Positions 1-64,000 of a stretch of 64,000 nucleotides of DNA are shown here, piece after piece. Both the position numbers and the translations under genes were made by a program. The notes under the pieces were generated by a model. The model worked only from the letters and a program-made list of their open reading frames with translations, had not been told where the DNA came from and made no database searches. The stretch is from an uncultured Candidatus Rokubacteria bacterium. GTDB taxonomy: Bacteria > Methylomirabilota > Methylomirabilia > Rokubacteriales > CSP1-6. The stretch lies in the NCBI GenBank assembly GCA_963789955.1, contig CAWBMV010000016.1, forward strand, positions 1-64,000, written 5' to 3'. Position 1 is the stretch's first letter, and each line of letters starts with the position of its first letter.

Positions 1-311
1 AGCGCTTCGAGGTAGAGGCCGTCTTCGAGCTTTTTCAGCGGCACGATCTCCTTCGTGCCGAAGACCTCCTGCGTGTACGTCTTTGCGCAGATCGCTTTCA
101 GGTCGGCGGGCGGCAGGTCGTCGACGTACAGCGACAGGACCTCGAAAGCGAGTTCGGGATACGCGAGCCGGCGCCACTTGTCGAGCGTCGCGGCATCGAC
201 CTGCGGGTATCGCTCGGGCAGGTACAGCCCGCCGTCGGGCGCGAGTCCTTCGAGGAGGATCTCGCAGAATCTCTTGCGGGCCGGATCGCCCCGGGTCGAC
301 AGGTAGAGCAT
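1..311 (-). CDS. thrC: Threonine synthase, 5' part (runs off the window)
   Basis: Manual translation from ATG at 311: MLYLSTRGDPARKRFCEILLEGLAPDGGLYLPERYP..., the typical ThrC N-terminus (STRG, GLAPDGGLY). Confidence 0.9.
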   Translation of the reverse strand, partial: MLYLSTRGDPARKRFCEILLEGLAPDGGLYLPERYPQVDAATLDKWRRLAYPELAFEVLSLYVDDLPPADLKAICAKTYTQEVFGTKEIVPLKKLEDGLYLEA

Positions 312-319
312 CGAAGGCC

Positions 320-1495
320 TCATTGCTTGGGCGGGGAATGGGTTGCGTGCAACGCCAGCCGGGCCACGGCCACGAACCAGCGCACGCCGCAGGCCAGCAC
401 GTCGTCGTTGAAGTCGTACGACGGATGGTGCAGCGCAGCCGAATGAACCGCGCCACGCTGGCCGAGCCACAGGTAGGCCCCCGGCCGCTGCTGCAGCATG
501 AATGCGAAGTCTTCCGAGGTGAAAGCCGGCGCCGGAGCCGTTTGCGCTTCCAGGCCGGCACGGCGCGCCGCTTCCAGTGCGAGCTGCACGGGCTCGGGGT
601 GATTGATCGTGGCCGGGTAGTAGCGCGTGTACTCGACCTCGACGGCGGCGCCGCTGGCGCGTGCGACACCGGCGGCGATGTCGCGAATGGCTTGTTCGAT
701 CGTGTCCTGCACCGACGTGTCGAAACTGCGCACCGTGCCGGTCAGCTCCACCGCCGCCGGCAGCACGTTGTGCGACTGGCCGCCGCTGATGCGCGTGACC
801 GAGAGCACCGCGTTCTGCGTCGGCGGAATGCGGCGCGACACGATGGTGTGCAGCTGCGTGACCAGCTCGCTCGCCGCGAGCACCACGTCGGGTGTGCGGT
901 CCGGCTGCGCTGCGTGGCCGCCGCGGCCGCGCAGCACGATGTCGAAGCGGTCCGCCGCGGCCATGATGGGCCCGGGCCGGGTCGCTGCCGTGCCGGCCGG
1001 CAGGTCCGGCCAGTTGTGCAGCGCGTACACGGATTCGCAGGGGAAGCGATCGAACAAGCCCTGCTGCACCATCTCGCGCGCGCCGCCTCGCCCTTCTTCG
1101 GCCGGCTGGAAAATGAACGCGATGCTGCCGTCGAAGCCGCCGGCTCGCGCCAGTTGCTGCGCCGCCCCCAGCAGCATCGCGGTATGGCCGTCGTGACCGC
1201 AGCCGTGGTGCACGCCGGGGTGCCGGCTGACGTGGCGGTGTTCGGCCTGCTCGTGCATCGGCAGCGCGTCCATGTCGGCCCGCAGGCCGACCATGCGCGT
1301 CGAGTGGCCCCGGCGCAGCACGCCGACCACGCCCGTACCGGCGATGCCTTCGTGCACCTCCAGGCCGGCCTGGCGCAGCGCCGCGGCCACCACGGCGGAC
1401 GTGCGCCGTTCCTCGTAGGCCAGCTCCGGGTGGGCATGCAGGTCGCGCCGCAACGCAACCAGGGCCGGCAGCAAGTCGTCGATGTTCTCGTTCAT
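320..1495 (-). CDS. M20D family amidohydrolase (hippurate hydrolase-like)
   Basis: Motifs RRDLHAHPEL, LRADMDALP, HGCGHDGH, FQPAEEG, SEDFAF, LHHPSYDFND. Confidence 0.9.
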   Translation of the reverse strand: MNENIDDLLPALVALRRDLHAHPELAYEERRTSAVVAAALRQAGLEVHEGIAGTGVVGVLRRGHSTRMVGLRADMDALPMHEQAEHRHVSRHPGVHHGCGHDGHTAMLLGAAQQLARAGGFDGSIAFIFQPAEEGRGGAREMVQQGLFDRFPCESVYALHNWPDLPAGTAATRPGPIMAAADRFDIVLRGRGGHAAQPDRTPDVVLAASELVTQLHTIVSRRIPPTQNAVLSVTRISGGQSHNVLPAAVELTGTVRSFDTSVQDTIEQAIRDIAAGVARASGAAVEVEYTRYYPATINHPEPVQLALEAARRAGLEAQTAPAPAFTSEDFAFMLQQRPGAYLWLGQRGAVHSAALHHPSYDFNDDVLACGVRWFVAVARLALHATHSPPKQ

Positions 1496-1565
1496 GGCGC
1501 TCAATGGCCTCGCGAACAACCGACCAGACGCACACGCTGGGACATGGCCGGGCCGTGTCGCCGCT

Positions 1566-2285
1566 TCAGGCCTTCACTTCCTGCACGACGAAGAACTTGG
1601 CGACGTGCTCGCTGCTCTCCCAGCCGACGGACACACCCTGCGGCACGAAGATCGCATCGCCGGCGTGGGTCGACAGCACGCTGCCGTCGGGGCTGGCGAA
1701 GCGCACGCCGCCGGCCAGCAGGACCATGAACTCGTTCTGGCGGTGCGGGCGCACGATGCGGTGGTAGGGCGTCGAGTCCCACGTGCCGGCCTGGACCCCC
1801 GTCAACTCGTCCTTGAAGACGTTGTCGCTGCGGCACTGCGGGGCGGGGCCCAGCAGCACCTCGGGAGGCAGCGACCTGGACGGTTTGAAGTCCGCGTCGG
1901 CGCGCAGCGGCGTGATGCCGGGCTGGTTCGCCAGCTCGGCGGCGGCCGCACAGAACACGAACTGCGCGCGCGACGCCGCCTGGATGCGCACGGCTGTGCC
2001 GCGCGCGATGACGGCGCCTTCGCCACGTCGCAGCACCAGCGGTGCGGCGCCGGCGGCAACGAGGCTGAGCTCGCCTTCCACGACGACGATCGTCTCGGTG
2101 TGGGGATAGTGCGCGACATTCACTTCACCGATGAAGCCGACGCGGCCGACGCTCATCGCGCCCGGCCCTTCCCAGGCGATCTCGCGCTCGCGCGCGAGCG
2201 GGTCGGCCGTGCCGAAGGCGGCCCTGCGGAATGCGGTGGACGGCGGGGCGCCATCGGCGCGGTGAAGGAGAAGGGCTGCAGTCAT
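1566..2285 (-). CDS. Double cupin-domain protein (DUF861/EutQ-like)
   Basis: MTAALLL...; two cupin repeats (ETIVVVEGEL; GTWDSTPY...EFMVLLAGGV...AGDAIFVPQG). Confidence 0.75.
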   Translation of the reverse strand: MTAALLLHRADGAPPSTAFRRAAFGTADPLAREREIAWEGPGAMSVGRVGFIGEVNVAHYPHTETIVVVEGELSLVAAGAAPLVLRRGEGAVIARGTAVRIQAASRAQFVFCAAAAELANQPGITPLRADADFKPSRSLPPEVLLGPAPQCRSDNVFKDELTGVQAGTWDSTPYHRIVRPHRQNEFMVLLAGGVRFASPDGSVLSTHAGDAIFVPQGVSVGWESSEHVAKFFVVQEVKA

Positions 2286-2314
2286 GGTCGATGTTCCTTT
2301 GCTGTGGTCGTTGT

Positions 2315-3430
2315 TCATGGCGAAGCCGGGCCATTCCCGAAGCCGAGGATGGCCTTGGTCTCGAGGTATTCCTCCAGGCCTTCGACGCCGTATTCGCGTC
2401 CGTTGCCCGAGCGCTTGTAGCCGCCGAAGGGCGCATCGGGGCTCCAGGGCGGGTAGTTGATGTGCACCTGGCCGGCGCGGATGCGCGCGGCCACCGCACG
2501 CGCGGCAGCGAGGTCCTGGCCCTGGACGTGCGCGCCCAGGCCGTAGACCGTGCCGTTGGCGATCTCGACCGCCTCGTCCACGCTGTCGTAGGGGATGATC
2601 GACCAGCACCGGGCCGAAGATCTCCTCCTGCGCGATCCGCATCTCCGGCTGCACGTCGGAGAAGATCGTCGGGCGGCACGAAGTAGCCGCGCTCGAGCCC
2701 CTGCGGCCGGCCGGGCCCGCCGCAGACGAGGCGCGCACCTTCGTCGATGCCGACGCCGATCATTTCCTGCACGCGGGCGAACTGCGCGCGGTTGGCCACC
2801 GGGCCGTGCGTGGTCTGCGGCGACGCGGATCGCCGACGACGATCGCGGCTGCCGCCTCGCCGGCGAGGCCTCGACTTCCGCGAGGCGTTCGCGCGGCACG
2901 ATCATGCGCGTCGGCGCGCTGCACGACTGGCCGACGTTGCGCATGCCCGCCGCCAGCACGGCCGGGACGGCGCGCGCGAAATCGGCATCGGGCAGGATCA
3001 CGTTGGGCGACTTGCCGCCCAGTTCCTGCGCCACGCGCTTGACCGTCGGCGCGGCGGCCTGCGCCACCAGCACGCCCGCGCGGGTGGAGCCGGTGATCGA
3101 GATCATGTCGACGTCCGGATGCGCGGCCAGCGCGGCGCCGACCTCGGGCCCGGTGCCGTTGACCAGGTTGAACACGCCCGCCGGAACGCCGGCGTCGTGC
3201 ATCACTTCGGCGAACAGCAGCGCGCTGAACGGCGACAGCTCGCTCGGCTTGAGCACGATGGTGCAGCCGGCGGCCAGCGCCGGCGCGACCTTGGCGGTGA
3301 TCTGGTAGAGCGGCCAGTTCCACGGGCGTGATCAGGCCGCACACGCCGATGGCCTCGCGCAGGATGGCCGTGCTGCCGCGATGCGTGAGGAAGGGATAGC
3401 TCGCCGCCAGGTCGCGGGCCACGCGGATGT
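2315..3430 (-). CDS. Aldehyde dehydrogenase, lacking its 5' part (joined to pafA), with several indels
   Basis: GVCGLITP[W]NWP, LKPSE, ITGST, ELGGKSP, GQSC, EEIFGPV, PFGGYKRSGNGRE spread across frames. Confidence 0.9.
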
Positions 3431-4583
3431 CGATCGTCTCGTCGTCGGTGATCCGGTCCACTTGGTCGTTGAGCGCGAGCCGGTAGTAGACGCCCTTCTC
3501 GGGCCGGATGTCGTGGTACTGGAGGTCGAGCAGCGAGACCTTCGGGTCGCGCCACGAGAGCCGGTGGCGGTCCATAAACTTGTCGATCCACGCCTTCTTG
3601 ATCACCCAGTCGAGCTCGCGCGAGAGCTGCATCGGGTCCGACTCGAGCTTCATGAGCACGTCGGTCCAGCGGGCGAGCACGTCCTTCGTCGCCGGGTCGG
3701 GGCTGATCGAGTCCACGTAGCGCGTCGCATACTCGAGGTACTCGAGCTGCATCTGGAGCGCAGTGATCGTGCGCCCGTCCTTGAGCTTGATCGCCTCTCG
3801 CAACGTCGGGTCGTGGGAGATGTCGCGTATCGCCTGTACGGGTAATTGCAGCGAATAATCTCGATCAAAGAATCCATCCTCGATCATGTCGAGCACCAGG
3901 GCCGTTGTCCCGATCTTCAGATAGGTGGCCACTTCCGACATGTTCGAGTCGCCCACGATGATGTGCAGGCGGCGATAACGCTCGGCGTCGGCGTGCGGCT
4001 CGTCGCGTGTGTTGATGATCGAGCGCGCCGAGGTCGTGGAGCCCGAGATCTCCTGGCAGATGTGCTGGGCGCGCTGCGAGAGGCAATAGTGGAAGCCCCG
4101 CGGTGTCTGGAGCACCTTGCCCGCGCCCGCGACGATCTGGCGGGTCACGAAGAAGGGGACGAGCGCCTCGGCCAGGCGCTGAAATGACACGTCCCGGCTC
4201 ACGAGGTAGTTCTCGTGGCAGCCGTAGGTGTTACCCGCCGAGTCGGTGTTGTTCTTGAAGAGGAGGACGTTTCCGAAGAGCCCGTCCTCGCGCAGGCGCC
4301 TCTCCGCCTGGTGCCGGAGGTCCTCGAGGATCCGCTCGCCCGCCTTGTCGTGGCTGACGAGCTCGGCGACGTCATCGCACTCGGGCGTCGCGTACTCGGG
4401 GTGGAACCCGGTGTCGAGGTAGAGGCGCGCGCCGTTCTCGAGGAAGACATTGGCATTGCGAACCCCGGGGATGACCTTCTCAAAGAGGTACCGCGCGACG
4501 TTGTCGGGCGACAGGTGAAGCTGGCCGCCCAGGATGCTAGTGAGGCCGTACTCGTTCTCGAGGCCGAAGATCCGGCGTTTCAT
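3431..4583 (-). CDS. pafA: Pup--protein ligase PafA, C-terminally truncated at the junction
   Basis: MKRRIFGLENEYG, NGARLYLD...HPEYATPEC, KNNTDSAGNTYGCHENY, TRDEPHADAERYRRLH...GDSNM, DLQYHDI. Confidence 0.9.
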
Positions 4584-4878
4584 CTGGGTTTCAGCGGGGA
4601 TTTCCGATATAGACCCGTACGGCTGAGCAAGCCGCACGCTCGCCAAACTGCCGTGCCGCTGGTGCGGAATCGATGACAGGGTCCTTTTCGGGGTTGCTGC
4701 CTGCTCCTCCCCCGAGATGCCACCCCGCCCTCAGAGACACTCCCGCCGGCATTGCCCTGCTCCTCGTCTCACTCCCTCGGTGGGCCGTCCGCTCGATCAG
4801 GTCGGACGCGACGTGAGTCGCTCGATGCGCCGGAGGATCTTCCCAAACCGGGGGCGCGTCAAGTGGCTCTCGTCCAAC

Positions 4879-6381
4879 TGCCGCTGCTAAATAGAACTGT
4901 CCTCCCTATCTGTTCGATAGAAGTGTCCCCCCATGGAGACCTTCTCGATGAGCAGCAAGGAAGTGCCGCGGGCCGGGTTGCTCAAGGCCGCGCTGGCCGG
5001 ACGCATCACGAATGCGCAAGGGGCGAGGGCGTTGAGGTTGAGCGTGCGGCAGTTTCGGCGCCTGAAGAAGCGGTTCCGCGAGCGGGGGCCCGCCGGCCTG
5101 CTCCACGCCCTGCGCGGGCGCCCCGGTAACCGACGGCTGGCCCCGCAGGCGCGCGAGCAGATCGCCGGGCTCATGACCACGACCTACGCCGGCTTCAATG
5201 ACGTCCATCTCACCGAGAAGCTGCGCGAGGTCCATCAGCTCGCCGTCAGTCGCTCCGCGGTCCGCGGCATCCGCCTGGCGCTCGGCCGCCCGGCGACGCG
5301 CCGGCGGGCCGCCCCGCAGCATCGCAGCCGGCGCCCCCGCAAACCGGCCCTCGGTCAATTGGCCCAGCTCGACGCCAGCCCCTTCGCCTGGTTCGAGGAC
5401 CGCGGCCCGGTGGCGACGCTGCATGGCGTGATCGATGATGCGACCTCCACGCCGCTCGCCCTGTGGTTCCGCCCCAACGAGGATCTACATGGCTACGTCG
5501 CCGTGCTCGAGCGCACCTGCCGGATCTATGGCCTGCCGCTGGAACTCTACGGCGATCGCCTCAACGTCTTCGCGCGCAACGATGCCCACTGGACGCTGGC
5601 CGAAGAGCTCCAGGGCCACCAGGACCCCACGCACTTCGGCCGCATGCTCCAGGCCCTGGGCATTGGCTTCATCCGGGCCCACTCGCCGCAAGCCAAGGGC
5701 CGCATCGAACGGCTCTGGGGCACCCTCCAGGATCGCCTCACCAGCGAATTGCGCCTCCGCGGCCTCCGCACGCTCGAGGACGGCAACGCCTTCCTGCCCG
5801 AGTTCCTCGCCGACTTCACGCGCCGCTTTGCGCGGCCACCCGCGGACGCCACCCCCGCCTGGCGGCCGGTGCCGCGCGATCTCGCCGACCTCTTGAGCTG
5901 CCGGTATCAGCGCACGGTCGCCCGCGACAACACCGTGCACCTCGGGCCGCGCTGGGTGCAGATTCCCCCCGGCCCTCGCGGGCGCTCCTATGCCGGCTGT
6001 CACGTCCAGGTCCAGGAACGCCTCGACGGCCATCTCCGCGTCCTCTACCACGACACCGTGATCGCCCGTCAGCCGTCGCCCGACCCCGCCTTCGTGCTGA
6101 AGCCGCGCGAGGGGCCCGGGCAGGGGCGCCGCAGTCCCCGGCGCGGGCCCCTCCGTCACGCCCTCGGTGAGCTCGGGCGCGCTCAGCTCACGCCGGCGCG
6201 CGCGGCCCAGAGCACCCCCAATCCTTGCCCACCACCTACCTCAGCCCGCCGTCGCAATGCGCCCACGCATCCATGGAACGCGACCTTTTCACGTCGCCAA
6301 CGCGCTGTGAACGCCGCACGACTCACCGAGCCGGACATTTCTATTTAACAGTGGGGAGGACATTCTCGTTGAACAGCGACA
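4879..6381 (+). mobile_element. IS1202-group (ISNCY/IS481-related) insertion sequence with a 16-bp target duplication
   Basis: TG...CA ends; imperfect IRs (tgccgctgctaaatagaactgtcc versus reverse complement tgtcgctgttcaacgagaatgtcc), each with two sub-repeats; direct repeat gtggctctcgtccaac at 4863-4878 and 6382-6397. Confidence 0.88.
4933..6348 (+). CDS. DDE transposase, IS1202/ISNCY type
   Basis: N-terminal HTH; QLDAS, IDDATS, LYGDR, AHSPQAKGRIERLWGTLQDRL. Confidence 0.92.
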   Translation: METFSMSSKEVPRAGLLKAALAGRITNAQGARALRLSVRQFRRLKKRFRERGPAGLLHALRGRPGNRRLAPQAREQIAGLMTTTYAGFNDVHLTEKLREVHQLAVSRSAVRGIRLALGRPATRRRAAPQHRSRRPRKPALGQLAQLDASPFAWFEDRGPVATLHGVIDDATSTPLALWFRPNEDLHGYVAVLERTCRIYGLPLELYGDRLNVFARNDAHWTLAEELQGHQDPTHFGRMLQALGIGFIRAHSPQAKGRIERLWGTLQDRLTSELRLRGLRTLEDGNAFLPEFLADFTRRFARPPADATPAWRPVPRDLADLLSCRYQRTVARDNTVHLGPRWVQIPPGPRGRSYAGCHVQVQERLDGHLRVLYHDTVIARQPSPDPAFVLKPREGPGQGRRSPRRGPLRHALGELGRAQLTPARAAQSTPNPCPPPTSARRRNAPTHPWNATFSRRQRAVNAARLTEPDISI

Positions 6382-6680
6382 GTGGCTCTCGTCCAACTGG
6401 AGGACAAAGGGCCGCACCGCGGCCGATACAGCCTGAGCCCTTCGACGCCACCAGTTGCGAGCGCGGTTTCCGCGTGCTCCTTCAGCTTCCAACCCGGGAT
6501 CAAGTCCTTACCACCTTCGTATAACATCCAGAACCACCGCCAGCATCGGCGTCCCTCTGTCCATTCCTAGTCTCCTCGTCGAGCCGCTACCGGATCGTCA
6601 GCGACGAATCAGGTCAGGCTGAAGGCGCGCAGACGACCGTCCGCGCCTGCAGACATTCGGGGCATCTTCCGGGGGAGGCG

Positions 6681-7673
6681 CTAGGCCTCACCCGCTCGTT
6701 CGGATTGAGCGCGCTGCCGCTCGAGCTCCTCGGGCTCCAGGCGCATGCCGAGCGAGAGGCCCATCGCCCCGAGGATCGTCGTGATCTCGTTGAGCGATTT
6801 CTTGCCGAAGTTCTTCGTCTTGAGCAGCTCGGCCTCGGTCCTGGGCACGAGCTCGGCGATGGTCCGGATGTTCGCGCTCTTGAGGCAATTCGACGCGCGG
6901 ACGGAGAGCTCCAGCTCGGCGACGCTGCGGAAGAGGTTCTCATTCCGCTCGGGCTGCGGCCGCGTCTCGTCGCGCTTAGCCGCCGCCTCCTCCGGTGTCG
7001 CCTGGGGAAAGTTCGTGAGCAGTTCGAAGTGGTCCTCAAGGATCCGCGACGCCTCGGCGACCGCCGTGCCCGGCGCGACGCTGCCATCGGTCCACACCTC
7101 GAGGACGAGCCGCTGCCGGCCGTCCACGGCCGGCTCGACGTGGAAGTTCACGCGCTCGACCGGCGAGAAGTCGGCGTCGAGCAGGATCGCGTGGATGGGC
7201 AGCGCCTCGGGCTCGCGCTTCTCGGCGGGCACGTAGCCGCGGCCACGCTCGACGCACACTTCCATCTCGAGCACGCCGTCCTTGTCGAGCGTGGCGAGCA
7301 GCACCTCGGGGGTGAGGATCTCGATGTCGGCGTCCTTCTCAAAGTCGCTCGCCGTGACCGTGCCTGGGCCCTGCGCCTTCAGCCGGAGGATCTTCGGGCG
7401 GTTGACGTGCAGCACGAAGGCCACCTTCCGGAGGCTCATCACGATGTCGAGGGTGTCCTCCGTGACCCCGGGCAGGTGCGAGAACTCGTGGAGCACATGC
7501 TCGATCTTCACCCACGTCGGCGCGGCCCCGGGGATCGCCGACAGAAGGACCCGGCGGTAGGCGATGCCCACCGTGAGGGCGAACCCCGGCTCGAATGGCT
7601 CCATGACCAGCTTGCCGTAGCGCTGTTCCTGGATAGCCCAGTCGTGCCGCGCGGGAAGCCGAAGATCCAGCAA
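6681..7673 (-). CDS. rpoA: RNA polymerase alpha subunit, stand-alone divergent paralog
   Basis: [59 protein letters not shown] start after GAAGGGGG; no rpsD or rplQ neighbours. Confidence 0.88.
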
Positions 7674-7749
7674 GCAGACCCCCTTCAACGCATAAGAAAG
7701 ATTCGACGCGACCGCGACAAGAACGACACAGGAGCGTTGAGCTGACTTT

Positions 7750-7777
7750 AGACTACTCTTCCCGCCCCGACGGTCAA
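7750..7777 (-). promoter_or_regulatory. Putative sigma70 promoter of the rpoA paralog
   Basis: TTGACC-16 nt-TAGTCT on the minus strand. Confidence 0.4.
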
Positions 7778-7889
7778 CCTGGTCCAGCACTCCCTACGCG
7801 GCGACGGGATTTCTGTTCCCGATCACTGGGTCTGAGTTGCAGCGATCTCCACCCTCCTGGGCGCATGCGCTACGCCGACCAGCGGTCCT

Positions 7890-8321
7890 TTAGCTTTCGC
7901 CACGTGATCGTCCTTTCCACGCGCGCTTGGCCACGCTGCGCGCGATCGCGCTCAGGCGCTCGCCGGCGTGGCCCGCGCGGCTCCAGAAGAGCCGCGCGCG
8001 GTCGATCGCGCCGAGGTGCGAGAAGTAGTAGACGCCGTCCACGGCCTCGATGGCTACCCGCGAGCCGATTCGCAGCCCGCGCGTCTCGGCGCCGTGGCAG
8101 ACGAAGCGGGCGCCGCCGCTCAGCTCGACCAGCGCGATATGAAGGGGTGAACGGAAGCCCTGGGGCGGCGAGTGGAGCGTGGTGAAGGAAACCACTTCCC
8201 CGGCCCCGATCACCGAGGTGCGCACCATCTCGACTGGGTGGCGCGGACACCAACGCGCGGGCGGCGCCGCGACGAACCCACACACGGGACACCGGGAGGC
8301 CGCGATCTGCTCGATCTTCAT
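7890..8321 (-). CDS. Zn-ribbon/OB-fold protein (DUF35, ChsH2-like)
   Basis: CPVCG...WCPRH, then GEVVSFTT...PLHIALVEL OB-fold pattern. Confidence 0.7.
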   Translation of the reverse strand: MKIEQIAASRCPVCGFVAAPPARWCPRHPVEMVRTSVIGAGEVVSFTTLHSPPQGFRSPLHIALVELSGGARFVCHGAETRGLRIGSRVAIEAVDGVYYFSHLGAIDRARLFWSRAGHAGERLSAIARSVAKRAWKGRSRGES

Positions 8322-8450
8322 CTGGTAGTTCTGGCAGGGCTCGATGGCGCCCGCGAACCCGCTCCTGACGACACCTTGGCACCGCTACACTCAGGGCAGA
8401 TCGGCCATCGTCGATGGCCAGTGCTTAACGAGGTCCCTCCGCCGTCGCCG

Positions 8451-8747
8451 TCATCGCGCGCGCCCGGCCAAGAGGCTCGCCATCCGCCGCTGGTACTTCG
8501 CCTGGCGCCGGCTGCTGATGCCCGCCTCGCGGAGGGTGTCCTCAGGCGTGGTCGTGTGTTCTTCGTGAGAGCTAGCGCGGCACTGCCAGACGTCGTCGCG
8601 CTCTAGCATCCGTCTCCAGACTTCCAGCATGTCTTCGACGTGTCGGAAGAAGCCCGATCGGTTACGTGCGGGCACCTGCATGAGTACGTTGCGAAGGCAC
8701 TGGGCGAACGCATCGACTTCGGGGTCGGTCGTACTCGGCGCCGCCAT
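8451..8747 (-). CDS. Hypothetical protein
   Basis: Strong SD (GGGGAGG) before ATG; 98 aa; no recognised motif. Confidence 0.4.
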   Translation of the reverse strand: MAAPSTTDPEVDAFAQCLRNVLMQVPARNRSGFFRHVEDMLEVWRRMLERDDVWQCRASSHEEHTTTPEDTLREAGISSRRQAKYQRRMASLLAGRAR

Positions 8748-8884
8748 CACATCGACCTCCCCTCGGCTTCCGATACTCGCGCTCGATCTCAACCGCCCAC
8801 CACTCGCCCGGCCAACGCACCAGCGATCAGCCCGATCGGGACGAACAGGACGAAGTGCATGGGTCGCTCCTTCTCAGAATGTTC

Positions 8885-9030
8885 ACTCTGCGGGATCGTC
8901 AGTCCAAGCGCCTTGGCCGTCATGAGATTGATCATTAGCTCCGAACTTCGTCGGCTGCTCCACCGGAAGATCAGCAGGCTTGGGCCTTTCAGGATCTTGT
9001 CCACGTAGACGGCGGCGCGGCGATTCGAAT
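8885..9030 (-). pseudogene. C-terminal remnant of an ABC_sub_bind-type substrate-binding protein
   Basis: RRAAVYVDKILKG / KPADLPVEQPTKF / LMINLMTAKALGLTIPQS spread over frames. Confidence 0.7.
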
Positions 9031-9558
9031 CCGCATAGTGGACCGTGACTCGGCGATCCGCGATTACTAGGACGTTCGTGCGATGAACGGATGCCCTGCG
9101 AAAAGCGGTCAGCTCGATCGCGGGAGACGCTGACAAAGGCGTTGGGCCATGGGTTCACCCGTCCCGTGGGTCAGACAAGCTCAGATCTTCGGGGGCGTGG
9201 GCGGGCAACACCCGCCCACGGCATCCCCTCTTGTCTCTTGCGCAGAATCACCTGCGCGCCCAAGCTAGGCAGCCGGGCCTTGGTTCTGCTGAGTGCCTGT
9301 CGCGCCGCTTGGAACCGCTAGCTCGTTCCCGACGACGCCGTCTCCGAGCCCGGTGGCGTGGTGTCCATTTCCGATCCCCCGATCGCTCAGGAGTTCTACT
9401 CGCGGTACGCGGGGCGCCCTGCGTCGCCGCATCCCCCTTCTACTCCGCCGAGTCGTTGGCGTCAAGGCGCACAGAACGAGCGCAGAACAGGCCATTGGAC
9501 GCATTCCGGCCAGCTTCCCGGCGCCGGCGCGCGAGAGATGTCGGAGTCGTTGCCCCTG

Positions 9559-9955
9559 ACGTTCATGAACGAGGCCGGCGAGAAGTTTTGCGGGGGGTGT
9601 GGCAGATCGTTGACGGCAACAGCCAGGCCTGTTGAACCGCGGCTCACATTGCCCGAGGCCTACACGCCGAAGCACCTCGCGGCGAAGATTCTCACGTCCA
9701 AGGCCGCCCTCGAGGGCGAGCGCAAGCACGTCACCGTCCTCTTCGCCGATCTGAAGGGCTCGATGGAGCTGCTCGCCGACCGCGATCCCGAGGAGGCGCG
9801 GAAGATTCTCGATCCGGTCCTCGAACTGATGATGGAGGCCGTGCATCGCTACGAGGGGACGGTGAACCAGGTAATGGGCGACGGGATCATGGCACTCTTC
9901 GGCACTCCGCTCGCACACGAGGATCACGCGGTGCGGGCGTGCGACGCGGCGCTCC
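9559..9955 (+). pseudogene. N-terminal fragment of a zinc-ribbon class III adenylate/guanylate cyclase (AAA-TPR type)
   Basis: KFCGGCG, EGERKHVTVLFADLKGS, TVNQVMGDGIMALFG, HEDHAVRAC, then loss of similarity. Confidence 0.8.
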
Positions 9956-10055
9956 GCAAGCCACACGAAGAACAAGTAGACGCGAACGACAGCCCGCACT
10001 CACCGCGGAAGCGGCGTCCCCTCACGGTGCTCTGCGTGGCACCGCGGACAGACCA

Positions 10056-10285
10056 TCAACGCAGCTCGCGTATTTCCTTCTCCGCCTGCTCCAGCCAAAA
10101 CCGCATGTCCATGTCGCGGTACATCGTCGTCGCGCTGGTGAGGTGCTCCTGCGCCTGCTCGCGCTGGCCCGTGCGCCGGTAGAGCTTGCCGAGGCCGAGG
10201 TGGCAGTGGGCGACGAGCGGGCGCATGCCCAGTTCGTCGGCGAGCGCCAGGGCTTCGCGGTAGTAGCCTTCAGCGTCCTCGGCGC
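10056..10285 (-). pseudogene. C-terminal TPR remnant of the same cyclase family
   Basis: Manual translation: YYREALALADELGMRPLVAHCHLGLGKLYRRTGQREQAQEHL...MDMRFWLEQAEKE. Confidence 0.75.
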
Positions 10286-10315
10286 CGCGCGGTCATTCAG
10301 GATCTCCGCGCCGCG

Positions 10316-11008
10316 TCATGGTCCGACGCTTTGAACGACTCCGGACCAGAGCTCGAATAATTCAAGCCCCGGATCGTTGATCTCGCGCGCGGCCGTGTGG
10401 ACCATCACGAGCTTCGACTTCGGGTCAACCAGTATGGCCTGTCCGCGCAACCCCAACAGCGCGAACCGCCGCTCCGGGCCGGGCAGGATCCACGTCGGGT
10501 ACCCGTAGCCAAAGCGCCCCTGGAGCTTCCCCGGGCGAACTGTGCGGCCCGGGGCGTGGTCGCCTCGCGAACCCACGCGCCGGGAATAAGCGGTCGGCCG
10601 TCGAGCATGCCGTCGTTCGCGAGCACCATGCCGAGCCGCGCGTAGTCCCGCACCCTGGCGTTGACGCCGATGAACGCGACTTCGTAGCCTCCCTTGTCGA
10701 GGATCCAGGCCGCGTCGGCCTCGGCGCCCATCGGTTGCCAGATCTTTTCCGAGAGATAGTTGGCGAGCGGTTTCCCCGTCGCAGCTCGCAGCGCCAGCCC
10801 GAGCACCTGTGTCTCCGCCGACGAGTAATGAAACCGCTCGCCCGGCGCGCGCTCGCGCATGCGGAACGCCGCGACCGTCGCGGCGCCGCCCTCGCTGTCT
10901 TACAGCGCCGAAAGTCTGAAGAGCGTCGCGAGTCCGCTATTGTCGCCGTAGCCCTCGGCGAACTGCACGCCGGAGGCCATCATCAGGAGATGACGAAGCG
11001 AGGTCTGA
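10316..11008 (-). pseudogene. Serine hydrolase (beta-lactamase/NylB-like), 5'-truncated and disrupted
   Basis: LRHLLMMASG, FHYSSAETQVLG, IWQPMGAE, RDYARLG, GYGY, GLRGQ; no SxxK N-terminus. Confidence 0.75.
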
Positions 11009-11012
11009 CCGC

Positions 11013-12137
11013 ATGCTCGTCGGGATTGCGCTGGCCGAACGCAGGATCCAGGACTCAGACATCTACTGGATCTCGTACAACGGCTCTGACGGCCGGCGCG
11101 TGCGCGAGAGCACGCGTACGACCGACAAGGAGGCCGCAAAGCGCCTCCTGAAGGACCGCGAGGGCCGCGCCGCACGGGGCGAGGTCCTCCTGCCGCGCGT
11201 CGATCGAATCACGTACGACGAAGCGCGGGCCGACCTGCTCAAGTTCTACAAGACCTACGAGACGCGCGACACCGGAGAGGCCGAGACGCGACTGAAGCAT
11301 CTCGACGCGTTCTTCTCGAAGCGCCGGCTCGTCACGATCACCCCAGACGTCGTGACGTCGTACGCCGACGAGCGGCGGGCCGAGAGGAAGGATGCGGAAG
11401 GCGGCACGCTCCCCGGAGCCGCCAACGGGACCATCAACCGCGAGCTAGAGACCCTGAGCAAGATGCTCCGACTCGCGTATAAGAACGGGAAGCTCACGCG
11501 GCTGCCGTTCGTCGAGAAGCTGGCCGAGGCCCCGCCGCGCGCGGGGTTCGTCACCCGTGAGCAGTTCGACACGATCCGCAAGCGCCTGCCTGACGAACTT
11601 CGGGCGGCGATGACTGTCGCCTATACGTTCGGCTGGCGGAAGCGCGAGGTTCTCGACCTGAAGAAGCACCAATACAGTTCGCAGGACGGGACACTCCGCC
11701 TCGACCCCGGGACTACCAAGAACGGCGAGGGCCGGGTCGTGAAGGTCACGGCGGAGCTACGAGCGCTACTCGATGCCCAGGTCGCGCGGGTCCGCAATAT
11801 CGAACGGAAAGTCGAGCGTGTGATTCCCTGGCTCTTCCCTCACCTGGAGGGCGCGCTCGCCGGGCAGCGGATTTCCGACCCACGGAAGGCCTGGGAGTCG
11901 GCCTGTAAGGCCGCTGGCCTGCCTGGTCTCCTGATTCACGACCTGCGGCGCTCGGCGGTCAGGAACATGGAGCAGGCCGGGGTTCCGCGCTCGGTCGCCA
12001 TGAAGCTGACAGGCCACAAGACCGAGAACGTCTACCGGCGGTACGCGATCGTGAGCGAGGCCGACCTGGACAGCGCGGCGGTGAGGTTGGCCGAGGCCGC
12101 GTCACGTTCTGTGTCACGTTCAGCGGCCCCGGCCTGA
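11013..12137 (+). CDS. Tyrosine recombinase / phage-type integrase
   Basis: GWRKRE (R), TKNGEGR (K), HDLRR (HxxR), TGHKT, RYAIV (Y); ends about 30 bp from the tRNA 3' end. Confidence 0.93.
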   Translation: MLVGIALAERRIQDSDIYWISYNGSDGRRVRESTRTTDKEAAKRLLKDREGRAARGEVLLPRVDRITYDEARADLLKFYKTYETRDTGEAETRLKHLDAFFSKRRLVTITPDVVTSYADERRAERKDAEGGTLPGAANGTINRELETLSKMLRLAYKNGKLTRLPFVEKLAEAPPRAGFVTREQFDTIRKRLPDELRAAMTVAYTFGWRKREVLDLKKHQYSSQDGTLRLDPGTTKNGEGRVVKVTAELRALLDAQVARVRNIERKVERVIPWLFPHLEGALAGQRISDPRKAWESACKAAGLPGLLIHDLRRSAVRNMEQAGVPRSVAMKLTGHKTENVYRRYAIVSEADLDSAAVRLAEAASRSVSRSAAPA

Positions 12138-12166
12138 AATACTGCTCTACAACCTCGCGACTTCAC

Positions 12167-12243
<77 letters not shown>

Positions 12244-12254
12244 ATGACTTCCGA

Positions 12255-12283
12255 AGGGTACCCGACCCCAGCGAACCTGTCAA
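12255..12283 (-). promoter_or_regulatory. Putative sigma70 promoter for tRNA-fMet
   Basis: TTGACA-17 nt-TACCCT, 11 nt upstream of the tRNA. Confidence 0.6.
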
Positions 12284-12296
12284 CAACATGAGCCCT

Positions 12297-13803
12297 TTAC
12301 GCCCGCGACGAGCGCGCCACGTACCCATACCGCGCGTTCGTCCGCGCGCCGCCGGCGGCCAGGTACTCCGCCTTGATCGCGGCGATCTTGTCCGTGGTGA
12401 TCCCGTGCTGGGCGATCTTCGGCTTCAGGTTGTAGAGCCGCGCCGTGTTGCCGCTGAAGATCGCCTTCTTCACCGGGCCGTCCGCCGGCCCGAGCGGCTT
12501 GAAGCCGTGCTTCTTCTGCATGTCCTCGGGGATCTCGAGCCGCCGCATCGCCTCGATCTGCCACTGGGGCGAGCCGTACCAGAGTGAGTCCGTGCCCCAG
12601 ATGACGTGGTCGGCGCCGAGCCCCTTGACTAAGCGTGCCGATGAAGGCCGCGGCGAAGCGCGGGTTGGCGACGGCGGCCGTCGCGAAGGCAGTGCCGACC
12701 TCACCGTAGACGTTCTTCACGCCGAACTTGGCGGGGATCTCGGCCAGATCGGTCGCCCACTTGATGCGGCCGGTCTGCTCGAACTCGGCGAGCGCCGCGT
12801 CGGGCTTCTCGAGGAACGGGCGAAGCGCGCCGTGGTACATGATGAAGTTGAGCTTCGGCCAGTCCTTCGCGGCCTTGCCCACGTCCCACACCGTCGCGTA
12901 CTCCCACACCTTCGGCCAGGACGTCTCGTAGTCGGCCGGCAGCAGGCCCTTGTGGATGCAGATGGTCGTGATGTTCGACTTCACGGCCTTCTCGTAGAAC
13001 GGGTAGACGAGCTTCTCGTCGTCGAGCCACCAGTACGACTCGAGCTTGGACGGGAACAGCGGATCGCCGATCGTGTAGCCCTTCCAGCTGTCCGGCTTGA
13101 GCGTCGAGATCGCGCGGTCGACGACGTCCATCCATCCGTCCTTCTTCGGCGTGAACACGGCGTGGCCGAGAAGCCGGCGCGACCCGGCGAACTTGTTGAT
13201 GGAGTGGCGGGCCGCCGCGATCTGATCGTTGGTCAGAAGATCCCAGCTCGGGTCGTCGAACGGAGCGCCCGAGAGCAGCGCCACCTTGGTGTCGCTGTCG
13301 ACGAAGATCTCCTTCACGTAGTTCTCGAACTTGTAGCGCGCCAGGTTGTTCTCGCCCCACAGGACGGGGTTCCAGTTCTGCTTGGCGTACTTCGCGAGGT
13401 CGAGCAGCCCCGCCTGGTTGAAGTCGTCGCGCACGAAGTGCGTCTGCGCGTCCACGATGAACTGGCCCGAGAGCGCCTGGGCGCGCATGTCGGCGACACC
13501 CGGCGTGGCCGCCTCGGCGCGGCTCACCTCCCAGACCGGGCCGAACACGTCGTTCATCGCGATGAAGGCGGCCGCCATCCCGGCGCTCGTGGCCAGGAAT
13601 TTGCGGCGGCTCAGGCCGTGCTTCGGAGCGAGATCGGCGGCGAGCTGCGACACCCGGGCCTCGACGCGGCGTTGCTCCGGGGTCTGGGGCAGCGGGTTAT
13701 ATTCGCCGTTCGAGACGATCTGGGTCGGAATCGGCCCTCGAAACGCCGCGATTTCGGCTGGTGCGGTGCGCTCGAGCTCCGCGTCGCTGAGATAGTGCGG
13801 CAT
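12297..13803 (-). CDS. Amidohydrolase family protein (one indel near 12640)
   Basis: IVDAQTH, WKGYT, ICIHKG, IMYH, VIWGTDSLWYGSPQWQIEA. Confidence 0.8.
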
Positions 13804-13947
13804 CACGCGCCTCCCTCTTCGGTGAGAGCCCCGGAGACTCGCCTTGTCCCTCCTCGTCACTGAGCGCGGGCCCGGGGAGCCCGCGATGGGGACCCGGGCG
13901 ACGAATATCGCTGTCGGCGACGGCGAAGTCAAGGCGCGGCGCGACCG

Positions 13948-15197
<1,250 letters not shown>

Positions 15198-15201
<4 letters not shown>

Positions 15202-16229
15202 CGCGCACTCCGCTCGAGCTCCGCCGTGTAGGCGCCCGCGCGCGCCGCGCTGTTGCAGCGCGCCCGGTGGCGGAACTCGCGTTGCCCGTCTTCGACCCGC
15301 GTCGCGTCGCCGCGCCACGCCGCCAGCGGCGCGGCCTGCAGCGCTCGCGCGAACGAAAAGCTGAGAGGCCAGGGCGCGGGCTCTGGAAGACGATTCATCG
15401 CGTTGAGGTGGGCCGTCGCAAGCTCGTCCGACTGGCCGCCCGAGAGGAACACGATTCCGGGCACCGCGGCGGGGACCGTGCGGCGCAGACATCGTACGGT
15501 TGCCTGCGCCACGGCCTCGACCGGTGCCTTGGGAGCCGACGCGCCGGGCAATACCATGCTCGGCTTCAGGAGCATTCCTTCCAGCAGGACCTTGTGCTCC
15601 CACAGCGCGTGGAAGACCGTGTGCAGCGTGGCCTCGGTCACCTCGAAGCACCGCTCGATCGAGTGTCCGCCGTCCATCAGCACCTCGGGCTCGACGATCG
15701 GAACGATCTCGGCCTCCTGGCACAACGCGGCGTAGCGCGCGAGCGCCGAGGCGTTGATCTCGAGAGCGAGCCGCGTGGGCGTACGGCCGTCGTCGCCGAT
15801 CGCGATCACCGCCCGCCACTTGGCGAACCGCGCCCCGAGCTGTTTGTACTCGGCGAGGCGCTCGCGAAGTCCGTCGAGTCCCTCGGTCACCTGGTCGCCC
15901 GGCGAGCCCTCCAGCGGCTTGGTCCCGCGATCCACCTTGATCCCGGGGATGATGCTCTCGTCGACCAGCACGTTGACGAAAGAGCGTCCGTCGTCGGCGG
16001 CCTGGCGAATGGTCTCGTCGAACAGAATCACGCCGCTGATGTACTCGCCGATGCCTTTGGTGGCCAGGAGCATCTGGCGGTAACGCCGGCGGTTGTCCTC
16101 GCTGTTGGCGATCCCGAGCGGCTCGAAGCGCCGACCGATCGTGGCGTGGCTCTCGTCCGCTGCAAGGATCCCCTTACCCGGCGCCACCAGCGCGCGTGCC
16201 GTCCCTTCCAGAGTCGTCGTCGCCATCAC
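15198..16229 (-). CDS. Fructose-bisphosphate aldolase class I
   Basis: GKGILAADES, FAKWRAV, IVEPEV, LLKP (Schiff-base Lys), FLSGGQ. Confidence 0.93.
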
Positions 16230-16407
16230 TTGCGCCTCCTTCTCGCCACTCCAGCGTACCGAGTCAGGCTAGCCCCTCCCAGGAATGGAAGTGGGCTGCG
16301 GTCAGAGCCGGGCTTGGGGCGCGACGTCGGGATCCGCGAGGTCCACTGGGCGATCGGCAAGAACCAATTTGGTTGAGCTATTCAAGAACGCGGCCGCCGA
16401 ACGCCGA

Positions 16408-17929
16408 TCAGCTCTGGCGGACGACTCGGTTGGTCTTCACCGGCTCGAATCGACCGGTCCGGGCGATCGACCACAGCACGCGCCAGGCACCGCGCGTGGC
16501 GAGCAGCCAGTAGGTCTGGCAGCGGAAGATGCCCCAGAACTTCGCCTTCAGGGTGGTGCGGGCGACGTTGACGTGCCGAGGGAAATGCGGGGTGAGGCTC
16601 TCGATCAAATCCTGCGTGACGATCCCGCCCACCCAGATGGTCAGGCCGAGCGAGATCGACGGAAACGCCACGCCGATCAGGAACCAGACCGGGTGATACG
16701 AGAACCGGTAGGCCAGATGCCAGCCGAGGAATCCGAGCACCGGATAGACGACGGCGGCGATCGGCCACTCGATCACCTTGTTGCCGACGTGGCGGGCCAG
16801 CTGGGCGAAGTTGTAGGGCGTCGGCCGCGCGCGCCACACACCGCGGAGAAACGCGACGTCGTCGAGCACGCCCTTGTACCAGCGCGCGTTCTGGCGAATC
16901 ATGCCGGCGTTCGTCTCGGGCATGTCGACCAGCTCCAGCAAGCGGCATCGCCGCCATGAGCACGCCGCGCGCGCCCAGCGCGTAGCCCAGGGTCGAATCT
17001 TCGGTCGCGCCCGAGGTCGGAAAGCCGCCGAGACCCTGCAAGACGTCGAGCCGCACGAACTGGTTATGACCGAGGCAGATCTGCGAGCGGCGGAAGCACA
17101 GCTCGAAGATCGGCCGGAGCACGCGGCCCAGGCGCGGCGCGCGCGCCTGAAGGCGCGCGAACGCCTCGATGCGCCGGCGCTCGTTGATCAGACGCGCGAT
17201 CGACACGCGGATGAAGATCGATGACTGCTGCACGGCGCACACGCGGCCCCGCACGCCGAGCCGGTCGAAGTTGGCCAGGGAGAGCGTGACGCCCTGATAG
17301 GCGAGCCGGCCGCGGTTCGCCGCCAGATCCGCGGCGATCCAGCGATACGCGTTCGGGTCGGGGATCGAGTCGGCGTCGCTGAGCCCGATCCAGACGCGCG
17401 CCGGGTCGTACCGCAGATCGAGCAGCGGCTTGAGCACCTCGGGTCGCAGCGCCCAGTTGAGCTGGTGCGCCTTTCTTCCCTCGCCCGGCAGCGCGACGAG
17501 CGTGAGCATCTTCTGCTGCCAGGGCGGCAGGCTCTCGCGGAAGCGACGCACGAGCTCGGCGGTCGAGACTCCCATCGCCGGATCGGGCTCGCGCTCCTCG
17601 TCCTCACGGGTCGCGACGACGACGTGGAGCTTGGCGTGGGGATAGCGCGAGTCGAGCAGCGCCCGCAACGTGGTCGCGATCTCGGGCTCCTGCCACGCGG
17701 GCACCAGGTGCACGAAGCTCGGCGCGGCCTGGTCGCGCTCGAGCGCCGCCTCGTCCGGCAGCGTGTCGAGCGCTTCGTACGCGTGCTCGACGAAGCGGCA
17801 CGTGGTGAGCATGCCCTTCCAGTCGAGCAGGAGCTTGAAGGCCGCACGGCCGTTGGCGAGCAGGGCCAGCCAGAACATCACGAACCAGAACCATCCGGCG
17901 CCCCAGAACCAGGCCCAGAACGCGTCCAT
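16408..17929 (-). CDS. Membrane glycosyltransferase family 2 (indel near 16940)
   Basis: VPAWQE, KAHQLN, DADS, TED, QNARW motif (QxxRW), TM helices. Confidence 0.8.
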
Positions 17930-17936
17930 GTGGAAC

Positions 17937-20426
<2,490 letters not shown>

Positions 20427-20430
<4 letters not shown>

Positions 20431-20666
20431 TGGTCTCGCTCGGGCTCCCAGGCGAACGGGCGGGCGCCGAGGGCGCCGCTCTCGTCCTTGGCGAGCACCT
20501 CGATGCGCTTCTCGGCGTCCTCGAGGTAGCGGGCACAGCTTCGCGCCAGGCCGATGCCCTCCTCGAAGATCTTCAGCGACTCCTCGAGCGGCAGATTGCC
20601 CGTCTCGAGCCGGCCCACGATCTGCTCGAGCCGCGCCAGACAGTCCTCAAACTTGAGGTCGGTCAT
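20427..20666 (-). CDS. xseB: Exodeoxyribonuclease VII small subunit
   Basis: [26 protein letters not shown]. Confidence 0.95.
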
Positions 20667-21936
20667 CCTGCTCCCTCGTCTCGGTCACGCGCGCGTCGAG
20701 GCTTCCGCGCTGCAGCAGCACGCGAATGGCGTCACCGACGCGCACCTGCGCCGGGCTGTGCACGATGTCGCCCGCCGGCGTGCGCGTCAGGCTGTAGCCG
20801 CGGCCGAGCACCGCCAGCGGCGACAGCGAATCGAGGCGGCCGACGGCGGTCCGCAGTGCGGCGTGCGCGCGATCACGCCGTCGGTGGAGCAGCGTGATCA
20901 TCCGCGACTGCAGATTCTCCAGCCGATGGCGGTCGCCGGCGAGCCGCGCGACGGGGTCCGACGCGCGAAGCGCTCGGGTCGCCAGCACGACGCGATGATG
21001 GGCGCGCCCGACTTCGTTGCGCATCTCACGGCGCAGGCGGGCGGTCAGCTCGTCCACTCGACGCTCGAGATCGCGCAACGGCCGCGCGGCGAATCGCTCC
21101 AGGCGCGCGCGCAGCTGCGCGAGACTGTCGACCACCGCCTGCTTCTCCCGCACGACCAGCTCGGCCGCCGCCGAGGGCGTGGGCGCGCGCAGGTCGGCGA
21201 CGAAGTCGGCGATCGTGAAGTCCACCTCGTGGCCGACCGCCGACACGACCGGCACCTTCGAGGCGGCGATCGCGCGGGCGACCGCTTCCTCGTTGAAGGC
21301 CCAGAGGTCCTCGAGCGAGCCGCCGCCGCGGCCGACGATGATCACGTCGACGCCGCCGAGCGCGTTCAGGTCGCGGAGTCCCTGCGCGATCTCCTCGGCC
21401 GCGCCGTCACCCTGGACCCGGCACGGCGCGATCACGATGTGGAGATCGCCGAAGCGCCGGCCGATCACGCGCAGGATGTCCCGGATCGCGGCGCCGCTGG
21501 GCGAGGTCACGACGCCGATCTTCCGCGGGAATCGCGGCAGCTCGCGCTTGCGCGCCGGCTCGAAGAGCCCTTCGGCCTGCAGCCGCGCCTTCAGCTGCTC
21601 GAACGCCAGCTGCAGGGCGCCGAGCCCTTTCGGCTCCAGCAGCTCGATGACCATCTGGTACTCGCCCCGCTGCGGGTAGACCTCGATGCTGCCGAACGCC
21701 ATCACGTGCAGGCCGTCGGCGGGCTCGAACTTGATCCGGCGGCCGCGATTGCGGAAGAGCACGGCGCGAATCTGGGACTCGGCGTCCTTCAGGGTGAAGT
21801 ACGCGTGACCCGAGCCGTACACACGATAGTTCGAGATCTCGCCTTCGACCCACACCGCCGGAAAGCGCTCCTCGAGGACTTCTTGCAGGCGTCTCGTCAG
21901 CTCGGAGACGCTCAACACCGCGCGGGCCGTGCTCAT
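20647..21936 (-). CDS. xseA: Exodeoxyribonuclease VII large subunit
   Basis: [48 protein letters not shown]. Confidence 0.95.
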
Positions 21937-22785
21937 GCCGCGCCCAGCTGGCGCTCGGCCGCGCGCAGGGTGTTGCGCAGGAGCATCGCGATCGTCATCG
22001 GTCCCACCCCGCCGGGCACCGGCGTGACCGCGCGGGCCCGCGCCGCGACGCTCTCGAACTCGACGTCGCCGGCGAGCTTGCCGGTCTCCAGGCGATTGAT
22101 CCCGACGTCGATCACCCAGGCGCCGTCCTTCACCATGTCGCCGGTCACGGTGCGCGGGCGTCCGGCCGCGACGCACAGCACGTCGGCCCGGCGCGTGTGC
22201 GCGGCGAGATCGCGCGTGCGCGTGTGGCACATCGTGACGGTCGCGTGGCGCGCGAGCAGGAGCTGGGCGAGCGGCTTGCCGACCAGACGCGAGCGGCCGA
22301 TCACGACGGCCTCGGCGCCCTTGAGGTCGCAGCCGTAGTGGTCGAGGATCTCGAGGCAGCCGGCCGGCGTGCACGGCACGACGCTCGGCGTGCCGGCCAG
22401 CAAGTGTCCGAGATTGGTCGGGTGCAGGCCGTCGGCATCCTTCTCGGGCGCGATCGCCGCGATCGCCTCGTCCTCGTCGAGCCCGGCCGGCAGCGGCAGC
22501 TGCAGCAGGATCGCGTGGATCTTCGGGATCGGCGTTGAGCCGCCGGAGCAGCGCCAGCAGCGACGCGCGGTCGAGCCCCTCCGGATGGATGTGGTCCTGC
22601 GAGGCGATCCCCACGGTGTCGGCGGCGCGCTTCTTGTTGGCGACGTAGACCTTCGACGGCGCGAAATCACCGACGAGGACGACGGCGAGAGTCGGGACGA
22701 CGCCGGCGCGGTCCGTGAGGCGCACGACTCCCGCGCGCACGTCGTCCAGCACCTTCTGGGCTACGACTTTGCCGTCGAGGATCAA
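21933..22785 (-). CDS. folD: Methylenetetrahydrofolate dehydrogenase/cyclohydrolase (indel near 22525)
   Basis: [40 protein letters not shown]. Confidence 0.93.
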
Positions 22786-23558
22786 GCCGCGACGCGGAGC
22801 CGGCGAATGGACGTCGCGCGGCCGGTCTCGGGCTCGACTGCGATCACGACTCCCTGCAGGGCCGCGGGGCCTTTGGCGGTCTCGAAGCGAATCGGCATCT
22901 GGTTGAGGAAGCGCTGGATGATCTGATCGCGGTCCACGCCGATCACGCCGTCGGTCGGCCCGGTGAGACCGAGATCCGTGATGTAGGCGGTGCCGCCCGG
23001 CAGCACGCGCTCGTCGGCCGTCTGCACGTGGCGGTGCGTTCCCACGACCGCGCTCGCACGGCCGTCGAGATACCAGCCCATCGCGAGCGATTCCGACGTC
23101 GCCTCGCAGTGCATGTCGACCAGGATGATCGGCGTCTCTTTGCGCAGCTCGGGCACGATCTCGTCGGCCTTCCGGAACGGGCAGTCGATCGGCAGCATGA
23201 AGACGCGGCCCATCAGGTTCAGCACCGCCACCTTGTGGGGCCCGGTCTTGACGGTGACGTACCCCACCCCCGGCGTCCCCGCCGGAAAGTTCGCGGGACG
23301 CAGCAGGAGGTTTTCCTTGGTGATGTACTCGACGATCTCGCGCTTGTCCCAGATGTGGTTGCCCGACGTCATCACGTCGGCGCCGGCCTCGAGCACCTGG
23401 CGGGCGATCGCGGCGGTCACGCCGAAGCCGCCCGCGGAATTCTCGACGTTGACGACCGCGAAGTCGATCGCGTGCTCCTGGCGCAGGCGCGGCAGAAGCT
23501 TCGCGATCGCCTGCCGGCCCGGCTCGCCGTAGACGTCGCCGACCATCAGGATGTTCAT
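22782..23558 (-). CDS. YmdB-like metallophosphoesterase (TIGR00282 type)
   Basis: GDVYG, NVENSAGG, SGNHIWD, DMHCEATSE, GTHRH; downstream of rny. Confidence 0.92.
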   Translation of the reverse strand: MNILMVGDVYGEPGRQAIAKLLPRLRQEHAIDFAVVNVENSAGGFGVTAAIARQVLEAGADVMTSGNHIWDKREIVEYITKENLLLRPANFPAGTPGVGYVTVKTGPHKVAVLNLMGRVFMLPIDCPFRKADEIVPELRKETPIILVDMHCEATSESLAMGWYLDGRASAVVGTHRHVQTADERVLPGGTAYITDLGLTGPTDGVIGVDRDQIIQRFLNQMPIRFETAKGPAALQGVVIAVEPETGRATSIRRLRVAA

Positions 23559-23564
23559 GACCGG

Positions 23565-25125
23565 CTACTTCGCCACTTCGACGGCGCGGGTCTCTCGGAT
23601 GACGATCACTTTGATGTGACCGGGGTACTGCATCTCGGCTTCGATGCGCTTGCTGATGTCCTTGGCGAGCTGGTGGGCGTCGAGGTCGGAGATGATGTCG
23701 GCCTTCGTCATCACGCGCAGCTCGCGGCCGGCCTGGATCGCGTAGCACATCTCGACACCCTTGTACGACAGCGCGATCTCCTCGAGCTTGGCCAGCCGCT
23801 TGATGTAGGACTCGAGCACGTCACGACGGGCGCCCGGCCGCGCCGCCGAGATGCCGTCGGCGGCCTCGACCAGCACGGCCTCGACCGTCTCGGGCTCGAC
23901 GTTCTCGTGGCCGCAGAGGGCCGCGTTGATGACCTTCGCCGACTCGTTGTACTTGGTCAGCACCTGCAGCGAGAGCTCGGGGTGGCTCCCCTCCTGCTCG
24001 TGCGTGAGCGCCTTGCCGATGTCGTGCAGGAGCCCCATGCGCTTGGCGAGCTTGACGTCGGCCTTCACCTCGGCGGCCATCATGCCGGCGAGCCAGGCGA
24101 CTTCCTTCGAGTGCTGCAAGCAGTTCTGGCCGTACGACGTCCGGAACTTCATCCGGCCGACCAGCTTGATCAGCTCGGGATGCAAACCGTGCACGCCGAC
24201 CTCGAAGCAGGCTTTGTCGCCTTCTTCCCTCAGATGCTGGTCCATCTCCTTCTTGATCTTCTCGACGACTTCCTCGATGCGCGCCGGATGGATGCGGCCG
24301 TCGGCGATCAGGACTTGCAGACTGCGCCGCGCGATCTCGCGCCGGTACGGATCGTACGCCGAGATCAGCACCGCCTCGGGCGTGTCGTCCACGATGAGGT
24401 CGACGCCGGTGTGCAGCTCGAGCGCCCGGATGTTGCGGCCTTCGCGGCCGATGATCCGGCCCTTCATGTCGTCGGAGGGAAGATCGACCACGGAGACCGC
24501 CGTCTCGACCGTGTAGTCCGGCGCGAGCCGCTGGATCGTCGTCGCGAGCACCTCGCGCGCCTTCACCTGCGCGGTCTCGCGCGCCTCCTCCTCGAGTCGC
24601 ATCGAGATCAGCTGCGCCTCACGCCGCGCCTCGGTCTCCATCTGCGCGAGGAGCTGGCGCTTGGCTTCCTCGGCCGTCAGGCTGGCGATCGACTCCAGCT
24701 TGCGCCGCTGCTCGTCGAGCGCCACCGCGAGGCGGCCTTCTTTCTCACCGACCGCCTTCTCGCGCCCGGTGAGCTCGCGATCCTTGCTGGTCGGATTCGT
24801 TGAGGCGGCGCTCGAGCTGGTCGAGCTTGCGCGCGAGCTCTTCTTCCTTCGAGAGCACGCGCTGCTCGATCTGCTGGATCTTGCCTTCGCGGTGCCGCGA
24901 TTCTTCCTCGAGCGCCGCGCGCGCCTTGAGCGAGGCCTCCTTGGCTTCGAGATCGGCGGTCTTCAGACGGTTGGCCGCGTCGCGCTCGGCATCACGAACG
25001 ATGCGCTCGGCGTGAGTCGATGCGTCTCCGATCTTCCGCTCGGTGATCCACTTGTGGAGGATGAAGCCGAGTACCAGGGCAAGGACCGCGATGATCGAGT
25101 CGGCAATGAGCCAAATCCCTTGCAT
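23565..25125 (-). CDS. rny: Ribonuclease Y (indels near 24745-24790)
   Basis: N-terminal TM helix, coiled coil, KH domain ([14 protein letters not shown]), HD domain (LLHDIGK), [12 protein letters not shown]. Confidence 0.95.
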
Positions 25126-25162
25126 TGCCGCAGTATAGGGGGCACTGAGCGAGGGAGTCAAA

Positions 25163-25341
25163 TCCCCGCCTCTGCCGTGTGCCGTGGTGTTTCGAACCTG
25201 GTATCACCAGGTGGGCGCCGTTAATTTAGAGGGCTTCAGGCTTCCCCTTCGAGAGGGGCTTGCACACGACCCTCGTTCACAGCTCCCCATTTGTTAACGA
25301 GGTTGAAACTTCCCGCCGGCATCACGAACAGCGCAGGGACA
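25163..25341 (-). ncRNA. ssrS: 6S RNA
   Basis: About 180-nt intergenic rod with complementary ends, internal GGGAGC, CCCACCTG and GGTTCGA segments, in the usual zapA/rny neighbourhood; TTGACG upstream at 25370-25375. Confidence 0.8.
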
Positions 25342-25440
25342 GTCCTTGGTACCCTACGGCTCGACGGCGCGTCAAGTTATTGTGCGCCGCCTCGCGACCG
25401 TATCGTCGACCACACACGTAGCTCTGGGAGAGCACCGACC

Positions 25441-26211
25441 ATGGAACGACCGAGCGTCAGATCCGAAACGCAGGGGGCCGTCACCACCATCATCCTCGAC
25501 CGTCCTGACCGGCGCAACGCGATCGACCGCCCGACCGGGAAGGCGCTGGCCGAGGCGTTTCGCGCGTTCGAGCGCGACAAGGCGACGCGCGTGGCGGTGC
25601 TGTGGGGCGCGAACGGAACCTTTTGTGCCGGCGCCGATCTGAAGGCGGTGGCCGCCGGGCCGAAGAAGCGGAAGATCACCTACGGCGACGGGCCGATGGG
25701 GCCGACGCGCATGCTCCTGACGAAGCCCGTGCTCGCCGCGGTCTCGGGTTATGCCGTCGCTGGAGGGTTCGAGCTGGCGCTCTGGTGCGATCTGCGTATC
25801 GTCGAGGAAGACGCGGTGATGGGCGTCTTCAACCGGCGCTGGGGCATCCCGCTGATCGACGGCGGGACGGTCCGCCTGCCCGCGCTGATCGGACTCGGGC
25901 GCGCGCTCGATCTGATCATGACCGGCCGGCCCGTGGACGCGCGCGAAGCCCTCGGCATCGGGCTGGCCAACCGCGTCGTGGCGCGCGGGCAGGCGCGTCA
26001 CGAAGCCGAAGCGCTCGCCGCCGCGATCGCGGCCTTCCCACCGTACAGCGTCCGCAGCGATCGTCGCTCGGCCGTCGAGTCGCTGGGCGCTCGCCTCCCC
26101 GCCGCGCTGCGTCGCGAGTACCAGATCGGCGCCGCCACGTTCAACACCGGCGAGAGCATCGCCGGCGCGCAACGCTTCGCGTCCGGCGCCGGCCGCCACG
26201 GAAAGTTCTGA
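25441..26211 (+). CDS. Enoyl-CoA hydratase/crotonase family protein
   Basis: RPDRRNAI, FCAGADLK, AVAGGFELALWCD, GIPLIDGGT. Confidence 0.9.
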   Translation: MERPSVRSETQGAVTTIILDRPDRRNAIDRPTGKALAEAFRAFERDKATRVAVLWGANGTFCAGADLKAVAAGPKKRKITYGDGPMGPTRMLLTKPVLAAVSGYAVAGGFELALWCDLRIVEEDAVMGVFNRRWGIPLIDGGTVRLPALIGLGRALDLIMTGRPVDAREALGIGLANRVVARGQARHEAEALAAAIAAFPPYSVRSDRRSAVESLGARLPAALRREYQIGAATFNTGESIAGAQRFASGAGRHGKF

Positions 26212-26357
26212 GGCGACGGGGCGGGCTGAGGGCGGCGGTGGGGGTGTCGCGACCACGCGGCACGCGTTCGCATCCCGTGTGCGGCTGGGCTCCATCCGGG
26301 CGCGACAGCGACCGCTCCCTTTGGAGGGAACGGGTCGCCAGCCCGGTCCCGCCGCCT
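26211..26357 (+). repeat. Structured intergenic repeat family A, copy 1
   Basis: Core GACCACGCGGCACGCGTTCGC...GCGGCTGGGCTCCATC...TGGAGGGAACG shared with 55446-55611 and 55727-55894; terminal inverted repeats. Confidence 0.85.
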
Positions 26358-26366
26358 ACCGGTTTC

Positions 26367-26672
26367 TTAGCGATCCGAACCAGGCTCCGGCGGCGCGACC
26401 TTGTCCAGCAGCGCCACGAGTGCGCCCAGCCGAGCGCCCACGTCGTCCTCGTCGGTCTTCTTCTCCTCCCGCGAGCGGAAGAGCTCGTCGGTGATGTCGA
26501 GCGCGGCGAGCGACAGCGCGGTCAACGGATCGTTGACGCCCGAGCGCTTGAGCTGCGCCACCCGGTCTTCGAGAAACTTGGCGAGCCGGCGCAGATACTC
26601 TGGTGTCGCCTCGGATCGGATCGTGAGCGTTTGCCCGAGCAGGTTCAGCTCGATCCGCCGTGGCTCGCTCAT
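26367..26672 (-). CDS. zapA: Cell division protein ZapA
   Basis: IELNLLGQTLTI...YLRRLAKFLEDRV...LAALDITDEL. Confidence 0.85.
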   Translation of the reverse strand: MSEPRRIELNLLGQTLTIRSEATPEYLRRLAKFLEDRVAQLKRSGVNDPLTALSLAALDITDELFRSREEKKTDEDDVGARLGALVALLDKVAPPEPGSDR

Positions 26673-26875
26673 TCTTGCGGCCTGTCCAGATCGAGCTTGC
26701 CGATGTCTTTCAAGATCATGTCGACCTGCGCGAGGACCTGGCGACGCTCGTCACCAAGCCGCTTCACCTCGCGCTTGAGCTGCGCGTTCTCCTCGCGCAT
26801 GCGCGCGAGAGATTCGGCCGCGCGTTTCACCGCGCCCTCGAGTTCGGTCAGTCGCTCGACGATGCCATCGCCCAT
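26669..26875 (-). CDS. zapB: ZapB-like coiled-coil protein
   Basis: 68-aa coiled coil between pheT and zapA. Confidence 0.7.
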   Translation of the reverse strand: MGDGIVERLTELEGAVKRAAESLARMREENAQLKREVKRLGDERRQVLAQVDMILKDIGKLDLDRPQE

Positions 26876-29283
26876 CAGCCGCTCCGCAGGGTGACGTGGA
26901 AAGTCTCGGTGATCCGCCGGACCACTCGCTCCTGGATCGCGTTCACTTCGGCGTCGGTCAAGGTCCGGTCCTCGGCCTGGAACAGCAGCCGCCACGCCAG
27001 GCTCGACCGGCCGTCCGGGAAGCGGAAGACGTCGAAGAGCACGAGCCGCCGCAGGAGAGGTCCGGCCTCCTCTCGAAGCGCCGACTCGATCTGAGCCGCG
27101 GTCAAGGTCTGATCGCTCCCGATGACGAACGCCAGATCGCGCTCGACCGCCGGGAACCGCGGCAGCGCCTGGTAGCGCAGCGGCGTCGAGGCCGCCGCTC
27201 CGACGGCGTCGAGCGAGACGACGGCCGCGAAGACCGGCGTCGGGATGCCGAAGCTCGCGCGCAACGCCGCCGCGACCTCGCCGAACTCGGCGACGATCGC
27301 CCCGCTCTCGGTCACGAGCGTCCCGTGGCAGTCGGGCTCGAAGCCGCTGAGCCCGCCGCCCTCGCCCGTGGTCGCGCGCACACCGAGCGCTTCGAGCGTG
27401 TGCTCGGCCAGCCCCTTGGCGTCGTAGACATCCGCCGGCTCGGCGGCTCCGTCCCACTCCGGCGCGCTCCGCGAGCCGGTCAGCGCGATCGCGACCCAGC
27501 GCGGCTCGCGTCGTCGCGGCGTCTCCGTTGCCCGTCTGGTACGTCTTGGTGATCTCGAAGACTCTCACGTCGGCCTGCTGGCGTCGCACGTTGGTGCCGA
27601 CCGCGCTCAGAACACCTTCGAGCGGATTCACGCGCAGCAATGACGCGTCCTGCGCCAGCGGATTCATCAGCTCGACGGGCTTCGGATCGACCGTGCGGCG
27701 GAGCAGCTCGGCCTTCGCCGGGTCGGTGAAGGCGTACGTCACCACCTCGGCGAGCCCCGCGCCCACCAGCGCCCCTCGAACGGTCTGGCTCTGACGCAGG
27801 GTGGCCGGATGGATGACGAGCGAGATCGCGCCGCCCGGCAACGTCGACGGGATCCGGTCGTAGCCCCAGACACGGATGATCTCCTCGACGAGATCGTCCT
27901 CCATCGCGACGTCGCGCCGGAAGCTCGGCACGCTCACCTCGAGATCGGCGCCGCGCGACTTCACCGGCAGCCCGAGGCCGGTCAGGAGCTTGCGGGCCTG
28001 CGCCGGAGTCGGGGCGATGCCGAGGACCCGTTTCACGCGCGACATCCGCAGGCGCACGTGCTGCGGCTTCCGCTTGCGTGGGTACGCATCGATCATGCCC
28101 CGCGCGATGCGTGCCGCCGGCGATCTCGGCGATGAGCGCCGCCGCCCGCGCGGAGGCGGTCACGAGGCCCTCGATGTCGGCGCCGCGCTCGAACCGGTAC
28201 GCGGCGTCGGTCCGCAGACCGAGCGCGCGCGAGGTGCGGCGGATCGACGCGGGCGCGAACCAGGCGCTCTCCAGCAGCACGCGCGTCGTGCCGGCGGTGA
28301 CCTCGGTGTTGGCGCCGCCCATCACGCCCGCGAGCCCGATCGCCCGCTGCGGGTCGGCGATGAGCAGCATCGACGCGTCGAGCGCGCGCTCCTGGCCGTC
28401 GAGGGTCGTGAAGCGCTCGCCGGCCCGCGCGCGGCGCACGACGATCGTCGAGTCGGCCACGCGTCGCGTAGTCGTATGCGTGCAGCGGCTGCCCGAGCTC
28501 CCACAGGACGTAGTTGGTCGCGTCGACGACGTTGCTGATGGGCCGAAGCCCGATGGCGCGCAGCCGCGTGCGCAGCCAGGCCGGCGACGGGCCGATGGTC
28601 ACGCCGCTGATCACGCGCGCCGTGAACCGGTGGCAGAGATCCGGCGCCTCGATGCGGACGCGCGCGAGGTTCTTGGCGCTCTCCCCGGACTCCTTCAGCG
28701 CGATCTGCGGCGGCCGCAGGCGCCCGCCGGTCAGCGCCGCGAGCTCGCGCGCGATGCCCAGCACCGAGAGACAGTCGGGCCGATTCGGGGTGATCTCGAC
28801 CTCGAGGACGTGATCGTCGAGCCCGAGCGCCGCGACGAGATCGGCCCCGGAACGAGCGCCGGCCACCTCGAGGATTCCCGCCTCGTGCTCCTCCCCGATC
28901 CCGAGCTCCTTCTCCGAGCACAGCATGCCCTGCGACTCGACGCCGTGGATCTTCGCGGACGCGATCCGGCGCCCGCCCGGCAGCACGGCGCCCGGCGGCG
29001 CGAAGGCGGCGCGCAGGCCCGCGCGCGCGTTCGGCGCGCCGCATACGACCGCATAGTGCTCGCGGCCGGCGCTGACCCGGCACAGGACGAGCGTGTGGCC
29101 GTGGCTCTGGCCGAGCTCGCGCTCGATGGCCTCGATCTCGCCGACGACCACGCCTTTGAGATCGGGCGCCAGCGGCGTCACGGACGCGACCTCGATGCCG
29201 GCGTTGACGAGCCGCTCGGCGGCCTGCGCGGCCGTCAGCCGCAGATCGACGAACTCGCGCACCCACCCGTACGGGATCTTCAT
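26875..29283 (-). CDS. pheT: Phenylalanine--tRNA ligase beta subunit (several indels)
   Basis: VVCGAPN, SQGMLCS, ITPNRPDCLS, GQPLHAYD, RFERG, RFPAVERDLA, DRTLTDAEV. Confidence 0.95.
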
Positions 29284-29287
29284 CGGC

Positions 29288-30314
<1,027 letters not shown>

Positions 30315-30317
30315 GAA

Positions 30318-30674
30318 CTACCGGCTCTGGGCTTTAGCGGTCTCGGTGAGCTTCGCGAACGCCGACGGATCGGTGACCGCCAGCTCCGCCAGCACCTTGC
30401 GATCGAGGTTGACGCCGGCCTTCTTGAGGGCGGCCATGAACTTCGAGTACGAGAGCCCGACCTGGCGGCACGCGGCGTTGATCCGCACGATCCAGAGTGA
30501 TCGCGCCAGGCGCTTCTTCTGCTTGCGGCCGCTGTAGGCGAAGGCGCCGGCGCGCAGCACGGTCTCGGCGGCTGTCTTGTAGAGCTTGCGACGCCCGCCG
30601 AAGTAGCCCTTCGCCTTCTTGAGGATCTTCTTGCGCCGTCGGCGCGTCTTCGGTCCACCTTTTGCCCGTGGCAT
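30318..30674 (-). CDS. rplT: 50S ribosomal protein L20
   Basis: [24 protein letters not shown]. Confidence 0.97.
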
Positions 30675-30692
30675 TCTCCGACTCCTCCTGGA

Positions 30693-30890
30693 TCACAGAT
30701 AAGGGACGAGGACTTGCAGCTTCCGCTCGTCCGATTTGTCGACCATCTTGTTCTTCCGTAGCTTGCGGCGGCGCTGCGGGCCTTTGCCCTCGAGCTTGTG
30801 CTGCTTCCAGGCGCCCGCTCGCTTGAGCTTGCCCGAGCCCGTGCGCTTGAGCCGTTTCCTCGCTCCGCGCTTCGTCTTCATCTTCGGCAT
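30693..30890 (-). CDS. rpmI: 50S ribosomal protein L35
   Basis: MPKMKTKRGA.KR...TGSGK. Confidence 0.96.
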   Translation of the reverse strand: MPKMKTKRGARKRLKRTGSGKLKRAGAWKQHKLEGKGPQRRRKLRKNKMVDKSDERKLQVLVPYL

Positions 30891-30909
30891 GTGGAATCCT
30901 CTTGCGCGC

Positions 30910-31431
30910 CTAGTTATGTGCCTTGGGGCTCAGGATGATGTGCAGCATCCGGCCCTCGAGCCTCGGATTGTTCTCGGGGTTGGCGATGTCCTGCGTCGCC
31001 TCGAGCATCTTGTTCAGCATCTTCCAGCCGAGCTCCGTGTGCGCCATCTCGCGCCCTTTGAAGCGCACCGTGACCTTGGCCTTGTGGCCCTCCTCCAGGA
31101 AGCGCCGCACGTGCTTCAGCTTGAAGTCGAAGTCGTGCTTCTCGGTCTTCGGCCCCATCTTGACTTCCTTGACCTGGATGGTCGTCTGCTTCTTGCGCGC
31201 TTCCTTGAGCCGCCGGGCCTGCGTGTACTTGTACTTGCCGAAGTCCATGATACGGCACACCGGCGGCGACGCATCGGGCGCGACCTCGACCAGATCGAGC
31301 TCCTGCTGGCGCGCGGTCTCGAGGGCCGTCGCGATCGGCAGGATACCGAGCTGCGAGCCGTCGGCGCCGACGACGCGGACTTCGCGGACACGGATGCCTT
31401 CGTTGATACGGATGTCCTTGGCTTGGCTGAT
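30910..31431 (-). CDS. infC: Translation initiation factor IF-3 (ATC start)
   Basis: In-frame extension I-S-Q-A-K-D-I-R-I-N-E-G-I-R after SD GAGGAG; PPVCRIMDFGKYKY, VRFKGRE. Confidence 0.93.
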   Translation of the reverse strand: MSQAKDIRINEGIRVREVRVVGADGSQLGILPIATALETARQQELDLVEVAPDASPPVCRIMDFGKYKYTQARRLKEARKKQTTIQVKEVKMGPKTEKHDFDFKLKHVRRFLEEGHKAKVTVRFKGREMAHTELGWKMLNKMLEATQDIANPENNPRLEGRMLHIILSPKAHN

Positions 31432-31446
31432 AGGTGTGGCTCCTCG

Positions 31447-33321
31447 TTAGTTAGTGGTAGTGCGCGCTACAGGCCGTCGCGGGGCTGGGGCCCCGCCGGC
31501 CGAGGCGCGCCTATAAGTGGTCACGGGCCGGACGATCACGACGCGGCCCACGGCCAGGCTGGCGTCGCGCGAGCCGATCTCGCGGGTGAGGTCGGCGAGC
31601 ACGCGGTCGATGGGCACGGCGCCCAGATCGTCGCCGGAGCGGTGCCGGAGGCTCACGGTGCCGTTCTCGGCCTCCCGGGCGCCGACGACGAGCATGTACG
31701 GCACCTTGCGGACCTGCGCGTCGCGGATACGGTAGCCGAGCTTCTCGTTGCGGTCGTCGAGCTCGGCGCGGATGCGCGCGGCGCGCAGGCGGCCGTGGAC
31801 CGTGCGCGCGTAGTCGATGTGCTTCTCGCTGATCGGCAGTACGCGCGCCTGGACCGGGGCCAGCCAGGTCGGGAAGGCCCCGGCGTAGTGCTCGACGAGA
31901 ACGCCGACGAAGCGCTCGAACGAGCCGAAGATCGCCCGGTGGATCATGACCGGACGCTTGGGCTGCCCGTCACTGTCGATGTATTCGAGCCCGAAGCGAT
32001 CCGGCTGCTGGAAGTCGACCTGGATCGTCGCCACCTGCCAGCGCCGTCCGAGCGCGTCCTGGACGTCGACGTCGATCTTCGGGCCGTAGAACGTTCCGTC
32101 ACCCGGATTCAGCTCGAAGGCGAGGCCGTTCGCGCGCAGCGCGTCGTGCAGCGCGCCCTCGGCCGCCTGCCACTGCTCGTCCGAGCCCAGTGATTTCTCG
32201 GGGCGCGTCGACAGCTTGAAGAACGGCTCGAGCATGAAGGTCTTGTACCACTCGCGGACCAGCTCGAGCACCGCGGTGATCTCGTCCTGGATCTGATCGA
32301 GGCGGCAGTAGATGTGCGCGTCGTCCTGCGTGAACTGCCGCACCCGCATGAGGCCGGTCAAGGTGCCCGAGCGCTCGTTGCGGTGCAGCCGTCCCATGTC
32401 CGCGAAGCGGAGCGGCAGGTCGCGATACGAGCGCAGCGCGTGCCGATAGACCAGCGTCGACTCGGGGCAGTTCATCGGCTTGAGGCCGAAGAGCTGCTCC
32501 TCGGACTCCACCAGGAACATGTTCTCGCGGTAGTGATCCCAGTGACCCGATTCTTCCCAGAGCTTCTTGTTGACGAGGATCGGCGTCGAGATCTCCTGAT
32601 AGCCGCGCGCGTCGAGCACCTCGCGGACGAAGCGCTCGAGCTCGCGCACCATCACCCAGCCGTTCGGGAGCCAGAAGGGCGCGCCGGGCGAGACGTCGTG
32701 GAACGCGTACAGATCGAGCTCGCGTCCGAGCTTGCGATGGTCGCGCTTCTTCGCCTCCTCGAGGCGCCAGAGGTGCTTGTCGAGCTCCTCCTGCGTCAGC
32801 CACGCGGTGCCGTAGATGCGCTGGAGCATCGGGTTGCGCTCGTCGCCGCGCCAGTAGGCCCCCGAGGACGACAGGAGCTTGAAGTGCTTCACCTGCCCCG
32901 TCGACGGCACGTGCGGCCCGCGGCAGAGGTCGATGAAGTCGCCCTGACTGTAGAGCGACACGCGCGGGGCATCGATGCCCTCGAGGATCTCGACCTTGAA
33001 CGGCTCGTTCCGCTCGCGGAAGAAGCGAATGGCCTCCTCGCGTGGCATCTCCTGCCGCTGGAACGGGAGGTCGGCCTTCGCGATCTCCTTCATGACCTCT
33101 TCGATCTTCGCGAGGTCTTCCGGAGTGAACGGCTCCGATTTGGCGAAGTCGTAGTAGAAGCCGTCCTCGATCGACGGACCGATCGCGACGCGAACCGCGG
33201 GAAAGAGCCGCTTCACGGCTTGCGCCATGACGTGCGACGTGGAATGCCGCAGGGTCGCGAGCGGCGACGGATCGCAGTCGAAGTCGCCGGTCAGCTTGAG
33301 GTGACGATCTTCTTCAGACAG
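31447..33321 (-). CDS. thrS: Threonine--tRNA ligase (no TGS domain; CTG start as read; true stop possibly near 31535)
   Basis: LRHSTSHVMAQAV, DLCRGPH, KPMNCP, RVRQFTQDDAH, FYGPKID, HRAIFGSFERF. Confidence 0.96.
   Translation of the reverse strand: MSEEDRHLKLTGDFDCDPSPLATLRHSTSHVMAQAVKRLFPAVRVAIGPSIEDGFYYDFAKSEPFTPEDLAKIEEVMKEIAKADLPFQRQEMPREEAIRFFRERNEPFKVEILEGIDAPRVSLYSQGDFIDLCRGPHVPSTGQVKHFKLLSSSGAYWRGDERNPMLQRIYGTAWLTQEELDKHLWRLEEAKKRDHRKLGRELDLYAFHDVSPGAPFWLPNGWVMVRELERFVREVLDARGYQEISTPILVNKKLWEESGHWDHYRENMFLVESEEQLFGLKPMNCPESTLVYRHALRSYRDLPLRFADMGRLHRNERSGTLTGLMRVRQFTQDDAHIYCRLDQIQDEITAVLELVREWYKTFMLEPFFKLSTRPEKSLGSDEQWQAAEGALHDALRANGLAFELNPGDGTFYGPKIDVDVQDALGRRWQVATIQVDFQQPDRFGLEYIDSDGQPKRPVMIHRAIFGSFERFVGVLVEHYAGAFPTWLAPVQARVLPISEKHIDYARTVHGRLRAARIRAELDDRNEKLGYRIRDAQVRKVPYMLVVGAREAENGTVSLRHRSGDDLGAVPIDRVLADLTREIGSRDASLAVGRVVIVRPVTTYRRASAGGAPAPRRPVARTTTN
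31460..31510 (-). repeat. Hairpin repeat family B, copy in the infC leader
   Basis: 51 bp, 3 mismatches versus 33352-33402. Confidence 0.9.
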
Positions 33322-33351
33322 TGGTGCGCTCGTCAGTCAGTGTGACTAGTC

Positions 33352-33402
33352 GTGCGCGCTGCAGGCCGTCGCGGGGCTAGGGCCCCGCCGGCCAAGGCGC
33401 GC
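33352..33402 (-). repeat. Hairpin repeat family B, copy in the thrS leader
   Basis: 51 bp, 3 mismatches versus 31460-31510. Confidence 0.9.
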
Positions 33403-33413
33403 TCATGAAAAAG

Positions 33414-33488
33414 TGGTAGGCTCGGGCGGTTTCGAACCGCCGACCTCCTCTGCGTCAGAGAGGCGCTCTCCCACTGAGCTACGAGCCT
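33414..33488 (-). tRNA. tRNA-Val (GAC)
   Basis: AGGCTCGTAGCTCAG...CCTCT CTGACGC AGAGG...GGTTCGAAACC...CCTACCA. Confidence 0.96.
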
Positions 33489-33504
33489 ATCCAGAGTGAC
33501 GCTC

Positions 33505-33534
33505 ATGCTACATGCGACGCGGCGAGCATGTCAA
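33505..33534 (-). promoter_or_regulatory. Putative sigma70 promoter for tRNA-Val-thrS-infC
   Basis: TTGACA-18 nt-TAGCAT. Confidence 0.6.
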
Positions 33535-33560
33535 GGCAAGGTCCTGGAATTACGAGCGTT

Positions 33561-34578
33561 TCAACGAAGGATATTGGTGAGCGAGCTCTCGACCAGCTGA
33601 TAGTGGAACGCGGCGACGATCTTGACGCCCGAGCTGCCGGACTTCGCCGACGCCATGAGAGACGCGGGAACGGGCGGAAATGGCTGCGCGAGCTTGATGG
33701 CGTTCGCGGCGTAGTCGTCATAGATCGGGTAGCCCGACTGCTGGGCCACCTCGACCGTCGGGACGCGGCCGTCCTTCAGGATGCCGAACACGATCACGAG
33801 TCGGGCCGACTTGTAGTCGCAGTGGCCGTTCGCGAGGTCCTTGACGCAGGGATAGCCCCACTTCTCCTTGATCATCCGGCGGATGCGCTCGAGGTAGTCG
33901 TTGAACTTCGGATCGTTGGAGTCGAGCGGAATCGGCTCGCCTTCGATCCCGGCCCAGCCCTCTCCCGAGCCTCCAGCCCCTGGGGGTCCGCCTCGACGCA
34001 GCGCAGAGCGGCTATCGATCAGCGGCGGGCGCGGTGGAACCGCGGCCACCCTGGGCTGCGGCGGGCTCGCCGGAGCCGCCTCGCGCGGCGCCGCCGCGTC
34101 CGGCGCGGGTGCCGGCTCGTTCGACGATCGGCTCGGTCGGTTGCGGAGGAGGCGGAGTCGCGGCGGCCTGCAGGCCGTCGGGCGCCGGCGGTTCGGGCGT
34201 GGCCGACCGGGCGGGCTGGCTCGGCGGAGCCGTCTGATTCGGGGCTCGCTGCTGCGGCGCGCGAGCCTCGCGCTGGGCCGGCTGCGGCGGGCTCGGAGCC
34301 ATCCTCGGCTGCGGCGGGGCTTTGGCCACCTCGGGTGCCGGGGGCGTGGGCGGAGCCTTCGGCGCCGGTGACGGCGCCGGCGGCGATCCGCGCTGTGCCT
34401 GCTCCTCGGCCTGCGGAAGCTCGACGAAGAGAGGCTCGCCCCGCTTGACCATGGGCGAGTCCGACGGAGTCCGAATGAAGAAAACGGCAGCGAGCAAAAG
34501 GAGATGGAGGCCGACCGACACCCCGATGGCGACGGCAAGAGGGCCCGAGTTCACACGTCGTGGGCCGTGCACACGCAT
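33561..34578 (-). CDS. TonB/TolA-like energy transducer (indels)
   Basis: TM helix with SVGLH, Pro-rich linker, C-terminal YLERIRRMIKEKW.YP...SGYPIYDDYAANAIKLAQPFPP. Confidence 0.8.
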
Positions 34579-34607
34579 CTCCAGAGATTATAGCCCCGCG
34601 CCGCCGG

Positions 34608-35624
34608 CTACAGGTCTCGGTCCATGGCCCTGGCGATCTTCCGCACGCGCTGCATCAGGGCGGCGAAACGCTCGGGCTTGAGCGACTGCGGCCCATCAGA
34701 CAGGGCCTCCTCGGGATGCGGATGCACCTCGATGATGAGCCCGTCGGCGCCGGCCGCGACGCCGGCCAGGGCCATCGCTTCGACGAACTGCCAGTGGCCC
34801 GTTCCGTGGCTCGGATCGACCAGGATGGGCAGATGCGAGAGCTGTTTGACCGCCGGGACCGCGTTGAGGTCGAGCGTGAACCGCGTCGAGGCCTCGAACG
34901 TACGGATCCCGCGCTCGCAGAGGATGACGTTCGGGTTGCCGCGCGCGAGCACGTACTCGGCCGAGAGGAGCCACTCCTGGATCGTCGTCGCCATGCCGCG
35001 CTTCAACAGGACGGGCTTGCCGGCATCGCCTACGCGCCGGAGCAGCGGGAAGTTCTGCACGTTGCGGGCGCCGACCTGCAGGATGTCGGCGTGCTCGGCG
35101 ACGATATCGACCTTGTCGGGCTCCATGACCTCGGTGACGATCGGCAGTCCGGTCTCGCGCTTGGCTTCGGCCAGGAGCTTCAGCCCCTCGTCCTCGAGCC
35201 CCTGGAAGGCATAGGGCGAGGTGCGCGGCTTGAAGGCGCCGCCGCGCAGGATGTGGGCGCCGGCCGCCTTCACCTTCTCGGCGGCCTCGAGCAGCTGCGG
35301 GCGCGACTCGACGGAGCACGGCCCGGCCATGACCACCAGCGACTTGCCGCCGATCGTCACGTCGCCGACGCGGATCACGGTCGGCTCGTCGCGGACCTCG
35401 CGGCTCGCGAGCTTGAACGGCTTGAGGATCGGAGTGACCGACTCGACGCACTCGAGCGACTCGAGGCTCCGCAGCGCGTCCTTGCCGCGATCGTCGCCGA
35501 CCGCGCCGATCACCGTGCGCAGCGCGCCGCGGATCGTGTGCGGGCTGTAGCCCATGGCGGTGATGCGATGACAAACGTCCTCGACCTGCGCGTCCGAGGC
35601 TCCCGACTTCAGCACGATGATCAT
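34608..35624 (-). CDS. aroF: DAHP synthase type I-beta with N-terminal regulatory domain
   Basis: [39 protein letters not shown]. Confidence 0.95.
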
Positions 35625-35628
35625 GGCT

Positions 35629-35814
35629 GTTGTTGTAGCGGGGACCGTGAGGCCGGCTCACACCGAGGGTGGCCTGAGATAGGCGCGACCCGGCTCCGTT
35701 TTGCCCGCTCCTTTCCGTGCCGTTCATGACGGCACTCTGGTTTCGTTGTTGTAGCGGGGACCGTGAGATCGGCTCACACCGAGGGTGGCCTGAGATAGGC
35801 GCGACCCGGCTCCG
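35629..35814 (-). repeat. Tandem 70-bp structured repeat (family C) in the aroF 5' UTR
   Basis: 35629-35698 and 35745-35814 differ at 2 adjacent positions. Confidence 0.92.
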
Positions 35815-35864
35815 CTCGCCCGTTCTCTGCCGTTGTTGCGCCGTCTCGCCTCCCCCGTCGTCTG

Positions 35865-35899
35865 AAAAAACAAAAGGCCGCGGGGAGAGCCCGCGGCCT
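35865..35899 (-). terminator. Intrinsic terminator of the aroF attenuator
   Basis: AGGCCGCGGG-CTCTC-CCCGCGGCCT followed by TTTGTTTTTT. Confidence 0.85.
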
Positions 35900-35950
35900 G
35901 GAGTGGATCGGCGCCGCGGGCTTTCGGTCCGCCCGCGGCCCCTGCTTATC

Positions 35951-36026
35951 TCAAGTCAGAGCGCCTGGGCGGACCTCGCCGAAGAAGTAAAAGTAAAAGC
36001 CGAAGTACCGAGATCGAGGTGCTCAT
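35951..36026 (-). promoter_or_regulatory. Putative Phe/Tyr-rich attenuator leader peptide
   Basis: TAC TTC GGC TTT TAC TTT TAC TTC TTC (YFGFYFYFF), one base out of frame from ATG 36026, upstream of competing GGCCGCGGGC/CCCGCGGC hairpins. Confidence 0.7.
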
Positions 36027-36041
36027 GGCGTGTCGGAAAGT

Positions 36042-36782
36042 CTAGCGGGGCGTCCCGGGGCCGTCAAGCGCTTTCTCGGCGCCGCCCTTGTCGCCGCGCG
36101 GCTTGTGAAACCGCTTGATCAGGCTCGCGCGGTAGTAGTAGAGCGGCAGGCAGAGCGCCACGACGATCGCCATGAACGCGATGGCGTAGATGTATTGCTG
36201 CTCGGCCACGTGCGCGCCGAAGTACGACGAGACCCACGTGCCGGGAATTCGCGCGACGGTCGAGACGACCGCGAACAGCCAGAAGGGCATCGGACTGATG
36301 CCGAACAGGTACGAGACGATGTCCTTCGGGAAGCCCGGGATCAGATACAAGATGAAGCAGATGATCGCGCCCTCGGCTTCGAGGACGAAGTTCATCTGAT
36401 TCCAGTGGTGCTCGCTGAGCCATGGGCGCACGAGCGGCTCGCCCCATCTGCGCCCTACCCAGAAGCAGAAGAGCGTGCCGACCGTCAGGCCGATCGTCGA
36501 GTAGAGGAGCCCGAGCCACGTGCCGAAGAGCGCGCCGCCGACCGGTCCGGTGATCTCGCCGGGGATCGGCGAGATGATCACCTGGAGCGCCTGGATGGCG
36601 ATGAAGACGAGGGGCGCCATCCAGCCCCACGAGCGCACCGTGTCCTTGAGGAACTTCTTGTCCTGGTAGAGGCGGACCGTGAACCGGATGATCGCGGCGT
36701 CGGCGGCGACGAGCCAGATGATGATCGCGAGCAGCAGCAGGAGCACCGCCGTGACCAGCGCCCACCGAGCGCGGTCAGTCAT
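36042..36782 (-). CDS. TVP38/TMEM64 (DedA/SNARE-associated) membrane protein
   Basis: QALQVIISPIPGE, GGALFG, YLIPGFPKD. Confidence 0.88.
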   Translation of the reverse strand: MTDRARWALVTAVLLLLLAIIIWLVAADAAIIRFTVRLYQDKKFLKDTVRSWGWMAPLVFIAIQALQVIISPIPGEITGPVGGALFGTWLGLLYSTIGLTVGTLFCFWVGRRWGEPLVRPWLSEHHWNQMNFVLEAEGAIICFILYLIPGFPKDIVSYLFGISPMPFWLFAVVSTVARIPGTWVSSYFGAHVAEQQYIYAIAFMAIVVALCLPLYYYRASLIKRFHKPRGDKGGAEKALDGPGTPR

Positions 36783-36800
36783 CGGGAGCGGTGCGCGGCC

Positions 36801-38198
36801 TCACAGGGCCGGACGACGATCTCTCCAGGGCGAAGCGGTTTCGAAAGCGGCCGACGCCGCCAGCACGGTGCCGTCGGCATGGCGACGCCCGACGATCTGC
36901 AGGCCGACCGGAAGGCCCTCGTCGGTCCATCCGGCCGGCACGCTCGCCGCGGGCTGGCCCGTCAGGTTGAACGGGTACGTGAACGGCATCCATCCGAGCA
37001 CCGAGACGTCCTGCCCGGCGATCTCGCGCGGCGGATGCGCGCCCGCCGCGAACGGCAAGGTCGCCACCGTCGGCATGAGCAGCACGTCGAAGCGCTCGAG
37101 GAACGTCTGGGCCTCGCGCCAGTATTCTTCGACGCGCGCGACGGCGCGCAGGTAGTCGCGGGTCGCCACGGCGCCACCGCGCCGGATGAATCGCACGAGC
37201 GAGGCATCCATGTGCGGCTCGGCATCCGGAAGGCGATCGGACCAGGCGGCGTAGAACTGCGCGGCGATGATCGTCGCGAAGATCTCCTCGGGATTCTCCC
37301 ACCCGGGATTGACGACCTCGACGTGACAGCCGAGCGTCTCGAACACGCCCGCCGCGTTCTCGCACGCCGCCAGCACCTTGGGGTCGACCGCCGCGTAGCC
37401 GAGATCCGGTGTCCACGCGACGTTGAGTCCCCTCACGTCGCCGTCGCACATCGTCAGAAATGAGCGGAGCTCGCGCGGCAGGGAGCTGCGGTCGCGGTCG
37501 TCGCCGCCGGCCACCACGTCGAGCACGGCCGCCGCGTCGCGCACGGTGCGGGTGATCGGGCCGACGTGATTGACGCGCTCGAAGCCGCCGAACAGCGCGC
37601 GGTCCGGCACGCGCCCGAAGGAGGGCTTGAAGCCGTAGAGCCCGCAGAACGCCGCCGGGATCCGGACCGAGCCGCCGCCGTCGGTCCCGAGCGCGATCGG
37701 GCCCACGCCGCTCGCCACCGCGGCGGCGGCGCCGCCGCTCGAGCCTCCGGGCGTGAGCGTCGTGTCCCAAGGATTGCGCGTGATGCCGAAGAGCGGGTTC
37801 TCGGTGAACGCCTTGTGGCCGAACTCCGACGTGTTGGTCTTCCCGAGCAGCACGGCGCCGGCGGCCTTGAGCCGGCCGAACGAGAGCGCGTCTTCCTCGG
37901 GGACGAAATCGGCGAAGAGCCGAGAGCCGCCGGTCGTCGTCAGCCCGCGCGTCGGCAGGACATCCTTGACCGAGAACGGCACGCCGTGGAGAGGACCGAG
38001 CGGCTCGCCTTTCATCACCGCGATCTCCGCCTCGCGGGCGGCGACGCGGGCGACGTCGGCGGTCACGAGACAGAACGCGTTGAGGGTCGGGTTGACCGCT
38101 TCGAGTCTGGCGAGAATCGCGTCGAGTACCTCGAGCGGCTTGACCTCTTTACGCCGGACGAGATCGGCGATCTCGAGCGCGGAGAGCCAAGTCTCCAT
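36801..38198 (-). CDS. Amidase signature family enzyme
   Basis: VKD, GKTN, GGSSGG, GTDGGGSVRIPA. Confidence 0.93.
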   Translation of the reverse strand: METWLSALEIADLVRRKEVKPLEVLDAILARLEAVNPTLNAFCLVTADVARVAAREAEIAVMKGEPLGPLHGVPFSVKDVLPTRGLTTTGGSRLFADFVPEEDALSFGRLKAAGAVLLGKTNTSEFGHKAFTENPLFGITRNPWDTTLTPGGSSGGAAAAVASGVGPIALGTDGGGSVRIPAAFCGLYGFKPSFGRVPDRALFGGFERVNHVGPITRTVRDAAAVLDVVAGGDDRDRSSLPRELRSFLTMCDGDVRGLNVAWTPDLGYAAVDPKVLAACENAAGVFETLGCHVEVVNPGWENPEEIFATIIAAQFYAAWSDRLPDAEPHMDASLVRFIRRGGAVATRDYLRAVARVEEYWREAQTFLERFDVLLMPTVATLPFAAGAHPPREIAGQDVSVLGWMPFTYPFNLTGQPAASVPAGWTDEGLPVGLQIVGRRHADGTVLAASAAFETASPWRDRRPAL

Positions 38199-38227
38199 TG
38201 ACGGGCCGCATTGTATCATTGCGCTTC

Positions 38228-39408
38228 GTGCAGATCGTGGATCGCCGGGGGACGCTCGTCACCGTCCTGCGCCCGACGGCCACCGGGTCGATCGAGAGCG
38301 CGTGGGTTCGCATTCCGGACGGCTCCTGGCTCGGCATCGAACCGCGCGCAACGCGCGACGCGCCGTGGGGCTGGTCCGACCGGCTCTGGCACGCCGCGGA
38401 GCCGCCCGCCAACGGCTGGCACGGAGCGCGGCTCACCCTCTTCGAGTCGCTCGACTGGGCGCGCATCGATCGCATTCCAGTCCTCGCGGAGCCCGCGCGA
38501 TTGCCGCCCGGCGGCGGGACCGCGGTGTTGAACTTCATCGCCGCGCGCGCGGCCGAGCAGGGCGCCGGCCCCCTCGCGTATCGCGGCCCCTATCCGACCG
38601 AGCAGCTCTTTCTGGCGCTCCTCGAGTCGTTCCGTTACGAGCCCCACGCGGCCGACCCGCTCGCGGACTTCATGGCCGGAGGCCTCACCTGGCGGCCGGC
38701 GCCCTCCGAGCATCTGTTCGTCGGCGACGACCTCTACGTGCAAGGTCGTGACCGGATCGAGAAGGTCGTGTGGCGCGGCATCACCTACTACCGGCCGGAG
38801 TGGCAGGACGTCGTGCGCCACACGCCGCGCCGGATCGTCGACGCGCCCGACGGGGTGCGGTGCGGGCTCTGGGCTCTCTCACAACGGCTCGAGGACGCGC
38901 TCCTGCTCCGCCCCGACGGTGATCTCGCGGCGATCCTCGCGGTCGAGCCGACACCCGCGGCGAGCCGGCCCCTCCCGGACCGCGTGTGGGCCGGCGTCGC
39001 CGCGGTCGTCGCCGCGCGCGGCGCCGCGCCGCTGGCGTCCTTCGTGGAATCGGTTGCCGGAGCGTTCTCGCTCGAGTGGGGCCCGGTCGCGCGGGACCTG
39101 GTCCAGATCGGTCGAGGCCGCGTGCGAATCTCCGAGCGGCTCCGCGAGGCGCTCGCGGCCGGGCTGGCGGCGGCGCCCGACGCCGGCGACCGCGCCGCGC
39201 TCGGGCTGGCCGTGATCGCGGAGATGGCCGCGCTCGTGGGCGACGCGCTCCGAGGGCGCGCCCAGGCCGAGATCCTCGCGCGCTCCGGCCCCGAGTCGGT
39301 CGCCGAGCTGGCCCGACCCCAGCGGCGCCCGGCGAGCGGGGCGGCGCCGAACGGGCTCGCGACATCACGGCGGGGGTCGAAGCGCTGCTGGCCGAGGCCG
39401 GCCGCTGA
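38228..39408 (+). CDS. Hypothetical protein (indel near 3' end)
   Basis: Long ORF with protein-like composition; no recognised motif. Confidence 0.6.
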
Positions 39409-39411
39409 GGG

Positions 39412-40633
39412 TCAGTGCGTGGCGCTGAAGATGATCCAGACGTTGAAGGCGATGAACGCGGCGACCGAGAGCGTCGAGAGCCCGACGTAGGCGATCCAGA
39501 GCAGCTCCTCCCGACCCTGCACCATCCGCCCGCGCGCCCGTCAACAGGCCCTTCACGTACGCGATCGCGTCGCTCTTGAGCGTGGGCACGCCCAGCACGT
39601 CGACGAGCACGTGATAGCCGTCCATCTCGATGAAGCAGAAGGGATAGAGCGCGACCACCAGCGCCTGCCACTGGATGATGCCGGACGCGGCGGCGAAGGC
39701 CTGCGTGAAGCTGCCGGTCGGGGCCTTGGCGGCGACGATGAACGCGACCGCGCCGAGGACCAGATGGACGAGCGCACCCGTCACGGCGGTCACCACGCGG
39801 GCGCGGCGGCTCGCCATGAAGATGTCGGTGACGTCGACGTAGAACGTCGGCACGAAGCCGTGCAGGAAGGTGAAGCCGAACTCGCGCACGCGACGCCGAT
39901 AGTGGATGCAGGCCAGCCCGTGCACGAACTGGTGCAGCGCCACGCTGGCGAAGAACAGGAGCTTGACCATCAGGATGCCGCGCAGGGCGTGGCCGCCGAA
40001 TCCCTCGAGCATGTCGTGCACGTCGCGGAAGAGCATCAGCGCGGCGGCGGCGCCCACGACGGCGAGCACGCCACACGCGATCGCGGCGATCGGCGTGAAG
40101 ACGAGGAACCCGCCGTATCGGTAGAGCGCCTGGAAGAACGGCTGGACGTTGTGGCTCGAGATCCGGATACGCTCGAGGCCGGTCAGCGCGAGCTCGAGCG
40201 CCTTCACGATCATGCGGCCGCGGTTGCGCGCCAGGGCCGCCCGCAGCCGCGACCGCGGCTCGAACGTCAGGAGCTGCGCCCGCTGGAGCTTGTGGAGCAA
40301 GCTCGGGATGATCTCGAAGTCGAACTCGCCGTACTTCAGCACGTAGGCGGTCGCGATCTCCTGCAACGAGGTGGCGCCGTCCATCTGATCCCACAGGAAG
40401 CCCTCCTGCGCGGAGAGCAGGAGGAAGCGGTCCGTGGTCTTGTTTTTCAGAATGAAGCCGGGCGCGACAGCCAGCCGCGAGCGCAGCTCGGAGATCTCGT
40501 ACGACTCCTGATCGATCCGGCGCGGGCGCGAGTTGAGGTAGCCGATGACGCTCGCGACCTGGCGGAGCTCGAAGTCCTCCTCGTCGTCGCGCCGGACGAG
40601 CAGCTCGAACTTCGCGGGCGCCGGCCGCTGCAT
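39412..40633 (-). CDS. PqqD/RRE-like domain fused to an M50-like membrane domain with a degenerate HQxxH motif
   Basis: FILKNKTTDRFLLLS...LWDQMDGATSLQEI...LLHKLQRAQLL (RRE-like); LHQFVH, PTFYVDVTD, YPFCFIEMDGY; indel near 39535. Confidence 0.75.
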
Positions 40634-41134
40634 CAGCGCGCCTCGATGTCGAGACCCGGTGGCCTCGAGGCCCCAGCGGGTCGCCTCGGCGACCTGCTGC
40701 GTCGAGCGCCGCAGCCGATCCATGAACACCGTGACCATCGCGTGGAAGAACGCGGCGGCGGCGTGAGGCGCGGTCTCGGTCATCGCCTGCAGGCTATCGC
40801 GTCCGAGGATGAGCAGCTCGACGTCCGTCTCGGCCTGGGCGGTGGCGGAGCGGGGCGAGCCGTCGAAGAGGCTCATCTCGCCGAAGAAGTCGAAGGGCTC
40901 GACGCGCACCAGCACCTGCTCGACCTTGCCGGTCACCGCCTTCGAGATGAGCATGGTCCCGCGCCGCACGATGAACATCTCGTCGCCGCGATCGTCTTCA
41001 CGAAAGAGAATCTGGCGCTTCCGTAGATCACGTTCGCGCAGCCGGTCCGCGACGACGGCGAGATCGGCATCGGAGAAGGATTCGAACACACGAACGTCGC
41101 GCAGGAACGCGAGGGTTTCGGCCGACGCCTGCAC
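40633..41134 (-). CDS. Stand-alone cyclic nucleotide-binding domain protein
   Basis: LFREDDRGDEMFIV..G, FFGEMSLFDGSPRSATAQA (GE...R cassette); TGATG overlap with the next gene if one base is removed. Confidence 0.85.
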
Positions 41135-41153
41135 GCGGGGAGTGGCGCGAGGC

Positions 41154-41372
41154 CTAGGTGGCCACGCGGCTGATGAGGCTACTGCGGAACGCGTGTCGCC
41201 GCTCGCTCGACGGCGTCTTCGCGAGCCGGATCAAGGCCTGCTGCACCGTCGCACGCTCGGCGTCGCTCAGCTCGTACTCGGCCAGGAGCGGCTCCGGTGT
41301 GCGCTGGAGCTCGGCGAGAAATTCCGGATCGATCATCACTCGCCCCACCAGCTCACGCAGTCCTTGCGCCAT
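41154..41372 (-). CDS. Small NHLP-clan-like protein (Os1348/Franean1_4349-like)
   Basis: LRELVGRVMIDPEFLAELQRTPEPLLAEYELSDAE resembles the nitrile-hydratase-like leader pattern (RA..DPEFR..L..DP...L..Y.L). Confidence 0.7.
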   Translation of the reverse strand: MAQGLRELVGRVMIDPEFLAELQRTPEPLLAEYELSDAERATVQQALIRLAKTPSSERRHAFRSSLISRVAT

Positions 41373-41539
41373 CGAGCGAATCATACCAATTTCCTCGACC
41401 GTTTGATAGGCTCCCACCATGATTCACGACTCGCGCGCGCCCGATACGAGCCGCGACGACTCGTCATCTCCGGAAACTTCGCGGTCGGTCCTGCCCACGT
41501 GGTCGTCGAGCCGGCGCGGCGTCGAGCGCGGGCGGCCGC

Positions 41540-42553
41540 GTGAGCGACGATCGCCCTGACGTGAGGCGCGCCACAGCGCGGCGGCTCGCGGCGGCCGCCG
41601 TCGTGCTGCTGGCGGTCGCGGCGGTCGTCGGGACAACGCGGGCGCCGGCGGCGCAGCCGGACACGCGCATTCCGTGGATCGGCTACCTCGCCAACGAGCC
41701 GACCCCCGATTCCGCGCCGATCTTCCGCGACGCCCTTCGCGAGCGAGGCTGGGTGGAGGGCCAGTCGGTCAAGATCTGGTACCGCTACGCGCAGGGCAAG
41801 CCCGACTTCTACCCGCAGCACGCCGACGACTTGGTGCGCCTGAACGTCAATGCCATCGTCGCCGTCGGCCCGGAGGCGATCGAGGCGGCGAGGCGCGCGA
41901 CGAAGACGATCCCCGTCGTCATGGTCTCGCTCGACGATCCGGCGGAGCTGGTCCGCGAGAGCGGCGGCCCCGCCAGCAATCTCACGGGGATCACCACCTT
42001 CGCGCCCGAGGCGCCAGCGCGGCGCGTCGAGCTCTTGCGCCAGGTGGTGCCGCGGCTCGCCCGCGCGGCGCTGCTGTGGAGCGCGGACAGCACGAGCGCG
42101 ACCGCCGACCTGCAGGCGACCGAAGCCGCGGCGACCGCGCGCGGCGTGGAGCTGACCAAGGTCGAGATCACCGCCGAGACCGACGTGCGCGCGGCCTTGA
42201 CGAAGATCGAGAAGCTGCACACGCAGGGGTTGATCGTGCTCGCCGACGCGGTCACGCTCGCGCACCGCCAGCGGCTCGCCACCTTCGCGAGTCGTGCCAA
42301 GCTGCCGGCGGTGTTCCCGTCCCGCGACTTCGCCGACGCCGGCGGCCTGCTCGCCTATGGCGCGAACTGGACCGAAGTCTTCCGGCAGACCGCCGCGCTC
42401 GTCGATCAGATCCTGAGGGGCGTCAAGCCGGCGGACCTGGGCATACGGCGCGCGGCGCGGTTCGAGCTCGTGGTCAATCTGCGCGCCGCGCGCGCGATCC
42501 CGGTGGCGATCCCGTCGTCGTTGCTCCAGCGCGCGGACCGGGTCATCGAGTGA
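41540..42553 (+). CDS. ABC transporter substrate-binding protein (ABC_sub_bind type)
   Basis: Signal peptide, GWVEGQ, ATKTIPVV, GGLLAYG, ILRGVKPADL, FELVVNL. Confidence 0.88.
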   Translation: MSDDRPDVRRATARRLAAAAVVLLAVAAVVGTTRAPAAQPDTRIPWIGYLANEPTPDSAPIFRDALRERGWVEGQSVKIWYRYAQGKPDFYPQHADDLVRLNVNAIVAVGPEAIEAARRATKTIPVVMVSLDDPAELVRESGGPASNLTGITTFAPEAPARRVELLRQVVPRLARAALLWSADSTSATADLQATEAAATARGVELTKVEITAETDVRAALTKIEKLHTQGLIVLADAVTLAHRQRLATFASRAKLPAVFPSRDFADAGGLLAYGANWTEVFRQTAALVDQILRGVKPADLGIRRAARFELVVNLRAARAIPVAIPSSLLQRADRVIE

Positions 42554-42792
42554 TGCGACGCGCCGCGACCCTGGTCTGCGTGGCGGCCTTGCTCGCGGGG
42601 TGCGCGACGAAGCAGTGGATCTACGACAAGAAGGGTGCGACGCCGGCGAAGCTCGACCACGACATGGCGCTGTGCCGAAAGGAATCGGCCGATCCCCAGA
42701 TCGTCGTGCTCCCGGGCAGTCCGCGGTCGGACCGCGCGGTCTTCAACCGCTGCATGGAGCGTAAAGGCTACACGGTACGAACGGAGGGGTGA
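42553..42792 (+). CDS. Small lipoprotein
   Basis: Lipobox LLAGC; C...CMERKGY. Confidence 0.7.
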   Translation: MRRAATLVCVAALLAGCATKQWIYDKKGATPAKLDHDMALCRKESADPQIVVLPGSPRSDRAVFNRCMERKGYTVRTEG

Positions 42793-42840
42793 TGGGAACC
42801 GGTACCCATGGTTCCGAGTTTCCGAGGCGGAGGTGCGCCG

Positions 42841-43224
42841 ATGCGTGGAGCTCGTCTCGCTCTCGCGGTAGCGATGGTGGCATTGCTCGCGTCCAGCAAT
42901 GCGGCAGCGGCAACCTACGCGCAGGAGAGCCTCGATCGATACTTCCGGTTCGAGTACGACGTGACGCCGAGCGCCACGCGACCGGTGGTCAGCGGGTACG
43001 TGTACAACATGAACCCGGGCGTCCCGGTCGAGCGCATGCAGGTCTCCGTCGACAGCCTGGACGGCTGCCGGCAACGTCGTCGGGACGACCTCGACCTGGG
43101 TGCTCGGCGGCGTCCCGCCCGGCAATCGCGCGCTATTTCAGTGTTCGCGCCGTGCCGGCCGCGTCGTATCGGGTCCAGGTGCTCTTCTTCGACTGGGGCA
43201 GCCGCGGCGGCTCGGGCACCTGAC
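42841..43224 (+). CDS. Exported FxLYD-like protein (indel)
   Basis: Signal peptide, VSGYVYN...LD; VPPGNRAYF in the shifted frame. Confidence 0.55.
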
Positions 43225-43264
43225 AGGCGTGGACGGCGAGCGGCCGGCCAGGAGGGCGAGATCG

Positions 43265-43607
43265 GTGATCAAGAGCATCTCGCTGCTGACTCGCAAGACC
43301 GGAATGACCCACGCGCAGTTCGTCAGACACTGGGCCGACGTCCACGCGCCCCTGGCCCTGGCCGTCCCGGGCCTCCGCCGCTACGTGCAGTCGCACATCG
43401 TCGAGGAGCGCACGCGCCCGGACATCCCGACGACCGACGTCGAGATCGACGGTATCGCCGAGCTCTGGTACGACGACCGCGAGGTGATGGCGCGGGCGCA
43501 CGCCTCGCCGCAGGCCAAGGCGCTGTTCGACGACGGCGCGCTCTTCATCGGCCGGATCAAGACGTTCACCGTCGAGGAGCAAGCAGATCGTCCCGCCCTC
43601 CGCGTAG
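43265..43607 (+). CDS. EthD family protein
   Basis: RKTGMTHAQF..HW..VHAPL...PGLRRYVQ...DGIAELW. Confidence 0.8.
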
Positions 43608-43672
43608 GCGCTGCCGCACCCCGATTTGCGGTATGGTGGGACGTGCCTACACTTCCACGGAGGTCACACGTC

Positions 43673-44002
43673 ATGCGACGTATTGCTCTGATAGCTCTCG
43701 TTCTGGCGCTGGCGGGTCCGAGCGCGAGCTGGGCCAGCTCCGAGTCCACCGCCATTGAGGTCGGATCCTCGGCCGGAAGCGCCCTCGGAACGCTGGTCTA
43801 CGTACCGTTCAAGGTGACGTTCTGCATCCTCGGCGGCATCGGCAGCGGATTCACGGCGATCGCTTCGCCGCCGGCGGCCGGTCGGGTGGCGATGGCCACC
43901 TGCGGCGGCTCGTGGATCGTCACGCCCGGTGTCGTCCGCGGGCATGAGACCTTGAAGTTCGTCGGGGACACATCGGCCAACCGGAGCACCGCCTCGCGTT
44001 AG
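43673..44002 (+). CDS. Hypothetical exported/membrane protein
   Basis: SD GGAGG, signal peptide, Cys pair. Confidence 0.6.
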   Translation: MRRIALIALVLALAGPSASWASSESTAIEVGSSAGSALGTLVYVPFKVTFCILGGIGSGFTAIASPPAAGRVAMATCGGSWIVTPGVVRGHETLKFVGDTSANRSTASR

Positions 44003-44031
44003 AGGTCGCGCCCTCGCGCGGCGAGACGGTC

Positions 44032-44452
44032 GTGCACGCTCTGTCTCGGCGGTATCGCGCGCTGGGACTCGGTCTCGCGGTCTGCGCGCTGGCGGCTGAC
44101 GGGTTGCGCGTCGTCGAAATCGGCGCGCCCGGCGACCGCGCCGCCGGCACCCGGCACGCGCATCGTCGGATTCGCCTCCTGGTACGGGTCGCGCCATCAG
44201 GGCCACGCGACGGCGTCAGGCGAGGCCTTCGATATGAACAAGCTCACCGCCGCCCACCGCACGATGCCCTTCGGAACGCGCCTGCGCGTGACGAATGTCG
44301 AGAACGGACGAAGCGTCGTGGTGCGTGTGAACGACCGGGGCCCCTGGGTGAACGATCGCGTCCTCGACGTCAGCCTGGCCGCAGCGAAAGCCCTCGGCAT
44401 GGTCGGCGACGGCGTGACCAAAGTCGAGGTCGTCGTCCTCGGCGCGCAGTGA
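44032..44452 (+). CDS. rlpA: RlpA-like lytic transglycosylase (indels in 5' half)
   Basis: ASWYG, TAAHRTMPFGT, VRVNDRGP, LDVS.AAA. Confidence 0.82.
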
Positions 44453-44454
44453 CC

Positions 44455-45762
44455 TCAGACCGCGGGCATGCCTCCGAGCACATCGCGGCTGAGTCCCGGA
44501 TGCGCGACGCCGGCGCGGCGCAGCTCGCGCGTCGCCTCGATCCAGTCGGCGTCGCGCGGAATCACCGCGCCGCCCGACCGCACGGCATAGACGCTCGGAT
44601 CGTCGACGCCGGGCGGGACCTTGCCGCTGTCGCGTAGCGCCTTCGCCGCGTCGATCAGCCGCTTGCGCGTCCGGATCACCATCGCGTCGCTGCTGCCCAG
44701 GCGCTCGTTCGTCCGGTCGTAGATCGGGCCCATGCTCTCGGTGACGGCCTGGTCCTGGAGGAAGATGGCGTCGATACCCGTGTAGCTGATCGTCTTCTGC
44801 GCCTGCCGGTCGATCTGGTAGTCGTTGGCGGCGTTGGCCACACATCGAAAGCGCGCGTACCAGTCGGTCGTGTTGGGGAGCGTTCGCGGCGGATTCACGA
44901 CCTGGCGACCGGCCTTTCGGGTGCCCTGCGCACCGCGCGAGACCGTGATGGCCAAGGTGTGCTCGTCGTCCATCGGCACCCACGCGCGCACGCGAATCTC
45001 GAGCCCGAGCACGCCCGTCGGCACCATCGCGTAGAACGGGAACAGGAAGTTGGCGATGCGCCAGTAGTTCGTGTCGGCCTCGGCCGGCCGGTACGCGCCG
45101 TACATGACGCCGAAGTCCATGTCGCGCACCTGGTACCGAGGCGCCCGATCGGCCAGCGCGTGGCGGGCCCAGGTGCCGGCCGGCACTTCGTCGGCGCTCA
45201 CCTTGCCGAGATGCAGGAACACGGTGTGGCAGGTGTCGATGTCGCCCTCGAGCGCCTGCATCCAGTTGCACTCGCGCTGGTAGATCTGGATGCTGCTGTC
45301 CGCCAGCAACGTGGGCTCGAGATCGGGCAACGGCGGCGGCGTCTCCCGCGGGCCGAGATAGGCCCAGATGAGGCCGGCCCGCTCCACGCAGGGATAGGCG
45401 ACGGCTCTCGCCTTCTGCTTGAAGCTGCTCTCTTCGGGCTCGTTGGGCATGTCGACGCACCGGCCGCCGACGTCGAACTTCCAGCCGTGGTACACGCAGC
45501 GCAGGCCTTCGCCTTCGTTGCGGCCGTAGAACAGGCTTGCGCCACGGTGCGGACAGCTGTTCCGGACGAGCCCGACGGCGCCGGATGACGTCCGAAACGC
45601 GATCAGATCTTCGCCGAGCAACCGCACGCGCAGCGGCGCGCCATCACGATCCGGGAGCTCGCTCGACAGGGCGGCCGGCATCCAGTACTGGCGCATCAGC
45701 TCGCCCATCGGAGTTCCGCGACCGACCCGACACAGAAGCTCGTTGTCTTCGCGACTCAGCAT
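44455..45762 (-). CDS. Rieske non-heme iron oxygenase (phthalate dioxygenase/LigXa-like)
   Basis: CPHRG...CVYHGW; EGDIDTCH..FLH; QD.AVTESMG. Confidence 0.9.
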   Translation of the reverse strand: MLSREDNELLCRVGRGTPMGELMRQYWMPAALSSELPDRDGAPLRVRLLGEDLIAFRTSSGAVGLVRNSCPHRGASLFYGRNEGEGLRCVYHGWKFDVGGRCVDMPNEPEESSFKQKARAVAYPCVERAGLIWAYLGPRETPPPLPDLEPTLLADSSIQIYQRECNWMQALEGDIDTCHTVFLHLGKVSADEVPAGTWARHALADRAPRYQVRDMDFGVMYGAYRPAEADTNYWRIANFLFPFYAMVPTGVLGLEIRVRAWVPMDDEHTLAITVSRGAQGTRKAGRQVVNPPRTLPNTTDWYARFRCVANAANDYQIDRQAQKTISYTGIDAIFLQDQAVTESMGPIYDRTNERLGSSDAMVIRTRKRLIDAAKALRDSGKVPPGVDDPSVYAVRSGGAVIPRDADWIEATRELRRAGVAHPGLSRDVLGGMPAV

Positions 45763-45894
45763 GTCGTGTTCCTCTCACCCGAAAGTCACAGCGCGACCCG
45801 CGCGCGTCGTCGTTTCGCGTAGACGTTAGCACATAATCCGGCGCAGCCACGGCGCCGCGGGACGGCCAAAGACGGCGTCGGAGGAGACCATCAC

Positions 45895-46103
45895 CATGAT
45901 GGCTCGACCGCGAACTTCGCGGCGGCGCCGCTCGCGAACCGCCACGGCTATCCGGTGCTGGCGCCTACGGCGCTCTCGATGAAGCTCGTGGACATGAAGC
46001 TCCCCTACTTCTTCTCGATGCTGCCCCAGCCGTACGTGCTGATGGCGGCGGCCGCCGACATGCTGGCCGCCAACGGCATCAAGACCGTGGCGGTCATCTA
46101 CAC
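45895..46103 (+). pseudogene. Internal fragment of a branched-chain amino acid ABC substrate-binding protein
   Basis: FAAAPLANRHGYPVLAPTA...YFFSMLPQP...GIKTVAVIY. Confidence 0.6.
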
Positions 46104-46770
46104 CTCGATGGCCTCGATCTGGATCTGGCCGCGGGGCGGATCACGGCGATCGTCGGCTCGAACGGCGCCGGGAAGAGCACCTTGCTGAAGGCGCTGGCGG
46201 GTCTGCTGCCTCGCGACGGCCACGCCGCGCTCGACGGCTACGTGCTGCCGCCGGGCTCGGCCACCGCGGCCGTGCGCGCCGGACTGATCCTGGTCGCCGA
46301 AGGGCGCCACCTGTTCCCGCGAATGACGGTGCTGGAAAATCTCCAGCTCGGCGGCTGGCTGCTCGCGAAGCGCGAGCGTGACGTCCGTCTCGAGCGAGCG
46401 CTCGCGCTGTTCCCGCGCCTCGGCGAGCGCCGTCACCAGCTCGCGGGCTCGATGAGCGGCGGCGAGCAGCAGATGGTGGCGCTCGCGCGCGCGCTCGTCG
46501 GACGGCCGCGCCTGCTGATGCTGGACGAGCCATCGCTCGGCCTGGCGCCGCGGCTCGTCGACGAAGTGATGGCCCTCGTGAGGCGCATCCGCGACGAGGA
46601 CGTGACCGTCTTGCTCATCGAGCAGAACGTCGCCAAGGCGCTGGCGATCGCCGACGACGCGCACGTGCTCGAGCGCGGCCGCCTGGTGGCCAGCGGGCCG
46701 GCGGCGGAGCTGTTGAGATCAAGCCTTGTACGCACCGCCTACCTCGGCCGGCCAGGCCGCGTTCTGGCGG
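46103..46770 (+). pseudogene. LivF-like ABC ATPase, 5'-truncated
   Basis: GSNGAGKST, MSGGEQQM, LDEPSLGLAP, IEQN, AYLG. Confidence 0.8.
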
Positions 46771-46881
46771 CGCAGGATCGTTCACTCGCGGCGGCAAGCA
46801 CCGGCTGGCGTCGACGCGGGCTCTCTAGTACAGTCTGCGCGCTGAGCGTCGCTCAATCCCGCGGGAGTCTCGGAGGCCAGC

Positions 46882-47718
46882 ATGGCGAGTGATGTGGTCC
46901 GCGTCGGCGATGTCGAGATCATGATGCTGTCGGACGGGATGCTCGAGTTCGACCTGTGCAACTTCTTCCCGACGATCGCGGAAGACAACTGGAGTCCGTA
47001 TGAGGCGCACCTGCACGAGCACAAGGTGCGTTTCAATCTTGGCTCGTACCTGATCCGCGCGGGCGGGCGAACGGTCCTCATCGACACCGGCCTCGGCCCC
47101 AAGCCCGCCGAGACCCCGGACGCCCCGTGGGGCCAGCTCATGAACGACTTCAAGGCCAAGGCCGTGCGCCCGGAAGAGATCGACATGGTCGTGATGACGC
47201 ATCTGCATCGCGACCACGTGGGCTGGAATCTCAAGACCGAGGGCGGGAAATACGTGCCGACGTTTCCGCGGGCGCGCTACTGGATGCCGAAGCTCGATTG
47301 GGATTCATGCCACGATCCGGCACTGCAGCCGACCCGGTGGGTCAACGCGCCGCAGTGCGTGTGGCCGCTGGCCGACCTCGGCCTCTGCGAGTTCATGCAG
47401 GGCGAGCAGAGCCTGACGCGCGAGCTCACCGCGGTGCCGACACCCGGCCACACGCCGGGGCACATGAGCATTCTCATCACCTCGAAGGGCGAGCGGGCGC
47501 TCGTGCTCGGCGATGCCGCCCACAGCCCGGTGCAGGTGCTCGAGCCGGACTGGGTCTCGCGCGCCGACATGGATCCCGATCTGACCCGGCAAACGCGCAA
47601 AGCATTGATCGATCGCCTCGAGCGCGAGCAGATTCTCATCGCGGCGGGGCACTTCGAGGCTCCGGGCTACGGCAGGATCGTGCGCCTGGACGGGCGCCGC
47701 TACTGGAAGGGACTCTGA
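46882..47718 (+). CDS. MBL-fold metallo-hydrolase
   Basis: THLHRDHVGW, PGHTPGH, GDAAH. Confidence 0.9.
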   Translation: MASDVVRVGDVEIMMLSDGMLEFDLCNFFPTIAEDNWSPYEAHLHEHKVRFNLGSYLIRAGGRTVLIDTGLGPKPAETPDAPWGQLMNDFKAKAVRPEEIDMVVMTHLHRDHVGWNLKTEGGKYVPTFPRARYWMPKLDWDSCHDPALQPTRWVNAPQCVWPLADLGLCEFMQGEQSLTRELTAVPTPGHTPGHMSILITSKGERALVLGDAAHSPVQVLEPDWVSRADMDPDLTRQTRKALIDRLEREQILIAAGHFEAPGYGRIVRLDGRRYWKGL

Positions 47719-47728
47719 GCCGCTCGGG

Positions 47729-49360
<1,632 letters not shown>

Positions 49361-49364
<4 letters not shown>

Positions 49365-49667
49365 GAGTGCTCGACGAGGTCGAGCCCCTCCAGAACCCGC
49401 GCGGTGTTCGACATGTCGCCGATGACACGGCGGGCCGGGAAGCGGGAGCTCCTTCACGCACGTCGGCGCCGCGATGATCTGCTCGGCGGACGCGCGCGCC
49501 GGTTGCTCGTAGAGGTTGACCACCTCGAGCTCGTACGCGCCGGCGAAATGCTCTTCGCAGATCGCCCGGATGTTCTCGACGGCCCGCGTCGAGCGCGCGG
49601 TCATGCCGGCGACGAACAGTCGCAGCACGTACGCTCGCTGCGAACCCTGCGGGCCGTGGGATTCCAA
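49361..49667 (-). CDS. kaiB: KaiB family protein (copy 2, indel)
   Basis: YVLRLFVAGMTARS..AVENIRAICEE...IIAAPT...P.RRVIGDMS. Confidence 0.88.
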
Positions 49668-49670
49668 CGC

Positions 49671-50002
49671 TCAGCGCGCCGGTCGGACATCCAGCCCGAC
49701 GAGGACACGGTCGGTATTCGAGAGATCTCCGATGATCTTGCGCACCGGCTCGGGCAGAAGCCGGACGAGCGTCGGCACCGCGAGGATCTGATCTCCCGCC
49801 GCCAGCTGCGGGTTCTGAATCAGGTCGATGACCTCGATCCGGTATCGGCCCTTGAGGTGCTCCTCGCAGATCCGCTTGAGATTGGCGAACGCCTTGACCG
49901 AGCGAGGCGTCTGCCCGGCGATGTACAGCCGCAAGATCTGCTCGATCGGACGGGCGCAGACGTCGGCGACGGTCCGCTCGGACGAATTTCCGTCATCTCC
50001 AT
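49671..50002 (-). CDS. kaiB: KaiB family protein (copy 1)
   Basis: [23 protein letters not shown]...[23 protein letters not shown]. Confidence 0.92.
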
Positions 50003-50079
50003 GACTTCACCGTATACTTACCGGTCCTCAGCTACGCCATCGTCGTCACGTTCGCGCCGCGTTCCCACACCGCGTTCGT

Positions 50080-51778
50080 CACTTTGGATCCGTTGTCGCT
50101 CATGTCGGCCGCCGGCTCTCGGCAATGTCCTGACGCTCGTCGCTCAAGCGCGTCGACCCGTGTTCATCTGCTCATCGATCCCGGTGGCCAGATCGGCCTG
50201 CTCCGCCTCGAACTTGGCCCGCATGGATGCCAGCTCCGCCTCGAACGCGGCTCGCAGCCGGGCGAGCGTCCGCTCTTTGCGCTCGATCTCCTGCTGCTGC
50301 GCGAGCTCGGCCGCTCGCTCCTGGGCTTCCTGACGTCAAGCGCGCGGAGCCCGTGAGCACGCCGCCGGCGCCGGCGTAGACGTCGACGAGCTCGATACCA
50401 TGGTCGGTCAGGAGAAACTCGCGGATCTGATTGGAGTGACCCATCCCGCGCGACTTGAGCACGTAGAGGCCGCGATTTCTCTCGCCGCTCGACTCGAGCG
50501 TGACCAGCAGGAGCCAGGTGTCGACGATCGACGAGATCTCCGCGTCCGTCTGCTCGAGCTCGGTCTTCCCGTGGGAGAGGCTGGTCATGAGCGCGGTGAT
50601 GCCCTGCGTCTTGAGGTGGTCCACGAGCCGGGTCAAGCGTCGACCGGACGTCTGCCGTCGCCGCCACCGACAGCAAGCTGCTCACCGGGTCGAGGATCAC
50701 CACATCCGGATGGAATCGCTCGATCGCCCGGTACATCTGCGACAGGTGCATCTCGAGCCCGTGCAGCGCGGGACGAGACGCGTGGTACTCCAGAAGACCA
50801 CGGTCGATCCACGGCTGCAGGTCGAGGCCGATCGACCGCATGTTACGGACCACCTGCTGCGGCGATTCCTCGAACAAGAACACCAGGCAGCGTTCTCCGC
50901 GCCGGCAGGCCGCGTCGACGAAGTGGGCGCCCAGGCTGCTCTTGCCGGCGCCGGCGGTGCCGGACACGAGGATCGTGCTGCCCCGGAAGTAGCCTCGGCC
51001 TCCGAGCATCGTGTCGAGCCGGGCGACACCGCTCGAGACGCGCTCGGACGACGCGGCATGACTGAGACCCATCGAGGTGATCGGCAGCACCGCCATCCCG
51101 TCCTCGTCGATGAGGAACGGGTACTCGTTGGTCCCGTGGGACGAGCCGCGGTACTTCACGATGCGAAGGCGCCGCGTGGAGACCTGCTCGGTCACCCGGT
51201 GGTCGAGCAGGATCACCGCGTCCGACACGTATTCTTCGAGGCCCTGTCGCGTGAGGGCGCCGTCGCCTCGCTCGCCGGTGATCACCGCCGTCACGCCCTT
51301 GTCCTTGAGCCAGCGGAACAGGCGGCGCAGCTCGGCCCGTAGAATCGACTCGTTGGCGAGGCCCGAGAAGAGCGATTCGACCGTGTCGAGCACGACGCGG
51401 CGGGCTCCGATGGAGTCGATGGCGAAGCCGAGCCGGACGAAGAGTCCCTCGAGATCGTAGTCACCGGTCTCCTCGATCTCGCTGCGCTCGACCCTGACGT
51501 GGTCGAGCACGATCTTCTTCTTCTCGATCAGCGCCGGAAGGTCGTAGCCGAGCGAGGCGACGTTCTTGGCGAGCTCGTCGTTGCTCTCCTCGAAGCTCAT
51601 GAACACGCCGGGCTCGTCGAACCTGGTCGCGCCGTTGACGAGGAAGCTCATGGCGAAGAGGGTTTTGCCGCAGCCGGCCGAGCCGCAGATCAGGGTGGGC
51701 CGGCCGGTCGGCAGGCCTCCTCCCGTGATCTGATCGAAGCCTTCGATACCGGTGGGCGATTTGGGTAGACGCGGTCAC
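50080..51778 (-). CDS. kaiC: KaiC double-ATPase (indels; 3' end approximate)
   Basis: PTGIEGFD, GSAGCGKT, EEYVSD, KYRGSSH; second P-loop GTAGAGKS, ISSIVDTW, KSRGMGHSNQIREF; C-terminal coiled coil. Confidence 0.93.
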
Positions 51779-51830
51779 GATGCGCAAATCATGCCCAGAG
51801 GACTCTGTCAGACGCCATCAGGTGTTCACC

Positions 51831-53063
51831 TCATGAGCGGGCCTCCGCGATGACCTTCTGCGCCATCGGGGTGCCCTGCAGGTGGAAGAACGCGAGCATG
51901 TTGCCCGCCGCGATCTTGAACGCTTCGCCGGCCGGCACACCCGCGAACAGCCGCTCGGCGAACGGCCGCGTGTTCGGCCAGTCGCATTCGATGTGCGGGA
52001 AGTCCGTGGCGAACATGATGCGGTCCACGCCCATGTGGTGACGCAGCTCGACGGCCACCCGCTCCACGTGCTGGACGCTGAAGAAGATGTGCTCGCGAAC
52101 GTAGTCGCTCGGCCGCTGCTTGAGCGGCTTGAAGTTCAGCAGGCGCGCGGCCCAGTGGCGGTGCCGCTCGTACCAGTAGTCGGCTTCCTCCATCCAGAAC
52201 GGCACCCAGCCCAGGCGTGTCTCGGCGAAGAAGATCTTGAGGTCGGGGAGGCGATCGAACACACCGGACAGGATGAGCTGGGCGAAGCTCATCGACGGCG
52301 CGATCCCGAGGAACGGCAGCGCCACCCACTCGACGAGCTTTCGCGGCCCGAGCTTGGCCAGCATCGCGGGATCGGCGCCGGGATACTCGAAGGTGGGCTG
52401 AGACGCGCGCGGTCCGAGACGGTCGAAGCCGACGTGGACCGTGAGCGGCATCTTCATGTCGATCGCCGCGGCCCAGAAGCGATCGTCCGCGGGAGTCGGA
52501 TACGCCTTGCCGCTCGGGAACACGCCGAGGTTGACGCCTTTGAGGCCGAGCTTCGCGCAGTGCTCGAGCTCGGCGATGGCGTCGTCGACGTTGGTCCACG
52601 GGATCACGCCGAGCCCGATGAGGCGATCGCGCGACACCGCGCAGTACTCCTCGCCGAGCCAGTCGTTGTACGCGCGCACCGTCGCGCGATAGACGTCGTC
52701 GTCCGTCAGCGTGCGCCAGAGCCGCGGGCCCACCTGCATGTTGGGGAAGAGCACCTCGGCGTGCAGCGCGTCCATGTCCTGCTCGCGCAGGCGCTGCTCG
52801 GGCGGGCCGACGCCGGCCGTGTCGTCGACGGTCACGCCGATCGGCTCCCAGGTCTCGTTGGTCCGCCCGGCCCTGAGATCGAGGAACGGCGCGGGATAGG
52901 GCGGCTGGCCCTCGACGAGGATCGCGTCGCCGCCGTCGGGGAGCTTGATCGTCCGCGGCGCCTTCTCACGAAGCTTCGCGGGCATGTGCGGCGTCCACCG
53001 CTCCGGGCGGACTTCCAGGTGACCGTCGCTCGAGATCAGGGGCGGAAGACCGGAGGTGGTCAT
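51831..53063 (-). CDS. Amidohydrolase_2 family protein
   Basis: ISSDGH, AYNDWL, LTVH, FATDFPH. Confidence 0.87.
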   Translation of the reverse strand: MTTSGLPPLISSDGHLEVRPERWTPHMPAKLREKAPRTIKLPDGGDAILVEGQPPYPAPFLDLRAGRTNETWEPIGVTVDDTAGVGPPEQRLREQDMDALHAEVLFPNMQVGPRLWRTLTDDDVYRATVRAYNDWLGEEYCAVSRDRLIGLGVIPWTNVDDAIAELEHCAKLGLKGVNLGVFPSGKAYPTPADDRFWAAAIDMKMPLTVHVGFDRLGPRASQPTFEYPGADPAMLAKLGPRKLVEWVALPFLGIAPSMSFAQLILSGVFDRLPDLKIFFAETRLGWVPFWMEEADYWYERHRHWAARLLNFKPLKQRPSDYVREHIFFSVQHVERVAVELRHHMGVDRIMFATDFPHIECDWPNTRPFAERLFAGVPAGEAFKIAAGNMLAFFHLQGTPMAQKVIAEARS

Positions 53064-53131
53064 GGCGGCTCTCCTTTTCTCCGGGCGCGATGGTACCATC
53101 GGCCGCGGATACGATGTGAAGGGAGGCCGCT

Positions 53132-54197
53132 ATGGGCGCGATCCTGGGTCTCGGCGTCACCCACTACCCGCCACTCGCGCGGACAGGACGAGCACATGGC
53201 ACGCATCCTCAAGCGCGTCATGCAGGATCCCGATCTTCCCGAGCGCTACCGCCGCCCGAAGGCTGGCCGGAGCCGATGCGACAGCGAGTACGGCGCCGAT
53301 CAGGGGCTGAGCGCGGCGCAAGCGCCACCGCGAGGCGCTCGTCGCCGGATTCCGCGACGCGCGACGGCGGCTCGACGAGTTCGCGCCGGACGTCGTCCTG
53401 GTCTGGGGCGACGACCAGTACGAGAACTTCAAGGAAGACATCATCCCGCCCTTCTGCGTGCTGGCCTACGAGTCGATCGAGCACCGGCCGTGGGCGGAGG
53501 CACGCTGGCAGAAGGCGAAGAACGCGTGGGACGAGTCGAGCGACGCGACGTTCGTCTACAAGGGGCATCGCGCCGCCGCCAAATCGCTCGTGACGGGGCT
53601 GCTCGACGCGGGTCTCGACGTGTCCTACGCGTACCGGCCGCTCCATCATCCGCTCGGCCACGCCTTCATGAACACGCTGCTGTATCTCGACTACGACCGG
53701 CAGGGCTTCCCCTACCCGGTCGTGCCGTTCTCGATCAACTGCTACGGCCGCAAGGTCATCTCGCAGCAGGGCGGCGTGTCGAGCTTCGCCGATCTGCCGA
53801 CCGAGGCGCAGCTCGACCCGCCGTCGCCGGCGCCCTGGCGCTGCTTCGATCTCGGTCGCGCCACCGCGCGCGTGATGGCCGCAGAGCCCGTGGCGCGTGG
53901 CGCTGGTCGCGTCGTCGAGCTGGTCGCACGCGTTCCTGACGCCGAAGAACCACCTGCTCGTATCCGGACGTCGACGGCCGATCGCGCGCTCTACGAGACG
54001 CTGCGGTCCGGCGACTACGAGGCCTGGCGCAAGACGCCGCTGGCGAGCATCGAGGAGAGCGGCCAGCAGGAGATGCTGAACTGGATGTGCCTGGCCGGCG
54101 CGATGGCGGAGCTCGACCGGCGGCCCGACGCTCGACCAAGTTCATCGAGACCTACATCTTCAACTCGAGCAAGTGCTTCGCGTCGTTCCCGGCCTGA
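53132..54197 (+). CDS. LigB-like (class III) extradiol ring-cleavage dioxygenase (indels)
   Basis: GLGVTHYP, WGDDQYENF, LGHAF, ASSSWSH, GQQEMLNW, FNSSK. Confidence 0.78.
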
Positions 54198-54216
54198 CGG
54201 CCGGGAACGCGCGCGA

Positions 54217-55382
54217 TCACTTGCGGGTCGCGAAGTGCGGCTTGACCTCTTTCGCGAACCAGGCGAGCTGCTCCAGCATCACGCTCTGCGGCGTGCCCAT
54301 GCTGTTGCTCACGTGGACGTACTCGAGGCCCGGGTACTTCTGCTCGAGCGATCTGAGGTGCGCCACGAACTCCTCGGGCGTTCCGGCGAACCACGCGCCG
54401 ACCTTCGTGTAGTCCTCGACGGTCGGCACGCCGGCGGCGCCCCAGCCGCCGCGCTTCATCGCCACGCGCGTTCTGCTCGGCGGTCATGCCGGGCACGAAG
54501 CCGAGCGGACCGAACATCTTCACGTGCTCCTCGTACCACGGGCGTGATCTCGCGCACCGCGCGCTCGCGCGACTCGGCCAGGTGGAAGAAGATGCCGAGG
54601 CTCAGCCCCTCGCCGAGCTTGTAGTTCGACGACCGGCGCGCTCCGACGCCTCCTGATAGGCGTGGATCGAGCTGCTCGGCCATCGTCGCGGCGCCGCCGC
54701 CGATCAGGCCCTTGATGCGGTGTTTCATCATGAAGTCGAGCCCGCGGGCGCTGGCGCTCACGACGGGCTGCCAGCACTCGACGGGCTGCCGCAGCGGGCG
54801 CGGCACGAGCGTCAGATCGCGGAGCTCGTACCCGCGGTACGGGACGGCCGGCGGCAGCGTGTAGTGCTGGCCCCGATGCGTGAACCGCTCGGAGTGGAAC
54901 GACTTCATGAGGATGTCGACCTGCTCCTCGAAGAGCGCGCGGTTCGCCTCGGCGTCGAGCATCGGGCTGCCGAACGTCTCGACCTCCCGGCTGTGATACC
55001 CGCGGCCCACGCCGAACACCACGCGGCCGCCCGTGAGGATATCCGCGGTCGCGAAGTCCTCCGCGAGCCGCAGCGGATGCCACATCGGCGTGATGTTGAA
55101 GCCGCAGCCGATGCGAAGCCGCGTCGTGAGATGCGCCAGGTGGACGGCCACCATCATGATGTTCGGGATGCACTCGTAGCCCTCGTGCTGGAAGTGGTGC
55201 TCGGCCAGCCAGAGGATGCTGTATTCGTGCTCGTCCATGCACCGCGCGATGGCCTCGGTCTTGTCGAACACCGACGCCAGATGCTCGTTCGAGTACCGCC
55301 GCTCGTTGGCCGGCGTGGCCATCTGGCCCATGTCCCCCAGATCCACGTGCCCGGCATACACCGTCGAGAACTTGCTGATCAT
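54217..55382 (-). CDS. LLM-class flavin-dependent oxidoreductase (indels)
   Basis: WLAEHHF, WHPLRLAEDFA, GVGRGY, GTPEE. Confidence 0.88.
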
Positions 55383-55445
55383 CTCTCCCCCTCCGCGCGC
55401 GAGCCTATCAGCGGCGTCATTCCAACGTCAAACCCGGCGCCGTCA

Positions 55446-55611
55446 TTCCGGCGGGAGGCGGGTGGGGTGGCGGTGGGGGTCGTGCGACCACGCGGCACGC
55501 GTTCGCTGCTCCGGGGCGGCTGGGCTCCATCCCGGCGCGCCACTTCCGCCGCCGCTTGGAGGGAACGAGTCGCACGACCCCCGCCGCCACCCCACCCGCC
55601 TCCCGCCGGAA
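55446..55611 (+). repeat. Structured repeat family A, copy 2
   Basis: About 40-bp near-perfect terminal inverted repeats enclosing the conserved core. Confidence 0.9.
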
Positions 55612-55726
55612 CGTCTGCATCAGGCAGGACGCGTGAACCGCGATCATCCCTGCGCACCGAGGCCGAGCAGTGGTCGAGCTGGTCCTAGGCTCGGGCGCGA
55701 TGCTCGCGCACATCCTGACCGCTGAG

Positions 55727-55894
55727 GCGCCGGGCGGGTGGCGGAGGTGGCGGGTGGGGGTCTCGGGACCCGTTCCCTCCAGGGGGGCAACGGACACTGC
55801 CGCGCCCAGATGGAGCCCAGCCGCACAGGCCACGCGAACGCGTGCCGCGTGGTCCCGAGACCCCCACCCGCCACCTCCGCCACCCGCCCGGCGT
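55727..55894 (-). repeat. Structured repeat family A, copy 3 (inverted)
   Basis: Reverse complement carries the same core blocks; about 43-bp terminal inverted repeats. Confidence 0.9.
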
Positions 55895-55940
55895 CGCAAA
55901 GCGAGTAGGATGGGCGCAGTGCGCCTAACGTCCCGGCCGA

Positions 55941-57130
55941 TGATGAAGCTGTGGCGACATCACGGCGTACGCTGTCTCGGCTTCTGCGTCTTCTTCCATT
56001 CGATCGGCATGGTCGGCGAGCAGGTCGTCCTCGGCTGGTACATCCTCGAGATCACCGACTCGGCGTTCATGGTGGGCCTGGCGCTGGGCGTGCGGAACTT
56101 GCCGCTGCTGTTCGCCGGCATTCCGGCGGGTGTCGTCGCCGATCGCGGCGACCGGGTGAAACTGCTCCAGATCTCCGGCGTCACGATGGCGGCGGGTTCC
56201 GCGCTGATGGGCGCGCTCGTCGCGGCGAAGCTCGGCGGAGTCGGGCCGGCGTTGATGCTGACCTTCGCCACGGGGTGTGCGCGCGCCCTTCATCAGACCG
56301 CGCGCCAGGGCTATGCGCACGATACCGCCGGGGGCGGCGGCGTGGTCCACGCGCTCGCGCTCGTCGCCCTCACCTCGCGGCTGGGCGGCCTGCTCGGCTC
56401 GCTCATGGCGGGTGTCATGATCGCGCGCCTCGGCTCCGCGACGGCCTTCCTGATGGTCGCGGCCAGCTATCTCGTGAGCGCTCTCGCCATGCTGCCGGCG
56501 CGATCGAGCGGCCGCCCGAGCGAGGCCGCCGAGAGCTCGGTGCGCGACGACGTGTTCGGCTTTCTCGGGACGATCCGGCACGATCGCGTGCTCCTGCACC
56601 TCATGAGCCTGACGGCGATCGCGGAGGTGCTGGGCTTCTCGCATCAAGCGCTGCTGCCGAGTCTCGCCCGCGACGTGCTCCAGGTGGGACCGGAAGGGCT
56701 CGGCGTGATGACGGCCGCGCGGCAGGTCGGCGGGCTGGCCGGGATCGCGTTCACCTCCGGGCTCGGCGGTGCGCGCTACGGGCCGCTCTTCCTCTCGGTG
56801 ATCGTCGGCTTCGGCGCCTCGCTCGTGGCGCTCGGGTTCGCGCCGAGCTTCACGGTGGTCTTGCTGATCCTGGTCGGCGCCAACGCGCTCGGCGCGGTGA
56901 CGGACGTGCTGGCGCAGACGTTGATCCAGCTCGCGGTGCCGAGCGGGCTTCGCGGCCGCGCGGGCGGGGCATGGGTGGTGTCGATCGGGATGGCGCCGCT
57001 CGGGCAGTTCCAGGTGGGAGCACTCGCGTCGCTCTTCGGCGTCAGCGCCGCGCTCGGGGTGAACGGCGTCGCGCTGATGGCGGTCGGTGCCGCCGCGGCG
57101 CTGCTGGTGCCGAGGCTTCGCCGACTCTGA
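55941..57130 (+). CDS. MFS transporter
   Basis: About 12 hydrophobic segments; GVVADRGDR motif A; VPSGLRGR. Confidence 0.85.
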
Positions 57131-57918
57131 TGGCGGCGTCTCTCGAGCGCCGGGTGGCGATCGACGCCGCGCGCGCCGCCGGCGACATCTTAAAGATGCA
57201 GTTTCGCGCGGCGCATCGCATCGCGTTCAAGGGCCAGACGATCAATCTCGTCACCGAGATGGACGAGCGCGCCGAGGAGCTGATCGTCGGCCGGCTCGCG
57301 TCGGCGTTTCCCGACGACGCGATCCTCGCCGAGGAGCGCGGCGCGGCGCGCGGACGCTCGGGGCGGCGCTGGATCGTCGATCCGCTCGACGGCACGACGA
57401 ACTACGCGCACGGGCTGCCGGTCTACGCGGTGTCGATCGCGCTCGAGGTCGATCGGCGGATCGCGCTCGGCGTCGCCTACGATCCGAGCGCCGACGAGCT
57501 CTACGTCGCCGAGCGCGGGCGCGGCGCGACCGTGAACGATGCGCCGCTCGCGGTATCGACGACGCCGACCCTCGAGGCGAGTCTGCTGACGACGGGCTTT
57601 CCCTACAACATTCGCGAGACGCCGGACACGAACCTGAAGGAATACGCCGCGTTCGCGCTCCGCTGTCGCGGCGTGCGCAGACTCGGCTCCGCCGTCCTCG
57701 ACCTCGCGTGGGTCGCCGCCGGCCGGCTCGACGGCTTCTGGGAGCTCCGCCTCGGGCCGTGGGACGTGGCCGCGGCCAGCCTCTTCGTCGAAGAGGCCGG
57801 CGGGCGAATCACGAATCTGGTGGGAGGAGCTGTCGACGTCGACGCGCCCGCGGTGGTCGCGAGCAACGGGCGCATCCAGGACGAGATGCTGGCGGTGCTG
57901 AGAGGGGTCCGAGCCTAG
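57130..57918 (+). CDS. suhB: Inositol monophosphatase family protein
   Basis: LVTEMD, AEE, WIVDPLDGTTNY, GSA.LD, PWDVAA. Confidence 0.88.
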   Translation: MAASLERRVAIDAARAAGDILKMQFRAAHRIAFKGQTINLVTEMDERAEELIVGRLASAFPDDAILAEERGAARGRSGRRWIVDPLDGTTNYAHGLPVYAVSIALEVDRRIALGVAYDPSADELYVAERGRGATVNDAPLAVSTTPTLEASLLTTGFPYNIRETPDTNLKEYAAFALRCRGVRRLGSAVLDLAWVAAGRLDGFWELRLGPWDVAAASLFVEEAGGRITNLVGGAVDVDAPAVVASNGRIQDEMLAVLRGVRA

Positions 57919-58106
57919 TCGGTGACGCGGGGGCGAATCTCCAGACCGCCCAGCGGACCCGGCAGGCCGCGCAGGGTGATCTGCACCGAAGACCGTGAGT
58001 CCGGCTGGCCCTCGACGATCACGTCGACGTCGACGGCTTCGGCCGCGCTCAGGACTTCTCCGAGCCACGCCAACAGCTGGTCAGACCCGAACGGTGTGCG
58101 TGTCAT
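57915..58106 (-). CDS. Small hypothetical protein
   Basis: SD GGGGAG before ATG; 63 aa. Confidence 0.4.
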   Translation of the reverse strand: MTRTPFGSDQLLAWLGEVLSAAEAVDVDVIVEGQPDSRSSVQITLRGLPGPLGGLEIRPRVTD

Positions 58107-58168
58107 GCTCTCCCCCGATTTTCTGTGAACGGCGGGAACTGTCATATAATGCCGCCGGTTGCACTGCC

Positions 58169-58723
58169 ATGAAGTCCGCGTCTTCTGACTCGGCGCTCGA
58201 GCATCAAGGCCACGACGAGAGGTTCGCGCCGCTCTGGTACGTGCTGCGGACGCGCTCGCGTCACGAAAAGACGGTGCGCGATCAGCTCGTGCGCCGAGAG
58301 GTCGAGACTTTTCTGCCCATCGCCGAGCGCTGGAGCCGCTGGAAGGATCGGCGCAAGAAAGTCGCCTTCCCACTTTTTCCCGGCTACTGCTTCGCGCGTT
58401 TCTCGCTCGTCGACCGCCTCCGGGTCCTGAACGTCGTCGGGGTCGCCGATCTCGTCGGGATCAGCGGCCGGCCCGAGCCCGTCCCGGACGCCGAGATCGA
58501 AGCGATTCAACGTCTGGCGAGCACGACCTTGCAGTACGATCCGCACCCGTTCCTGGCCGAAGGCATGGACGTCGAGGTCGTGCGCGGCCCCCTCGCCGGC
58601 GTCCGCGGCAAGCTCCTGCGCAAGGACCGTGTGACGCGGCTGGTGCTCTCCGTCACGCTCATCCGCCAGGCCGCGGTCGTCGAAATCCATCCGGCTGACG
58701 TCGTTCACGTAAGCGGCCCCTAG
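58169..58723 (+). CDS. NusG paralog, UpxY-like transcription antiterminator
   Basis: WYVLRTRSRHEK, WSRWKDRRK...PLFPGYCF, KOW VVRGPLAGVRG; TATAAT at 58145-58150. Confidence 0.87.
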   Translation: MKSASSDSALEHQGHDERFAPLWYVLRTRSRHEKTVRDQLVRREVETFLPIAERWSRWKDRRKKVAFPLFPGYCFARFSLVDRLRVLNVVGVADLVGISGRPEPVPDAEIEAIQRLASTTLQYDPHPFLAEGMDVEVVRGPLAGVRGKLLRKDRVTRLVLSVTLIRQAAVVEIHPADVVHVSGP

Positions 58724-59501
58724 TTCCGGAGCAACGCTCGCGCCTGGCGGGCCGCGGCACTCTGGGGATGCTCGCGGACCACTCGCTCCCACGATCGCTT
58801 CGCTCGCGCGCCGTCACCCAGGTCCTTCTGACATAGACCGATCTTCAGCAGCGCGTCGGGCACTTTCTCGCCGCGCGGCACCGCGGCGACGAGCGCCTCG
58901 AACTCGGCCAGCGCGCCGCGCCAGTCCTTCTGCTTGTAGTAGATGTCGGCCACCAGGAACTGCGCGCTCTCGCGCAGCGGGCTGTCCGGATACGTCGCGA
59001 TGAGGTCGTAGAACGTGAGGATCGCCGCGTCGTCGGCCTTGGCGCGCAGCTGATCGACCCCTCGCCGGTAGAGGTCGGCCGCCGGCGTCGTGGTCGCCGA
59101 GCCGAGCAGCGGCGGCGCTGCGGGCGGCGCCGGGGCGGTGCGGCGCGCTCGGCGCGAACCCGCTCGGCGCGGCCGGCAGGCGACCGCGATTCGGCGACTC
59201 CGAGCTCTTCCACGCGACGACGCAAGTACGTCAGCTGATCATCCTGCTGTCGCGAGGCCGCGATGAGCTTGGCGACGGCGTTCTGGAGCTCGGCGAGCTC
59301 GCTGGCGATGCGCGCGACCTGCTCGTTGGAGCGATTCGGGTCGGCGGCGGCTCCCGACGGCTGGTTCGCGCCGGCGGCGGGTCGCGGCGAGTCGGCCGTC
59401 GCCGGCTGCTTGCCCACCTCGGCGCAGCCGGCAAGCATGAGCGCGACCATCGCGGCACCGAGAAGCGTGCCGAAGCGGAGCGCCGGGGTCGCGGTAGTCA
59501 C
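58720..59501 (-). CDS. cpoB: CpoB/YbgF-like TPR lipoprotein (indels)
   Basis: Lipobox LAGC, coiled coil, YPDSPL...AQF, KVPDALLKIG, HPQSAAA. Confidence 0.75.
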
Positions 59502-60031
59502 GGGCTGTTCGCCGTCGTCACGGACACGAACGCGAGCGGCCATTGAGCGTGCGCCCGCACCTGGAGCGTCACGGTCGTCTCGCGGCTCAGCGGCACGTCG
59601 ACGAGCCAGAGCCAGCCCTCCGGCACGTTCAACGACGGATAGCTCCGCACGATCTCGCCGCGCGCGAACACATACTGGGCCTGCCCGGCGGCGCGCGTGT
59701 GCACGCGCTCCCCGAGGACCAGGGTCCCTCCGTTCGTGACGCAGAAGAGATAGTCGATCTCCTCTGCCGGAGAAGTCCGGATCACCCGAACGGGCGCCGT
59801 GCGTCGCGTGGACTTTCCGGCGATGCTCGTGGAGATCTGCTCGAGCGTCGAATACGCGACGGGCGCCTCGCGCATGGCGAAGAGCTCGTTGCCCTGGCTC
59901 TGGACGCGGATCATCGATTGATCCAGGGCCGCCACCGGCCGCGACTGAGGCTCTACGCGCGCGGCGACGATCAGGAGCGAGGCGACGGCGGCGAGCGTCA
60001 CCACGGCCTGGAGCGCGGACCCGCGCGTCAT
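59498..60031 (-). CDS. Hypothetical exported protein
   Basis: N-terminal hydrophobic segment; overlaps both neighbours by 4 bp. Confidence 0.6.
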   Translation of the reverse strand: MTRGSALQAVVTLAAVASLLIVAARVEPQSRPVAALDQSMIRVQSQGNELFAMREAPVAYSTLEQISTSIAGKSTRRTAPVRVIRTSPAEEIDYLFCVTNGGTLVLGERVHTRAAGQAQYVFARGEIVRSYPSLNVPEGWLWLVDVPLSRETTVTLQVRAHAQWPLAFVSVTTANSP

Positions 60032-60936
60032 CCCGGCGCCGCCCGGCCCTGGAGCGCGATCCAGTCGCTCCGGCCGCCGATCCAGCCGCGCACCACTCTG
60101 GCGATGGGCAGCTCGTCACCCGCGGTGATCGCGCGCGCCGCGAGCTCGTCGAGTCGCGTGAGCCGCGCGCGCACCGCCGCGAGCTCCGCCAGGAATGCCG
60201 CGAACGTCGCGAGCAGCGCGCCGCCTTCCACCTCGGCGTGGAGCGTGAACACGTTGATGCCCGGCCGCACCGCCTGCGCGAGCGCCTGCGGGACGTTCGC
60301 GACGCGGCCCATGACCTCGTCCATCGTCGGCATCGTCGTCGGCAGCTGGATGGTCTCGAGCGCGCCGTCGCCGACGCTCGGCCGGAACGGCGTGTCGCCA
60401 CGCGTGTCGCTCGCGTAGCGGAAGCCGCGGCCGTCCTGGACCGTGAGCGCCAGCGGCGAAGTCCGCCACCCGGGCGCCGCGCTCGCGGATGGCGCGACGC
60501 CGACCGCGGCCAGGAACGACCGCGCGGCCAGATCCAGATCGGCGCGGATCGCCACGTGGTCCAGTCGATGGATGCGATCCTGCCAGCCGACGTGGTCCCA
60601 GCCGTGCGGCGCGACCTCGTGCCCTTCATCGGCGATCTGACGGAGCATCGCCGGCGCGCCGGCGCCGACCAGCCTCGCGGGCACGAGCGTGCCGGACAGC
60701 AACGTGCGGAGCCCGTAGAGCTTGAACGGGTTCGTGCGCCACATCTTGGCGAGAAAGCTCGGGCGCAGCGCGCGGCGGATCGCCCGCCCGGAGTGGTCCG
60801 GCCCCATGGTCACGAAGAAGGACGCGCGGACTCCGAGGCGCCGGAAGAGCTCGAGCAAGCGCGGGACCCCTTCGTCCAGACCACGGCGCGTGTCGACGTC
60901 CACGCGCAGGCCGACCGTCGCGCGATCGGTCAGCAT
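60028..60936 (-). CDS. arnD: ArnD-like deformylase / polysaccharide deacetylase
   Basis: GLRVDVDT..G..EGVPRLL, FF..GPDHSGRA, HGWDH..WQ, AAPGW, TLHAEVEG. Confidence 0.82.
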   Translation of the reverse strand: MLTDRATVGLRVDVDTRRGLDEGVPRLLELFRRLGVRASFFVTMGPDHSGRAIRRALRPSFLAKMWRTNPFKLYGLRTLLSGTLVPARLVGAGAPAMLRQIADEGHEVAPHGWDHVGWQDRIHRLDHVAIRADLDLAARSFLAAVGVAPSASAAPGWRTSPLALTVQDGRGFRYASDTRGDTPFRPSVGDGALETIQLPTTMPTMDEVMGRVANVPQALAQAVRPGINVFTLHAEVEGGALLATFAAFLAELAAVRARLTRLDELAARAITAGDELPIARVVRGWIGGRSDWIALQGRAAPG

Positions 60937-61867
60937 CAGAGACGCGTCCCCGGGCGCACAGCCCGGCGCGCCGCCCAGCGGTCGGCAGGCTCGGCGACGC
61001 CGCCGGCGCTTTGCACGCGCGTGATCAGGAGCATGCCCCGGCCCGTCGCCACGGCGATGCCGCGCGCCGGAACGATCTCGACCACGGTCCCCGGCGCGGC
61101 GTCGCTCGCCGAATCCTCGTGGATCGACGCGGCCCACAGGTGGACACGCGCCGGGCCGTCGCCGACGAACGCGCCGGGATAGGGCTCGGCGACCGCGCGA
61201 ATCATGTTGAAGATCCGGGCGGCCGGCCAGGTCCATTCGATCCGGCCGTCCTCGGGACGTCGCCGCGGCATGGTCGTCGCCAGCCTCGGATCCTGTGGGA
61301 TCCGCGGCGCCCGGTCGGCGAGCACCGCCGGGTAGGACTCGAGCAGCAGCTCCACGCCGATCTTCGTCATGCGCTCGTACACGGTGAAGGCGGTGTCGTC
61401 CGGCTCGATGTCGATCGGCCGCTGGGCCACGATGTCGCCCGCGTCGGCGGTCGCGGTCATGTGATGGAGGGTGATGCCGGTGCGCGACTCGCCGTGCACG
61501 ATCGCCCAGTTGAGCGGCGCACGGCCGCGGTACGCCGGCAGCAGCGAGCCGTGCAAATTCAACGCCGCGATTCGCGGCAGCGCCAGAAGCGCGGGCCCCA
61601 GGAGCCGGCGATACCACACGGAGAGCATGAGTCGGGCGCGAGCTCGCGAACGTCTCGACGGTCGCGGGGCGATTCGGCGAAGGCGGCGTGAGACAGGGAA
61701 TCCGATAGATGCGCGCGACGTCGGCGACCGACTCGAACCAGCTCCGTTCACCGGGATCGTCGGCGTGGGTCACCACGGCCGCGACGTGCTCGCCTCGTGA
61801 CGAGCGCCTCGAGCACGCGCGCGCCGATCGTGTGATAGGCGAAGACGGCCCACCGCGCGCGCGTCAC
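60936..61867 (-). CDS. Formyltransferase, ArnA N-terminal-domain type (indels)
   Basis: VFAYHTIG, VTHADDPGE..WF.SV, NLHGSLLPAYRGRAP.NW, DAGDIV, RAVAEPYPGAF. Confidence 0.88.
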
Positions 61868-62634
61868 TCGAGCACCTCGGCGATCACGTAGCGCGGCCCG
61901 CGCCGCGCTTCCTGATAGATCCGGCTCACGCGCGCGCCGATCGGCCGGAGTGCGAGCACCTGGACCGAGAGGTCGAAGGCCAGGCCGAGGAGCCGCAGCG
62001 GCCCGTACCGGGAGCGTCCGTGCTCGCGGGCGCGGTGGTCGACGGGAATCTCGGTCATCGAGGACGCGAAGGCCGCGGCGAGCACCGGAAGGTAGCGCCG
62101 GGTGCCCCGGAACGCGAGGATCCGGTCGATCACCGATCGCCGGTACGCGCGCAGCATGCATCCGTAGTCGCGAAGCCGTACGCCGATCGCGGCCGACGTC
62201 ACGTGATTGACGAGCCAGGACGCGGCCCGCCGGCCCCAGGGATCGCGCCGGCTCACGCGCCGCCCGCCGACGACGTCCGCGCCGGTTTCGAGCGCCGCGA
62301 GCAGCCGCGGAATCTCCTCGGGCGGATTCTGCAGATCGGCGTCGAGCGTCACGACGATCTCGCCGCGGGCGCGCTCCATGCCGGCGAACAGCGCGGCGTG
62401 CTGCCCGTAGTTGCGATTGAACCGGATCATCCGCACGGCCGCGTCGCGGGCGCGGAGCGCGCGAAGGACGTCCGCCGAGTCGTCGCGGCTCCCGTCGTCC
62501 ACGAAGATGATCTCGTGCGGGCGGCCGATCTTCTCGAGCGTGCGCGCGAGCCGCTGATGGAGCGCGACGAGACTCGGCGCCTCGTTGAACACGGGGATCA
62601 CGATCGACAGCGCCGGCCGCGCGCCGTCGCTCAT
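61864..62634 (-). CDS. arnC: ArnC-like undecaprenyl-phosphate glycosyltransferase (short)
   Basis: VIPVFNE, VDDGSRD, RNYGQH, TLDADLQNPPEEIP, DYGCMLRAYRR. Confidence 0.82.
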   Translation of the reverse strand: MSDGARPALSIVIPVFNEAPSLVALHQRLARTLEKIGRPHEIIFVDDGSRDDSADVLRALRARDAAVRMIRFNRNYGQHAALFAGMERARGEIVVTLDADLQNPPEEIPRLLAALETGADVVGGRRVSRRDPWGRRAASWLVNHVTSAAIGVRLRDYGCMLRAYRRSVIDRILAFRGTRRYLPVLAAAFASSMTEIPVDHRAREHGRSRYGPLRLLGLAFDLSVQVLALRPIGARVSRIYQEARRGPRYVIAEVLE

Positions 62635-63947
62635 CGCCCGGCCTCCCGGACCAGCAGGCAGTCGTTGTGGCCGCCGAAGCCGAACGAGTTCGAGATGGCG
62701 GCGCGGATGCGGGCGGGCACGGCGGTGTTGGGCACGTAGTTGAGGTCGCATTCGGGATCCGGCACGCGGTAGTTGATCGTCGGCGGGGCGATCTGGTCGC
62801 GCACCGCCAGCACCGTGGTCGCGAGCTCGATCGCGCCCGCGGCCGAGATCGTGTGGCCGATCATGGATTTGGTCGAGCTCACCAGGAGCCGCGGGGCCTC
62901 GGCGCCGAACACGGTCTTGATCGCGGCGGTCTCCACACGGTCGTTCATCGGCGTCGAGGTTCCGTGCGCGTTGACGTAGTCGACGTCGGGCGGGCTCAGC
63001 TCGGCGTCGGCCAGTGCCAGGCGCATCGCGCCGATGGCACCCCGCCCGTCCGGCGCCTCGTCGGTGACGCGATAGGCATCGCAGGTGGTCCCGTAGCCCG
63101 CGATCTCCGCGAGCGCCGGAGCCCCGCGACGACGCGCATGGTCGGCCGCCTCGAGGACGAGAAAGCCGGCGCCTTCGCCGATCACGAAGCCGTCGCGCCG
63201 AGCGTCGAAGGGCCGGCTCGCGGTCTCCGGCGTTCCGTTCTGGCGCGACATGACCCCGAGCAGGCAGAAGAGCTGCACCTCGATGGGCGCGACGATGCAC
63301 TCGGCGCCGCCGGCCAGCGCCACGTCGATCGTGCCGCGGCGGATCGCGCGGTACGCCTCGCCGATCGCCTGTGCCGACGACGTGCACGCGGTCTGGATCG
63401 TCGCCGTCGGTCCCTCGACCGCGAAGTGCCCGGCGAGCCGCGCGGCCAGGTACTGCGGCCACGTCCGGTAGGCCGCCCGGGCGGCGGCCCGGCGCGCGAA
63501 CTCGCCGACGAATCCGGCGCGGGTCACGCCGCCGCCGGCATCGCGGCTCGCGTACGCGATGGCGCCGAGATCGCGCAGATCCTGGCGCTCGCCGCTGGTA
63601 CCGACGAAGACGCCGGCGCGCCGCGACGCGAGCACCGCACGGGCGCCGGCCGCCGCGACGGCGCCGCGGGCGGCGCGCACACCCACCACGACGCCGCGGG
63701 GCTCCCGCGCATCGAGCGCTGCCTCGGCCCGGAGCTCGTCGATCAGCGCCCGATCGTCGAGCGAGGCGGCGATCTGGGTCGGAAGCCCTTCGGGATCGAA
63801 GTGGGAGATGCGCTTGACGCCCGACACGCCGGCGAGCGCGGCCTTCCAGAAGGTGTCCGCCTCGGCGCCGATCGGCGTCACCAGGTCGAGCCCGGTCACG
63901 ACGACCCGCCGGCGCGCGCCCGCGTCAGGCGAGGAGCGAGTACCCAC
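62631..63947 (-). CDS. fabF: Beta-ketoacyl-ACP synthase II-like ketosynthase
   Basis: VVVTG, TACTSS, SRPFDARRDGFV.GEGAG, NAHGTST, KSMIGH, NSFGFGG (Cys-His-His triad). Confidence 0.85.
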   Translation of the reverse strand: MGTRSSPDAGARRRVVVTGLDLVTPIGAEADTFWKAALAGVSGVKRISHFDPEGLPTQIAASLDDRALIDELRAEAALDAREPRGVVVGVRAARGAVAAAGARAVLASRRAGVFVGTSGERQDLRDLGAIAYASRDAGGGVTRAGFVGEFARRAAARAAYRTWPQYLAARLAGHFAVEGPTATIQTACTSSAQAIGEAYRAIRRGTIDVALAGGAECIVAPIEVQLFCLLGVMSRQNGTPETASRPFDARRDGFVIGEGAGFLVLEAADHARRRGAPALAEIAGYGTTCDAYRVTDEAPDGRGAIGAMRLALADAELSPPDVDYVNAHGTSTPMNDRVETAAIKTVFGAEAPRLLVSSTKSMIGHTISAAGAIELATTVLAVRDQIAPPTINYRVPDPECDLNYVPNTAVPARIRAAISNSFGFGGHNDCLLVREAGR

Positions 63948-64000
63948 CGTCCACCGTCAGGACCTGCCCCTGGATCGCCTGCGCCGCCGGGCTCGCGAGA
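63925..64000 (-). CDS. 3' end of an SDR (FabG-like) oxidoreductase
   Basis: LASPAAQAIQGQVLTVDGGYSLLA*. Confidence 0.8.
   Translation of the reverse strand, partial: LASPAAQAIQGQVLTVDGGYSLLA

Follow-up and report, generated by a model that had tools for sequence, protein, structure and literature searches.

A small NHLP-clan-like protein, a predicted cNMP-binding protein and a glutamate-less RRE-M50 protein encoded together in Rokubacteria

Results

Three genes were found on the minus strand in the order small protein, cNMP-binding protein and RRE-M50 protein (Table 1) when the whole window was read, the window being the 64,000-nucleotide stretch of Rokubacteria DNA that was analyzed, and the tightly packed, co-directional trio of the original prediction was thereby confirmed. 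The stop codon of the cNMP gene overlaps the start codon of the RRE-M50 gene (TGATG). Two extra bases in the assembly join these two genes into one open frame of 589 aa and leave the last transmembrane helix outside the frame. The extra base at 40654-40658 was missing in contigs of all four runs compared and that at 39529-39530 in three of the four, and the cNMP and RRE-M50 genes were separate in 203/204 loci, the sole fused one being the window copy. Since independent contigs lacked the extra bases and no other locus was fused, a natural cNMP-RRE-M50 fusion in the host genome was rejected as an assembly error and the three-gene reading retained.

Table 1. Positions of genes, motifs and assembly errors at the trio locus (window coordinates)
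Feature	Position	Strand	Remarks
Extended -10-like element TGnTATGAT	41380..41388	-	7 bases 5' of small gene ATG
Small helical protein gene	41154..41372	-	72 aa, ends SRVAT; Os1348/NHLP-clan-like body, conserved C-terminal R-x-A-T tail
cNMP-binding protein gene	40633..41134	-	~166 aa, counted without extra base near 40655
Phosphate-binding cassette G-E-M-S-L-F-D-G-S-P-R	40850..40882	-	G, E, R conserved
Extra base fusing cNMP and RRE-M50 frames	40654..40658 (near 40655)		assembly error
RRE-M50 gene	39412..40633	-	406 aa, counted without extra base near 39530
RRE/PqqD-type winged-helix domain	40256..40531	-	residues ~35-126; predicted three-strand, three-helix PqqD fold
HQFVH	39920..39934	-	metal ligands His234, His238 kept; catalytic Glu replaced by Gln235
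His290 in G-x-x-x-H	39764..39766	-	second helix site fixed in HQxxH clade
Asp338 in E-M-D-G	39620..39622	-	predicted third metal ligand; loop residues 331-360 pLDDT <50
Extra base shifting last transmembrane helix out of frame	39529..39530		assembly error

The extended -10-like element ahead of the small gene is likely a leaderless or near-leaderless operon promoter. A TAnnnT motif was present 4-9 bases before the small gene start in 24 of 62 loci and at 10 bases in nine more, compared with 2/1177 control windows, and this enrichment supports the 72-aa start of the small protein. An RNA-library contig (run X16) covers 39955-41315; as it comes without a silent-stretch control, no claim of transcription is made. 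The trio lies among thrS, TonB, DAHP synthase, VTT/DedA, amidase, orphan and ABC-type binding protein genes. As had been noted earlier, no modifying enzyme or transporter is adjacent: the locus neighbourhoods held no YcaO, LanM or NHLM ABC transporter beside the RRE-M50 gene. In the three proteins no domain for DNA binding and no further enzyme domain is present, and no output component was found. The convergent 360-aa orphan (38198-39277, no Pfam match) was rejected as a fourth component; it is present in 53/61 genomes of the order, among them genomes of family f4 that have no trio match, and in G046 and G048 it lies a long way from the trio.

The RRE-M50 protein scored under the Pfam cut-offs (Peptidase_M50 16.4, PqqD 12.4) and its domains were assigned from an AlphaFold model. 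Residues 35-126 matched the RRE structures TbiB1 (Z 9.8, rmsd 2.8) and PqqD (Z 8.4), with non-RiPP winged-helix domains matching the same region equally well (Z 9.0-9.6), while residues 164-348 matched SpoIVFB (Z 8.0, rmsd 4.2). A predicted beta-hairpin extension with an LELLxR motif (residues 8-27) precedes the RRE and marks the subfamily. The predicted membrane part has the elements of a site-2 protease (M50) fold, namely the HxxxH helix, a re-entrant loop, the distal DG Asp and a multi-pass membrane domain. HQFVH aligns to HELGH of M. jannaschii S2P and the YPFCFIEMDG motif is intact, in agreement with the RRE-M50 fusion described from the window. The catalytic Glu of an active M50 peptidase is absent; HQxxH was found in 119/120 homologs, and a base error as the source of the Gln was rejected on this ground. 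Within the host's family the RRE-M50 gene approaches core status (114/126 genomes) and is mostly single-copy, and the trio is kept together in most Rokubacteria searched, a setting of housekeeping synteny and not of a sporadic biosynthetic cluster. The conservation of trio and motif on which the original prediction depended was thus observed.

Two groups of relatives were informative. In a sister clade (Binatia and others) the motif is HV/TxxH, the RRE is kept, the small gene is absent and the cNMP protein carries a basic G-R-K/R-S-T tail. Myxobacterial relatives keep HExxH and adjoin a class III cyclase gene and two terpene-enzyme-like genes, one isoprenyl-synthase-like and one terpene-cyclase-like; cultured Polyangium strains carry this HExxH version with the cyclase and two divergent terpene-enzyme-like genes. 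Because Glu-to-Gln and Glu-to-Val are each one base change, and because the HExxH protein P0128 sits in an unresolved fork with both Glu-less clades, the data suggest that the Glu was lost twice, once in each clade. Among 99 distant HExxH representatives, 33 have the RRE-M50 fused to cNMP domains, which ties the two functionally across the family.

The small protein of the window scored 31.5 bits against NF038399 (Os1348 NHLP clan, cut-off 40) and its profile matched the Os1348 crystal chain 6lk7 (E 3e-4); myxobacterial small proteins passed the cut-off (63.8, 56.5 and 48.9 bits). Other NF038399 matches in the host genome were LigA-like or unrelated and were discarded. The earlier description of a 72-aa NHLP-like protein without a Cys-rich or Gly-Gly-delimited core stood: the window copy lacks a hydrophobic segment, Gly-Gly and Cys, and of 73 small proteins one has Gly-Gly and two have Cys. 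The C-terminus ranks with the best-conserved parts, with R69 in 58/58, T72 in 98% and A71 in 90% of HQxxH loci. Tails of relatives end in Ser, Ala or Phe, the myxobacterial end reading R-K-A-A-x. The element kept across clades is an R-x-A-T, R-K-S-T or R-K-A-A-x tail, always at the extreme C-terminus.

Across 164 loci with flanks of 400 bases or more, a set in which some genomes are represented more than once, the tail was on the small protein in 123 and on the cNMP protein in 41, with no locus having it on both or on neither. In G040, a genome sister to the tail-on-cNMP clade, the gene order is intermediate (cNMP-small-M50) and DRRAT forms the end of the small protein. The 41 tail-on-cNMP loci probably go back to a single transfer of the tail and do not count as independent events. 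Comparison of the small-protein profile with that of the cNMP-protein extension gave no homology beyond the motif, so that the case for a shared tail is built on motif likeness, gene order and exclusivity. In tail-on-cNMP genomes no small protein of the trio family was found elsewhere; the matches in G211, G212, G213, G525, G567 and G655 were rejected as nitrile-hydratase-alpha-like or LigA-like, named from reading the sequences, leaving aside a few weak NF038399 matches under cut-off. A clade with the RRE but without the small gene, bearing the tail only on the cNMP protein, weakens the step implied originally, that the RRE binds an NHLP-like leader.

A short tail that is always at the extreme C-terminus, portable between proteins and of the form R-K-A-A-x in myxobacteria could be a degradation tag, which the pseudo-protease would shield until cNMP triggered release and turnover of the tail-bearing protein. 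We take the tail to resemble the C-terminal basic/Ala motifs read by ClpX. However, R-V/W-A-T and R-K-S-T depart from that motif, no protease or adaptor gene is linked to the trio, and the regulatory target of such protein loss would be obscure, which makes a degradation tag very improbable.

The original prediction had also allowed for a minimal, daptide-like RiPP locus with enzymes in trans. The small protein would then be a RiPP or pheromone precursor on which enzymes from other loci act, either by daptide-type chemistry at the terminal Thr or by prenylation, the latter hinted at by the myxobacterial cluster, and the RRE-M50 protein would be its chaperone or exporter. According to passages of the daptide report (10.1101/2023.03.08.531785), the leader peptidase MpaP/DapP (NF041824) likewise has an RRE N-terminal to an intramembrane site-2 protease and a small neighbour ORF ending in Thr; weak matches to NF041824 and NF058609 were obtained, and the myxobacterial small proteins that pass NF038399 adjoin the two terpene-enzyme-like genes. 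Yet the NF041824 score was 95.6 bits against a cut-off of 300 and the Glu is lost. Daptide precursors, in the same passages, have an ELExMEAP leader, an aliphatic core and a C-terminal Thr that does not vary, whereas the trio small protein has the Thr in 98% of 58 HQ loci and neither motif nor core. Daptide clusters include an adjacent dehydrogenase (oxidoreductase), aminotransferase and methyltransferase, none of which adjoins the trio, where a cNMP sensor is found instead and the gene is near-core. The small proteins show no hypervariable and no Cys/Ser/Thr-rich core, there is a single precursor, relatives' tails end in other residues than Thr, and one clade does without the small gene. No YcaO was found in the host genome (87% complete), both terpene-like profiles had no match in it, and the DDxxD gene of the myxobacterial cluster occurred in 0/101 genomes of the host's order (control, 5/5 myxobacterial genomes). 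A minimal RiPP locus is thus quite improbable. Os1348 NHLP-clan proteins (PMC7726476) and NHLP precursors (PMC2887384), in the passages covered, have a helical N-terminal body akin to the N-terminal part of the nitrile hydratase alpha subunit, which the trio small protein may share. In the latter, NHLP/Nif11 precursors have Gly-Gly followed by a hypervariable Cys/Ser/Thr-rich core, and the trio small protein has neither; in the former, the genes next to Os1348 encode an acetyltransferase, a soluble protein with HEXXH and a dehydrogenase of the SagB type, and the trio adjoins none of these. By sequence comparison, the trio is not a daptide or NHLP RiPP cluster.

The cNMP protein scored 72.5 bits against Pfam cNMP_binding, above the cut-off, and its AlphaFold model (pLDDT 94) is a CRP-like sensor domain with a beta-barrel and a long C-helix (123-158), matching 3gyd best and then CRP N-terminal domains. 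At 166 aa, with the model ending in this helix, it has no HTH such as a CRP/FNR transcription factor would carry; it ends in a conserved WGLEATG motif. The stand-alone domain with an intact GE...R cassette proposed at the outset was therefore upheld. Cassette G, E and R were intact in 58/58 HQ and 37/37 HV/HT loci (95/95 Glu-less loci), and the Arg was replaced by Ala in 13/13 HExxH loci. With a cyclase next door and a sensor without the Arg, a simple cAMP relay fits the HExxH clade poorly. Among 31 matches no longer fused form of this subfamily clearly hinted at an output, which is weak evidence; one match, P0417 (484 aa), is 58% identical to the query over 70% of its length. The host genome has 27 class III cyclase matches, 26 above cut-off, against nine cNMP-binding domains. 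The match in the window (9724-9957) spans only profile positions 7-84 of 183, consistent with the cyclase remnant reported there.

Position 290 of the RRE-M50 protein bears on whether the Glu-less form is still an enzyme. It is His in 131/131 HQ loci and Glu or Asp in 60/60 HV/HT loci, versus Gly or Asn in 17 HExxH trio loci; all three metal ligands are kept, and the membrane helices hold further fixed polar residues (Q321, Q323, K224). His290, or Glu/Asp in the sister clade, might thus replace the lost Glu as base or alter the metal site, so that a re-tooled enzyme would cut or modify the basic tail under cNMP control. Against this, the slot is tolerant, being His (1), Glu (4) or Asp (9) in 14/99 HExxH representatives as well; residue 290 may block catalysis by acting as a fourth metal ligand; and in the tail-on-cNMP clade the system's own sensor would need to be cut or modified. 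We consider a re-tooled enzyme somewhat unlikely, although it is the main rival to the reading that follows.

Discussion

Our best reading, which we put forward tentatively and as a little short of probable, is that the trio forms a cNMP-regulated, non-cutting complex that docks a C-terminal tail and is derived from RiPP-type machinery. Across the lineage the M50 domain has Gln for Glu and retains His234, His238, Asp338 and its re-entrant loop, and in the loci examined the tail rides on one of the two partner proteins. By analogy with the SpoIVFB E44Q mutant, the Glu-less protein would bind its ligand as an added beta-strand without hydrolysis. As the tail, on either protein, is the element conserved across clades, the helical body of the small protein may be an adaptor that brings the tail to the cNMP protein. 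The RRE-M50 protein would recognize the tail, or the WGLEATG helix end of the sensor; cAMP or cGMP would move the long C-helix of the sensor and make or break this contact, and the tail-bearing protein would be held at, or released from, the membrane.

Near-core synteny, fixed loss of the Glu, exclusivity of the tail, the G040 intermediate, the intact Arg, the host cyclases and the cNMP fusions count for such docking. Counting against it, both Glu-less clades have an ionisable residue at position 290 that might stand in for the lost base, winged-helix domains from outside RiPP systems match the RRE region just as well, the small protein lacks the hydrophobic segment that site-2 protease ligands typically have, and the tail transfer was probably a single event in a set of loci that includes duplicate genomes. 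The original proposal that RiPP parts were repurposed for cyclic-nucleotide signalling has gained comparative evidence from the near-core distribution, the fixed Glu loss, the cassette in 95/95 loci and the cyclase beside HExxH relatives; the signalling itself is still a prediction.

Inactive homologues of intramembrane proteases, such as the iRhoms and plant EGY3, are kept as binding or scaffold proteins. They differ from the trio in being eukaryotic, in having no RRE and no cNMP partner, and in their ligands. SpoIVFB, in the passages covered (PMC11486902), shares the site-2 protease fold, re-entrant loop, His/His/Asp site and the coupling to a soluble domain of nucleotide-binding type (CBS in SpoIVFB, cNMP in the trio), and in its E44Q form proteolysis is abolished while substrate is still bound by beta-sheet augmentation. 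In contrast to SpoIVFB, the trio bears its substitution naturally and in fixed form, regulation would come from a cNMP protein encoded separately, an RRE would serve as the ligand-binding accessory, and the locus encodes no sigma-factor substrate. Uncharacterised single-chain proteins in which tandem cNMP and FHA domains are joined to an RRE-M50 part have the same core, but keep HExxH. The system was not described in the literature searched, where supplements may list the proteins and subscription journals lie outside coverage; the passages covered of PMC7470986 and PMC12710340 mention neither M50 nor cyclic nucleotides. Judged from sequence, the novelty lies in the system, all of whose parts are known folds.

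A wider scenario, which we regard as speculative and unlikely in its entirety, would derive the trio from a self-contained peptide-lipidation and cyclic-nucleotide circuit like the myxobacterial six-gene cluster, in which terpene-type enzymes would modify the tail, the HExxH RRE-M50 protein would cut and the membrane cyclase would report. Rokubacteria and Binatia would each have kept only the regulatory arm, with the protease independently disabled and an Arg-intact sensor, turning a RiPP leader peptidase into a receptor gated by cNMP that recognizes a portable C-terminal tail of four residues, a bacterial iRhom-like counterpart from natural-product machinery.

The Polyangium cluster may hold new peptide-lipidation chemistry. 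If cNMP-regulated docking by the trio is correct, a natural-product cluster cannot be assumed wherever an RRE adjoins a peptidase and a small ORF, a point of consequence for genome mining guided by RREs, and the RRE-M50 protein would offer a natural Glu-less site-2 protease for the study of substrate capture. The trio would then be a cyclic-nucleotide signalling module for which the literature searched describes no counterpart, and one that is near-core in a lineage of uncultured bacteria abundant in soil.

Conservation and gene layout of the trio

The trio of a small helical protein, a cNMP-binding protein (sensor) and an RRE-M50 protein is real and conserved, with the three genes together in 30/30 loci first fetched. 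Going by the names of its homologs, the host belongs to Candidatus Rokubacteria. A profile search over 200 genomes of the host phylum returned a match in 114/126 genomes of the host family, a count which includes a few fragments and one genome (G152) contributing a distant paralogue only. Matches were also found in 8/16 genomes of family f4 and in the single genome of family f5 of the same phylum, while the 56 genomes of its other families gave just two weak partial matches. A second, distant RRE-M50 paralogue with a long open frame (27–30% identity) occurs in some Rokubacteria genomes (loci L008–L028 and others; weak homolog matches of 725–900 aa). The trio is surrounded by thrS, TonB, DAHP synthase, VTT/DedA and amidase genes, and no YcaO was found in the host genome, which is 87% complete.

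In the window assembly the cNMP and RRE-M50 ORFs are merged into a single 589-aa frame. Alignment with close relatives revealed two surplus bases, near 40655 and near 39530; the former is absent from the contigs of 4/4 runs compared and the latter from 3/4. As these bases are missing in other contigs and the fusion is confined to the window copy (1/204 loci holding both genes), we count three genes, and the separate co-directional genes of the original prediction agree with the 203 unfused loci. A TAnnnT element was observed 4–9 bases upstream of the small-gene start in 24/62 loci (4 of the 62 being non-HQxxH loci) and at 10 bases in 9 more, compared with 2/1177 control windows, and this placement supports the putative 72-aa start and a single predicted operon. 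Further apparently frameshifted genes in the window, which we take, partly by eye, to be pheS-like, the thrS end, a PAS histidine kinase and kaiC-like, fit single-base assembly errors in this genome. The orphan beside the trio had no Pfam/NCBIfam match and is present in 53/61 genomes of the order; the end of the window copy is apparently frameshifted relative to close relatives.

Coordinates of features in the window and in the Polyangium fumosum locus L056
Feature	Sequence	Position	Strand	Basis or remark
Small-protein ORF, 72 aa	window	41372-41154	-	ORF reading
cNMP-binding ORF	window	start 41134	-	ORF reading
RRE-M50 ORF	window	end 39412	-	ORF reading
Orphan, ~360 aa	window	38198-39277	+	
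Truncated class III cyclase domain	window	9322-10182	+	profile positions 7-84 of 183
KaiC-like and KaiB-like genes, then PAS kinase and response regulator	window	49671-51651	-	read by eye from translations
Apparently frameshifted gene	window	29280-30314		
Apparently frameshifted gene	window	31447-31700		
Apparently frameshifted gene	window	48654-49667		
Apparently frameshifted gene	window	50164-51651		
Myxobacterial cluster, up to six genes	L056	3192-9768		
Rce1-like type II CAAX protease gene	L056	9779-11527	-	Pfam, 60 bits

Properties of the three proteins

The cNMP protein scored above the Pfam cut-off, and its model (pLDDT 94) shows a CRP-like sensor that carries a long C-helix and lacks an HTH, in line with the stand-alone domain originally predicted; the protein ends in WGLEATG. 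The phosphate-binding Arg, predicted as part of an intact GE...R cassette, is indeed present in 58/58 HQxxH loci, as well as in 37/37 HVxxH/HTxxH loci, and is replaced by Ala in 13/13 HExxH loci. The Arg of the sensor and the Glu of the M50 motif are found in opposite states across these loci.

The model of the 406-aa RRE-M50 protein (pLDDT 70.6, pTM 0.56) matched RRE structures over residues 35–126 and site-2 proteases over about 155–348. Both halves of the predicted fusion found structural matches; non-RiPP winged-helix domains reached scores equal to those of RREs. A Foldseek search with this model returned nothing down to an E-value of 0.001, and the loop of Asp338 is a low-confidence part of the model. 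HQxxH aligns to HELGH of the M. jannaschii enzyme and is kept in 119/120 homologs, so that a base error is rejected as the origin of the Gln. Across all clades there is little or no variation in the re-entrant loop (FYxDVTD), the two His residues or the Asp, so that the metal ligands are retained as predicted.

The codons replacing Glu are CAG/CAA (Gln) and GTN (Val), each one change from Glu, and an HExxH protein falls in an unresolved fork with both Glu-less clades in a quick tree with SH-aLRT support only, built from 59 rows that include 13 of the 58 HQxxH rows; on these grounds two separate Glu losses are favoured. Position 290 is His in 131/131 HQxxH loci and Glu/Asp in 60/60 HVxxH/HTxxH loci. 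The fixing of this position in both Glu-less clades is the main evidence for a re-tooled enzyme, a rival explanation which we consider rather unlikely. In SpoIVFB, E44Q abolished cleavage, yet the substrate still paired with the re-entrant loop as an additional strand (PMC11486902); a Glu-less M50 domain may likewise keep its peptide pocket without hydrolysis.

The small protein is soluble and a candidate distant Os1348/NHLP-clan member. Gly-Gly was found in 1/73 and Cys in 2/73 sequences, consistent with the predicted lack of a Cys-rich or Gly-Gly-delimited core. Its final residues rank among its most conserved, the opposite of the hypervariable core that PMC2887384 reports for NHLP precursors. 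That the protein is a RiPP or pheromone precursor modified by enzymes in trans is, in our view, improbable; the RRE-M50 protein shares its architecture with the daptide leader peptidase (10.1101/2023.03.08.531785), but the trio lacks features that define daptide and NHLP clusters and differs from the Os1348 cluster (PMC7726476).

Three clades and probable transfer of the tail

The RRE-M50 profile search yielded 8019 clusters at 50% identity, the best 150 of which included 99 HExxH, 19 HQxxH and 4 HVxxH clusters and 25 without motif coverage. Fused cNMP domains were present in 33 of these 99 HExxH members, and FHA domains in some. An N-terminal LELLxR extension defines a subfamily, traced in 160 loci. 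In Rokubacteria the motif is HQxxH and the small protein ends R-V/W/L-A/S-T. A second clade, from Binatia and records labelled Deltaproteobacteria, Syntrophobacter or Eisenbacteria, has HVxxH or HTxxH, no small gene and a cNMP protein lengthened to end G-R-K/R-S-T (27/101 genomes of the Binatia order, 4/151 of the class). The third, from Myxococcota including cultured Polyangium, has HExxH and a small protein ending R-K/R-A-A-x (5/301 genomes searched). A separate, unrelated inactivation, QQxxY with both His lost, was seen in protein P0144 inside an HExxH branch of the same subfamily.

From 209 loci, we set aside 6 that lacked either the cNMP or the RRE-M50 gene and 39 with <400 bases of flank. 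In 123 of the remaining 164 a small gene accompanies an untailed sensor, and in 41 the sensor is tailed and the small gene absent; the tail was on both in 0/164 and on neither in 0/164. Since these loci are related and partly duplicated, the transfer was probably one event. Genome G040 has the order cNMP-small-M50, with a small protein ending DRRAT and module copies carrying HVLIH and HTLVH, and in the quick tree its RRE-M50 proteins form the sister group of the tailed clade. In-frame loss of the small body from such a layout would yield the two-gene form and may be how the tail moved. The module occurs in two copies in this genome (L040, L041) and in G060 (L042, L043).

Profile comparison of the two tails gave no match, and their apparent likeness stands on motif and gene order. 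In six tailed-clade genomes searched, the small protein of the trio family was not found elsewhere. Because this clade has no small gene yet keeps the tail, the NHLP-like body is dispensable and the tail under selection; the RRE is kept as well. A degradation tag seems a very improbable role for the tail. Tentatively, we favour a preserved, non-hydrolysing pocket whose ligand would be the basic C-terminal tail; the small protein's body would serve as an adaptor towards the sensor, and cNMP would do the switching. On this reading the trio would resemble a regulated site-2 protease locked in its ligand-bound form.

A myxobacterial cluster with HExxH

In myxobacteria the HExxH protein lies in a cluster with a membrane class III cyclase (97–102 bits), a DDxxD protein (divergent isoprenyl-synthase-like; weak FPP synthase match, E 0.023), a squalene-cyclase/prenyltransferase-like repeat protein (weak matches), an Os1348-type small protein ending RKAA-x and the Arg-less cNMP protein. 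The same cluster type was seen at L051, L053, L057–L061, L095, L135, L138 and L264–L267. The CAAX protease gene, which lies next to the Polyangium cluster in convergent orientation, is conserved only among Polyangium loci.

Among 12 HExxH loci of at least 10 kb, several of which were used to build the profiles, the cyclase was found in 11, the DDxxD gene in 11 and the cyclase-repeat gene in 12; 4 further loci outside profile building had them in 4, 3 and 3, respectively, and the cNMP gene in 2. Both terpene-like genes were absent from 54 HQxxH and 21 HVxxH/HTxxH loci of at least 10 kb, 3 of which held a cyclase domain. The DDxxD profile matched 5/5 control genomes, none of 101 genomes of the host's order and, marginally, one of 61 of the Binatia order.

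The adjoining cyclase places the cyclic-nucleotide link in the gene neighbourhood of the HExxH relatives. The cyclase remnants originally predicted for the window came down to the truncated domain; the host genome holds 26 class III cyclase domains above cut-off and 9 cNMP-binding domains. The HExxH cluster is likely the parent form of the trio, which is undescribed in the papers searched. Judged from gene content, the Rokubacteria version is one that has shed the modifying enzymes of its predicted active relatives, and the myxobacterial six-gene cluster merits a study of its own.
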